Shown here: positions 1-64,000 of the stretch, piece after piece
Layout of the letters: every line of letters begins with the position of its first letter
How positions within the stretch are numbered: the stretch's first letter is position 1
From: Camelus dromedarius
Taxonomy: Eukaryota
Reading direction: 5' to 3'
Length of the DNA: 64,000 nucleotides
NCBI RefSeq assembly: GCF_036321535.1
Contig: NC_087436.1
Span: 55,926,001 to 55,990,000, forward strand
Notes under the pieces: model-generated
Told to the model about the DNA's origin: nothing
The model's input: the letters and a program-made list of their open reading frames with translations, nothing else
The model's database searches: none
Program-made: the position numbers and the translations under genes

Positions 1-2560
1 TCTGTGGAATTTTGTGCAAAGTGCTCAAAAAATATTACCTTTTGCTTTGTTCGTTTTAAGGGGCATGAATTAATGATACATTTTATCAAAATTTTATGTG
101 GATTATTTTAATAAATCTAAGCATATACATTTGTCAGAAAGATCTGTGAGGTTTTAGTTATTCTAAGCATAATCCATTCAGTGACTAAGTCACTTATATT
201 TCATAATCTAAAACCCTGTAGAAGTCAAGTTGCATGACATTCTCACTACAGGCAGCTTCCAAACAAAAATGTTGAAAGTGTTTAAAATTGTGAAAAACAG
301 TGTTTAAAACAGAAAAGAGAATACAACATTAGAGAAAGTACTCTAAAGAATTACAATGAAGGGGGAAAAAGCTAAATCTACATAATATCTAAGACTAAGA
401 TAATCTCTTCTAATCTTTTCCAACTTGCTCAGTAAGAAATGAGAAAGTTCAGCAGAAATTGATTACAAGAGATTCAGTAAGGAAAAAAAAAAGGTAAAAC
501 CGTGCATTTGCATTCTATCTTAATTTCCTTCTTGCAGTGTTTAATACACTGTTAATTAGATCATAAACATACCAGAATAAAGTTTTTAAATTGCTTTTAT
601 GCTTTTTTAATTTTAATTTTTAAAGATAACTTATTTTAAAGAATCAAATGTGGATTAAGAGCTCATATTAGAGGAAACCTAGACAAAGAAAAATAGATAA
701 TGGCTTAAGTAAGTTCCTATTTGTTTAAGTGACATTATTTCTAATTCAGTCACACAGTCGGTCAGGTATACATCCTTTGATCCTCCTGCTTCTAGTTTCA
801 GAAGTATTAAATTCATATCACTTGCAAGGCAGGGTGTTTTGTAGTGCAGTTCCCAGTTGGAGAGGTTACGTGGGGTGACTTCTTCACCACCTCTCCTGGG
901 CATGTTCCTCCTACTGGCTTTTGACTATATCAAGTGAAGTAAATGGCACTGTGACCTTTATCATCCCTATTTCCTTGTGATGAGAAAAGCAGCTTGGTCA
1001 GAGCAACAACCTTTGGAGCTCAAAATTCTACACCTAACTTCATCTTGATCTCAGAGTTTTTTGTTTGAAAAGACACTGGCAATACTATTACAACACTACA
1101 TAGTGTTGTATAGTACAATGCTTAAAGGTAGAAAATAACCTCTCAATTATCTATGCTGTAACTGTCTCCTCTATGTTTATTCTCTCTCCTCCTCCCTCCC
1201 TTCTCCCCTCACCCTCTTGATTGAATTCCTGAAGGATGCAGAAGGCACACACAGCTGGGCCCAAGAAAGTTGTATGCAATATGGGTTGTGTGTGTTAAAC
1301 TATTTACACTGGTGTGTGGGAGGAAGCAAGAGAGTTTGTTGCCTGATAAAGAGCAAGGATAACACAGAAATGGGAATTGAGAATAATAAACGTTAAGAGC
1401 CTCAACAGCTGACATTTAAAATGTTTACAAACCACAATATTTCCATTAACATAAGCAGTGTTATTATAAAGCAATAAGATACAACATAAAGAGACACACT
1501 TACACAAATAATCTCTGTGCATTCCCTGCATCAGAACAAATGGTACAAGATGACCTCTAAGATTCTTATGGTATGACTCTACCTTAGACTTAGTTCATGT
1601 ATAGTGTGAATAGTGGTAGTCTTCAGAAAAAGCATGAAGCATGAGGACATTTTCTTTTTAAATTGCATCTAATTTTTTCCACAGAACATTATGTTCCATT
1701 GTTCCCTAATGGCACAGTCAACCCCTATAAAGTATCTATTTATATTAGACGATTAAGCTCTAATAATGTGTTTAAATTTTTTTCTTAGTTCTCAACAAAG
1801 TACATTAGTTCAATGCAGACTCCTTGATTTTTCTAATCATGTTTGCTAATCTGCAAAATTCAGTAATTTGCAATGGATCTCCCAGTCATTAGTGTCAATT
1901 AAGGAGGCTCTCCCTTATACCAGATGGTACTGAGGGAACAGAACAAGAGAGTAGGAATAAAATGTGTTTTCTAAAACCCTCCTACACGCCAGTTTAAACA
2001 AAAACTGTGTGATTATTTAAGGAAAAAATATAGTAAGAGTTGAGAACATAATGCCTTGTACTCATGGAGCATCTTAAATCCAGGAAATCCACAAAAAAAA
2101 GAATTCACTAATGACACCCTTATGAGCTGGGTGTAGAGAGTCCATATGGCAATGATTTCCCTTTGCTTATGAAACAAAAATGGTAGTCCATGAGGACAGA
2201 GTCCTGTTTTAGCTCTGCCCTGTTCTTATATTTAAAACCTCCATTATTTGTAAATGGAGAATTAGCAAATACTCCTTATTTCATCTGTCAATTTAGGATT
2301 TGGTTCCTAGCACAGGGGAAAAAAAAGGTAATAGTCTCAGCCTCTAAAGGCCTGATATTTCATTAAATGGGAGCGCCCCATGAATGGGAGCCAACTGTTA
2401 TTAGTCATTACAAGGTCTCCCTTAGTTATGGAAACATTGCAGGCTCTCACCAAGTAAATGATGAATGAATAAATGGACAAATGAAATGATCTACCCTTAT
2501 CCATAAGTTATTCTTTCTGAAATCCTAACCACAATACTTCTGCATGTTTTTATGACTCCC

Positions 2561-2870
2561 TATCTTGGGTTAGGATCCCTCTAGGAGGAGAGCTGAAGAT
2601 AATGATTTGAATGAAATCATTTATTTGGGAAGTGATCCCAGGAAGCATAAGTACTGGGATAAGGGAGTGAGACAGGAAAGAAAAGAAGTTTGCACAGAGT
2701 GTGTCAATGAGTAGATTATCACAGTGTGCTGCAGAGCTAGGGCTCCGTCCTGTTGGGGATTTCTGGGAGACCTGATAAAGTAAACTTCATAGTTATCCCA
2801 CCCAAGGGGAAAGAGTGCTGGGGTATTTATCCACTCACCCTTGTCCACCATTGGTTAATGTCTACTCCTA
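2561..2870. mobile_element. Ancient ERVL-type solo LTR remnant (LTR33-like)
   Basis: TTTATTTGGGAAGTGATCCCAGGAAGCA...GGGAGTGAGACAGGAAAG...GCTGGGGTATTTATCCAC motifs, recalled from the consensus. Confidence 0.55.
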
Positions 2871-5800
2871 GAATTGTTGACAACTAGGCAATTTGAGCTT
2901 GTCCCACAAAAAACAGAGAGAGAGACAAGAATCACAGGTATTTGTATACACTATTAATGTATATAAATGGTGAGAGCTTAGAAGAAATGGACAATGCATC
3001 CATATTAACTGATACACCCCCATGTTTCAACAGACCTTGCAGTCTTTTTCCACCACTCTATGGCAAAAACGGCATACACTTTAAATTTTGGCAATCCAAA
3101 CAAATTACAATTTCACTATCATTTTGAGACATTTGAGACAAATTACCTATACAGGTATAAATATGTATGCATATAAATTTAGCATCCCTTTTGCCTTAAT
3201 AAGCAAACAGTTTAAATTCATAGCTTCTTAAATTGTTTTTCCATTAAGACCAACCGAATCAAGGCCCAAGTGTAAACATCATGATAGCAAAACAGGTCAA
3301 AAATTAAAAAAGAAAGGCCATTCTCTTTTGTTGTCAGTCCTGCTAAAATCTGTGGAGTCATGGGAAAATGGACGTCACATCACAACTCGTGTGGGAAAAT
3401 CACTTTCACAGGCTGAACCAATACTGGTAAAATTTTCCTAACCCTTTTTAATACTACCACTCTACACGCCTCCACCTTTTTAGGACCCATCATCCCAAGA
3501 GACTTCAATAAAATATGTTTAATTAGTATTCAAAAGTGAGAAATTGACTCCACCTTGGCACACAACTGACTTTAGGACTTTCTGTCCCCATCAAAATTGT
3601 TTACTAGAATAGCATCTGTAATAACTTGATTTTCTCCCAGAATTAGCCCACATATCTTCATACTTCACCTTCCTATTCAGAAAGTTTGGAGCTCTCAGCA
3701 TGAAATGACTTATGTGCTGTGGTTTACAGGAGGAATATGCACCAAGTAGGAGTTTTTGGATGGAAGAACTACTCTGAGAAGGTTTCTTAGTATGCTGCTA
3801 TACTTAAAGTCCACAGGCCCATATGGCCCCAACAATCTGTGTCTCTGCCCACATAGGAGCTCCCGATGTGCTTCAGAGTGTAGTCAAATGTTCCCTGAAA
3901 AACACACATATTTAGGACATTTATTAAAGTCCAAATAGTAAGAACAACCACAGAAGGGCTTATTAATGTAGTTCCTAATGGGTGTAACAGCTTTTTTCAC
4001 TTACAAAGGCTGCTGCTGAATCTTAAACCTGACTGAAATCCATGTCACGACTTTAAAACTCACTCTTTTTGCTAATAGTCTTCAAGGTTATTCTATGAAC
4101 ACTCCTTTTTAAGATTTTTCTAAACTCCACTCTCTGACCAAGGTAAGTTTTGGGATCCCCTTTTTCCTATTTTCTTTCTCTTGCTCTTTTCAAAATTGAA
4201 AAATAAATTTTACAGATTAGAAATGACTTAGTTTTTAAAAGCTTAATCTGGTTTTCCCAGGACATACAGCTAGTTAGTATCTGAGTCAGGAGCTCACACA
4301 TGACTGACAACAGAGCTTGAGCCATCATCACCATGCAGTTCTGGCTCCTGCGTCGTATTTGCCACAGGGGCATGACAGTGCCCAACAGAGATGAAAGAGG
4401 TGATTTGTGGTGGAAGTAATAAGAAATTAAGGGAGCACTCAGCAACAGTTGGGAGGAAAGGAAAGGATCACAGGAGAAAAATAATGAAATAATAGAGAAA
4501 TAAGGAAAGTGTCATGTAGTGTAATAAAATTTTGCATGTAAATGATAATATCTTTTGCCTCCAACATATCAAAGCATTTTGTTCATGTAAATTATCCAAC
4601 GGTCATACAACAATATTTATTAGTACTTACCACATTTCAGGTACTATTGTAGACACTGCTGACACCAAAACAAAGCCCTAGACTTCATAGATTTTCCATC
4701 GTAATGGGGCAGAGAAACTACAAGCAAAGGAATGAATGGATAGCTTAAATAACTTCAGGTGGCAAAGAATGGATCATGGTCAGGGAAGAAGGAATTATTG
4801 AACTATGCAAAATTATTGAATAGATGATTTAATTTATTTAACTATTGAATTAAAACTACTCAATTAATGCATCTAGTTGATTATTCTAATTCCAGTTCTA
4901 GCTTAAGCATCTAGTTCAAAAGCATCTAGTTTAAACAGCTAGTTCATTGTTGAATTAATGAACTTGATGCTGGTTCAGGTAGGCAGCTTCACTGAAGGAA
5001 TAACCTTTAAATATCACTTTGTTGTCATTATTATTCAGATACCACTTCTGGGAGGGAGAACAGGGGAGAGTGTTATTATTTTCCTAAGAGGACTTAGAGT
5101 ACCAGATCAGTAAAATGACTTGCCTACTTCATCATTGTAAAACCTGGAATGAAATAGAGAAGTTCAGAAATTCAACTTACTGTTAATAAACACGTTTGTT
5201 TGTTATATATGTTGTCTAATTTTCCCGTATTAGCTAGACAGGGCTTATACCATCATCCAAATTTTTTTCTGACTGAGGAAAGAATTATTAAGAAACTTAC
5301 CCCAGAGTCAGAGAGGAAAGGATCTGAGTCCGAGTAGAATTCAGTCCTCATACCTCTATTCCTGTGTTCTTACCACACAATCCAGTATCTCCCAATGAAG
5401 CAACAAGCTTCTAGTGTATATTGACTTGACCTTTCTCCCATAGTAATCTAAAGTAGTGGATATAGTTTGACAAGTTTCACTCACTCATCCACTCAAGTTT
5501 CTTAAAAAGAGCAGTGCTATTTTTCGGAGGAATATATGAACACATTTCTTATTGGTTTGTCATGTTCATCATTCATGAATATTTATTAATTTTTCTAGAG
5601 TTTTAGGTGTTTAGAAATCACAGATCCTTGTAAGAATCTGATGAAGGCCTTAAACACTCTCCCTAAATAAATGTATGCTTCTGAAAGTTCATAGGCACTT
5701 TGAAACATATTCTGGAACCCACTGGGGTCAATGGACCTCCAAATATAAAATTTTTGGTAAAGTGTGAACCCGTACCTCCCATAAAAGCAAGAAAAAAAAT

Positions 5801-6982
5801 TAGCCAGATGTCCTTATATATCTTCTGGGTTTTTTAATGAATTTAATGTCCGTTCAGACAAATGTTGATCAAAATTAAGTGAAGGGCAGACAGAAATGCA
5901 CACAATCTAGAGCAGAGTACCATAGGACCTGAGTCACCCAGACTTGGCTTGATTCTGTGATCTTTATACTCTTCAATATAATGCTTAATATCTTTTAGCT
6001 TAGTTTCCTCATCAATGAAATGTGAAAATTATTACTGAGCCTTTTAAATTAGATAATGTGTATCAGGTACCAAGGTCACTACCTGCACTCCATAATTGAT
6101 CATTATTTGGTTTCTTGTTAATGTTGTCATAGTGTTATGCCTGTGAATGAGTATTATGTCAGTACATTGCTGTACTTTAATGTGATAGAATTTTGACATA
6201 AGCCTCCGTTTGAGATGAAAAAATATTACTAAACAGAAAGTTCCAAAGTTGGCCAAGAGGAAAAACAAAAGACATGCTCAGAAGATGAACCTCTACACAT
6301 TGTACAGATATTTTGTAAGCACAAAATGCCATTTCATTGAAATAAGATATAATAAAACATAAAAATAATAGATGATATTTCAGTCTTTCATCTTACTTTA
6401 AAAATTTGTTCTGTAAGCAAAACACATTTATATGGATGAGATTTTAATTAGACACACATTCTATTAGCAGGATTATATCTCCAAATTTTGAAACATTATA
6501 CAATGGTAAAAAGAATTAACAAAAAGGAAAGAACACCTCCAAAATGTTTTCCAGTGCATCTGGGATATGCTAAACAACATCTGAACAAAGATAGCTGACT
6601 TTTCACTGCCCCCATTGATATGTTTGGATTTATCTATGAGAAGGTTGAGACAGTCGGTGTTTATATATTTGGATATATTTGTCTTAAATATTTACACTGT
6701 GCAAACTGCTTAAGCATTTTGAGGATGTTTTGTGAATTCTCATTAAGTTTTGGTTCAAATGAAATTTATTGGAAGTGTCAGCGTAAATGAAACCATTTGT
6801 TGACCAGAATGAGCCTTATATTATCAGGGTGATGGGAAGTAGGGAAGTGTGTAGATACAGATTTCATTTTTTTTTTTCATTTATAAAATGAGCTATAGCA
6901 GAGCTCGTCTAGTCACTGAGTGCTCACAACTCCTAAAAGGTGGCTGATATTTGTTTTACTCCCTCTGTTTTCATTGTAACTA

Positions 6983-7430
6983 CTGTATGGCAGAGACCAT
7001 TAATTATCGAAATCCACATTCACTCTCATTCTCTCTTTCTTTCTTGGTAGGAGAACCCCAATTGTTGCTGGGAAACCAAACTCCTAGACCCCTTGTAACT
7101 AGCAATGACCATTTAATATTTGTCCAAGATGTAAAGAGAAGTGTTTTGTGGAAGTTCTGGAAAAACTCCTTAAAGAGAGGGTGCGTACCCTTTGCCTCCC
7201 ACTCCATTTCTCTACTGCCTGGAATATAGATCTGTTGATAGAATTTGTGTCACCATCTTGGTTCAGATAGTGCCATTCATGGGAAAGCAGGGCAGTAAAA
7301 TTTAAGGCAACAAGGAATCTGATGAGTGTGGAGCTGCTGTACTCATGTAGGATTACCTACCTAATGATAAGCCAGTGATAAATTTTTATCTTTTGTTTTT
7401 CTATAACGTACAACTGCACGAAATTCCAGC
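6983..7430. mobile_element. MaLR/ERVL (MLT1-like) solo LTR remnant
   Basis: CCCTTGTAACTAG..GACCAT..AAGATGTAAG..GAAGT..CTGCCTGGAAT..CCATCTTG motif series. Confidence 0.5.
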
Positions 7431-7519
7431 TTTCACTTTTTTTATTGCCAAGTTTTTTTAAACATTTTCTTCCTTCAGACTTGATACCTGGCTTTCACAT
7501 CATTGACTCTCATTCTCTT

Positions 7520-8460
7520 ATTCACTTAGTTATCAAGTTTTTAAGAAAAATCTACTGTGTGCCAGTCATTGGGCTAGCAGCTAGTGATTGATCAACAAAC
7601 AAAATAGATATGGTAATGGAGATCGTAGTCTACCAGGAGAGCCAAACATTAAACAAAGAAGCAAATACGTTAATATGTAAGTACAAGCTATGGTATAAAA
7701 AAGGAAATGATACGATGAAAGTTAGAACAAAGTCTTGATTTGGATTGAGATTCAGAATTCTCCAGAAATAATATTAATTGAAACCAAAAGTTGTTCAGAG
7801 TTACCAGAAAGAGAGTTGAAGGAGAGGAACATGTGAAAATACCATCAACCAGGAAGAGCTTAATTCATTTCAGATACTGGAAGGAAGTCAGTATGATTGA
7901 AGAGTAAAGTAAGGAGAGTCAAGAGATGCCACTGGAAAGATACACAAGGGGCATATAACAGAATCTGTTGGTAATGTTGATTTGAGATTTTTTTCCTAAG
8001 GGTAATGAGAGATTGAAGGAATTTATACAGAGCATGCATGAGCTTACTTTGTTTTCAGAAATACTCTTGTAATAAGAAGAATGGATTTAAACAGGCAAGA
8101 GTAGAAGATGGAGAAGAGTGGATCCGAGTCAATTGCAAGGATCCAGGAGTTGAATGAGGGAAGTTGGTGATTTGGGTTAGAAGTGAAGGCAGGGGAAATG
8201 AAGAGAAGTGTGCATATTTGAAATCTGTTCTGCTAGCAGTACTGATAAAGTAGAAAAAAAGATTAAATATGGAGGGGTAGTTGGAACAAGGACATTGTGG
8301 CATGAACACATAGAGGAAAGGAAGAACCATTTCCTGGAATAGAGAAGTCTGGAAGAGAAGAAGTCAAGAAGTCAAGAAGTCAAGAATTTATCCTTTATCT
8401 ATCTGTGAGACATCCAAATGGGAATGTCAAGTAGGAAGTTGCATAAACTGGCATGGGGCT
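7520..8460 (-). mobile_element. L2 LINE 3' remnant
   Basis: CTACTGTGTGCCAG...GAGACATCCAAATGGGAATGTCAAGTAGG, a purine-rich L2 signature. Confidence 0.65.
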
Positions 8461-10109
8461 TAGAAGATTAACTTATAAAATGTAAGCAATTTATATCTCT
8501 TCCTGTCTCAAAAGCTTTCAACAACCTCTCATTGTCTGCAGGTATTAAAATATCCAAACTCTTAAGAATGGTGTTCTTTTCCATTTACGAGCAGACCACT
8601 AATCCACTCTTCTTGTTATACATCCAACTTGCCCTCCAAAATGCCTATGCTCAAATCACACTGGTCCCTGAATACATTAACAATTTTCACAACTATGTTC
8701 CTTTTTTGTTCATATTGTCTGCAGCTGGTGTACAGTTTCCACCCCTGCCTCTCTGCCATATTTTTTGCATAATTATGCTACTTATATTTCAAGGCTCAAC
8801 TAAGAACCCAAATCCTCTGAGAAGTTCTCCCTATTTCCTCAATATAGCCATCTTCTTTACTATGACATTGTTAGTCTACTTATCTGAAAATGAAGGAAAC
8901 ATTTAACTGTATTATATTTTCCAAACTGAACTAGGTTTATATTTCAAGCCCTTCTTCTGCATGACGATAGAAACTTAACTTGGTCAACTCCGGTTTTTCT
9001 GTCATTTTCTCAAACATAATAGGTTTTTAATTCAGTCACCAAAATGTTTTCAGTCAGTTCAGGATTGTTGCAGTCATGTCAAGATCTGACACCCCTTCCT
9101 CTTTTCTCTACTAAGACACATTTAATTTTGTATGGTACTTACATGGTAATTAGGAAGTCAGTTACTTATTATCCAATAACCTCCTCCATATTGACTAATA
9201 CTTCTCTGTTTCTTCTGACATCTGATTATCACCACCCATCTTTCCTGGTTCCTCTATTTGACGCCATTTTACTTTGCATTCTCCCTATCCTTAACTCAAG
9301 TCTACTCCAGAATTAAAGTCCCTCTTAACTTCCATACACTCTGTGACAGCAGAGGAAAAATGCAGTGTTCTTCCTTGTTGATACATGTTCAGAAATTTGT
9401 TGAGTTTGCCTCCAACCCTCTGGGTCTTCTATGAAGGCATACTCACTCTGGATATCCATTTCATAGATATCCCCATTCCATGAGGATCTTCTAAGAGGCT
9501 GACATGCCCAGAGTTCCAGCCAAAAAACTCGAACCACATCTCCACTCTCCAATTCCCTAACAGAGTAATCTGGGACTTCTATTACTTGATCCCTTCACCA
9601 AGATTTTCAGACCCAGGAGAATAGGTCATAGATCCCTTTCCCTCAGGTCTAATTGCCTTGCTTCCTTTCTGACTCTTCTTCCATCTCTAGGCTATTCTAC
9701 CTCCTAATTTCTGAGTAAGGTGTAGACTTGTTCTCCATGACTGCCCTTTTAAATCTAGTGATAAAAACACAAACTTCATTTCAATACACTTAGGAGCCTA
9801 ATCATTTAAAATTTTAAAACTCTGGCTCTTATGTATTACACATATCTGGCTCAAAAACCTAATTACCTCATTAGATTTTAAAAAGTCAATTTAGATATTC
9901 GAAAGCCAAAAATCTGGCACATTGTTATTTATATTCTATGTAATCATTGCTCTGAAGCAATGCTTGCCTTTTAGGAGTTAGAGTAAGGAAATTATCAGGT
10001 TTATAAAATGTGAAAATTTAACCCTACTACAAGTATTCATTAAACAACATTTTATTCTACTTATATTATAGTTCACTCTACAATTCTGCCCATTCTTTGG
10101 GAAAGGTAG

Positions 10110-10345
10110 TCTTGTGAGATGGTTAAGAGATCTCAGCTTCTGTGTCAGATGGCCACGGCTTGAGTCTCAGTTCCACCACTTAACAACCAAGAGCCTTTGG
10201 GCATTTTACTTAGCTTCTTAATTGTCAGTGTCTTTATCTGTGATATTAATTATACCAAAATTCAAATTCAGTTGTTGTCAAGATTAAACTACATAGCCCA
10301 TATTAAACACTCACAATGGTGCTTTGAAATGTAACTAGGAGGAGC
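10110..10345 (+). mobile_element. MIR SINE remnant
   Basis: GGTTAAGAG..TCAGAT..CAGTTCCACCACTTA..CCTTTGGGCA.TTTACTTA..CAGTGTCTTTATCTGT core. Confidence 0.65.
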
Positions 10346-11149
10346 TCAAAAAAGGTTATTTTTAGTTATTATTGGCCAAAAAAAGTTTTTCCTTGAGTTT
10401 CAGAGCAAAAGAGAGCATATGGATCATCTAATCCAATACCGTCAACCTGTACAGGAGGAACACAGTTATGCAAAGGGCGAAAACAATTTTGCAAAGGACA
10501 CAAAGCCTGGATGCACTCAGTCTCCTGAGTGTTGTACTTTGCTTTTTCTGCTTTATCTATTATACCAAACTAATTGCTATACTTAGTTGAGTGATCATAA
10601 AATCTGATTCTGTTTGAGTGATTATATTTGTTAGTGACAATCATGACCTAAAGATGTATAAGAGGGTCATTTTAACACTGAACATTGATAATGAAAATAT
10701 AGAAGAATATTTGGCTAGATCCTGAATATGCAAATCAATAAGCAGTCCTCTTTCTCTAAATCCATGAGAAAGATATACTCAAGGGCACTCAGGGCAAATA
10801 AATCCAGATTATTGCTGACTCAAACTTTGTAGTTAATTTTCCACTCTCTTTTGAAATGTTTCTCAAATTCTAATCGTAGATTTAGGATTTAAGAAATTGT
10901 CTCTATTTTAAATATATTTTCCTTTTGATAATAATCTAATAATTAATATAAATGTGTTCTTGGTCAACCTGGTATTTACCTTATAACAGAGTAGGATCTA
11001 TGTTTAAAATATACAGTACATAGAAAGAAGTTGGGGCCATGAGATGCCATTACATTTTTAATGCATATGTGTTGGTAATATGTTTAATTTTAATATGGCT
11101 AACTGAAGTAAATTTTGAACAATTGAAAAAATGACAGTGATCATCCCTC

Positions 11150-11640
11150 TATCAATTGTGTGTATGTTGCTTGTTTTAGATGGAAAATATTATACTGTGT
11201 GTGCAGGCTAATGAGAATAAACCTGTAGTAGGAAAATGTTGATGATGCTGAAAAGAGGTAATATATTTGCAGGAGCAAAAGTCCTTGAGAAGAAGAAACT
11301 GAATGAGGTCAAATATGTAAATATAGAGTCCTCAACAAGAGCAGGACTATTGGATGCTTTGTAGAAGGAGGAAAGATAGATTATACAGACACATAAGTAT
11401 GTATGTGGTAAATTTGGTTTCAGGAGGATAAAGGTTTCTTCTCACTGATTGCATATTCTCAGTGAAATAAAAAGCAAAATCATCGGCTGAGTCCACTTTA
11501 GGACTGTGAGAGTGAATTGACTGAGAAATATGGTAGACATTACCTGAAAGTTTTGAGAACCCACTTGAAGTTTGACCTAAGCCACAGAAATGTCCTTTTA
11601 ATAAACACAGGTACTCACTGAAGGAAAAGAGAGAAAATGA
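11150..11640 (-). mobile_element. L2 LINE remnant
   Basis: TTCTCAGTGAAATAAAAAGCAAAATCATCGGCTGAG motif (ADDFAFYFTE on the minus strand, L2 ORF2-like). Confidence 0.5.
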
Positions 11641-13736
11641 AAAGAAATGTAACCAACCTGTAGTCACTAAAATATAAATTGTTAGCAAAAATAATTTGTG
11701 AATTTTATATAATAATGTGGTAAAGGATGGATACAGAACACTAGCCTTGCAAAGGTTGTCTATTGTAAGTTGATGATGTACTTAAGAAAAATGGGGACAG
11801 CAAAGTAATCCACTAAGTGGCCTAGACAACTGACAAGAATAGGAAGTGGCAGAAATGCCAAGCCAGAAAATGTAGACAAATACTTCTAGACATATACTAG
11901 AGGCATAAAAGCAAAATCAATGTTTGAAATAGTTTGCAGCAAGTGAAGATCTTGATATAATTGATATCCATGACATGTTTACCCAATTTCAGAAAAGAGA
12001 TTACCAAAATAAGTTAAGCATTTAATAAGGGAAGAATGAAATAGCCAGTGGCTCTGGCTATTAAAAGAAACTTCTGCAAATAGTAAAGAATAGCAAGATG
12101 TGTGTGAGCATTTATGTACCCCTGTCTGCTATTTAACATGTGGGATAAAGTGTGTGAGAAAAATATTCTCTAAATAAACTAAAAGCTAGAATCCTTGGGA
12201 CCATTTTGTCTTTATGGTACCAAATTTATGCTCAAGGACAAGAAAATAGCAAAGACTTTATGAACTTTGTTTTGGTACTTATTGAAAAAATTTACAGAGC
12301 ATTCCCATCTCAATCTTTTGGCAGACAAGTAAGAAGCAAAGGAGAATAGATAGATTCACTGGTTACTTCACATTAGTTGATGAATTAGCTATAAGTGAAG
12401 GACCAAAACCACATCTCTAAAGTTTTGAAAAAATCCTCCCCCCAAACATGTATTTATATTTATATAAACATAAATATATGTATCATGATTAATGTACATG
12501 ATCTTGATCATACGAGTAGCAACTTTCAGAGAACCAGCCCTGGCCAAGATGTGCCCCAACTCTCAGAAAGTTTTTAGAAAAAGCAACAGATCACACACAA
12601 TTAAATTAACTTTACCCTCATGGCAAAGAAGTTACAGGCATAGTGCTATTTTCAGAAATGCAGTCTACTAATACCAAAGCAACATTAGTTCTCACTAATC
12701 TACTGCAGTTCTTTAGAAAGAACAAATACACAGTTGGAGGAGGAGGAACTTAGAGATAATTGTTTTTAACAGGAAAAATTTTCAAGATGTTACTAAACCT
12801 GTAATAGAACAGATTATATAATCACTTTTGTTGGCAAGAGAAAAAGTAATTTTAAAAAAACCATAAAATAGCCAGGTGAACCCAGATTTCTAATTTACCT
12901 CACTTCTAACCAATTCTAGATCTGAAAGGAAATTTTCGATGTAATATAAAAATAGAAATCAGCACCTGAAAATATCACCCATATTTCAAAAAAATTAATG
13001 AGAAATAACTATGATATTATAGAACAATTGGGTTCAAAAGATTTCATAACTCCTTTGCTTGAGGACTGAAGGAAGCAAGAAAAGGCAATTTTTATCCCTA
13101 TAATTTGAAAATACAGGAGCTGGAGTTGAGAGAATGTCCTAATACAGATTGGATCTACCCTTCCTGGTTCATTCTTCCCACTGGAATTCCACAGCAGTGT
13201 GCTGGACAGACACGTTCTATAAGCTTCATCAAGTGGAAGGGCAGCAGGGCATTAATGGAAGGACAGTGGGCTTCCACCTGACATGAGAGTGAAAGCAACA
13301 TCAATAAGGAGGCCAGATGTCATCTGCCACACATCTGGAAAGAAAGGCCAGGCCAGACAGAAAGAGTAGAGATATTTGATCTTTCAGGCAAAAATTCAAT
13401 AAACATGAGGTCTCCTGGAATCACACAACCAGACCATGTTCCCTTCCCACAATCTGGCTCCAGGATCTCTGAACTAATAATATAAGCTTAAATTAACCAG
13501 CCCTTCGTACAAAAAAAAAATTATAATTTTTAAGAAACTTTAGTGAATATGCATACAAAAAAAGCATACACACATACGGAGAAACTATGTAGATAACGAT
13601 CTATGACCTATATTCAAAGTAGAGATCACCGAAGGAGAAGCAGTTTTCAGAGCAACAGCAATGAAGTCATTTCTGGACATGTTGACTTTCAAGTGCCTAT
13701 TAAACACTGGAAGGAATTGTTTAGTTGGTACATACA

Positions 13737-13834
13737 GTAGGCTTCCTCTGAGATGGCCCCAGATGCTCCATTTTGCGAAAAGATGCAATATCTGTGAAGT
13801 ACAATAATGTGAAGTGCAATAAAAGGTTTGCCTG
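13737..13834 (+). mobile_element. Short Tigger1-like DNA transposon remnant
   Basis: CAATATCTGTGAAGTACAATAATGTGAAGTGCAATAAAAGGTTTGCCTG followed by TA resembles the Tigger1 3' terminus. Confidence 0.5.
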
Positions 13835-14916
13835 TAATAGGATTTAGCAGTCTGGGGTTCAGAATAGAGCATGATTTGAAATCTTAGTTGGAATTTTATT
13901 AATGTCAGTGTATAGTGATAGTTAAAGTTGTGGTCAAGGAGGAAATAAATCAGGGAAAAAATGAGTGGGAAGGGACCAGTGATAGAAGTTTCCATGCTGA
14001 GCTTGTCAACTTACCTGCTAACAGCTTCAAAAAACAATGTCTTTGTCTTTGTATGGGGTTTTCTTGTTTTAAAAGTGATTCACCACATATATGAATGCAC
14101 AGTGATAAATAATCTCATTCAAAGACACAACAAACTCCACATGGTTTGTCACTCTCTGTTAGCTTAAGATCATACTCTTTCATAACTATGTAATGAAAAC
14201 AAATATATGCCTGGGTTTTTCCTCTCAGGACCAACTATGAAATATAAAATTGCTAACTTATTGGGATGTCTTTATTTAAGGATAGAGTGCTTACCAAAAG
14301 TGTCTTTGAGTTGTTCTTAATTGAGTCTGCTTTCTGATAAAAAGCAAAATGTCAGCAACAGCCAGTTAGACAGGGTTTTTTGTTGTCTTTATTTTGTGTT
14401 TTTAGATCATATACTGTGCTGTTTTAGGAAAACAATAAAAACTAGAGAAACAATTGCAGTGAAAATGAAATCATTTAACTTTTTTCCTGAATGAAGATAG
14501 GAACAGTAAACCTTACACTATGATGAGACTTTAATTATCAGTATTTCTGTGCCAACATCAGCAGCCCATGCCTGCTTAAAGCTACCATAACTGTTGACAT
14601 TTAAATTCCAAAAATACCATAGAAACAATCTCTATGTGATAAGTAAAAGCCATCTTTATAATTTATTTATTATTAATATGTCAACAAGACTGATTGTATT
14701 GCAACAATAACTTGAGAAAAATCTTTAGCCATGCTGAGTGTCTAAATGTTTGTTGCAAAAACTTAATTTTCCTGAACTTGTTGTTCTTTCTAGATTATGA
14801 AATAGACTGATACAATCCACCTCTAAAACATTCACATCTTCAATGTATACCTCCATTCATCATAATTTACCAATATATATAGAAATTGCTATTTCCCAGG
14901 GGTGTCTGTTTTGAAC

Positions 14917-15370
14917 TTTTTTTAGTTGAAGTATAGTTGATTTACAGTGTTGTGTTAGTTTCTGGTATACAGCATAGTAATTCAGTTATACATATATATT
15001 CTTTTTCATATTCTTTTTCATTATAGCTTATTATGAGTTATTGAATATAGTTCCCTGTGCCATACAATAGGACTTTGTTTTTTATCTATTCTGTATGTAT
15101 GTATCTAATCCAAAACTCCCAATTTATGCCTCCCCTTTTCCTCTTTCATAACCATAAGTTTCTTTTCTAAGTCTGCGAGTCTCTTTCTGTTTTGTAAATT
15201 AGTTCCTTTGTGTCATTTTTTTAAGATTCCACATATAAGTGATATCATATGATATTTGATTTTCTCTGATTTATTTCACTTAGTATCATAATCTCTACGT
15301 CCATCTATTTTGCTGCAAATGGCATTATTTCATTCTTTTTTATAGCTGAGTAGTATTCCATTGTGTATAC

Positions 15371-15438
<68 letters not shown>

Positions 15439-16048
15439 AGTCACCTATTGATGGACATTTTGGTTGCTTCATGTCTTGGCTACTGTAAATAATGCTTCTG
15501 TGAACACTGAGGTGTGTGTGTCTTTTCATATTGGAGTTTAAGCTGAATATTTGCCTAGGAGTGGGATTGCTGAATCACATGGTGAAGACTATTTTTAGTT
15601 TTTAAGGAATCTCCATACTGTTTTCCATAGTGTTTGCACCAAACTGTATTCCCATCAGTAGTGTAGAGGGGTTCACTTTTCTTCATACCCTCTCCAGCAT
15701 TTTATTTATGTGGGCTTTTTAATGATAGCCATTCTAGCTGGTATGAGGTGATAAATCCCTGTAGTTTTGATTTGCATTTTCTGATAATTAGCCATATTGA
15801 GTGCCTCTTCATGTGACTGTTGGCCATCTGTATGTCTTCATTGAGAAATTTCCATTTAGGTCTTCTGCCCATTTTTTGATTGGGTAATTTGTTTTTTTGT
15901 TGCAGGGTTGTATGAGCTGTTTATATATTCTGGAAGTTAAACCCTTGTCAGTTGCATCATTCACAAGTATATTTTACCAGTCCGTAGGTTGTCTTTTCAT
16001 TTTGTTTATGGTTTCCTTTACTGTGCAAAAGCTTTTTAGTTTAATTAG
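14917..16048 (-). mobile_element. 5'-truncated L1 LINE (ORF2 C-terminus plus 3' UTR)
   Basis: KQPKCPS..DWI...TMEYYSAIKKNEIMPFAA matches the L1 ORF2 end. Artiodactyl-type 3' UTR and poly-T on the + strand. A (TA)n expansion lies inside at about 15370-15437. Confidence 0.9.
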
Positions 16049-17099
16049 AGCTGTGCTTATTTTGGTTCCTACATGCTGTCTATAATGTTCCAGGTCATCA
16101 TATATGTAAGTAGATTATAGGGGAAGTAAAGTACAGAACCACTCCTTTTTGTTTTTTTCTTTTTCAAATGTTATCCCATCCTTTCTCCTGTGAGGCAATA
16201 AATAAACAAGCTAAAGCTCTATGGTCTTTCATCAAATAATGTCCTCATTCTTCATAGCAACCCCTAAGAATCCAATGCTGAATTTGAAACTTGGTGTTTT
16301 CTCTAGGAAGTCTCTTTTTCTGTGTCGCTAGTTGGCATTTAAAAAACTCAAACTCCTATGAACTGCAATGTTAAAGTGCTTTCCTACAAAACATAAAATG
16401 CCAAAGTGATACTTACAGAACTGTAAATATATTCCTCATTGAATTTAGAACTGTTATGTGAAAGGGCTAGAAGTCACTCCTTAGTAATGTTGACAAAAAT
16501 TAGAACAAAGTCAAATAAGCAAATTTTTAGTCACAGCTCAGACTTGCCACTGCAAATGTCTTTGTTACAAAAAATCCAATAAGAAACAGGTGTGTTGTGG
16601 CAAGACCTAAGGAACCATTCTTGTTTCAATACATGGAAACTCGGCTGTGAGATTAAATTTTACTAGAATTTTGTCAACTGAAAATGTTCATAGAATTCAA
16701 AACACCAATGGTTACTAGGCCTTTCTGGATCTCCCTATCTGTAAAATTAAATTAATGGTGTTACATGTCGGTCTTGAGAAGATACTGTGCTTGCTGCATT
16801 GGAGTCCTCATTAAATGTTGGTTCTCTTCTCCATCACAGTTTAATAGATGAGATAAGACATATCCACACAAAACAAAATAGGTAAATTATACTATATTTC
16901 ATAAAAGATATATAAATTCCTATTAGAAAGGAGGTAATATTATCAGATATTTATTTGGGTAAGGTAGATAATGAAGAAAGGTGGAGAGAGTGAGAGAATA
17001 GAATTAGAAAACCATGTGACACATTTTTAAAAGAATAATGTATGCTTAAAAAGTGGAAATACTCTAGTTTGCCAGCAGAGTGATCTACTTCTAAAAAGA

Positions 17100-17850
17100 G
17101 CTTGTGGAAGAGAAGATGCTTTGAATCAAATTATAAATGGTCTTGACAGTGTAAAAGAGTCCTCTTAAAATATTGATCTAAAGTTGGTTGGTAAAGGACC
17201 CTGTAGTGTTAATAGGTTGCTTTTGTTCTTTTGTTTTCATTTAAAAGATTAGAGATGGGCTTTAGGATAAATTCATCTGGAAGTTATACATTGATTGGAT
17301 CAAAAGAAGAGTAGCTAATAGATGAGGGAGATCAGTCAAGAGCTACTGAGGATAGCCCAGATAATGATGTTATGAGACAGATTAGATGCATAAGAACTAG
17401 AAAGTGGAGGAGAAACACAGCAGTGTAGCTGTAAAGGAGGGCTCACAAGTGGCTGAGTGTTAGTCTCAAAGAAGAACAAGTCAAAGAAGTTTCTTAGGTT
17501 TCATACTCCAGTGATTAAGAGAATACCAATATCCTAGCCAGAAGTAGTTTTGTGAGCAAAGATGAGTTTAGGTTCTGACATAATGAATTTGAAGTGTGAA
17601 GACATCAAGGTGGTTCTATTCGGCAAGTAGTTGAAAATAAGAATCTGAAATACAAGAGGGCCTTCAAGTCTGGAGATGTAAATTTAAGAACAATAAAGGA
17701 GAATGCTAAAGACATAGGTTTAGATGAGATAATGAGATAAGGAGACAGGTGAGGATAAATGGGAGTAGAGGAGTGTCTATAGTTAACAGGTAAAAGAAAA
17801 ACTATTAGAAGAGCTGTAATGAAAGAGTTCATTAGAGTAGGAAGAAAACT
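17100..17850 (-). mobile_element. L2 LINE remnant
   Basis: AGTCAAAGA...TAGGTTTC...GATGAGTTTAGGTT..GACAT..TGAATTTGAAGTG..AGACATC, a purine-rich L2 pattern. Confidence 0.6.
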
Positions 17851-18879
17851 AGGATATAATATAGTACTATGAGATAACATTCCACAGCATTTAAGAAATT
17901 AGACAAGAGTTCCAGTTCTAGCTCTATTGCCTTATTTGAATAATAGGGACAATAATGGTACACACCCATGAATTTGGGCGGGATTAAATCCAGTAACTCA
18001 AGACAAACATTTAGTAACATGCTTAGTACAGAGTTAATATTCAATACATTTTAGAAATAAAACAATAATGAAATTTCTGAGTATTTTTATCAAAAAATAA
18101 AAATGTGAAACTGATATGATAAGTATTGTTAGTGTCCCCATTTTACAGATGTGGAAAAGAAGTCAACAATGCACAAAGATTGATAAAATATAGCTCCAGG
18201 CTCTAATCTGGATCTGTATGATTCTAAAATCTTCTTACCTACTAGAAATTGTTCTTCAGTGAAGCAGTTTGCACTCAAATGCCTTGGAAAATGTTTCTTA
18301 ATTTTAAATCTACTCAGATTGTATATCCCAACTTGCTTCCTGAAACTTCCATTTGTGTTTACACAAACTGAGTTTTGCTCAGAAGTCTGGAAACCTCAGC
18401 TCAAAATAGCATTTATAGTTAAACATAAACACACTCGGCCTCTAGTACCTACATGTATTGCCTCTAAAAAGTTGCCTAGACAGCTTAAATTTGTTTCCTA
18501 GTACTGTTCGAGGGTTTACAGGAAGCACTCGAAATTGTGTTGCTTCCAATTTGTGAAACATTTATATTGAAGGCTTCCATTTTGAGATTAAATTGGGAAA
18601 TGAATTAACTAAACTAATACCATTAGCTCTCCTTTGATTAGACACCTGCTTTGCTGAGATATAAAAATATTCTCAGCAAAGGCTAGTACATCAACCACCC
18701 AAAAGAATGAAACTTTTTTATGTTGCCTATTGACCAGATAAGCCAACATAGGCCAGACCAGAAAATCTAAGATAAATATATATAAATCTACACACATCCA
18801 TATGTATACATCTATAAGTTGATTAAATTTCTACCCTTAAATTCTCTCAAAAGAAAAATGTTTTTCAAAATTTGATAAA

Positions 18880-19790
18880 TACCAGCCAGTATACTCTTTA
18901 TAAGAGGCACACCTAAATCATAAGTAAAAGTGTAGAAAAAGACATACATGCAAACAATAGTCAGAAAAAAGTTGATGTAACTCTATTAATATCAAATAAA
19001 AGGAGTTTAAAGCAAAAAGTACTTCAAGAGATATTGATCACTATATGAAAATAAAACTTTCAAACCATCAGGAATCTAATCATTCTAAATGTGTATGTCC
19101 TTAATAATGTGACTTCAAAATTGAAAAATCAATCATTATCAGTGGAGATTTTAATACATCTCTCACAGAAGCTGCTAGGTTAAGCAGACTAAAAGAAAAT
19201 CAACAATGAAAATAAATGTTACTTGCATCAACACAGATAAATTTCAGAAGCATAATAATGAGTAAAAAGCAAGTCACACAGAACATAGATTCATGATTGC
19301 ACAGGGCTATAGGCTGTGAGGAGGTATAGGGAGTGACTGCTAATGAGTACAGTGTTTCTTTGGGGAGTGATTAAAATGTTCTAAAATTAGACTCTGTCCG
19401 TGGTTGCACAAGTCTGAATACGCTAAAAACTATTAGACACTTTAAATAGGTGAATTTTGGAATACATGAATTGGATCACAATAAACCAGGGTTTTTTAAT
19501 GTTATGGAAGAATATCCAAAGTATATTATCATTTTAATAAATTTTAAATGTATTATTGATGGTAATAAATATATGCACGAGATAACAATAAGCACAAAAT
19601 CAAAGGCCTGTTGCTTCTCATCTCTGGGGGCAAGCCAGGACAGAGTTTTGGAAACAGGGCACACAGGGACCTGCAACAGTAATGCTCTTTTTCTGGTTGA
19701 CTGCTCTCATAATTTTATTATTGCAGTTTAAACTTTATATATGTTACATTATGTTCTTTCATGTGTGTACTTTATTTCATAATTTTAAAA
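18880..19790 (+). mobile_element. Old L1M (L1MB/L1ME-like) fragments
   Basis: Endonuclease-region-like AT-rich tract, followed by GGGAGTGACTGCTAATGAGTACAG..TTTCTTTGGGG..AAAATGTTCTAAAATTAGA, an L1M 3' end. Confidence 0.65.
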
Positions 19791-21380
19791 TACTGATAAT
19801 ATAATTGGTTTCATATCAATTCTAATCATTATCTGACTACCCTCACAACTAACTGAGTTGGGGACTCAAATATCATTATCCCATTCTATAAATGAGGAAA
19901 TGAACAAAGAAAACCCAGTTTAATGGGTTTCTACAGTCATTGAATGAAGCTATTGAGTTCTTATAGGAGTCAAAACTAACGCCCCATCTTCTGATTTTTG
20001 TGCAGTGCATTTTCCAGTACAACTGACATTCTGCTGTTTTGTTTTTCTTTAATTTTCATCTCTAGAAAAATTCTTTAGAGATAATAAAATAATTACAACA
20101 AAATAACTACCACTCATTGACTCCTTACTATGAGCAAAAAGCTCTACTCTCCTTATGTTACTTAATACTAAACAGCCCTGTGATGCTGGTATGACATCCT
20201 GAATTTACAAGTGAGGAAAAGGAAAAACAGAAATTTTTAGTTACTAAAGGGTATAAAACTGATAATTGGTTAAGAGGTGATTCTGGAAACCAGGCTTGAA
20301 TTGCATTAAAATCAATATTTTTAATCACTGTAATAGATTATCTGCCTAAAATTCAATTCCAAAACCCACACTGCAAGTTCGGGAAGGTGCAAATAAAGTT
20401 AAACAAGCTCTTTGAAAATACATTACACGCAAATAATTGACAGTACATAGTAATAATACAGGAACTAGTATTCTAGAATCTGGAAGTTTTGGTTTGTCTT
20501 CTGTTTACTTGCCCTTAAGTAAATAATTTAGGCCCAAAAGAGAACGCTGACCACATCCGCTCCCTGGCACAGATGAGTATAGTTTCTAACATTTAATTTT
20601 ACATGTCTTTTTTTAACAGATGAACTTTCTGAGCATCATTTATATCGGTATAATCTCCAATGACTGGAATAAACGAACGGCTCAATTTGGGGCTTAAATT
20701 AATTTATTTTAAGTTGTAGTTTAATTACTATCCTCAAAGAAATGTCATGAATTAGAGCCTGAGGTTGGGAGAATCAGCCAGACAGGTGATGGGCTTTCAA
20801 GATTAGATGAAGCCACTGGGTTCAGCAAAACTCTGCTTAAGCTAAGGAATTTGTAAAACACTTATTTTTTTATAATGTGTTTTATTTTGAGCCATACAGG
20901 CTACATCATTCTACGGTATAGGTGATTTGGACAGAATATTTGGCTTCTCCCTAGGGTTTACTACTATCAATGAGAGAATGTGTTACCTGTCACTTCTAAG
21001 AGAGGGTAAGTACTATTACCATCATTGCATGTCTGAATATCAAGTTCAAACTTAGGCAAATTTTACTTGAATATTTGGGATTTAAGAGCATTTCCAATCA
21101 TTGCTTTAAACGAAGTTGTGAAGTGCACCAAAGGAATTACAACGTATCAGTGATTTTCAACTGTATTTGGGGATATTGAAAAAGGGGAAAATTGTGTTTT
21201 CAAATGACCCATGATCCATATTCCCTTAAGTTCTCCTGCCTCTATGAGACTGTTCTGTCCACCTTAAGAATAAAGAGATAGATTATGATATGTCACACTT
21301 GCAAATAGTGTTTGTCAACAAAAAGATTGTGAATTTTATCCTTTGGAATTATTTTGTGATGATTTCAAGATGTTTTCAGA

Positions 21381-21531
21381 GGGGAGGATATAGCTCAAGT
21401 GGGAGAGCACATGCCTAGCATGCACAAGGTCCTGGGTTCAATCCCCAGTACCTCCTCTAAAAATAAATAAATAAACCTATTTACCTCCCTCTCAGAAAAA
21501 AAAAAAAAGAGGTAGTATTCACTTAAAAAAA
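21381..21531 (+). mobile_element. tRNA-derived SINE, Vic-1-like (camelid)
   Basis: GGGGAGGATATAGCTCAAGTGGGAGAGC (A box) ... GGGTTCAATCCCCAGTACCTCC (B box), AAAT-repeat tail and polyA. 14-bp TSD AAGATGT(T/C)TTCAGA at 21367-21380 and 21532-21545. Confidence 0.88.
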
Positions 21532-23319
21532 AAGATGTCTTCAGAATCATCAGGCTTATTTAATCATTCTGACATAATCAGATGGTAAAGAAAATATGTG
21601 AATATACAAGAGTTCAAATACTGTTTGTAAATAACAAACTTTAAAGGGAATGTTGATGTATTCTACTTCGGCGGCCTATGATAGTAATAAAGATATTAAA
21701 ATTTCCGTTGAATTGTGTTTCACTAAGTACTACTTTATACAGAAAAAATAATTACCTTGGTAAAATGCCTAGAAAGTATGTGTACATGTTTGCTCTAGAC
21801 TAATATGTATGCTTACTTTTATGTTATTGTTTCTTGATATATTTAACCTATTAGAAATTTTTATTAATTAATACATTTTAATTCTATTTGACTAGACTAG
21901 AATATTAAATGTAGATATATTAAAGGATTAATTATGAATAGGTGATAATTTTGCAACTCAGTGTAGAGTTAGAAAAAGAACAAAATATAAAATTTTGAAA
22001 ACAGAAATTATATTCTTTTAAATATTTTATATAAAATATATTTGTGTAAAGCAATTATAGGACTAGAAGAGTATATGGGCAAGAGACATGACTTTAAGAA
22101 AAACACTTGATAGTCAGTACAGCCATGAAGAAAATCCTTGCCACTTTTAAGAGAATTAAAAACTTCATCATCTTGGAATATTCCAGGTCAAATTCAAGGT
22201 GGGTCATTCTTTGACATTTTAACAGGTGCAAATTAAATCTGGTAATGGGTACATTTTACACAAAGTGATGTCTTCTGCAGTCAGACTACAATAAAGCTCT
22301 TTTTTGAGGGGAAAGAAAAAAAAAAAAAAAGATAAACACATGGGAATGCCTAAGAGAGAATGAAACGACATTGTGATATGATGAGATTTTGGTAATCAAG
22401 CCACACTCTCTGCCAGGACATTTTGTCTGAGGAATGAAGATAAGACTCAATTATACAGAAAAACTCAAGAATTATATTTTGACCACTTTCTTGAATTGGT
22501 TATTTGAGAATCAGGGAACCCTGTTTGCTTATTATAAAAGGCCTCCTGATCTAGGAATAAGGAGAACATATGAATTTTGTATTAATTAGCTTTATCTTCA
22601 GAGGCCACATGACACACCAAGCTTAAGCTGAAGAGGGCAGATCCACTGAGTGGCGGAGGTGAACAACTATGATGTATGTGATAACATCAGTAAATCCAAA
22701 GTTTTCATACTTTTAGGAGTAGACTTTTAACTCTTTTGCATAATGAAAAAGGACATGGGGCTCCCTAATGAATCCTTAAACATATCTGCTCTACTTAAGC
22801 CCAGTACCAAAAGGACTATAATTGTGCTAAAGATGTTCAGAGGCTGTGACTTCCTGGAGCAAAGTGATCTATTGCAATGGAGGCCTTTGAGGAAGTTACA
22901 AATCCTGTTAGATATGTACTGAGTGTATTGCAAAGTGAGTCTTAGAATTGTGAAAACTGCAAATAAGTCATATGCCGCTTTGAAAAATGAGTCAATGAAA
23001 AAGGACTGGAAGACCAGAATAAAGGGACCTTAAAAGACATCTAGCATTGGTTCTGTCAAGGGGATATGAAGAAACAAAGTCCCCTGGGAGAAAGTAAGAA
23101 TCAAAAAAAAGAAGAGTTTGGGAAAGAGAGATTAATGCTTGGGAAAGAAAAGAAAGAAATCACATAAAGATCAGGAAAAGATCAAGAAAGATTATGGGTC
23201 TTAAAACAAAATCTACTTAATAATTGAGTATCTCATTACACTAAAGGTGACCTATAATGTCCTTGGGCCCCAGGCAAGAGCTCTGATCCCATGTTTTATA
23301 GGTCCCCATGTTATCATCT

Positions 23320-23353
23320 GCACACACACACAAACACACACACACACACACAC
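23320..23353. repeat. (CA)n microsatellite
   Basis: Read directly; one interruption. Confidence 0.9.
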
Positions 23354-24034
23354 GGACAGTTGTTTTGTCCCACACATAGGCAACTGTGCATTTGGATATT
23401 ATGCTTAACACTGTCAGAGCATGACCACTGAGATACCACAGAAAATAATTCTCCAGGTCTCTGGCCCTATGACCTCAAAACAGGTCATTGTGTACAAATG
23501 CCATGAGGCTTTCAAGTTGTACTGCTGCAGATGTAAGAGAAAAACACGGTTACTAAGTGGGGAGAATTTGAGTAATGACATTGTTCAAGTAAGAAAAATG
23601 ACAAATTTTCTTGTCAAATCTTTCCTCTCAGATAGCATGAAGAAATAAATTCCTGTGTAAAAAAATACTCACCTCGGTATTGCCAAGCATTCATTTTATT
23701 GTTTTGCTTGGTGTGCCGAATAATGTCTCTGGAGGTACTCTTGAATTGGGTTGATATTTACAACAGTTGCCCATGATGGCTGACAAACATTTAACAACAT
23801 TAGACAATTTATTTATATTACTCTTAAACATGTATGTGCCTAGATCTAAACGTAGCTAGATGGACATTGAATACTAGAATTGACAATTTTTATAAAATAT
23901 TTATTAATATTTCATATTATTTTAAACATAAAAGTTTTAGGTTTACTTAATTTTGATTTTACATTTTTATATTTGCTAATTATAGGTTGTAGTTTTCTTT
24001 TAATTTTAATTTATAATTTGAATACTTTCAAAGA

Positions 24035-24058
24035 ATATATATATATATATATATATAT
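24035..24058. repeat. (TA)n microsatellite
   Basis: Read directly. Confidence 0.9.
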
Positions 24059-24065
24059 TTAATAG

Positions 24066-25129
24066 CATAGTAGTCAGAGTCCAGTCAGGAAAACAGAATA
24101 CTCACCAGTTATTTTCACAGAAAGAATTTAACATAGAAAATATGTTAAATAGATTTTAAAGAACTAAAATGACAAACATATAACAGTAAATAGCACAGAG
24201 ATAGTTACCACTTAAATAAGCCACTACTCCTAGGATTGGAGGAACAAAGAGAAAAGATTGGGTGTTTAGAACCTAGAAGTTTTTGTGGAGTCCTATAGAG
24301 CTAGGACCTAAACCTTTAAAGCTAGTTCCTCAGGGGCTTAATTCCCTGGAATTAAGATATGAGAAGAGTACAGTAGAGGAGCTGGTATCTCTGAAGGGAC
24401 ACAGTGAGGTTTGTCAAAAACCAAATTCTGCATGCTGAATAAAACAAAGCACAAAGATGAGTTTATGTCAAGGCTTTTGACCTGCAATCTAGGAAACTCA
24501 AGTTTAAGGGAGCAATGAATTCCAAGTATCCCACAGACTAAGGGATTTAGGAGATATATTTGGAAGTTATTTGGTTTTTTCAGCTGATTGGTTGCCTAGT
24601 GGTCTTCTTTCTTATTTGGATCAGATTAGCTGATCCAGGGGAATAAGGAAGTCCAGAGACGGCATCAACAGACTTGGCATTTGGGGGCTGGCTGGTCTTC
24701 TGTGCTGCTTTCTGAAAAGAGTTGTAAATTCCTGTAAGTTTAGTTTGTTTCCTTAATATGCCTGTGCTGACCATCTTCATTTTGTCCCTGATGTAAGTGA
24801 CTGTATTTTAGTTTGATTCAATGGGTTGGTTCTGGAATGTGAAGTAAACAATAACAACAGCAGAGGAAACTGAAGCCAACAGCCACTACCAGGGTGCAGA
24901 ACCATTGCCAGGGTGACTCTGACAGCAACAAGAATTAAAATCATAATGGACCTTAGTTCTTCCTCTTGCTTTCCAGTCTTCTCTAGTACCCCTATTGGAA
25001 GAACCTAATGGGGAGCCAGCTAACAGAGAAGAAATTGGCACTGCCAAGTCCTATACTCAGTGTAACAATGTAGTGTAGAGAAAGGTGGTATGAACCATGC
25101 AGGTTACCAAAAATTTAGTAACCTGCATG
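24066..25129 (-). mobile_element. Old ERVL-type LTR adjoining the ERVL remnant, apparently interrupted by a ~410-bp insertion (about 24412-24820)
   Basis: AGTCAGAGTCCAGTCAGGAAAACAGAA...ACCAGTTATTT start resembles ancient ERVL LTRs, and it sits next to the PPT. Boundaries are approximate. Confidence 0.5.
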
Positions 25130-25138
25130 GTTCATACC
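25087..25138. repeat. Perfect 21-bp inverted repeat with 10-nt loop
   Basis: GGTATGAACCATGCAGGTTAC (25087-25107) / GTAACCTGCATGGTTCATACC (25118-25138). Confidence 0.95.
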
Positions 25139-26200
25139 CCTTGATTATTTATATTATCTTCTACATGTATTTGAACTTCCATATAACAAACAGCAACTTT
25201 TTTTTTTTTGGCCTACCAAAATAACATCTCTTCTTTAAACAAAACTCTCACTTTCTCCCCTAAAAGGAGAGACATGTGAACAATCATTGTTACTCAGTAT
25301 ATGTACTATGGTATATTCTGTGACAATCACAATATCCATCTCTGGGAATTATTAATACCTCCTTAAAAATCACTCAGATTTCTATCTGAATATTCTGTAA
25401 CCTAAAGATTAAACTGCAAAATTAAACAATGCCAACCAGCCTTCTAGAAAACAATAAGGTGATACACACACATAAACAGCAAAGGATACTATACTTAGCG
25501 TTTAAATCTCTCATTCCAGTAATTAGCCATGAGAATATAGTTATCCTTCTTTCACTATTCATTTTATGCTACCTTTGTCCCTAGCCAGAACCTTGGCTAT
25601 ATGGGGTTCTTTACCTGGTGAGGTGATCCCAAACTTCATTCCTAAAGAGTATGAAGCCTCAGTGTTTCTACCTCTTTTTTTTCCCCTTGATACACTTTTC
25701 CATTAATTCTTACTATTTGATATGGAAATACTAAAATGTACCTCAGGAAATCCAGAAGGTTTGAGGCATAGTCCGCCATACAACCATTGTAAAGAGGATC
25801 CCAATTTCTTCTTGATTATTACCACATCCATTAGAATGACATCCACTCCGATTTTCTTTGCCTGTTGGTTCAAAGCCATGAAAATTCCAGAATGGCCACA
25901 TAGGAGTCCAGTTCACTGGGCCTCTTTTCATAGCCCCTGGTGGAGGCATCCCTCCTTTAGAAACTAAGAACTCCAAAGCAACATAACTCCAAGTTGCAGG
26001 GAATGGAAGCAAACAAATTCTGTAAGTAGGTTGTAAGATGTAATACTAAGAAGAGCCACTTGCATATTTACCCTTGATTCCAAGACCAGTTCTGGCTACA
26101 GGAGTAAATATGATGAATTAGTCACTCATTCAAGCGCAGACTGAACCATTTTGGCTAGAAGTCCATTATTTCAGGGTATTGCTTTCCAATTGCTGCAATC
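25130..26200 (-). mobile_element. Ancient ERVL internal remnant (integrase C-terminus with dUTPase)
   Basis: LEFLVSKGGMPPPG...PVNW...QEEIGIL resembles ERVL dUTPase (GLEVLVPEGGMLPPG...YQGEIGLLL). GMKFGITSPGKEP..AKVLA resembles the ERVL integrase C-terminus. AAGGGGTA PPT-like sequence at about 25135-25142. Confidence 0.75.
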
Positions 26201-27024
26201 ATGTATTATTGAGAAGTAACAAACATGTGGAATATAATTTTAATTTTTTTGTATTTCTTGTTTAATATACATTTTTGATTAAAAATGTATTCAATTTTGA
26301 ACTCTCTAAGTGAATTACTCTTTATTTTTTAAATCTTTAGTTGTTATGATTGATCTCAAGTCAGGATCATGATAGAAATAAAAGATATAAATGGAACTCA
26401 AAAATAGATGCTGAAAAGAAAAGATTATCTTCAGAGTTGGTCTGCTCAAATTTTTTAAATTCTAATAATAAAAGTGAATAGACTTCTGTCAAATATGACA
26501 TAAAGTCCATCAATGAGACATTACTAAATATTTAATTATGCTATAGTTACTAATCAAAATAATAAAAATAGCATCATAAAATTATGAAAATTTATCATCT
26601 AATTTTCAACTTGAATAAGTCAGCTGAAATCAGGCATATTACATTATTTACTGGATGATGTAATTAATGATCAAAACAATGAAAATAAAAAAAGAATTAC
26701 TCATATCAAATTTACGATTCAGAAACAAGTACAACTCTACTTCCTGCTAGAATATTAAAAATTATATTTGTGAAGTTGGTAAAGTAGGCAGGAGAACAAA
26801 AAATTCTTGATGATTTACTGTGTTTATCAGGTGGTAATTCTGAAAAATAGCAATCACATCATCCTGAGAATGTGGTAATATTTCTAACAAAACATAATCA
26901 TATTCAAATTTATTATCACCATTTTTCTTTCTATTACCCTGGTAGAATATTTTAATTTAACTTTATGCCAAAATTATTTCAAATGGAGAAAGAAACTGTA
27001 GAAATGGTCTTTTTCAGCATCTTT

Positions 27025-27216
27025 TTAAAAAACTGAGATAAGATGTGCATAACATAAAATTTAACATTCTATGTATTTTTAAATTTTATAGCTCAGTGGC
27101 ATTAAATGCATTCATGCTATTGTGCAACCATCATTATCAATCTCCAAAATGTTCTCATCACCCCAACTGAAACTCTGTACCCATTAAACAATAACTCCCT
27201 CTTCCTCTTTCCCTCC
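27025..27216 (-). mobile_element. L1M 3'-end fragment
   Basis: CAGTGGCATTAAATGCATTCA..TTGTGCAACCATCA..CTCATCACCCCAACTGAAACTCTGTACCCATTAAACAATAACTCCC. Confidence 0.75.
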
Positions 27217-30200
27217 AGAGAAACATGTTTTTATATTATAAATCCAAAAACAAAGTATTTTTTCTTCTATTACATTTCTCACAACCAATCTTCAAGATCA
27301 ACTTTGGACTTCATTTATGATTGGAAACATTTAAACTGGCAAATAAAAGAACAAAACAGGAAACATCACTTGTACAGAAATATACACATACAAGCAATTA
27401 CTGGAACCAGAGGGAAAAAAGAGTGAGTAAACAGTAAGAAATCAACAGCATTCAACACAAACAAGTAATTGCCAATATAGAACATAGTAATGTTGTTCTT
27501 AAAATATTAATACTATTTCTTCAGTGTTTAGCTAAGCACAACAGTGTTTTGTGGCAATAGCAGTGCAGTATTTTTGGAAAAACTTGGAAAAACACTGGAA
27601 AATGACTAGCTTTAATAAAAATGATTTAGAAATATATTGGTATAATGACCAAATATAAAGACAGGTAAAAATATTAAAACAGATTATTACTATCAAGTAT
27701 TAATAATTTAGAATGATATTGCTAATGTAAAGGGCATTAAAGTGAGAGAATATCATACCTACAATAAAAAAGGAAATAGTACACAGTTCAACTAGTTTGT
27801 AAGGGGCAAAAATCTTGCTGAATAACTAACTAACAGTTATTGTATACAAACTATTGAACCACCAGATAAAAATATAGAAGTCAAAGAGATTTTCATTTGT
27901 TTTCTAACTTATGTAAAAAGGATATGTTTTGAATAAAATGAAGAACTGAGAAAACTAGCTTTCAATTTCAGGCATTGGTTTTAAAGATAATTGCATAGTA
28001 GTTCAAAGGAAATGGTCTACAAGCTGGAATTTTGGCAAAAAATGTAGATATATTCTAGGTGCCAAGCTTATAGTTGGAAATTGTCATGCAGAAACATGGT
28101 CTCAATTGTGCCAATGTCAGTAATGATCTTTGGAACAAGTCAAGATTATATGATGTTTTCCAGATTTGCCCAAAGGTGGAACAGCTTGGTGAAACATGTA
28201 TCCTATTTGTTCTTACAGTACTCTCAGACGTACTAGGGAATGCTAACTAAATATTGTTAATGCCATTAAAATTAATTTAGGCAAGATAAAATTCATTAGC
28301 AGAATTAAAGAAATATACTAATGATCCTCAAATCAAATTGAATCATGTTTTCTGGTAGAAATGAAATTAATTTTTGACTTGAGCTACATGCAGGTATTTG
28401 TTATAAACTACTAATAATATTAATCATGATAGCAATAAGTTATAAAAACTAAGTTAAGCTTTATTATTTTACTTTAAATTTATAAAATATTTCTTTAGTT
28501 TTGAGAATTTTTCTCAAATTGAAACAAATTTTATGTAAGCTATGGCATTCCAATAAAATGTAAGGAAATTATGTCACATACAAATCCTGACTGTAATTTC
28601 TGTAGAGACTTTTCTATTACAGATCGAGATTTAATCTTAAGGTATATGTGGCCAAACTGAGCAATATGTTCTTATTTAATTCCTCTGCCATCATAGCATT
28701 GAAATATTTAAAAGAAAAATATCAACAAATATTGTGGAGATTTGTATAATACCTTAGCAGTAAAAACTGTGATGTGTAATGAACCATATGCTAAAGTTAA
28801 AATATTTTATAGTATTTTCTGTGGTTATGATAATTTATATTTGATTCCATCACAGTGCATGATTATAGTATCAAATTTATTATATGCTTCCTATTTTAAA
28901 TATGGTTTTAATAATTACTTCTGCCTCAGCCATGAGAAAATTCTCTAACTTGAAATCAGTAAAATAAAACAATAAGAACTATAATGCTTCAAGAAGTGAT
29001 TAACATAAAAAAATGAACATTTTAATTATAATAATCTAATCAGTGATTTTATTAAGATCAAGGCAAGAAAATTAAATTTCATGGAATAAATATATAAAAT
29101 ACATGAATTATACATGATTTTATTACTTACCCAGATGTCACCAGCCTATCAGCAGACCACACAGTAATGAACAATAATAGTTAAGTAAACTGTTTTCATT
29201 ATTTTAGTTTCATTGATAAAAATAGTAATAGCACTACATTTGTCAGTAATTTTGTCATTATGAAGGTATACTTGCCAAGTTTAAGGGAACTAGAGAAGCA
29301 TTCCCAAGAATCCCCGTGTAGCATTAAAAAATAATTACAATGGCTTTACTAGAATTTCAGGCCTTTTCCATCTCACCCACCTCACTCTTTCTTCTCTGTC
29401 TTAGCTTAGGGACAAGTGGGAGGAAGAAGGTGGAAGTAGACCAAAGCCAGCAAACCAAACAACAAACACACAGGCCATTGAGTTCAATTTTGGAGACTGG
29501 AGTATTATCACAGTTTTCAGAGTATTACAAGCATTGAAACCAGCAAATGCAAATGAAATAGCTGATGTTGGTCATTTTCTGGAATTCTACCAGAAAGCAG
29601 TCTCAATGTGGCCCAGAAAAGCTCCAAGGCCAGGGGTTAGGGAACACTCAGAACAAGTTCCTAGAACTCTCTAATAAGTAATTGATGGAGATAGTTAAAA
29701 TTTTAAATTAATAAGAAATGTGAGAAAGGAAAATGCGAGAGGCAAAATTACATCATTATAAATGTGACTAATTATATAACATTTAGTCTGTGTGACTCCA
29801 GTTTAGGACATTTTTCAAATAACAGTCACTGCTCAATAGAGAAGTGTAAAATGGGATTATCATCCTATGAGCTCTTGATGGAATCAGGGAGCCTCTGGCC
29901 CATGGGACAGTAGAATTTGTTTTCTGAGGCCAGAACTCATCTCAGGAATAAACAGATACCTGGGCTTCTGAGCTTCACTCTTGTGCACTGTGTACCCACA
30001 TCTGTGCCAAGTTTAACATTTTATTTCCAGATTATGTTTTCATAGAACTGCATGTATTTAATCTTTTTTGTAAAAGCTGTTTTGTCAGGATAAAATAAAC
30101 TCTCCCTTAGAGTTTCTGTGGTTTACTTAAAAAAGTATTAAGGAAATCATTATGTATTCAGAAACTGCACAGTGAAAAAAGGAGTTTTCATCTGGAAACA

Positions 30201-30927
30201 GAGTTCCATTGTTATATTTATGGAAGTCCTTCTCCTATGAGCATGTGGTTTGTAACAATTATGTGGTCTGGCTGGCCCTCTGAGTATTCACCGATGTTAG
30301 TTTGTTCTCCATTTCCTTCTTTTGCATGGGCCGAGGACATACATTCAACAATTAAATCTTCCAAATGCTAGTGAAAATTACACAACTTGAGGATGCTTGG
30401 TATTCAGATTTGCTGGAGAACTAGCTGGTCTTTGAATAATTAAACCAAAGTTAGTCAACTCACATTCTTTGCTATTATTTTCTTTTCCTATTTCAGGTAT
30501 AAGTCTCCTTGTCTGGGAGAAGTTTTGTTGTTGTTGTTAGGGTTTTTTTTGGTTTTGTTTTTTTCACTTATGCATATGTTTCATTTAGTGAGAATTGAGA
30601 GTAGATAGACTTTTTAAGAGTTCAGTAAAGTTTTTTCCTTCTACTGTTTGGGGGATAGGGCATTCTTTTTGCTTTTTAGGACAAATTTCCATTTTTGTTT
30701 CATGGAAGAAGGCTGTTAGCACCAAAAGCGGGCTCTTGTGACCCAGTGGGGTGGATGTCAACTATTAAAAGGCAAATACATTAAAAAGGTCATATGCCTT
30801 CAATGAGTTATTATGAAAGATTTGTATCTTTGGATTTTTTTTCCTGAAGACATTGTCTCTTATTCTGAAAGAAAAGTCAAATGGAACATCAATTTTCCTC
30901 TTTTAGACAATGCCAAATATAAAGTAT

Positions 30928-31357
30928 TGTCAGCCTGAGGGAGGCTGATGTGGGTTTCGAGGAGGTGAGCGGCCCAAACGAAAAAATGCATGAGGAGTTG
31001 CCATACTGCCGGACAGACTTCAGCCAGAGACACCATGGGGTTAACAACACTTTATTGCCACAGGAAGGTGCACGCCTATGATGCACCTGCCCTGCTTTTA
31101 TCTGTTTTCCTGTCAGCACATGCGCGGTCTGAGTTTCTTTGTTCATTAGGCTTACAGAGTATCTCTAGCACATGCGTACTTCTATTTTCTTTGTTCTAAA
31201 TCTTATATAATTGATGCACGCGTGGAGCAATTATTTACTGCATACCACAAACACGCTCTGTAGTCGTGGCCTTGGGTCCCACAGCCTTAACTTATCTCAA
31301 GGCTCTGGCTGTGGCCTTGGGTCCCACGGCCTTAACTCATCTCAAGGCCAGCTCACA
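30928..31357 (-). repeat. 3' LTR (430 bp)
   Basis: Direct repeat of 37323-37747 (by eye about 15 substitutions and 4 small indels). Preceded by the PPT. TATA-like motif at about 31203-31209 and AATAAA at 31051-31056 (minus). Confidence 0.96.
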
Positions 31358-31368
31358 TTTTACCCCTT
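31358..31368 (-). promoter_or_regulatory. Polypurine tract
   Basis: AAGGGGTAAAA directly before the TG of the 3' LTR, resembling the AAGGGGT-type PPT of ERVL elements. Confidence 0.85.
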
Positions 31369-32521
31369 AGGTCGTGGGGACCTTAGCCCACAGGGCGGAG
31401 CATTGTGCCCAAAGACCACAACAACAATACAGAGTACAGCATCCTACTAATACGCAGACAGCAACAATAGCCAGGACAGTTAGGCTCCATCTCTAGGAGG
31501 ACATCAAGGATGACCACCAATTCTTAAGGGGGTCTTGCGTTATATAATCTATACCATCCAATTCCTGATCTATTTCATGCAGTGCCTTAGCTATTTCCTT
31601 CTGGTGATGTGGTATATAGATACAACATTCAATATGTAACATAGCATATGTGCCACCCTGGCTTACAGTGAGAATATCTAATGCCATGCTATTTTGTAAG
31701 ACTATCTTTCGCATCTGGGTAGTCTCGTCTAACAATTTCTCTATAGCTCTTCTAGTAACATTTAGTACAGCTGATACGTGCTGAGCCAAAGCTTCTACCT
31801 GCAATTCTACATTGATGGTCCCAGCACCAGGCAGGAACAGGGCCATGGGATAAAACCATCAAGCTGCACGCTTCCCCCAGTGCCACCGGGTGTGCAGTGG
31901 GTTCCAGTTTGTGGGGCTCTCTGTTAAAGTGGGCCGGATATGTCCGGGCAAGTAAGCTTTACCCCAAGTACAGCACCCTGCCCATTTAGTTGGGAGATAA
32001 GACCATCTGTGGGTGCCGTATACCCACAGATACCCTGGTGGCAGGAAATCAGTGGGTTTTGTGCCAATTAGAGGTCGTCCATCCCACCAGGTGGAGGCAT
32101 TTACATTATAAGTAATTTTGGCACATAGCTCTTCTGGGAGCCACCCCATTGTGCGATTTGGAGCCTCGTGTTCAAATCGCTGTTCCATACAGAGGGGGCT
32201 TAAATTTCTCACTTTTACATGAACACTATTCATTTATTCCCACCCATTACATACCGTCTTTCTAATTGGGTGGGGAGGGGGGGACTGCCCTGCTCATGTG
32301 GGAGTATTTCTTCAATAGTCTGCTGCCGCAAGTCCCAGGGCGATCTCTCTGTCCTGTTGGCATTCCATCGAATCAAGGTGCTCCAATTAGCTCTGGACGC
32401 GGGGTGGAGGTGCCATGGCAGTTCAGTATCTATGGGAAGTTCAGTATAGACCCAACAGTGAGAGACGTTGTGGACTCACGCGAATGTGTGTGCCCAGGAG
32501 AACATGGTATTTGCTGTTACC
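31367..32521 (-). pseudogene. env: env (gamma-type, compact; SU about 217 aa, TM about 166 aa), interrupted
   Basis: SU NVSHCWVY (CXXC position), WGKR furin site at about 31868, fusion peptide, immunosuppressive domain LQNSMALDILTVSQGG, [C>Y]X6CC, membrane span LTVLAIVAVCVLVG and a Cys-rich tail. TAA at 31367-31369. One frameshift near 32280 and several stops. Confidence 0.92.
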
Positions 32522-35500
32522 CTGGATGGAAGGACAGAGCAGAGGTGGACACCATGATTGGTAAATTTCTCCCTTCTGGGAGGATGCAAGCCACTTTCTC
32601 ATCCTGTGAGAGTACAGTGGCAGGAAGTGCTGTTCACCCTGGGCGGTGGTACCATACCAACCTGCCCACACTAGATTGGTTACATTCTGGGAGAGCTTCA
32701 GGAGCTATCAGTGGAATTGCCCAAAGCCGTAGGGCTTCTGCTCCTTTAAGTAGGGACATTCCTGTTTTCCTTAGAGTAACCTGCATATCAAAAGGTCATG
32801 CCCTCACTCTTGGGGTTACCTGCAGGGCTTTCTCTAGCCCATTGCCCCATGGTTCCAAAAGGGCTAGCCAGGGGCCTTCAGTCTGGACCTGATTCTTCTA
32901 TGCCTAGGTGTCCTGTTTTCCTGAGTTTAATACCCTGGGGGCATGTAATATTAACGTATGCCCCATTATTGAGACATCGGAGGCATCCTGCACAGGCCCA
33001 ACTTTGAGCCTCTGAATAGTCCCTTGCAATAATTTTTCCAGTGGGCTCATACCTGTATGGCGAGGTTGTTCATTCAAAAGATGTACCGCCTGCGGCAAGA
33101 CATTGTTCCAGCCTCGCCCTTGTGGTTTGAGAGCCCTCAGTTTGTCCTTTAATAGGCCATTGTACCGTTCAATCATTCCTGCTGCTTGAGGACGGTAAGG
33201 CACATGCAATATCCAATTAATATCATTTTCTTTGGCCCATTCTTGGGTCTGTTGGGCAGTGAAAGGGGTCCCTCTATCATTTTGTATTTCTAAGGGAGTC
33301 CCATAGAAGGCCTGTAAAACTTCCAGTGCTCTAATAGTAGAGTCTTGTGTAGCTCAGGGCACATGGTGAGCAAAACCTAGACCAGTAGCGGTGTCTACCA
33401 CTGTCAGCAGGTACCGCAAGCCCGTACTCGGAGCAAAGGGGCCTATGTAATCTATTTGCCATACCTGCAATGGCTGAATTCCCCATGCAATCTTCCCCAT
33501 CTGTTGGGGTCATTGCCGCCGGTGTGGGTGGTACTTAGCATACCATGGACATTGCCGCATGGCATCTTTGGCTTCACTGTGGCTCAGGTGCAGGCCCCAC
33601 CGGTCGGCTACCTGCCTCATTGTGTATGAGCCAACATGACCAAGTTTCTTATGGAGCCAGGGACCTATATTGGGTCCTGGGACCATAGTCTGTACAGGGT
33701 GGAGTTGGGCTAGCGCATCAGCAGCATCATTGCCCAGTGCCAGGGCTGGGTGGTGCCCTGGTACGTGGTAAACAGTATATTGGCCTTCTTGGCCTTTTTC
33801 CTATAACTGTTTCCACATCTGTTGTCCCCATAGGGGCCAGTGCCCAATCATCCAGTCTTGCAGGTCCCATTGGGGTATCCACAGTGTAAGGCCTCAATAT
33901 ATGGCCCAACTATCTGTACAAATCTGCAAGGGGCTGGGTTCATTCATCAACACCAGCCATACTGCCCATAACTCAGCCCATTGGCTGGATTGGCCTTCTC
34001 TGGTCTCATACCAGAAGGCTTCAGTGGCAGGGTGCAGTGCTATTGCAACCCAAGTGGACGGACTGCCCTTACAAGATCCATTAGTATACCAAGCAGTTCC
34101 TGGGGGTGGCCCTTTCCCTTCATGAAAGGGACTGGGCACAGGGTCCACCCCTTGTTGTGGGAGCATCTGTACATCAGGCGCAACAAATTTCATAGGCCCT
34201 AACACCTGCTGCAACTCTGCAGCCAAGGGGCTAATGGTGTACTGGGCTCTCTGTTCCAAATAAGCACCCTACTTCGTCAGAGTTGGGGTTTGGGCAGTTC
34301 CCGATCAGGGTTGCTTTGCCCATGTCTGTACCCATCCTGCAATAGGGTATGTGGTCTGCACTTGGACCTCTTGCTTCCCCGTCAGGGGTTCAATGGCAAT
34401 CAAGGATACATAAGTTGCTAGCAACTGTTTCTCAGAGAATAACGACATTTAGCCCCTTTCCACAACTGAGACCGGAATCTTATGGGCACTTTCCGCTGCC
34501 CATGTTTCTGTCATAGCCCCAGCCATATCCATCATTGTCCACATGAACTGTCAACCAGAAAGGAAGGTCTGGATCTATAGTGCGCAGTGCTTGCGCTTGG
34601 GCCATTGCCCTCAACAAATGCACATTCGGTCTCATCAGACCAATTCTAGGCTTCTCCCTTTTTAATCAGTTTATACAGTGGTTTGGCTATTTGGGCCAAA
34701 TGAGGAATAAGCACCTGCCAGTATCCCAGAAGACCTAAATAAGTCTGTAACTGTTTAACTGTTTCAGGGCAGGAATATGCCTGGATTTTGTCTATTACTG
34801 CTTCAGGCAGCACTTTTGTCTTACCCAATCAGACAACACCCAAGAGTTTGACAGAATAGCCAGGTCCTTGCACTTTGTCCTCGTTCACGGTCCACCTCCA
34901 GCCCGCCAGGGCTTCTCGCAGCGCTGTGGCACTGGTTTCCAAATCTGAAAGAGAATCAGAGGTTAGCATTATGTCATCAATATAATGGAACCAGCGAACG
35001 GTATCCGGTTTTCTCCACGTAGCCAGGTCCTGGGCCACCAGGCCATGACACAGTGTGGGGCTGTGCAGATATCCCTGTGGCAACACAACAAATGTCCATT
35101 GTCTGCCTCCCCAGGTGAAGGCAAACTGTTCTTGGCTCTCAGGGGCTATGTCTATCGAGAAGACTGCATTAGCCAGTTCAACCACATAGTGACAAGTACC
35201 CAGTTCATGAGACAGCCAGTCCATCAAATCTGTTATATTCGGTACAGCTGCATGCATGGGGGGAGTGACTTTATTTAGTTCCCGATAGTCCACTGTCATC
35301 CTCTAGGAGACATCTGGCTTCCGCACTGGCCATACTGGAGAGTTATATGGGCTATGCGTAGCCCGAATTATACTGGCTTCCTCAAGCTTCAGGATAGTCT
35401 GTCCTATTTCCTCATGGCCACCAGGCAATCGATATTGCTGGATATTCACCACTCATGTGGCCTGTGGCAAAATCAAAGGTGCATGATGAGGATGCCCCTG

Positions 35501-35883
35501 TATAATTGTTTTCATCATGTGGACTCTGAGGTGAAATTGCCCTTGAGTGGTCTGTATTTGCAATCCTTGCAAAATGTTTATCCCCAGAATGTATTCAGCA
35601 TATACTGGGGTATATGCACCTCATATGCAGCAGGGGGCAGATGGCCAATGCCCAAAATTAGAGTCACTCGTTTAACATACATTTGCTTGTTTCCATATCC
35701 TTCTATATCAACCCATGGTCCCTGAAAACGCTCCGTATTTCCATGCACCAATGTAATTTCAGCTCCTGTGTCTACTAGTGCCAGCACTCGCTGTTTATTC
35801 ATGGGGGACCAGTGAATAGTCAGTTCAACATGTGGCCACCGGTCACCAGGGTGCCCCACGTCCCGAACACCTTGGTTTTCCTC
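32517..35883 (-). pseudogene. pol: pro-pol (protease, RT, RNase H, integrase), interrupted by stops and at least two frameshifts
   Basis: Protease [25 protein letters not shown] and YIDD (34973-34984). RNase H WYTNGS, AEL and TDSW. Integrase HKKLGH...CPWY, WQIDYIGP, QNDRG and IERYNGLLK, with a C-terminal GRLVWYHRPG domain. TAA at 32517-32519. Confidence 0.95.
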
Positions 35884-37254
35884 CTAGTCTGGGAGGAAAT
35901 CAGCAAAGGCCACCTCTTGGGCCTGATGGGAGGTTGGCAATGGAGTGTATTGTTGCTCAGGCCGTAATTTCTTCCATAAAGCCATCAGCACCTCCAATGG
36001 CTGGCCATCTAATTTCACACAGTCCAGGCCAGCTGCCAGTAAATCATATCATATCTGACAGTGATCTAGCTTTTGAGGCCCTCCTAAAATTGGAGCATTC
36101 CCCTTTTTCCTCCTCTGTGTGGACTTTCCTTTCTGCGTCACTGCATGGGAGGAGAGGGTCTTGGATTCACCTTGAGTCTTGGCAGTATGTACCCCCTTTC
36201 AGTGCACCTCTATGTCCCCCAGATGAGCTAGAGCCTCAGTTACTTCATGAATGGGGCGGTCTACATATGGTGCTAGTAGCGCCGCCATAGTCCCAAACGT
36301 TCCCGTTGGGCCATTAGCCAAAATCAAATCTTTCATTCGAGCTGTTAGGAGCTCATCATCTGGACTATGGAAATGCAAAGAAAACATCATCTGGCTCATG
36401 CCCATTTCCTGGACAACTTGTGCTAAGTCCAAATACGTGGTCCATTTACTCATGTGTTCAGGCAAATCCCCTGCATTTTCCCACATAGTGCGTACAGCAG
36501 CCATTAACCAGCTTATCAGCGTATGGTTGCCAGCATCAGCATTTGACTGGGGAATAGTTTGCAGTCTCTGCCGCAGTGAGGGGACAGTTGTTATGTTGGC
36601 CAGCTGGCCCATCTCCTTCGGAGATAGCTCGGTCTGGTCAGCCTTATCATCCCAAAGGCACAGTAGCCATGTGGGGATTGACTCACCCATACACTGCTTG
36701 CATTGCTTCGCCAGGTCTCTCAATTCCATTGATGTGTAGGATGTATAGGTGGTTTGTCATGTCACTCACCGTGGCCCTGCAGGAATTCCCCCCTGAGCCA
36801 TGGGCTCCTCCATTTCTATCCGCTGACTCACCATTGGCCGTAGATGCAGTGGAATGGGGGGAGGGGTCGGGCTTATTGTTCCCAGGGGTGGTGGGACTGG
36901 AGCTACACAGGCATAGTTGCTCTCAGAGGCAGCGGAGTTAGGACCACGTAGACATCTTTCTGCTGTGCTGGGTCTCTGCTTAAGTTCCTCTTCTTTGCAT
37001 TGCAACTCCTCCACTTGCATCTGTAAATCTCTCATGTCTTGGCTAGCATGCTGTAAAACAGATAAGAACATCCAGACCACCCTCCTGGCTGCCTCTTGGT
37101 GGGCTAATGGGACATTATTTTCTAACAGCTCCAACGCCCTATGGATGTCATCTGGCCGGGTCGCCATTGTGTCCGAATCCTCAGGTTGAGCCTACGTCAG
37201 CAAATAGGCTGCCATTGGGTACCATACAGAGGTAGGGGGCCAGTTTGCTTCCAT
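35884..37254 (-). pseudogene. gag: gag (456 codons, single frame, five premature stops)
   Basis: MEANWPPTSVWYPMAAYLLT..., coiled-coil stretch, YTSMELRDLAKQC...WLLCLWD, and QI*YDLLAAG...LDGQPLEVLMALWKKL, typical of class III Gag. No CCHC zinc finger. Stops at 37192, 36766, 36757, 36199 and 36049, with the natural TAG at 35884-35886. Confidence 0.88.
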
Positions 37255-37302
37255 TAGAGCATTCCCGTCAGGGGCGGGGGGTTTAGAGGGGGCGTTCACC
37301 TC

Positions 37303-37320
37303 ATCCTGCCGACTACGCCA
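37303..37320 (-). promoter_or_regulatory. Primer-binding site, tRNA-Ser
   Basis: TGGCGTAGTCGGCAGGAT is complementary to the 3' end of mammalian tRNA-Ser (...ATCCTGCCGACTACGCCA). It lies 2 nt after the 5' LTR. Confidence 0.93.
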
Positions 37321-37322
37321 GG

Positions 37323-37747
37323 TGTCAGCTGAGGGAGGCTGATGTGGGGTTCTAGGAGATGCGGCCCAAACGAAACAATGCACGAGGAGTTGCCATACTG
37401 CTGGACAGACTTCAGCCAGAGACACCATGGGGTTAACAACACTTTTTTGCACAGGAAGGTGTGTGCCTATGATGCACCTGTCCTGCTTTTATCTGTTTTC
37501 TGTCAGCACATGCGCGGTCTGAGTTTCTTTGTTCATTAGGCTTACAGAGTATCTCTAGCACATGCGTACTTCTATTTTCTTTGTTCTAAATCTTATATAA
37601 TTGATGCACGCGTGGAGCAATTATTTACTGCATACCACAAACACACTCTGTAGTCGTGGCCTTGGGTCCCACAGCCTTAACTTATCTCAAGGCTCTGGCT
37701 GTGGCCTTGGATGCCATGGCCTTAACTCATCTCAAGGCCAGCTCACA
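37323..37747 (-). repeat. 5' LTR (425 bp)
   Basis: Begins TGTGAGC and ends CTGACA on the minus strand, followed by CC and the PBS. TATA-like TATATAA at about 37593-37599. The polyA-signal position reads AAAAAA (37443-37448). Confidence 0.96.
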
Positions 37748-39705
37748 AGTATGTTTTCCAATTCATTATATTTTTAAAAGACTGCAAAAGTATATGGCAT
37801 AAAGAACTGAGAAACCTATCACTCCTTAGTTCAAAGTTTCTTGTCTGATGATCCTACCTGAGGTAAGCTTTTCTAAGGTGAAGATGTGCTTCAGCTCTGG
37901 GTAACTTGTAACTAATACTGAACACAAAATCCCAGGAAGTAATGTGGCTTTTACAATCCATCAAAAAGAAAAAGCTGGATGCTTGCACTAAAATAGTCAA
38001 TGCTTATGATACAATTCACTCTGAACATCTAGAAAGAAAGGGAGGGAAAGTGGGAAGAAGGGAAGAAAGAAGGAAAGAAGAGAGGGACAGGAGAAAGAAA
38101 TTAATCTTGATTTGGAGTTCCATGTAATGGGATTATGATATTGTAAAGTAAATGTACAGAGTAATTAAGACTTTGGCAATTTGATTTTTTTGCAGAGCTA
38201 GGTGACATTTAAAAGCTTACATGTAAATTGTTACATGTAAATTTTCTGGATGGGAGTTTTTATGTTCTATCTCTGAACACATTTTTCCCCAGAAATTCTA
38301 ATATGACTTCAATTTTGTCCTCTAAGAGCCTCTAAGCAACTGAAGTTAGGTGAAAGTTTTGTTAGGAAAACCTCAATAGCTCAGATACCTTCATTACTCA
38401 CCTGGAAATATTAGCTTAATTTTGCATAAAACAGAGTTTGGACTAGGATTAGCTTAGCCTAGTAAGATTTGATGCTTTAGATATTGGTAGGAAAACTTGG
38501 GATTTTTCTTTTTTTTAAGTCTATAGTCAAACTATAGTCCTTTGTACTATTCAGAAGAAAAGGGCAAAGACACAGACATAAAAATTAAAATGATATTACA
38601 AGGGAAAGAAAGGAAGGGAGTGGTTCCATAGTGATGCTAAAAGATACAAGGTTTTCAAAATAGAGAAATAAGCATTCCTAAAATTACTTTTGGAAAAAGG
38701 AGAAAGGACAACCCTAATGCATTCAATAGAATAACACAAGTGTATAAAGTAGGGGCTCTTTTGTCAGTACCAGGCCTTATGTCCTTACAGTTGGGAACCA
38801 GGTTGGGGATTTATTTTTCTTTTCAGACAGCTGGAATTTGACTCTGATAAGGCAGATAGAAATGATCATGAGAATCAGCACTCTTCTCAGGGCACTTTCC
38901 AAATGTATAACTGAAGCAGGAATGGAGGAACAAGAAAAAGCAGAAAAGCATTTTCACCGCACTATTACCATGAAGGCTCTACTCATATATTCTATTTGTA
39001 AATCATGTTTCATGTAATCTTCAAAAAGCCAATCATAAAATGACTAATACACAAGAGATGGTCTCTTACAGCTTAAGTAGATGATACCTAAAACTCTGGA
39101 CAGCACTATAATTTAAACACATGGATTGGGGAGCAGCTTCTAGCATTAGAATGTTAAATTTAGCAGGATGTTTAATATATGCATGATGCCTTAATCAACC
39201 AATCATACTGAAACAATACTAAAGAAGAAACTGCAGAACTTGTAAGCATCAACTAAAGTGTATCACATTAAGGAATTTCCTTTTCTCTTCTTCCTGTATA
39301 CCAACACATTCAAACAGTTCTGGGTGGTCTCACCCAGTGGCCAATATGTTATGTCTATAGAGGGCAGCTATACCCAGATCTTGTTTCACCTACACTGTTA
39401 TTTCCTTACTTGCACCATCCTCCATTAAAGTGAACTAGGTCTTCAAGGAAGGTGTTTGAAAAGAGATTTGGAGGTAGTAAAAGAGGAAGAAAGGGGCAGA
39501 AAATTCCGGTTGCTCTCATACATATGAAAAAATAATAGAAAACCAAGAATCCAGGATATAGTAACTCCCCTGACAGGACATGATATATAGAGGATTTAAA
39601 ATAAACAGCACAGTAATTATAATTCTGTAATAAATAGAAATTGTTACATAATTATTTTTGAAATTATTTGGAATATGTTGAGTCTACCAGAAGAGATATG
39701 TGCAT

Positions 39706-39727
39706 ACACACACACACACACACACAG
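39706..39727. repeat. (CA)n microsatellite
   Basis: Read directly. Confidence 0.9.
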
Positions 39728-41994
39728 TATGTATGGAAATTTAGTATATACATAATTTTCAATGTTTTTATTCAAAAGTTTATATATACTAATCAAAACA
39801 AACTGTTCATTTATTCAACAAATGTTATTGCTTTCCTGCTAAATACCAGGCACTGTTCTACTGGTGATATAACAATATACAGTCATAAAATCCTTCCCTC
39901 ATCAAACTAACATTCCATTATAGATTTTATTTTCTGGTTTTGGTCAACACTCATCCTACAAGTCAAAATTCGTAAATAGAAGTAGAAGGGAAATAAAATT
40001 GAGTGTCTTCAAAATCATATAGTTGTAAGTATAGTCTACTCATTTTAAGTTAGGGAACAAAAGTGCATAAATATTAGGATATAGAAGAATCATTTAATAT
40101 TGAAGCCAGTTAATTTCAGTTTCTGATAAAATTCAGCATGGTTCCAAGCAGTAGTAATTTGCAGATCACTGGCCATATCCGTCTTAAGAGTTCTAGGGAG
40201 AATAGCCCCAGTAAAGCTAATCAGAAAGCTGTGTGTTTTTAAGAGTTGATTTTGGCTCTATCTACAAGTTGACCTCTAATACCCTGAGTGATTCTCTACT
40301 AACATAACCACAGCTGTCAGCCTTTAAGACCAATTCACTTAACATTATGTATATGAAAAGACAACCATCAAAAGAAGTCTAATTCTACAACCAAAATACA
40401 AACTGGATCTCTCTTTAGGAAACTAATTAAAATTTAACCAAAATTAATTTGGGGTTATTGAACAGAAAGGACCCGAGGATTCCACTCAGCTGTCTATCTG
40501 CCTTGGTTACTACTATAAGCAAATGTGGACTTAATGATAACCATTTGGGGATTGCATGATATTAAAAGAGGAGGCAATAAAACATGGATTTTATGACAGT
40601 CTTTTTGATTCTCAAGTAGGGATCAATCAGGTCCTGACCACAAATGTGAATCCCAAAAAGTCATTCCATGAGGCTTTCTGCATTATATTTTCTGCGTCTC
40701 ATCCTTGTTGCCACCTGTTTACCTTTTTATGTGGAAGGCCACCAGGGAGTGGAGATGGGAGAGCCTGGGACTTCTCAAAGGTTAAAGGCTTAGATAACTC
40801 ATTTACATGAATATATGAAACCTCTAGACTCTCCAAACTTAAGCCTCATGAGGCATTTGTTTTCTGCTTGTGAATATAAAATAATGACAACAGCAAAGTC
40901 AATAACACCAAAGCCACAGAATTTAAGAGAGTATGACAGGTCTCTCTGACTGAAATATATTAAGATATCCCAGCTAAATACAAATCCTATTTTCAATGAT
41001 ATACATATAGAGAGGCTACTTTTCATAATATGCAGATCTTATCTTTAATACCTCTCTTTTAATTTTTCTCATTCTACTATCACTAGAGATAAGCTGATCT
41101 CCATATTTTATATGTATATAAATATATATATAATTATATATGCATAATTTATATACACACATGCAAAACTTGTGTATGAAAATTATTGCCACTCTTGAGC
41201 CTTATCTTTCCCACGTCAAATAAATTCATTGTCTCTTACAATCTTTTAATCATTTTTATCCCTCATATTTTGTCAACAGGTTAATTCACCAAAATTTGTA
41301 TTTGGAAATACTTAATTCTGATATAAAATTTTTTCAGAGAGAAATGTGTTTCATATTTGAGTTAAAATTTGCCCTAGCTTAATGTTATAAAAACTGTATC
41401 TGCTCCATTTCACCTTAATTTTTCTACCTTTTAAATTTTCTTTAATATTGCTAGCACTTCTACTCAGACTGAAAACTTCCAAGTTTTTAAATGGTGCCTT
41501 GCATCTAATCCTCCCTTCTTTCCTTTCCATTTGCCCCAAACTTCAATCTGTATCTCATTAACTAAATCTTATGTAAAATCTTCCCTCTAAATTCCTTCCC
41601 AAGCTTCATCCTGACCCCAGTTTTTGGACTTCCATAATGTGATTTACATTCTTGCTCATCCTCTTGTCTGCACAATTCTCTGTGATTGCTTATCTCTGAG
41701 GTGGGATTTAGTTGTTTAATCCAACCTGCTTATCCTTTTCTGCAACAAAACTCCTAGTCAATCCCTGCATGGTTTACATCTCAAAGACAGCTTTCAGATC
41801 CTCTGATTCTTAGGAATTAAGCAGGAAACATTTGGGCTTGACCCTCAGCTGACATAACAAAGTAGCACCAGTCTCAGCTCCTTAATGTTAAGCCTGCTCC
41901 ACAGTGTACTCCTCCAGTGGTTACATCCTCCCAAGCCCCAGTGCAGTGAGTGCTAAGTGCCTCTCTGGTTGCTCAAGTCCTAGAACCGGCTCGC

Positions 41995-42210
41995 CTGCTT
42001 TGGAAATCTTGGATTTAGAATCCCGGATCTGGCTCACTAGATGCGTGACCCTAGGCAAAGCAATCAGCAATTCTGTGCCTTAGTTTCCTTACAGGTAAAA
42101 AGGAAATAAGAATAGCGCCTCCCTTGCATGAGGCTGCTGTGAGATCTGAGTTAGCACAAAGTTCTTAGGACAATGTCTGGCTTTTGAAGGCACTAAACAA
42201 ATATTAGCTT
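41995..42210 (+). mobile_element. MIR SINE remnant
   Basis: GAATCCCGG..GTGACCCTAGGCAA..CTGTGCCTTAGTTTCCTT..GTAAAA..GTTCTTAGGACAATGTCTGGC. Confidence 0.7.
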
Positions 42211-42443
42211 TTTTTTTTGAAGGATAGATGAGTTAAAAACACCTCAGTGTTCTATTTTAGTTGAGCCCTCCAGTTCCTCTTTAGAGCGCCCTCATGCTTC
42301 TCCTTTCACTCTCATACCCTTAAACTCAATTGCCACTTGTCAACTTAACATATTGTAACACACCTGCTCCTAGGAATCTTTCTGTGTATACCAGTCTCCC
42401 TCTTAAAACTTTGTTATTGTCAGTCCTTATTTAGAGATGTATA

Positions 42444-42447
<4 letters not shown>

Positions 42448-42478
<31 letters not shown>
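42448..42478. repeat. (TG)n microsatellite
   Basis: Read directly. Confidence 0.9.
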
Positions 42479-42484
<6 letters not shown>

Positions 42485-45400
42485 CTCATTTCATAATTTT
42501 TAACATGCATTGTAACTGTCCTAAAATCATTTTATATTTTGGTCTTTTGTCTCCTCGGTTAGATTTTAAACTATCTGTTCATTTTTCCTACATAGTGCAG
42601 GACTCTGTCCCTAACAATAGTATAATAATCCATTTTTAAAACTCTTCTTTGCTATGTGTCAGATACTATCACATGGAAGATCACAATCTCTATGATGGCC
42701 TGTGAGGTGAATAATTACCTCTGCGTTGATGAGTAAACTGAAACACAGAGACAGTAAGTAATTTGCTCAAGCAGGATTTATATCTGAGATTCTGATGCCC
42801 TTAATCATTTCTTCTCCTACAGAGAGTTCACCTAAGGTACTTAGAAAGCACTCCTAGACTAAATGAGTAACTAATCTGAATGCTGTCATGAAGTAACATG
42901 ATTTTCTCTTGGACGAAGTCTGGAGAATTAAATTTTAAAGGTTTATATACTGGCAGGAGTATAAGTTTTAGAGTCTGAATGACTTAAGGTTAATTCCTGG
43001 CTCTTGTACTTTCTGATGCCTAAGCTTAAGAAAGTAATCTAATGTCAGCAAGTCTCAGTTTCTTAATTTATAAAATAGGATACTATTAACCTCATAGTGT
43101 TTTTTAGGGAATAAATGAACTGTTTTAAAGCACATGGCATGGTGCTTGGCTGTTTAAGAAGGCACAAGGCATATGTGATTAAAAAGTCCATGAGAGACTT
43201 AAAGGTGGATTGATGTTTGAAATGAATACAAAAACATAAATAAGAAGCACCTGGAGTGGCAGAGCGGTAGAGTGTGGGAGGTACCATAATCAGGGGTGTT
43301 GGAGGCGTAGAGGATTGCAGAGAATTTAACAAAATGGTCTCTACCTCAAAAACCCAGTTTGGCTTCTGTATTTAAAAATATTAGTATTAAAAAGCATTAA
43401 CATAATTTATCATTTATTTAAATATTCTCAAGGAAACCTAATGATTCATCATATAATTTAGGTTCCATAGAGTTATCACAGAAATACTCTTGTTTGGTTT
43501 ATCTCAGTTATTTATATGTTCTTCCTCTCAGTATACACAAATCAAATCACTCATCTCCAAGAGGCAACCGTTTCACAACTCGAACCAGTATATCTCCTCC
43601 CACTTCCCAAAAGTACAGATTATTGAGTTTTGATTTCAATATAGTGGATCATACTGAAGAAAAGAGACCAAATAACAAATTAAAAGTAATGGGCAAGCAA
43701 AGAAATTCTGAGCTCCTAACCAAATATAAACTTACTTTTGGATATTTTCCTATGACATTTTTCTTACCAAATTCATTCTAATGTTATGAGTCACTAATGT
43801 GGTAAAACACTAGAAAAACAAATTTCAAAATCATGTAATCTCATAATCTTTCTCTGCCAGACTCACATTTAGTTTCTTAGTTGTTTCTACACACAATATA
43901 CACTGGAAAAGGGGTGACATAATTAGATAATCCAAAAAAACCCCAAAAAAGCATCATTCCAGTGCCTTCCTCTGCACTGAGGTGAGTGAATTTTTGCATG
44001 TTTGCAATAAAAAGTACTTTATATATTAATGAAGATCAGAATAAACTGACTGATACAGATAACTTTTAACATTTTATTTCAATCAATAGCAAGATTATTA
44101 AATACCTTTCACAACATAGAACTTGGGCCTCATGGCCTTGTGTCATTAGTTTCTGCATCTTCACTTTTGCAAGAGTCCTGAGCATTTCCAAATAGAAAAA
44201 GAAATTACTTTTGGTAAGTGCAATATGCTGCTCAGAAAAGCATGTTTGATACAAGTTGTTGGTCATCTAAAATTACATATAAAATCTTGCTCTTATCAAA
44301 ATATTAATACTGCTTCACCAAACAAACATGGATTTATTACCCATGAAGGGAAATTTCTTTTTTTTTTCAGCCCAAAGTAGCAACACCGCTATTCTTAAAG
44401 ATTGTGCTAAAATTGTAATATAATATTCTTATCTCCTTTCATCACAGTGCAATGTATTTTTTCATCTGGTTAAGGCTGATAGGAATATTATAGCTGTTTT
44501 GTAATATTCAGGAAAAGGTATTTTGATAGCTTTCAATATTCTAAAAGTATAGCAGGGATGTAAAATACAGTTAAAGTAAATATGTACAAATAAAAGTTGT
44601 AGAAAATCAAGCTGAATATATATTGATCCCAGATCTTATGTTAGAAAGATTATTTTTAATTTAATGTAGGGATGCTGAAAAACCTAATTTTCTGATATCT
44701 ACTTTCCTGTAATTTTTCTTATTAAAAATTCAGTATGGATAACAATCTAATCGAGTGTATTTTCATTGAATGCATTTGTGTGTATATATGTGTGTATATA
44801 TATATGTATGTATTTCACAGATGTCATATACATATTAGTACAGTGCCTGACATATAGGAATGGCTTAATCATTTTAAATAATTAAATTTAGTTCTTTAGG
44901 ATGTGTGGAGGGGCATCTAAAAATGTGTGTTTATATAAAATAAAATCTTTGATTACACAGTGAAATTGGGTCATTCTTAAAAGTCCTAAAAATTCTACTT
45001 GGTTGACAGCACATATTTTTCAACGTTATTTAAAGTTGAAATATTGGGGACAAAAGTTTTATGCAGCTCAAATATCTAGAGAAACCTATAAAGTGAAGCC
45101 TAAGTAATGAAATACAGCCTAATGGATATTTTTATATAAAGAATGAAGCAATATATGTTTTTTAATCATAATATTTTTTGCTTTTATTTTTTGCATCGCT
45201 TGCTAACCTACTTCATGCATATACTAGATAAACAGACAATCCATAAAATTGTGACTAGAGAGACTTTATAAAGCCCAATATTCAGATGATAGATGTTTTA
45301 CTCTTTATCTAGGCATTTTGGTATTATTTAAACATGAATTTAATGGCCAAGGCAAATAAAATGTGCATTTATCTAGCATATGGTTTCCTCTCACATTTTA

Positions 45401-48400
45401 ATGCTCTTTGGACACTCACCTATCTTAACCCCTATAAGAAAATACTACTAGTAGTCAGATTTCTTAACTTATACTACCTTTCAACCCATAAATCTCCCTT
45501 ATTACCACCACTTCGTTGCCTTATCCTAAACCACATATTGTCCTGTGACCTAGTTTATGAAAGGCTGAAAATTGTCAGGAATGAACTATCTCAGATCAAT
45601 ATGTTTCCTATTTCCTAAAGCCATCTTCTTTAAGTCTTTAATTCTCCTCTCTCTCTCTCTCTTTTTTTTTTTTTTGTGAAATCAATGAAGATATTTCATT
45701 TAATTGACACTTTTTTGTGGTCAGTGACTCTTCTGAAAAATACTCCTCTATTATTTGGCACAGTTTTTTGAAATTTTATTTCCATTTTAAGTCATATTTT
45801 TATTGGCCCTTTTTCTTTTCATGGAACAACTAGGAACAAAAATCATACAATTTGATATATTGGTTCACAGGAGATTTAATTTTCTCTGGGTCTCTGCTTT
45901 TACATTTGGTTAAGGTTTAAGAGCTCAAAGTATTATTCCTGACAACATGTTAAATGTTTGAGGTATGGCTGTATAATGAAATAAAGCAATAAATGTCTTA
46001 TGTCCATATTGATTTTGTAGATGAATCTGCTTTGAAAAATCTGGCACCCAGTAGTCCAATATCATTTAACTGGTAACCTTTTACTTTTTAAAAAGAGTGT
46101 GGCACATCCATACCCAGGTATAATCCCCAGCAGACTCTTAGTGATATGAGGAGAATTGATTCTCATCCTCTCATACTATAAGGTCATTCCAAGGAATCAG
46201 GCTCTCAAGAGCTGCATTTCCAGTAAAGCTAGGCATTGTCGACAAGCTGAGACACGATCGGATGTTTTCTACAATATCTCGTATTATGTTCAAGAAGAAA
46301 ATGTTCCTTGAGAATTAAGGAATTACTGTGGCATGTGGCTGTGAGACATGTGACAAATAGGAAGCAAGAGTTTATGCCGTAATATTAGACTTATTCAAGT
46401 TAAGTATGGTATTCTGATATCCCTTAGAGATGTGGATAAAATTGATGGAACCAGTGAAAGGATTCTCTGTTCAATGAAAGTAACTGAAGGACCAAGAAAA
46501 TGTGGAGAATCAAAGAAGGTGTTTATCATGCACCATAGATGCTTCAGGACTAGTGTAAAAGTGTGATAGGAGAGATAGACTGTGAAGGGAATGAGCAAGT
46601 CAAGGAAGATGGGGAACTGTATCTTTCAAGGTCCCCTTTATTTCCAAATCCCTGTACTTTCCTGGCCCATATCCTTAGCAGCTGTTAAAGTGAGGAGATT
46701 TCCAAAAAGTGCCTTAGACTTGTCCAATTCTCAAAGCAGATGTTCAAATATTTTTATAAGGCTTCCACTTGCCTGGGATTCAACAGAAAAGAAAGAAGGA
46801 AGGGAATGAGGGAGGGAGAAAGGAAGGAAGAAAGAGCAAACTGAGGAACAAACTGGTCTTTAGTGAGAAATTTTGATGAAAAAATTAAAACCACCAACTA
46901 TTCTATGTGGTGGTTTTGCTGTGGATCCACCACCTTTTTACTTCTGTCTTCTCTTGGTCACTTTTCCTATCAAGATGAAGTTTTCCAAAAAATAAAAATG
47001 ACAAAAAACAGCAGCATATTCTTTTTAAGTATTTCCCTTTATCTATTCCTACAACTGAGGACACATAAGTGATTTTAAGTTCATCTTTAGAGTATTTTTT
47101 ATTTTTTATTACTTGCTTTTCCCTACAGAGCTGATGGTAGAAATTGGGAGAATTATAACTCTTCTATTTGAGTTGTATGATCAATTTGGTAAGACTCTGC
47201 TTTCATCATCCTGATTCAGTTATTCATATCCATATCACTGTCATCCATTCATATCCATTCAGAATGCTTCTATTTTCAGAGTCGTATCTTTCTTTACTGT
47301 GTTCATTTTCTTATTAGGGCTTTTATTCATATATTCAAAACAAAGTTCTGCAGGGTTGAAGGGCTTATTTATTGTATGCCCACACTTGTCCAGCTCCTGG
47401 GGCTTCAGCATTTAGCCAAATACCCTCACCCTCAGATATTTATAAGACTGATCCAATGGAACAGAGTAATTCAAGACATTAATATTCAATTTATACAAAA
47501 TCTTTTCAATAACTCACCTAAATCATTAGGCAGTTAATCACATGTACTGTGCTCTGTTTAAAGAACCATAAGTAAGCAATTCAGAAAAATAATCCTAAGC
47601 CATTATTCTGAAATATGAAGAAAATGATTTTTATAAACTTCTAAACTTTGCCTTTAATACAAATAAATTTTTGTTCGTTTGTTTTTCATTTTTCAAAACT
47701 TGGTAAAATGTCTGTAATGTTAATTGGGCCATTTATCAGTTGTCAGGCGTGTTAGTTTTTTCAAATTTAAATTCTGTTCTCAGCATTCATTTTTCATATC
47801 ATTTAATATTACAGAGTGCACCCTTTTAAACTGTGTGCCCTACATACAAAACCATCTAGCATAAATAATACCTGAAACCTGGAGTAATGCTAAATTCTTC
47901 AACTAATAGATGGAGCCCTATGAAAGCAATATGCAGGCCAATGAATACAAGTTTGTTTTGACCAATCCTGAATCAAATAACTTTTAGGGTACAAACATAT
48001 CAGCAGTGCAAATAGATAATAACTTTTAAATTAGTATGTCCCCTTGGCCTAACTTTTATTGGATTAAGTGGCATTTAAGAAAAAATAAATATATTCTATA
48101 TCCCTTTTACACTATTTCACAACTGCTAACAGATTTTAAACTATCAAGTGACCCAAGGAAAAGTATTACAACTATGAAAGACTCAAAAGCAATTTGGTAA
48201 AATGTTATTTGAAGTCTCTGAGGCTGCTAAAGGCCAAACACGTGGAAGTTTATTTTCCATTTTTACTGACTGTAGTTTTATCCAGACCAATGGTCCTTTC
48301 ATTTCATGGTATTTTCTCAATCCATTGCTCTAAGTTCTCAGCTCTCACCACAATCAGGATGACGGAAAAAAGCAGAGCTACAATTACTGCTGCGAGATCC

Positions 48401-49599
48401 TATTTGCGGTGGCCTAGATTGACACCACCGCAACTTGCGAAGCTGCTATAAATGCATTAGGATGCCTTTGACCTTTTCCTCATCTCAGTGAGCTACAAAG
48501 GAGAAACTTCCACTGAACTGTTATTTTTCTAAGATCCATAACTTGTAAAGCCTTCACACTGAGATACCCTGATCATAAGAGAATACAGCCACAATCTAGT
48601 GTCTCCAGAAGTTTCCTGGAGAGTCCAGGTTGCTGCTTCTGTATTTCTTTTCTTTTTCTTTTTTCTTTTTTCTTTTTTTTTTTTGAGTAGTACAAGACAC
48701 TGCTTAGCAGTTTTTTCTTACCAAAAGTCACAGTCTAGTGAATTTTATCTGATTTAACATAAATTCATGGCTGCACTGCTTTTATCTTGCTGAATAAGGA
48801 AGTATATTGAAAATAATTGGGGTGAAGAAAAGTTTCCTTGTTTTCTTCTTTTATGATCACTTTTTTACTATACTTTATTGTACTTTGTGGATATACTGCC
48901 TCATATTGTTTCATTTATGTTGTCTCTCTAGGTGAACTATAAATTCCTCAAACCAATGAAAAGTTTTCCTAATTTGTAAAACCTCCTTTCACGTTCAACA
49001 CTTAACAAAATGTGATGAATAAAGGCTTTCTGAAATAAGTAGTTAATTAATTAATGACCACTTGCTTCAAAAGAAGTAAAATTTATAATAATCTATAAAA
49101 GTTAAATTTCCCAAATAGTAAGAATAATTTTGAATAAATCCATTAATACTTTCAATTTGAAATATTAGTTTACATCCTTCTGTGGAGGATAGTATATAAT
49201 CTACTTACATGGTCATACATAACATACATATGCATTATATGTATTAATATATGTAAATGTGCATGTACAAATATACATGTATATTTTAGTGTACTATCAA
49301 CTAAATTATGAAATCATAAGGCATGAAATGAGCCAAGTTCTGTATAAATTGTAAGTGTAGGGTAGTGTGTCTTTTTGTCAAAGGACCATTTTTTATATAG
49401 TCTTCTCTTTAATCTTACATTTCTAAGAATTATTAGAAAACTTAACATTGAAAAATCTGAATACAGTTGCATAGCCAATAAAATTAATGATTTGATTCGA
49501 GCATTTAAATAATGGTTTAACTTTCTAAGTACAGTGTAAACTAGCAGGAATCTTTGTTTATTCTCCCTCGAGGGCAAGTCTCTTTGACCTGTTTTGTTT

Positions 49600-50400
49600 G
49601 TTCTTGTAATCCAAACAATTAGAATAATGCTTGGTCCATACTAGAAGCTCAGTAAATATTTGTTGAGCACATGACTAAATGACTTATGCTTGTGTACAAG
49701 AAGGCAAAATGTGTGTTTGTATTGATGGAGTTATCTAGATGAAGGGAGAATGGATGAAAAGCTTAGCAGAAAGAGAACAGCATGTGCAAAGGCCCTCTTG
49801 CAGAAGATAATGAGTAATTATCCAGTGCTTAAAATCCTCAGGGTAGCTGGAATATAGAAAATAGGGAAAGTGATTTGAGATAGCCTTGGAGATAGAAATG
49901 GATTATATTATTAAAATCTTTTCAAGCCATGTTAAGAATGGTGGTCTTTATCTTTAGACCAATCAGAGGCATTACAAGATTTCAGGAAGGATGGAGTCAT
50001 GATCTGATTTGCATTGGGAAGAAATTATAGTTGTGGAACTGAGAAAGTTTTAGAGGGCAGCATGAGTGGAAACAGGGAGTCCAGTCAGTAAGCTATGTGG
50101 TACTCCAGGTTAGAGATGATGTGGGCTGCACTAGATTGTAATGGTAAAATGGAAATAAGCTTATAGTGTTTGACATAAGGTCACAAAGTTCTGTGCACTT
50201 TCTCCATACTGTTTACCAAATATTATAATTGCCCCTTTGTTTATATGACTATTCAGTAATGTCTGCCTCTACTCATCTCCAACCTCTGCAAGGCTGACTC
50301 TATGTCTAGTCTGGTTGTCCACTCTATGCTGGCACTTAACACCATACCTGGCACCTGGTATCTATTCCATAAATATTTGTTGATTGAATGAATGAAAGTG
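49600..50400. mobile_element. L2 remnants
   Basis: GCTCAGTAAATATTTGTTGA, AGAGAACAGCATGTGCAAAGGCCCT and CCTGGCAC...AAATATTTGTTGATTGAATGAATG are L2 3'-end motifs. Confidence 0.65.
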
Positions 50401-50569
50401 CATTCAAAATAAAAACTGTCTTGTCACCATAGATAAAAGTAAAGAGAGATTTGCTAAATAATCTGTGTGTGAAACATTGAGTTTTAGAATTTTAAAAGAA
50501 ATTTCAAAGTACTGTAAAAACCTTAAAATATATAGGAATCCTAGAGTTTAGTATGTTTTATACTGTTTC

Positions 50570-51070
50570 TAAAAGATGATTGACTTAGATAGTTCCACCT
50601 TGAGTAGCCCCACTATCTTATGAGGCAATGTATTCCACTGCCAAAGAACTGGGCTTTAAAAGTAATACTTACGATAAGACCAAAATCTATATTCTTTTCA
50701 CTTCCACTGTTAATCTTAGTTCTGAATTCTAGAGCATCATAGGAAAAATCTAATCCTTGTATTATTTTTGAAGTTGTTTAAATCTTTAGAAGTGGCTCTG
50801 TTGAGTTTACTCTTTCAAGGCTAAATAATCTCAGTTGCTTCCAGATGACATGCTTTCCAGACTTTTTAAAATCCTAAATGCCTTTACCTGGAGGCATTCT
50901 CGTTTGCTAATGCTCCTAAAACGTATGCCTACGTTTGGGGAGCACCATAATGTATATATAAACAAATACACATTTTTAAAGTTTATCAGGCAAAGGGTGA
51001 ACACAATACTGCAGTTGTGACTTGACCAGCCCTGTGTGTAGTGGATTTATTGTTTCCCATGATTGGAAAA
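50570..51070 (-). mobile_element. CR1/L3 LINE remnant
   Basis: CTCTTTCAAGGCTAAATAATCTCAGTT...ACACAATACTGCAGTTGTG..TGACCAG motifs typical of L3. Confidence 0.55.
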
Positions 51071-52240
51071 TCGTCTTTAAACAATTTAAAAAAATAAAGT
51101 GAGGATAAGTCACATGCCTAAGTTGGCATCTCCTCATTTAGAGCTCATGTTTCTACCTGTATGATTATTTCCCACTACATGTGAGCCTCAAGATTTTCAC
51201 AGTAAAAACATTATGATCAGAAAAATAAATGATCCTTGCCATAATATACTTCCATTGAGTAAAAAACAGTAATTATGTTCCTGACTCAGAGGCAGGATCT
51301 CAAAACACTTGATTTAAAAGCAAATACTTTTTAATAAATTAGGCCAGTTTTCACAAAGAAGAATAGGTAATGTTGCAATTATAAGTCAAGTCCTCTTTAT
51401 ATAAAATATGGCTCATCCAAGGAATGCACATCTGTTTTCTGAAAAACAGTTCTAAATTGAGTGCCTTTTCTATTTTAATTATAATAATGATACATGCCAC
51501 ACTAGTATGATAATTTTCTCACACCTAATAAGCATGTCAGTAAAAATCTAAAAATGTTTTTAAAACACATAAAATAAAATCATATCCAATTATTAAGGGC
51601 AGCTGCTATTTTCTTCTGTAGTTTTTCAACCCAGATATAAATAAACTTTTTTAGCCATTATATCTGATGTACTGAAGTCTAAATATTATAGGATAATTGT
51701 GTGGGTTGCTAATTGTGGAATCTAACTGCATCAGAATCCATTATGAACTATAATATCTATTGTTAAATGATAATTGTTGCTATGAATATAACATTGCCAT
51801 AATAAATATAATGAGAAAATGTTAAGAAATTTCTAATTTTGAAATGTATGATTTTGTATTTTGTCTTATTTGATCTTATAATAGATAAAATAGGATTGCA
51901 TAAATTTTTTAAAGGAACTGATATAGATAAAAAGAGAGAAACTAAACCTGCATGGGGAAAATGTGTGTCATAACATATTAAAAAACTACCAATTATTTTA
52001 CAATCAACAAACTTTACTGAGTACATACTGTATTTTAGTAATATATTATCCTAACAAAAAATTTAAATTGACATCTATTGTATATATGTATTATATAATT
52101 TAATAATAACTAATAATAGTGTGAAATAATGTATATACTATATTTAGTAGTAGTATATGACATATATGCATACTCCATATAAATATATTATCTATTTTTT
52201 CCTAAATGCATATTTTTTTGAACTGGATCACATTTAGATA

Positions 52241-53065
52241 CAATAGTCCCCCCCTTATCCTCCAGGGATAAGTTCCAAGACCCTCAACAGATGCCTGAAA
52301 CCGCAGATAGTACCGAACCCTATATATACTACATTTTTCCCTAGACACACATACCTATGATAAAGTTTAGTTTATAAATTAGGCACAATAAGAGATTAAC
52401 AGCAATAACTAACAATGAAATAGAACAATTATAACAATGTACTGTAATAAAAGTTATGTAAATGTGCTCTTTCTCTCTCAAAATTCATTGTACAAATGCA
52501 ATGCCTTTTTTTCCTAAGCACTTATCACTCACTCTGGCCACAACTTGTGCAGTTTGAGGTGTGACATCAAAATTAATACGAATTTATTTTTCCTTCTTCA
52601 CAATTTCACAGAGATAAGATTTATTCTTACCATAGTACTTAGCAACCTCAGCAGACTATTTTTTTCCTTTTGTTGCTAAGTTGAAAACTTTCACCTTTTC
52701 ACGTAAAGGAAACACTTAAGGCTTCTCTTTGGCATATCTGAGCTGCCAGCATCACCATTCTTGCACGTTGGGACCATGATTAAGTAAAATAAGGGTTACT
52801 TGAGCACAGGCACTGTGATACCAAGACTGCCCATCTGACAACCAGGATGGCTGCTAAGTGAGCAATGGGTGGGATATGCTGGACAAAGGGACGATTCACA
52901 TCCTGGAAATGATGGTGTTAGACTTCATTATGCTATTCAGAACAGCGCTCAATTTAGAACTTATGAATTGTTTATTTCTGTAGTTCTCTAATATTTTTGT
53001 GCTGAGAGTAATTGAAGGTAACTGAAACCTCAAAAATCGAAACTGTGGATAAGAAGGAAATACTG
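52241..53065. mobile_element. Tc1/mariner Tigger7/MER44-like non-autonomous DNA transposon
   Basis: TIRs CAATAGTCCCCCCCTTATCC ... GGATAAGAAGGAAATACTG, flanked by TA at 52239-52240 and 53066-53067. Internal GCCTGAAACCGCAGATAGTACCGAACCCTATATATACT is typical of MER44. Confidence 0.85.
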
Positions 53066-54793
53066 TAATTACATTTATTCGTTTTTCTATACATTGTTGT
53101 ATAGGCTGAGCAGTTATTCACTTTTCAGTAGATAAATACTGGATATAATTAAATTCAGAGTTATATTCACAGTAGATTCTTTTCACATAACAAGTCCGTT
53201 TAGTAGAACAATCGTTAATTTGTACAATAAATAAATCTCTGTTCATAAAATTAAAAAAAAAATACCATCTGGAGAGTCACCTAAAAGCTGAACCAGATGG
53301 TCACTTGAAGTTTTATTCATTTATATTAGTCTTCATTTTGGGGTGTAATTTCTATTAATTGAATAAAATTCCTTTTATTGTGGATGAGAAGCATCCTATA
53401 AATACATCAGAGCTAGTCCAATGGTATTTGAATTTTTGCTTCAATACTTAGGTACTATGAATTCTAAAAGACTATACAATTTCTTCACACAATTTTTAAT
53501 CAATGCATAATTTGTTTATAAAACCTTAAGTAATTCAATTTATATTTTCTAACATAATTATTGACCTTTTTAAAAGTCCTATATCATTTAAAAATGTGAC
53601 ACGTAGAATCTAAATATCATAGCAAACTTATACTTGCTATCATTCATGTCAAAAAAATATGAAAAACTATTCAACAGTCAGAAATTTAACATCATGAATT
53701 TTCTCTTGAACTCACGTATCCATTCTACTTATCCAGACAATTCTATTAGTATGTAATAAATTATTAAGTTTTAGTCATTTATTGATACCCCTATCATAAT
53801 TTTGTACATAAAATATTTATGTAAATTGAAATTTAATTTAATTTTTAATTTTCCTTTGACTACAAGGCTCTCAACTGTTAAAATTTTCTTTTGGATTGAG
53901 TTATAATTAGAATTATCTGTAATATAAACTTGATTAATACAACATAAATATATTACATGTTTTGTAATAATTATTATACCTAAAGAGCAAAATTTTATTA
54001 AAGATGCATCTTCTAATGAGGTGAATGCAGTTTTATTTCCCAATTAATTTGTGTATCCAGAAATGAACATAATTTATTGCTAAAATAAGATAGAGTTCAC
54101 TATCAATTCTAGTCTGTTTGATCTGTCATCAAACGGCAATCAATTAGGCACTTTTTCAATTTTGTTGAAAGCAAAGAATTAGAAACTGTGTGATTTGCAA
54201 ATGGGTTTGGTGCTGTTATTAGGTTCATTTACTTCATTAGTACAAACATGAAAATTGGTAATAGTCATTTTATTTAGTGCTGAGAGTGGGGCTTCTGCAC
54301 TATGACAATTCAATAGTGGCTGCAACACGGGATGAAGAGGAGTATGATTTTCTTTTGTGAAGTAAGAAAGGCCAATTGTGAAGGGGAAAGTGGGAAGGGA
54401 ATCCAGGTTAGATACAAGTATGCTTACTCAAGCTGTTTTGTTTGTTTGTTTGTTTGTTGTCTTGTTTTGTTTTCTGGTACTTACGGAAGTTTGAAGACCT
54501 CTGATCTAGCCCAATGTTCCACTAGCAAAACAACTCATTTTAAGACAAACTTGAGAGGTATTGATAGCTATCACTAGTCTTCCATGCCCACATTACTTCA
54601 GTTCCAGTTTCAATGTCCGAAACACTCTCAGGTTGGAGAATATGCAGGAGTATGGACAAAGGGATTTTATTCCACTCAGTGGTACCCAAACTTTCCACCC
54701 AACTGTGCTGAATTTCCAATTCCTTTTAATTGTTCTGGACAGCAGTGGGACTGAGCACAACAGTAATATGTTGAGGACTCCTTGCCTCAAATG

Positions 54794-54898
54794 ATTTTAA
54801 CCAGAACTAACGTTGTGGAGAAGTAGTCTGTACTTTTAAGAGGAAAATTTTAACCAGAGCTAACGTTCTGGAGAAGTAGTCTGTACTTTTAAGAGGAA
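54794..54898. repeat. Tandem duplication, 53-bp period, 2 copies
   Basis: 54794-54845 and 54847-54898 are identical except for 2 mismatches. Confidence 0.95.
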
Positions 54899-57800
54899 TC
54901 TCACCCCTCTGATCCCCAAACACAGACACTCACCTCTCAATACCAGAAGGATCCAGTTCTGTAGTCCCTGGAGATCAACAACATTGGCTGGATTAACTTT
55001 GTTTTAATGATAACACTGATCATAATTGCTCCCTTTAGTTTTTGAATAAGTCACATTTTATCATCTTGCCCAAACATATATGAGAAAAAACTGGCCCTAT
55101 ACCTTTAAGCTAATCTAGACAGCTATCCTAAAAGAAAATGGTGTTACTTAAATATAAAGTTTTCTTAAAGACTCATGCTGACTACTGGTGAACTTTAATT
55201 TGTATAAAACCTCACAACTCATTGGACCTAGGATTTTTCCATTGATTGATAATAAGCTTACCAAAATGAAATAGGAAAATGCTTCTATAACATACACCAG
55301 TTTTCCAGCCTTATGTCATCTCTGCCACTTACACTGATTCACTAGCTATCAGAAGAGTTTATATATCACAAGAGTTTATATCTATATATATGTGTGTATG
55401 TGTATACATGCGTTCTTCTCTGCCCTAGAATTTAATTTGTCTTTACATAGACGCTGCTGATATCTAGATGATTTATCATCTATCTTGGTTTTAATTTCTT
55501 TTAAAATAAATAAGTTTTCTTCTCTCTTCACTTTTAAAATGTCTTTTGACAGAAAATTAGGAAGCAAAATACTAATTTTATTACCTGAATTAGAATGTGC
55601 TGCATCTCTATACTAATTATAATATTAGAACACTTGTTTTAATCAATTTGAACATAAATATATCTGAATATGGCATTTTAAATATTGGGCATTATCTACT
55701 TAAGCCTACGTTCAAGCATGGACGATTAATGTGTGGACTGTAACATCCCATTCATACAGCATTTAAGCCACTGATATGTATTTTGCACAATGTATTTCAG
55801 TGAGGTTATTCTTGCCTGAGTACAGAATTTCTGTGAGGGTAGTTCTCAGACTCTAATAGGGCCTTTATCATAACAATTGCAGTAAAGTTTTTTCTCCTAT
55901 TATTTTGTATGATATGTTATCAAAACTCCATCCTAAAATGTTCTCTGGATGAGATTTTTCTTCAATAGTATTTACAAAATGAAGCTAGTATTTAACTTTA
56001 ATAATTGTTTGCAATGAATGATAATATCAAATCATTTTCAATGTCCCAATATTTAATAATTATAAATATTTAATAATTCAAGAAAGAGTGACTGAGAGTA
56101 AATTGGGAATTTAAAATTCCAGATTCCTCAAAAAAATGACACTTTTCCATTTAGTCATTCAAGCAGTTACTAGGTGCCCATTATGTGTCAGGCACTGTGA
56201 GAAGCACTGTGTAATCCGGGGGAATAAGATAAAAAGGTCCATGACTTCATGACACTTTCATTTAGTTGGAGAAAACAGAGAAGTCTGGTGATGGCAAGTG
56301 TAATAAAAGAAACAAACAGGAAACTGTGATGAAGAAGGAGATGGAGGTGGGCGCCCTCTTTAGGTGGCTGATTATGGAAGACCTCTGAGACACTCGGTGG
56401 CAGAAGTTGTAGTATTGAAATAAAAGGTCCCTGCCAAGTCTGAAACATCTTTGATCTAAAAATCCTTTTAATTGACTCAGTCTGATTTTGCCATTTGTCC
56501 TGCTCTGTCCTTTTTAAAGAGGAGGCAAACTATTTCTTCCTGTTTCCTTCTGTCCCTTTTCTTCCACCAGATCCTCATTTCTATTTTATTCCTCAGTTAT
56601 ATGGAGAAATACAGCAGTCTTATATCTTGAGCTTTATCTTAGGAGATTGTAGAAATGGGAAGACTGGCAAAAGTCAGAACCAACAATCCAGCTAGCATTG
56701 ACTAGTATACCCCATATGGAAAATCTCCATAGGTGAGGAAGGGGTCCCACACCAGAACTGTAATTTTTACAGGGAAGATGCAGGAGAGTTGAAAGACCAG
56801 AGTTAACATCAAATCCAGATCTGATCTGAAAAAGTGGACCTATACAAATAAACAGGGTGAGTTGGACCACATGATCCTTCTGTTACTAAGTGTGCGGGTC
56901 TCAGATGGATGGATGTCAAGATTGGCATATTTCTAAGTGATTAAATCAAGTATTGTGTTATTTTTAGAGACTTCACTCTGGCAGGGACTGTGCTAGCATC
57001 TGGGGATCCAAAGCTCGAAACCGTGAAAGCCATCCTCAATGTCTTCACACTAAAGAAGTAGGCACAGATATGCAAACAAATAATACACCCAGGGAAGGGA
57101 GTGATTCTCTCTCGAGGAGGAGGAGGAGGAAAAGGAGGAGGATGGGTCAGTGATTATTTCAGAGACAACAAGTAAACTCACTTGGCAGATGAATAGTAAA
57201 GGGAAACTCCATAACAAGTGGACACTGAATTGTCTTCGGCTCACGTGAAGTAAAAAGGTGTCTTAGGAAGTAAATCAGGAAACTCTACAGGGCAAGGATA
57301 AACAAATAATCTGAAAAAGGAGAATAAGATCACATATTGCCTCAAACTCCATAGCCTAGCCACAGACTATAGAAGGCATAATTTTCGGACTGGAGGTTTG
57401 TACAAGTTTAGAGGTTATAAAGAAATGGGGGTGATGCCTTCTACCTTTGACCTTGATGAAAAAGAGGTGTCCAGGTGTCCGCATGCATACTAGGAGAAAA
57501 GATGCCAACCAGCGAATCTGTCAAAGACCCAGGAGGGCATGAAGTTAAACGAGATGCTTACAAAGGTGAAGCAGCACCATCCAGAAGGGATAGACACCTA
57601 CCATTCTGAAACATGACTATTTACCTACTACTTGTACTTACTATAGTTTGTGCTTTCTTGTAATGTAGCAAAGATACTTTTGAAAATGTCATGTTGTCTC
57701 AGATGTTTTGAGGGAAATAGGCTGCTGTCCATGCTAAGGTCAAAGTGTGAGAGGGCATAGCTGGCAGCATGAGAAAAAAAAAAAAAAAACCTCCATAATG

Positions 57801-60800
57801 AAATGGTCTCTACCCATATGTGAGATCTGGGAGTAGGGAGTGGAAGATTCAGGAGCAGGTGTTCAGAAATGTCCCCCAAAATGTCACCCTACCCTTTGCC
57901 CTTGAAACCCTATCCTTTCTCCTTGAATTTGATGGTGTCCTATAGAGGACTGATTAAACCTTGGTATCTTGGCTCTTCTGAGGTAAACAGAATCAGGAAG
58001 GGCTGGAGAGGCAGCTGGTTCTGAGATGTTAAGAGAGCCTGATGTTTCGTCAAAGTCCTATACAGACGGGTCCACAAGTAAATCACCAGATGTCAGACAC
58101 TGATTCCTGCATAAAAACTCTTCCTCTCCACCCTACTTAGTGAAGGAAGCAAGGCCTTTGTATGTATTCACTCATTTATTTCTTTTTGCATTTCATAAAT
58201 GTTTACTGAATACCTGCTAAGCTCTGTGTTCTGTCAATGGCCAGAGAAAGGCAGCCCTGCTGTGTTGGTGCTATAGGCAAATGTCAAGTCCTGTAGAGAG
58301 TTGAGAGGCTCCAAACACTTGCAGGAGGGGAGCCACTGCAGCTGTGGGCCAGTTCAGCAAACAGATGTGAAGAATGCTCTGCAAGGCCTGTCATTGTATG
58401 ATTCCATCTACTGAACTTCAGACAGCCTGCAGACAGGGAATGGCTCTATCACTCAAGACGTCACTAACAGATTTGGAAAAGATTTCTCCAGCCTCTGACA
58501 TCTGAGTGTGGACACTGAATGAGAGAAAACACAGTAAAATAATAAGAAATAAAGAGCAGTTTTTCAGAAGAGAAAAGGGTGAACCAAAAGGGAGATTGCA
58601 GGGTGACGTGACATAAAAGAAAAAGCATTTGAAGTTGGTAGGAAAATCATATTTATTGTGCACTTAATATTTCCCTGTGTCATATTAAGGTCATTTGATA
58701 TCTATTCACATGGTGATGCTTGATAACAACTCTATTTATTCAGGTTTTATCATTCCCTATTTTTAAAGAAGTTTATTGGGTTCAAAATCATATCAAAAGC
58801 TAATATCAAAAGTGGAACTGATATCAGATATATCCTATTCCAGAATCTTTCCAATATGACCAGAAAACAGAAGACCATGGTTATGGATCTTGATTCTATC
58901 ATTAAAATTTCTTGATTTGGACAAGTCAGTTTGACATTCTGAAGCTCAGTTTCCTTATTTATAAAATTATGTTCCCTAAGGTCGAATTCTATTCATGATA
59001 GAAAAATAAGTCATGCTTTGGCTCTTTATAGAAGACAGATGGAGAGAAAAAGGGGAAATATAGAAAGAGAAAGACTAAAGTAGTAGGGAAATGGGTGGTA
59101 GAAGGACTCAGGACAAGATATTAAAAATGTTAGAAGGGAATTGGGAGTCCTAGGTTGCAAGAGGGATAACATTGTGAACATATATGCCTGTGTGAGAGAG
59201 AGATCTATTGAAGCAATACCTGTAAATACTGGGAAATTGGTGACAGGAAAATATTTGGTCTGAATCCCAGGAGAAAGAGCTAGTTGGTGGACCCTCTATA
59301 CGTAATTCACACACACTCCTCCTACCGACCCCTCTCCCCCGCCTCCACACACACCAATTACTAACATTGAAAATCAGAGCAAGTTGCTTCACAAGACAAA
59401 CACAAAATACAGAAACCATTGTTAGCAAGTGGCATGTGGCATGTGGCCTGGAGGACAGACCCTCAGTGATAAGCTGGATTGTCTATGCCCCGGCACTGTC
59501 ATAGATTCTGGCGTAGTTTTCATTGGCTTTAGTCCTTTTTTCTCTTTACATAAGCAGTCTTCTCCAGGGAACAGGTGAACTCAAAACTGAGCTAGAAGGG
59601 CTCCTGCATGCACCGCCTTATCAAACTTCAAACACAGTCTTTCCTGTAGCCTATTCATCCAATCCTGACAATTTCTTCTCCTGAGGTATTCCACATCCAT
59701 CTAATTACAACACTATCTAAACAAAAGAAATGGAGTTATTTTCCTACCATCTCAAGAATGGGAAACTTCGGTGTCTCCAGGGGAACATGAGCAACTCCCT
59801 CTGTGTGTAGGTAGCAAAGGTTATTCACCCCCCCGATGGAAACCAGGGTAACTTTCTGGCACTTCTCCCTGGCACCCCTCACTCCTTTGGGATGGTTCTA
59901 TAATCACCCGAAGGTCATAATTGTTTAAGTGCTCAAACATCTGCATAGAGACTTTTTCTTCTTTTCCTTTAGTTTAACAAGACCTTCGATTTTAACATGC
60001 ATAAGAATTACTGGGCAAATTTTTATATACAAAACATATACCGTTCTTCACGATTGCTTTAAAGTATTTTTCAAAGGCAATTTTGGTAATCTTACCAAAA
60101 AGGGAATTGTTTTAATCATTCTGAGTCTAAAATCTTACTTCTGTGGCTTCACCAGTAATACTTGTGGATGTGGCTGTTCACATTTTAATGCCATAAATGT
60201 GTGATCCATTTTTATTGTGACCTACACATATGGAAACCTACCCAAAATAAAAATTATCTTTGAATGACCTGCCATTTAAAACCATCATACAAATGGAAAT
60301 AAGATAGTATCTGAACTAATCAGACGTTTTTAAAAGGAGTCAATTTTAAGATATTGTTGGGAGGTACAGGCTTTGAAAATTAGGACGTAAAATGCAAAGA
60401 AATGCAATCAGACAAGTTTCTACCAGCAAAAGAGTTCATTTTTCACTCTGCAACTCGAATCAGTGTCTACATGACATTTATGTCTTTAAGCTTTAAATCA
60501 GTGCTGCACAGTGGGGGCGAGGTGGGAGGCTATCAGAATCACCCAGGAAGCCTTTTCAAACTACATCAGCCCTCCTTCTCCCGCAGTCCCTCCTCCCCCT
60601 GAGATTCTGCCTAAGATGTGTCTCTGAACTTGAGCAACACCATCTGTTCACTTACAAATAGGCATTTTTATCTCCAAAAGGGCAGGTTTCTGCACATGAG
60701 CCTCTAACATGTTTGGGGGGGAAGGGGGCTGATACATACATCAATGACATAATCTTTCAGTTGAATGCTGACATGTTAAAAAATGGATCTGTCTATATTT

Positions 60801-61569
60801 TCTGAGTGATATATTCAGTTGGTGAGCCCCTTGTAGTAATGAAATGAAAATTGCTACTTTAAATACTCATATAGGTCAGTAAGCTTCATTCTAGGAGTGT
60901 TCCCTTAATTCAGGCTCCATTCTGTGAGATTTTCATAAATGAGGGCATTTTTAGAATTAAAGAGGGCGACAGACTCAGCTCAAACAACTACTATTAGAAA
61001 AGCATGGTGGGTAACATCAACTTTATATCATAAGCAGTGCTAAAAGTCATTTTTTATTATATGCACGTTTCCCATAGCTTAAATTCCTGTGACAACTGTA
61101 TCACATTCCCTGGAGTGCATTTTTTTTTCCGTTTAAAAAACATTGTGAGGATCGGTAGATATTGTTCTATTCTCCACGGAACTGACCTTTGAGGCCTCCT
61201 TTGCTGCAAGCGTTATCTTGACTTTGTGAACATAAGGTACCAACATAAACACATACGCTGCTCACATTTTTATGTTGTAATCACATAATTGAGTCATTTT
61301 ATTCTAGCATGGCTTTGCCAAATGTTTGGAATATGGAATATGTTGAGTTTTTTAAACCAAATATTCCTAAATTATAATTTTCATTTTTGAAAGTAAAAAT
61401 ATTCATGTGAATGGAGGTAGCACATTAAAGTTTTTATGGAATTAGAATATTCAAAATGTTACAAATATATTTGATGTTGCAAGTTTTTGTATCAGTGAAA
61501 TGACTAAAAGATTTGTGAAACCTCTTTGACAGATTGATACTTATTTACTGAAATATGATAATAATATTT

Positions 61570-61800
61570 TAAAACAGTTAACATTTATTAAAGTTTATTC
61601 AATCCCACGCATGGTTAGTAGTCTTTATGTGAATTAATGTGTTCAATTCTTACAACAGCACTATAGAGGAGATACTGTTAGTATCCCAGTTTACAGACAA
61701 GAGTACTGATGAAAAACAATGGATTTTTTCCAAGGTCACAAAGTTAGTAAGGGGCAGAGCAGGGTTTAGAGCCCAGGCACTTTCACTGCAGAGCCTGTGT
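61570..61800 (-). mobile_element. MIR SINE remnant
   Basis: AACATTTATT..TCTTACAACA..CCCAGTTTACAGA..ACTGA..CCAAGGTCACA..TAGTAAGGGGCAGAGCAGGGTTTAGAGCCCAGG. Confidence 0.75.
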
Positions 61801-64000
61801 TCTGAAACACCTGGTGACTATCAAGGTGCCTTGGTGCTCTGTGGCTCATCCTCAGATGTCTTGCTAGCCCTGCAGAACGCAATGATTCCCGCTCATGGCC
61901 ATGGCCTCCCAGAGTGAGTACTGTGGAAGTTACCATGGTTTTCAAATCAGTGCTACCCTGTGTGTCTTTTCTCATTAAGGGTATTCTAGATGCCTCTCTG
62001 ACACGAAATTGTCTTCAAAATACAAAGTAGTTTCTGTTTTGTAACATTTATCTACTGAGGTGCATCATGTTGATGTAAGGTGGTCTTGCTGTTTCCTCCT
62101 CTTAATCCTCAGGGTTTCCACACTCCCCTTCCTCATCTGTAGACCTCATGGAGAGTGGTAGGAAAATGACCTGATGTGCTGGCTCTTCCTTTCTCTTTCT
62201 ATTTCTGCCATAATACCTGGAGGTAGACATGGTGAAATTTGGACTTCTGGGTTTTTTACTTCCCCATATTATAGCCTCTGAATCAGCAAGTTCAGTAGTC
62301 TTGGTCTTATTTAGAAGCAGTGTCTTCTCTATGCTGTAGAAGCTGAAGTAAAAACCTGTTGTTTGGCTACAGACATAGAAATTTTATGTTGGCGTTCAGA
62401 AACTAAATATGAATTATTTCCCATATGCATTTCTGCACTAACTGCAAGTATACTCATTTCCTACACCTTTCCCCTCTTCCCAGGTCGATGAGTGCCTGGT
62501 CAAGGACAGGTAGGAAAAGGCAAAAGAGAAGAGCCTATCAACACATTAAAAAACTATTACCCATTTACCATATGCCAACCAACAAGGTAGCTGTTCTTAA
62601 AAGAGTCCAAGGTGTCTGAGACCGAAACTCAAATCATACAGGCCATATAAACTAGTATAAGGGAACTATACGTTTACAGAGATAGTGGTAGAAGGTGGTG
62701 CAATTGCATGTGGACATCAGAGAAGGGCTGTACAGCACTTCCAGCTGTAGCAGGCAGGGGAAGCTTCATACCTGGGTTAGCATTTGAACTAGACTTTGAA
62801 GAATGGTTAATCTATTTGTGAGGAAGGAAATTTGAGGCAGAGTAAAGGTCGTGAAAAATTGCAGAGACTTGAAGGTGTCAATGTGCCAGATATTAGCCTG
62901 TGACCAGACAGAAGTCTTGATTGTTGGGAGAATGAAAGTTGGCCATGGCAAGGGAATAGAGGCAGAGGTATGGTTCCAACATCAGTCTCCAGATGCTGAC
63001 ACCTATCCTCAAATAACTTATCTTCAATTTTCTTGACAAATTTTAGCCTTATCATACATTCAAATAGATTTTCTTCAAGCTATTTGGCCCTGTCTCCCAC
63101 AATCACAAAATGGACCAATAGACTCCTCCTAATCTCTAACCAGCACAATTTATAGCCTTTGGTTGGAGTGGTCAATAAAATGAAAAGTAAAATATTGCCT
63201 GTAAGTGATTTCCTTGTATATTTAAAAAGCAACGTGTCCACAGGAAAAAAAAAAAATTCTATGAAGAATGAGGTTCCCTTTGATCTCACTAGTGTCAAAA
63301 ATGTAAGGTGAAATTTAACTTGGAGAATAATAATCATCAAAAGATCTTTACAGTCCTAAAAAGAAATAAAATAGCAAACAACAACAAAAAATAACATTGA
63401 TTAAGTGAAAATGCACATAAATTATTATATCATTTACTCATTTTTAGACTTATTTTTAATTATGTAATCACTCTTAGGGTCTTCTAACAGTTAGATATTG
63501 GGTAGGTGATGTTGCTTATTCAAGTATTACTAAGGTAGGGGAAAATTCTTGAGAATCTCAAAGTGTAGAGAAGCAACACATGTAAATAAGCAAGCAAATA
63601 ATCTTAAAGCCTTTATTCTTAAGAGTGCCTCATTTGTAATACTCTCATAGATCTTAATGCTTAATACTCTCATAACTCTTAATGCTAGGTTGCCCACTGA
63701 CACCTACTCTACAATACCAGGCTGTTCTTGGCCAGTGGGGCCATCTGGTGGACCATGTAGGTAATCATGTGAGCCATTTATCTCATTCTTTTTAACTTCT
63801 CTTTCACACAGTTCTGTTTAAAATACCTCTAGAAAATTCTCACTTGAATTATTTAACTCCTTCTTTCTTTCCTTGAATTTTTCATTTGTGTTCCTCAATT
63901 TTACCTTCTTTTTTCCTTGTAATTTAATCTGTTAACCAAAAAATAAACAAAAAACAACCATATACTAGTGCAACATCTACAGAAAATAAAATTCTTTATT

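Follow-up and report, generated by a model that had tools for sequence, protein, structure and literature searches.

A 6820-nt, coding-dead provirus of probable class III (ERV-S-type) affinity with a putative gamma-type envelope gene in the dromedary genome

Results

The window, i.e. the whole 64,000-nt stretch of Camelus dromedarius contig NC_087436.1 that was analysed, holds a full-length provirus of 6820 nt at exactly 30928-37747 on the minus strand, with the outline LTR-PBS(Ser)-gag-pro-pol-env-PPT-LTR; all features given below lie on that strand. The 5' LTR (37323..37747, 425 nt), with TGT..ACA ends, and the 3' LTR (30928..31357, 430 nt) are identical at 410 of 425 aligned positions (p = 3.53%, K2P = 3.63%) and differ by 15 substitutions, i.e. 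10 transitions and 5 transversions, plus four indel events, so that the by-eye estimate of about 3.5% made in the earlier sequence-only reading proved accurate. TATATAA is found at 37593-37599 in the 5' LTR and at 31203-31209 in the 3' LTR, the AATAAA at 31051-31056 in the 3' LTR is mutated in the 5' LTR, and the U3 of the 5' LTR contains two diverged 45-nt repeats with 36 of 45 positions in common. The provirus is flanked by a perfect target-site duplication (TSD), ATACT, read directly at 37748..37752 on the 5' side and 30923..30927 on the 3' side, and the junction of the 3' LTR with its flank is spanned without a single difference by a contig from an independent DNA run.

Two nucleotides past the 5' LTR lies a perfect 18-nt primer-binding site (PBS) for tRNA-Ser, TGGCGTAGTCGGCAGGAT (37303..37320). 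According to ARAGORN, the host tRNA-Ser(AGA/TGA) genes end in ATCCTGCCGACTACG, matching the complement of this PBS; the CCA end of a tRNA is added after transcription. The family has two PBS variants, both of which match 3' ends of host tRNA-Ser genes (AGA/TGA and CGA), and a tRNA-Ser gene ended at the PBS match in 8 of the 9 scanned loci. The polypurine tract (PPT), AAGGGGTAAAA (31358..31368, read directly), adjoins the 3' LTR and overlaps the env stop codon; most other family copies have AGGGGGTGGAA at its position. Both LTRs, the 5-bp TSD, the perfect Ser PBS and the PPT, which the sequence-only reading had placed within 6820 bp, could thus all be located at exact coordinates. Its statement that all genes are present as well holds in outline only, as the copy carries about 25 in-frame premature stops, all of them TGA or TAG, and several frame changes; every reading frame is broken and the provirus is coding-dead.

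The gag gene (35884..37167) runs from an ATG at provirus nt 581 to a TAG at nt 1862 and is interrupted by four premature TGA stops (nt 980, 989, 1547 and 1697). No frame-changing indel private to the window copy was located in it, in agreement with the earlier description of gag as free of frameshifts. The predicted Gag structure has a coiled coil at its N-terminus and a capsid-like core of helices, and a Foldseek search with the fold model returned retroviral capsids in 11 of 11 top rows, as weak matches (best E 0.037). Searches of Gag against Pfam and PDB sequences, also as a profile, gave no match, nor did a strict MHR regular expression in the window copy. Among 367 HMMER matches of Gag, two are named 'Friend virus susceptibility protein 1-like' by NCBI (E 7e-13 and 1.7e-11; automatic names). 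The protease (LVDTGA; 35597..35883) shares the gag frame and comes after the conserved TAG, which is kept as a stop in 18 of 20 family copies.

In pol (32637..35596, 3' end uncertain), Pfam identified the RT (RVT_1, 34835-35326, with the motifs DYRELN and YIDD), RNase H (RNase_H, 33705-34097) and the integrase core (rve, 33189-33476, D,D35E), while a strict IN HHCC regular expression found no match in the window copy. Many TGA/TAG stops disrupt the gene, as do indels that shift the frame near provirus nt 2137, 3136 and 3230. Neither pol nor any of the three sense frames from the integrase core to env gave a match to dUTPase (PF00692). Of the class III gag/pol traits previously claimed, YIDD was seen again, and a CCHC knuckle (C-x2-C-x3-5-H-x4-5-C) was absent from every sense frame of the provirus.

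The env gene consists of a short SU part (31868..32598) and a TM part (31367..31867) with a fusion peptide, WFYPMALFLPGAG, preceded by GKR, an ISD-like motif, a membrane span and a short tail. SU is interrupted by a stop at provirus nt 5270, and its frame changes within an indel hot spot (nt 5465-5480); TM has stops at nt 5887 and 6253, followed by the native TAA at nt 6379, which 19 of 20 family copies keep as a stop. That this is a gamma-type envelope, as claimed before, is borne out by a Pfam TLV_coat match in TM (9.9e-8) and by PDB matches to syncytin-2 (5.6e-8), syncytin-1, MLV TM and filovirus GP2. The ISD-like LQNSMALDILTVSQGG is present, and of the claimed motifs neither CXXC nor CX6CC is intact, the former reading CWVY (32446-32457, as also in the alpaca model P0121) and the latter, which follows the ISD-like motif (both at 31622-31699), reading Y-x6-CC with Tyr for the first Cys. 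Homologous sequences include an alpaca model (79%), a dromedary protein (76%) and an intact 426-aa sloth protein (41%), the alpaca, camel and sloth sequences all bearing the automatic NCBI name 'endogenous retrovirus group PABLB member 1 Env polyprotein'. The intact sloth protein has CWVC, RIKR, the ISD and C-x6-CC at homologous positions, and presumably the family had CXXC, one cysteine of which was lost in the window copy. Judged by these likenesses, the predicted product is a short PABLB-like gamma-type envelope.

The phylogenetic position of the family was estimated from RT in two trees composed without labelled HERV-S, HERV-L, MuERV-L or foamy references. In the quick tree (48 rows), the family was sister to a bird clade (support 98), and both joined a clade with all seven dUTPase-bearing pols (94). 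In the careful tree (51 rows), the window and four further copies (92/86) fell within a mole, bat and pangolin clade (98/80), which joined galliform ERVs and an armadillo sequence (100/98; 14-row clade), and this galliform/mammal group lay within a 33-row clade (97/97) containing all six dUTPase pols. Outside the latter were the class I and class II references, which are loci of the same genome labelled from Pfam hallmarks only, i.e. a link to MLVIN_C for class I and a dUTPase before PR for class II. The Pfam order RT-RNaseH-IN-dUTPase was found in P0005, P0009, P0010 and P0013, and the bird relatives P0001 and P0002 are without dUTPase by Pfam. An approximately unbiased (AU) test rejected a clade of the family with class I (p = 0.0057) and did not reject one with class II (p = 0.119). 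RT phylogeny, proposed earlier as a check, therefore places the family with ERV-L-type pols and not with class I, the class II constraint being left with its p of 0.119.

The alternative that the class III reading is mistaken and the provirus belongs to class I, as a gammaretrovirus-like element, would fit with the best PDB match of RT, which is to MLV/XMRV (6e-35, against 3e-27 for foamy PR-RT, HERV-K and HIV RTs matching far more weakly than either), with the TLV_coat and syncytin-like env and with the gag UAG in frame with pro. We nevertheless consider this reading extremely unlikely for the element as a whole, since RT clusters with the dUTPase-bearing ERV-L-type pols, away from the MLVIN_C-linked loci of the genome, the AU test rejects the class I clade, neither Gag_p30 nor MLVIN_C is matched in Pfam, there is no zinc knuckle and the Gag relatives are Fv1-like. 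The target sites point the same way: MLV duplicates 4 bp, and 16 of the 19 family loci have 5-bp TSDs with at most one mismatch. A duplication of 5 bp is given as characteristic of ERV-L in PMC8278194. A betaretrovirus-like class II origin was rejected on grounds other than the AU test, whose result is not decisive here, i.e. the position in the maximum-likelihood tree, the missing dUTPase and knuckle, and a pro in frame with gag. For a spumaretrovirus proper, eight translated segments gave no Pfam match to foamy-specific families, and env is gamma-type. The class III, ERV-S-like assignment of the sequence-only reading is thus upheld by the RT tree, the AU test against class I, the Fv1-like gag relatives, the lack of a dUTPase match, the Ser PBS and the 5-bp TSDs. 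Its view of the host as a probable camelid is upheld too, Camelus being the likely genus.

The family is represented in this genome by some 40 internal copies, most of them with env kept, along with numerous solo LTRs. A suggested survey of copy number and intact ORFs found these copies and, among the 21 examined, no uninterrupted pol. LTR K2P ranges from 0.82 to 18.6% across 19 family loci. Median dN/dS was lower in frame than in the +1 frame for RT (0.45/0.63), RH-IN (0.52/0.71) and env SU2+TM (0.49/0.71), in comparisons whose pairs are not independent and in which even the control frame gives values well under 1; for PR, no such deficit was seen (0.63 against 0.49). That most copies have kept env, and that its dN/dS is lowered to a similar extent as in RT and IN, suggests that the family spread by reinfection rather than by purely intracellular retrotransposition.

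With assumed rates of 1.1-2.2e-9 substitutions per site per year, the window provirus likely entered the germ line some 8-16 million years ago, an age that LTR gene conversion could distort. The family had been called comparatively young, and it is indeed younger than human HERV-S, its LTR divergence of 0.8-18.6% comparing with 13-42% as reported for the human HSERVIII supergroup (PMC4724089).

Discussion

We regard it as very probable that the locus is a provirus complete in outline and coding-dead, with an RT of the ERV-L/ERV-S type (class III) and a PABLB-like gamma-type env, that likely entered the camel germ line some 8-16 million years ago.

In the ancestral virus, transcription would have started downstream of TATATAA in U3 and ended at the AATAAA of the 3' LTR, with a host tRNA-Ser priming minus-strand DNA at the PBS and the PPT priming the plus strand. 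Stop-codon read-through is published for XtERV-S and gammaretroviruses, and synthesis of Gag-Pro-Pol probably likewise relied on read-through, here of the conserved in-frame UAG. Integrase would have cut its target with a 5-bp stagger. As in its relatives, Env was probably translated from a spliced RNA, cleaved after the basic site and held together by the CXXC/CX6CC disulfide typical of gamma-type envelopes.

The NCBI name of the env relatives, PABLB, denotes a class I group, and env swapping is reported to be especially common in class III ERVs, all envs found in that class being class I-like (Vargiu 2016, PMC4724089). One might hence suppose that the camelid lineage acquired its env in a recent, independent capture and did not inherit it with the ERV-S backbone. 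This local 'env snatching' is improbable, as the oldest sampled copies (L013, L017 and L018, LTR K2P 11-19%) already bear the same env and their identities to the window copy fall in parallel for RT (89, 85 and 84%, respectively) and env (84, 83 and 79%). Moreover, a PABL/PRIMA41-like env is on record for human HERVS as well (PMC4724089), so the pairing of a class III backbone with this env looks older than camelids.

About a third of the sampled words occur in two RNA-seq runs labelled reproductive system, contigs from these runs cover most of the element, and NCBI gene models in camels join an LTR leader to env by splicing, all of which would suit a transcribed or co-opted unit in reproductive tissue, for example an LTR promoter or an env-derived gene, at this locus or at close copies. 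However, the internal/flank depth ratio in the RNA runs (about 10) is no higher than in a DNA run (about 6-12), RNA coverage extends to the unique flank as well, and most RNA contigs are only 95-99% alike and so derive from other copies. DNA carry-over or family-wide background accounts for the signal, and with all reading frames of the window copy broken, a transcribed or co-opted unit seems very unlikely.

It is tempting to speculate that germ-line infection of camels by an ERV-S-type virus, with a class III core and a PABL-type gamma envelope, continued into the last 2-8 million years, a date far more recent than that of the primate HERV-S relics, although we find this more doubtful than plausible. 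If true, no younger class III lineage with env would be known from mammals, and unfixed or less decayed copies could segregate in camelid populations.

Among known elements, the closest full-length pol proteins are those of the galliform cluster P0001 (Gallus, Lagopus, Numida, Phasianus and Meleagris), with 63% and 60% identity over the 324-aa RT query and, by tblastn, 56% and 53% over a 396-aa RT stretch. They share with the camel pol the domain order without dUTPase and the 14-row clade (100/98), differ in their bird hosts, and are possibly the AviERVIII/GGERVL18 of the literature. ERV-L elements use a Leu PBS, in contrast to the Ser PBS of the camel family. Otherwise, ERV-L (HERV-L, MuERV-L) resembles the family in its class III RT clade, 5-bp TSD, YIDD and Fv1-related Gag without zinc knuckle (PMC8278194), whereas mammalian ERV-L is described as having a dUTPase after IN and no env (PMC4724089, PMC8278194), the reverse of the camel family. 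PABL elements are reported as class I in gag-pol (PMC4724089), unlike the class III backbone found here.

Two published parallels in structure are XtERV-S and HERV-S. XtERV-S of Xenopus tropicalis, as described by Yedavalli 2021 (PMC8278194), shares with the camel provirus the Ser PBS, the TGT..ACA ends, a class III gag-pol with YIDD and without a Cys-His box, and the in-frame stop between gag and pol, and its TM is gamma-like, with CXXC, a furin site and an ISD. Unlike the camel copy, it is intact and 8.0 kb long, and its pol includes a dUTPase and an additional ORF; its SU is described as lacking kinship with known viruses, and a Xenopus pol (P0008) fell in a different subclade of the careful RT tree. 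Human HERV-S (HERVS; Repbase HERV18/LTR18, class III), which takes its name from its Ser PBS, likewise has, according to the published description, a class III pol without dUTPase, a Gag without zinc fingers, a class I-type, PABL/PRIMA41-related Env, for which the PABLB names of the camel env relatives form a counterpart, and a pol near an avian ERVL, galliform ERVs being the nearest non-mammal relatives of the camel family (PMC4724089). The hosts differ, and the likeness is to the published description of HERV-S.

Since the combination of class III core, class I envelope and Ser PBS is already published for HERV-S (PMC4724089) and XtERV-S (PMC8278194), the joining of a class III gag/pol to a gamma-type env is not unusual, contrary to what the sequence-only reading implied, and the camel provirus is likely a new member of an established family and not a virus of a new kind. 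It leaves the known picture of how such viruses are built unchanged, adds to the ERV-S side of class III, which has been little studied, a camelid branch with relatives in bats, mole, pangolin and armadillo, and explains the camelid gene models named 'PABLB Env polyprotein-like' as pieces of proviruses of this family. It also shows that a plan combining a class III core with a class I envelope expanded in a mammalian genome at a far later date than in primates.

Structure of the provirus and its primer

A direct-repeat scan of the window identified two long direct repeats spaced by about 6390 nt, retroviral content among the long ORFs is confined to the minus strand, and the element forms a GC-rich island (49–50 % G+C vs 28–38 % in the surrounding DNA). 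Read on the minus strand, the provirus starts with TGTGAGC at 37747, ends with GCTGACA at 30928 and has ATACT on either side. Between the 5′ LTR (425 nt) and the 3′ LTR (430 nt) there are 10 transitions, 5 transversions and 4 indel events, i.e. p=3.53 % and K2P=3.63 %, so that the difference of about 3.5 % counted by eye in the sequence-only reading was borne out by alignment. TATATAA is found in both LTRs and AATAAA is kept in the 3′ LTR only. The primer-binding site (PBS), TGGCGTAGTCGGCAGGAT, begins 2 bases past the 5′ LTR, and the PPT run, AAGGGGTAAAA, adjoins the 3′ LTR.

The U3 region of both LTRs (37648–37737 and 31258–31347) opens with two diverged 45-nt units that are alike at 36 of 45 positions, although TRF reported no tandem repeat. 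Many other family copies match as though they had a single unit, and at least four tandem copies are present at 31771053–31771281 of contig C16 of the host genome (G000). This looks like an enhancer-like repeat of variable number in U3. Elsewhere, the sole Rfam match of the window (21384–21456, plus strand, tRNA-like, 38.2 bits) could represent a tRNA gene, a pseudogene or the head of a SINE.

The host genome was searched with the PBS in reverse complement, combined with a second PBS variant found in other copies, giving 43 matches. ARAGORN, run on 9 of the 30 loci returned, predicted at eight of them a tRNA-Ser gene with its 3′ end at the PBS match, and no tRNA at the match in the ninth. In host tRNA-Ser genes with an AGA or TGA anticodon the 3′ end is ATCCTGCCGACTACG, i.e. 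the type of the window provirus, and in those with a CGA anticodon it is ATCCTGCTCACAGCG, the second type, which is carried by e.g. the family copies L011, L012 and L020. Therefore, the perfect Ser PBS proposed earlier is confirmed against the host’s own genes, and two serine isoacceptors are used within the family.

Coding capacity and decay

Pfam detected RVT_1, RNase_H, rve and TLV_coat in three of eight translated segments and gave no match for the gag-pro segments. A motif scan found DYRELN, YIDD, LVDTGA and the integrase D,D35E in the window copy; the integrase HHCC and the MHR were not found there by strict regular expressions. All sense frames of the entire provirus lack a Cys-His knuckle. 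YIDD and the missing zinc finger had both been noted in the earlier reading of gag/pol, and both are upheld.

The gag-pro-pol-env outline is present as had been claimed, but the genes carry around 25 in-frame stops, all TGA or TAG and none TAA, plus frame changes, and the window copy is dead. In comparison with 20 other copies, private frame-changing indels lie near nt 2137, 3136 and 3230 of the provirus; none falls in gag, as expected from the sequence-only reading, and a frame change in env lies within a length-variable stretch (nt 5465–5480). The CpG observed/expected ratio of 0.32 is consistent with decay through CpG transitions. At the TAG ending gag (nt 1862), 18 of 20 other copies also have a stop; a conserved purine-rich context starting with G comes after it, and pro follows in the same frame. 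At the env TAA (nt 6379), 19 of 20 copies have a stop. Both stops are native. PR to RT forms a single frame in other family copies; therefore, the frame change between PR and RT in the window copy is a lesion, not a programmed shift.

Phylogenetic position of the core

The nearest full-length pols form a galliform bird cluster with members named from Gallus, Lagopus and Numida, of which P0001 shows 63 % identity over the RT query, and a Phasianus pol shows 60 %. Pfam detected no dUTPase in these galliform relatives. Pols from lungfish, amphibian, fish and turtle follow at 41–49 % identity, many with a dUTPase, and all four of these scanned with Pfam have the order RT-RNaseH-IN-dUTPase, i.e. 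the ERV-L arrangement. Shorter relatives were found in bats (65–68 %), pangolin (69 %), mole (70 %), armadillo (60 %) and Camelus ferus (87 %).

Class references for the RT trees were loci of the same genome chosen by Pfam hallmarks, not named references, i.e. an MLV-type integrase C-terminus for class I and a dUTPase upstream of PR-RT for class II. L033, L034 and L038 (no RT match) and L027, L029 and L030 (dUTPase only) were left out, as were L021 (G000:C26:21903500–21910500) and L022 (C26:18749500–18756500). The latter two have ORFs 931 and 854 aa long, respectively, with an integrase-like part, an MLV-type integrase C-terminal domain at the end and no detectable RT, and may be domesticated integrase-derived host genes. 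The first, quick tree omitted the database proteins P0020, P0034, P0035, P0038 and P0039 (too short); the second, careful tree omitted P0333 (too short) and five near-duplicate rows, and includes a frog row (P0012_Pelobates) and five mammal rows.

The maximum-likelihood tree, with 51 RT rows, places the window provirus together with four family copies (92/86) inside a mole/bat/pangolin clade (98/80), which in turn groups with the galliform ERVs and the armadillo row (100/98). A 33-row clade (97/97) takes in this family group and every dUTPase pol and leaves the class I and class II references outside, in agreement with the quick tree. In these trees, the RT lies outside class I and II as represented by own-genome references only, and inside the clade of dUTPase pols.

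By raw score, the MLV RT (6e-35) ranks ahead of the foamy RT (3e-27), a result that on its own would have misled as to class; constraining the family and class I to one clade cost 42.8 lnL and was rejected (AU p=0.0057). The corresponding constraint with class II cost 16.4 lnL and was not rejected (AU p=0.119). A class II core is excluded by the absence of a dUTPase and of a knuckle and by gag and pro sharing a frame, and the RT matches the HERV-K and HIV RTs far more weakly than those of MLV or foamy virus.

Envelope and Gag

With about 410 codons the env is short, and its TM part matches TLV_coat in Pfam as well as syncytin-2, syncytin-1, MLV TM and filovirus GP2. Four database proteins were matched in all, one of them weakly, including an alpaca model (79 %) to which NCBI gives the name ‘endogenous retrovirus group PABLB member 1 Env polyprotein-like’, a dromedary protein (76 %) and an intact 426-aa sloth PABLB Env (41 %). 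A gamma-type env with CXXC, ISD and CX6CC had been described from the sequence. By homology, the envelope can indeed be assigned to the gamma type, and alignment to the sloth protein shows an ISD-like LQNSMALDILTVSQGG; the other two motifs are not literal, CWVY standing at the position of the sloth CWVC and Y-x6-CC at that of C-x6-CC.

The alpaca and camel gene models that NCBI names ‘PABLB member 1 Env polyprotein-like’ (P0121, P0312 and P0314) align in three pieces to the family copy L010 and the window, i.e. an LTR leader immediately beyond the PBS, a small part of the RT region, and env. On these alignments they look like spliced transcripts of the camelid ERV family and not like a class I PABL gene.

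HMMER returned 367 relatives of gag. The few with names include camel, alpaca and bat proteins as well as two called ‘Friend virus susceptibility protein 1-like’. There was no match for gag in Pfam, none to PDB sequences (singly or as a 16-row profile) and no usable match in the ESM Atlas. The AlphaFold model (mean pLDDT 70) has a long N-terminal helix (residues 13–72) and a confident helical core (around residues 150–330). With this model, the top 11 Foldseek rows were all retroviral capsids, the match being weak (best E 0.037), and VIA-align against representative chains aligned the N-terminal coiled coil only (Z about 6 or less).

The family in the dromedary genome

The family ORFs match proteins of Camelus dromedarius, C. 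bactrianus and C. ferus exactly or near-exactly and have relatives in Vicugna pacos, so that the camelid host suspected in the sequence-only reading is confirmed, most probably an Old World camel. An LTR probe gave 262 first-look candidates, 40 of which were scored; among these, 28 of 38 other near-full LTR matches (88–93 % identity) had no nearby internal match, i.e. are solo LTRs. Candidates from the internal probes numbered 40 for env, 49 for RT and 38 for gag, and most of the env probe is present in 33 other loci at 79–94 % identity. Copies are concentrated on two contigs, C37 (114 Mb, possibly the X chromosome) and C13 (about ten internal matches, 34–45 Mb).

Of 20 family copies sampled, 18 yielded LTR pairs, L003 (wrong repeat pair) and L008 (truncated 3′ LTR) being left out of the dating. 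Their K2P ranges from 0.82 to 18.6 %, with three at or below the 3.63 % of the window provirus. At assumed rates of 2.2e-9 and 1.1e-9 substitutions per site per year, the latter value translates into an age of about 8 My and of about 16 My, respectively. A 5-bp TSD with at most one mismatch flanks 16 of 19 loci (10 perfect), and pol is uninterrupted in none of 21 copies. The oldest sampled copies have the same env and a Ser PBS; therefore, the pairing of core and envelope is old in this lineage.

Two copies, L001 (G000:C1:4034400–4041700) and L002 (G000:C20:38231800–38239100), are 99.2 % identical over 7.3 kb, including the flanks and the TSD CTCAG, and their LTRs differ by only 0.8–1.4 %. Because flanks and TSD are shared, they represent one insertion that was copied, by segmental duplication between two chromosome ends or as an assembly duplicate.

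Many family copies bear one of two recurrent gag deletions (probe nt 316–827 or about 434–735 absent). Since each is common to several proviruses, the gag-deleted variants were themselves amplified, presumably with help in trans.

Pairwise dN/dS, calculated without L002 as a duplicate of L001, was lower in frame than in a +1-frame control for RT (0.45/0.63), RH-IN (0.52/0.71), gag (0.54/0.67) and env SU2+TM (0.49/0.71), and was not below the control for PR. This is a modest sign, given non-independent pairs, that env was under selection like pol during the spread of the family.

The window locus is present to the same extent in 14 DNA runs of the same organism from at least eight studies, and one independent contig crosses the 3′ LTR-flank junction with 0 differences. 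Three RNA sequencing runs (X15–X17), compared over 30400–37300, gave no evidence of transcription of the locus: the internal/flank depth ratio was not above that of a DNA run, and most contigs were 95–99 % alike.

Comparison with known ERV-S elements

A survey of camelid transposable elements reports ERVL elements in bulk and one well-supported alpaca ERVL cluster, and the available part of its text describes no ERV-S family (PMC8605555). We found nothing more specific in the camelid ERV literature, and no paper on class III ERVs in camel or alpaca.

The unusual make-up suggested by the sequence-only reading did not hold up, as each odd-looking feature belongs to the published ERV-S plan (PMC4724089, PMC8278194). 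HERVS (HERV18/LTR18) is described as class III without dUTPase and zinc fingers; its Pol clusters with an avian ERVL, its envelope is of class I, with PRIMA41, PABL and HERV1_ARTIODACT as relatives, and the class III envs met in that survey are all given as class I-like (Vargiu et al. 2016, PMC4724089); the envelope result is repeated in a 2025 preprint (10.1101/2024.10.28.620668). XtERV-S is reported to combine a Ser PBS and TGT/ACA ends with a gag-pol of class III that has YIDD and lacks a Cys-His box, a gag stop that is in frame, and a TM of gamma-like type, in an account that gives a 5-bp TSD as characteristic of ERV-L and mammalian ERV-S as having env sequences and no dUTPase (Yedavalli et al. 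2021, PMC8278194). LTR divergence in the human HSERVIII supergroup is given as 13–42 % (PMC4724089). What is new is at most the camelid family itself and its youth; the window element, correctly observed and well preserved in outline, is an ordinary ERV-S-type provirus.
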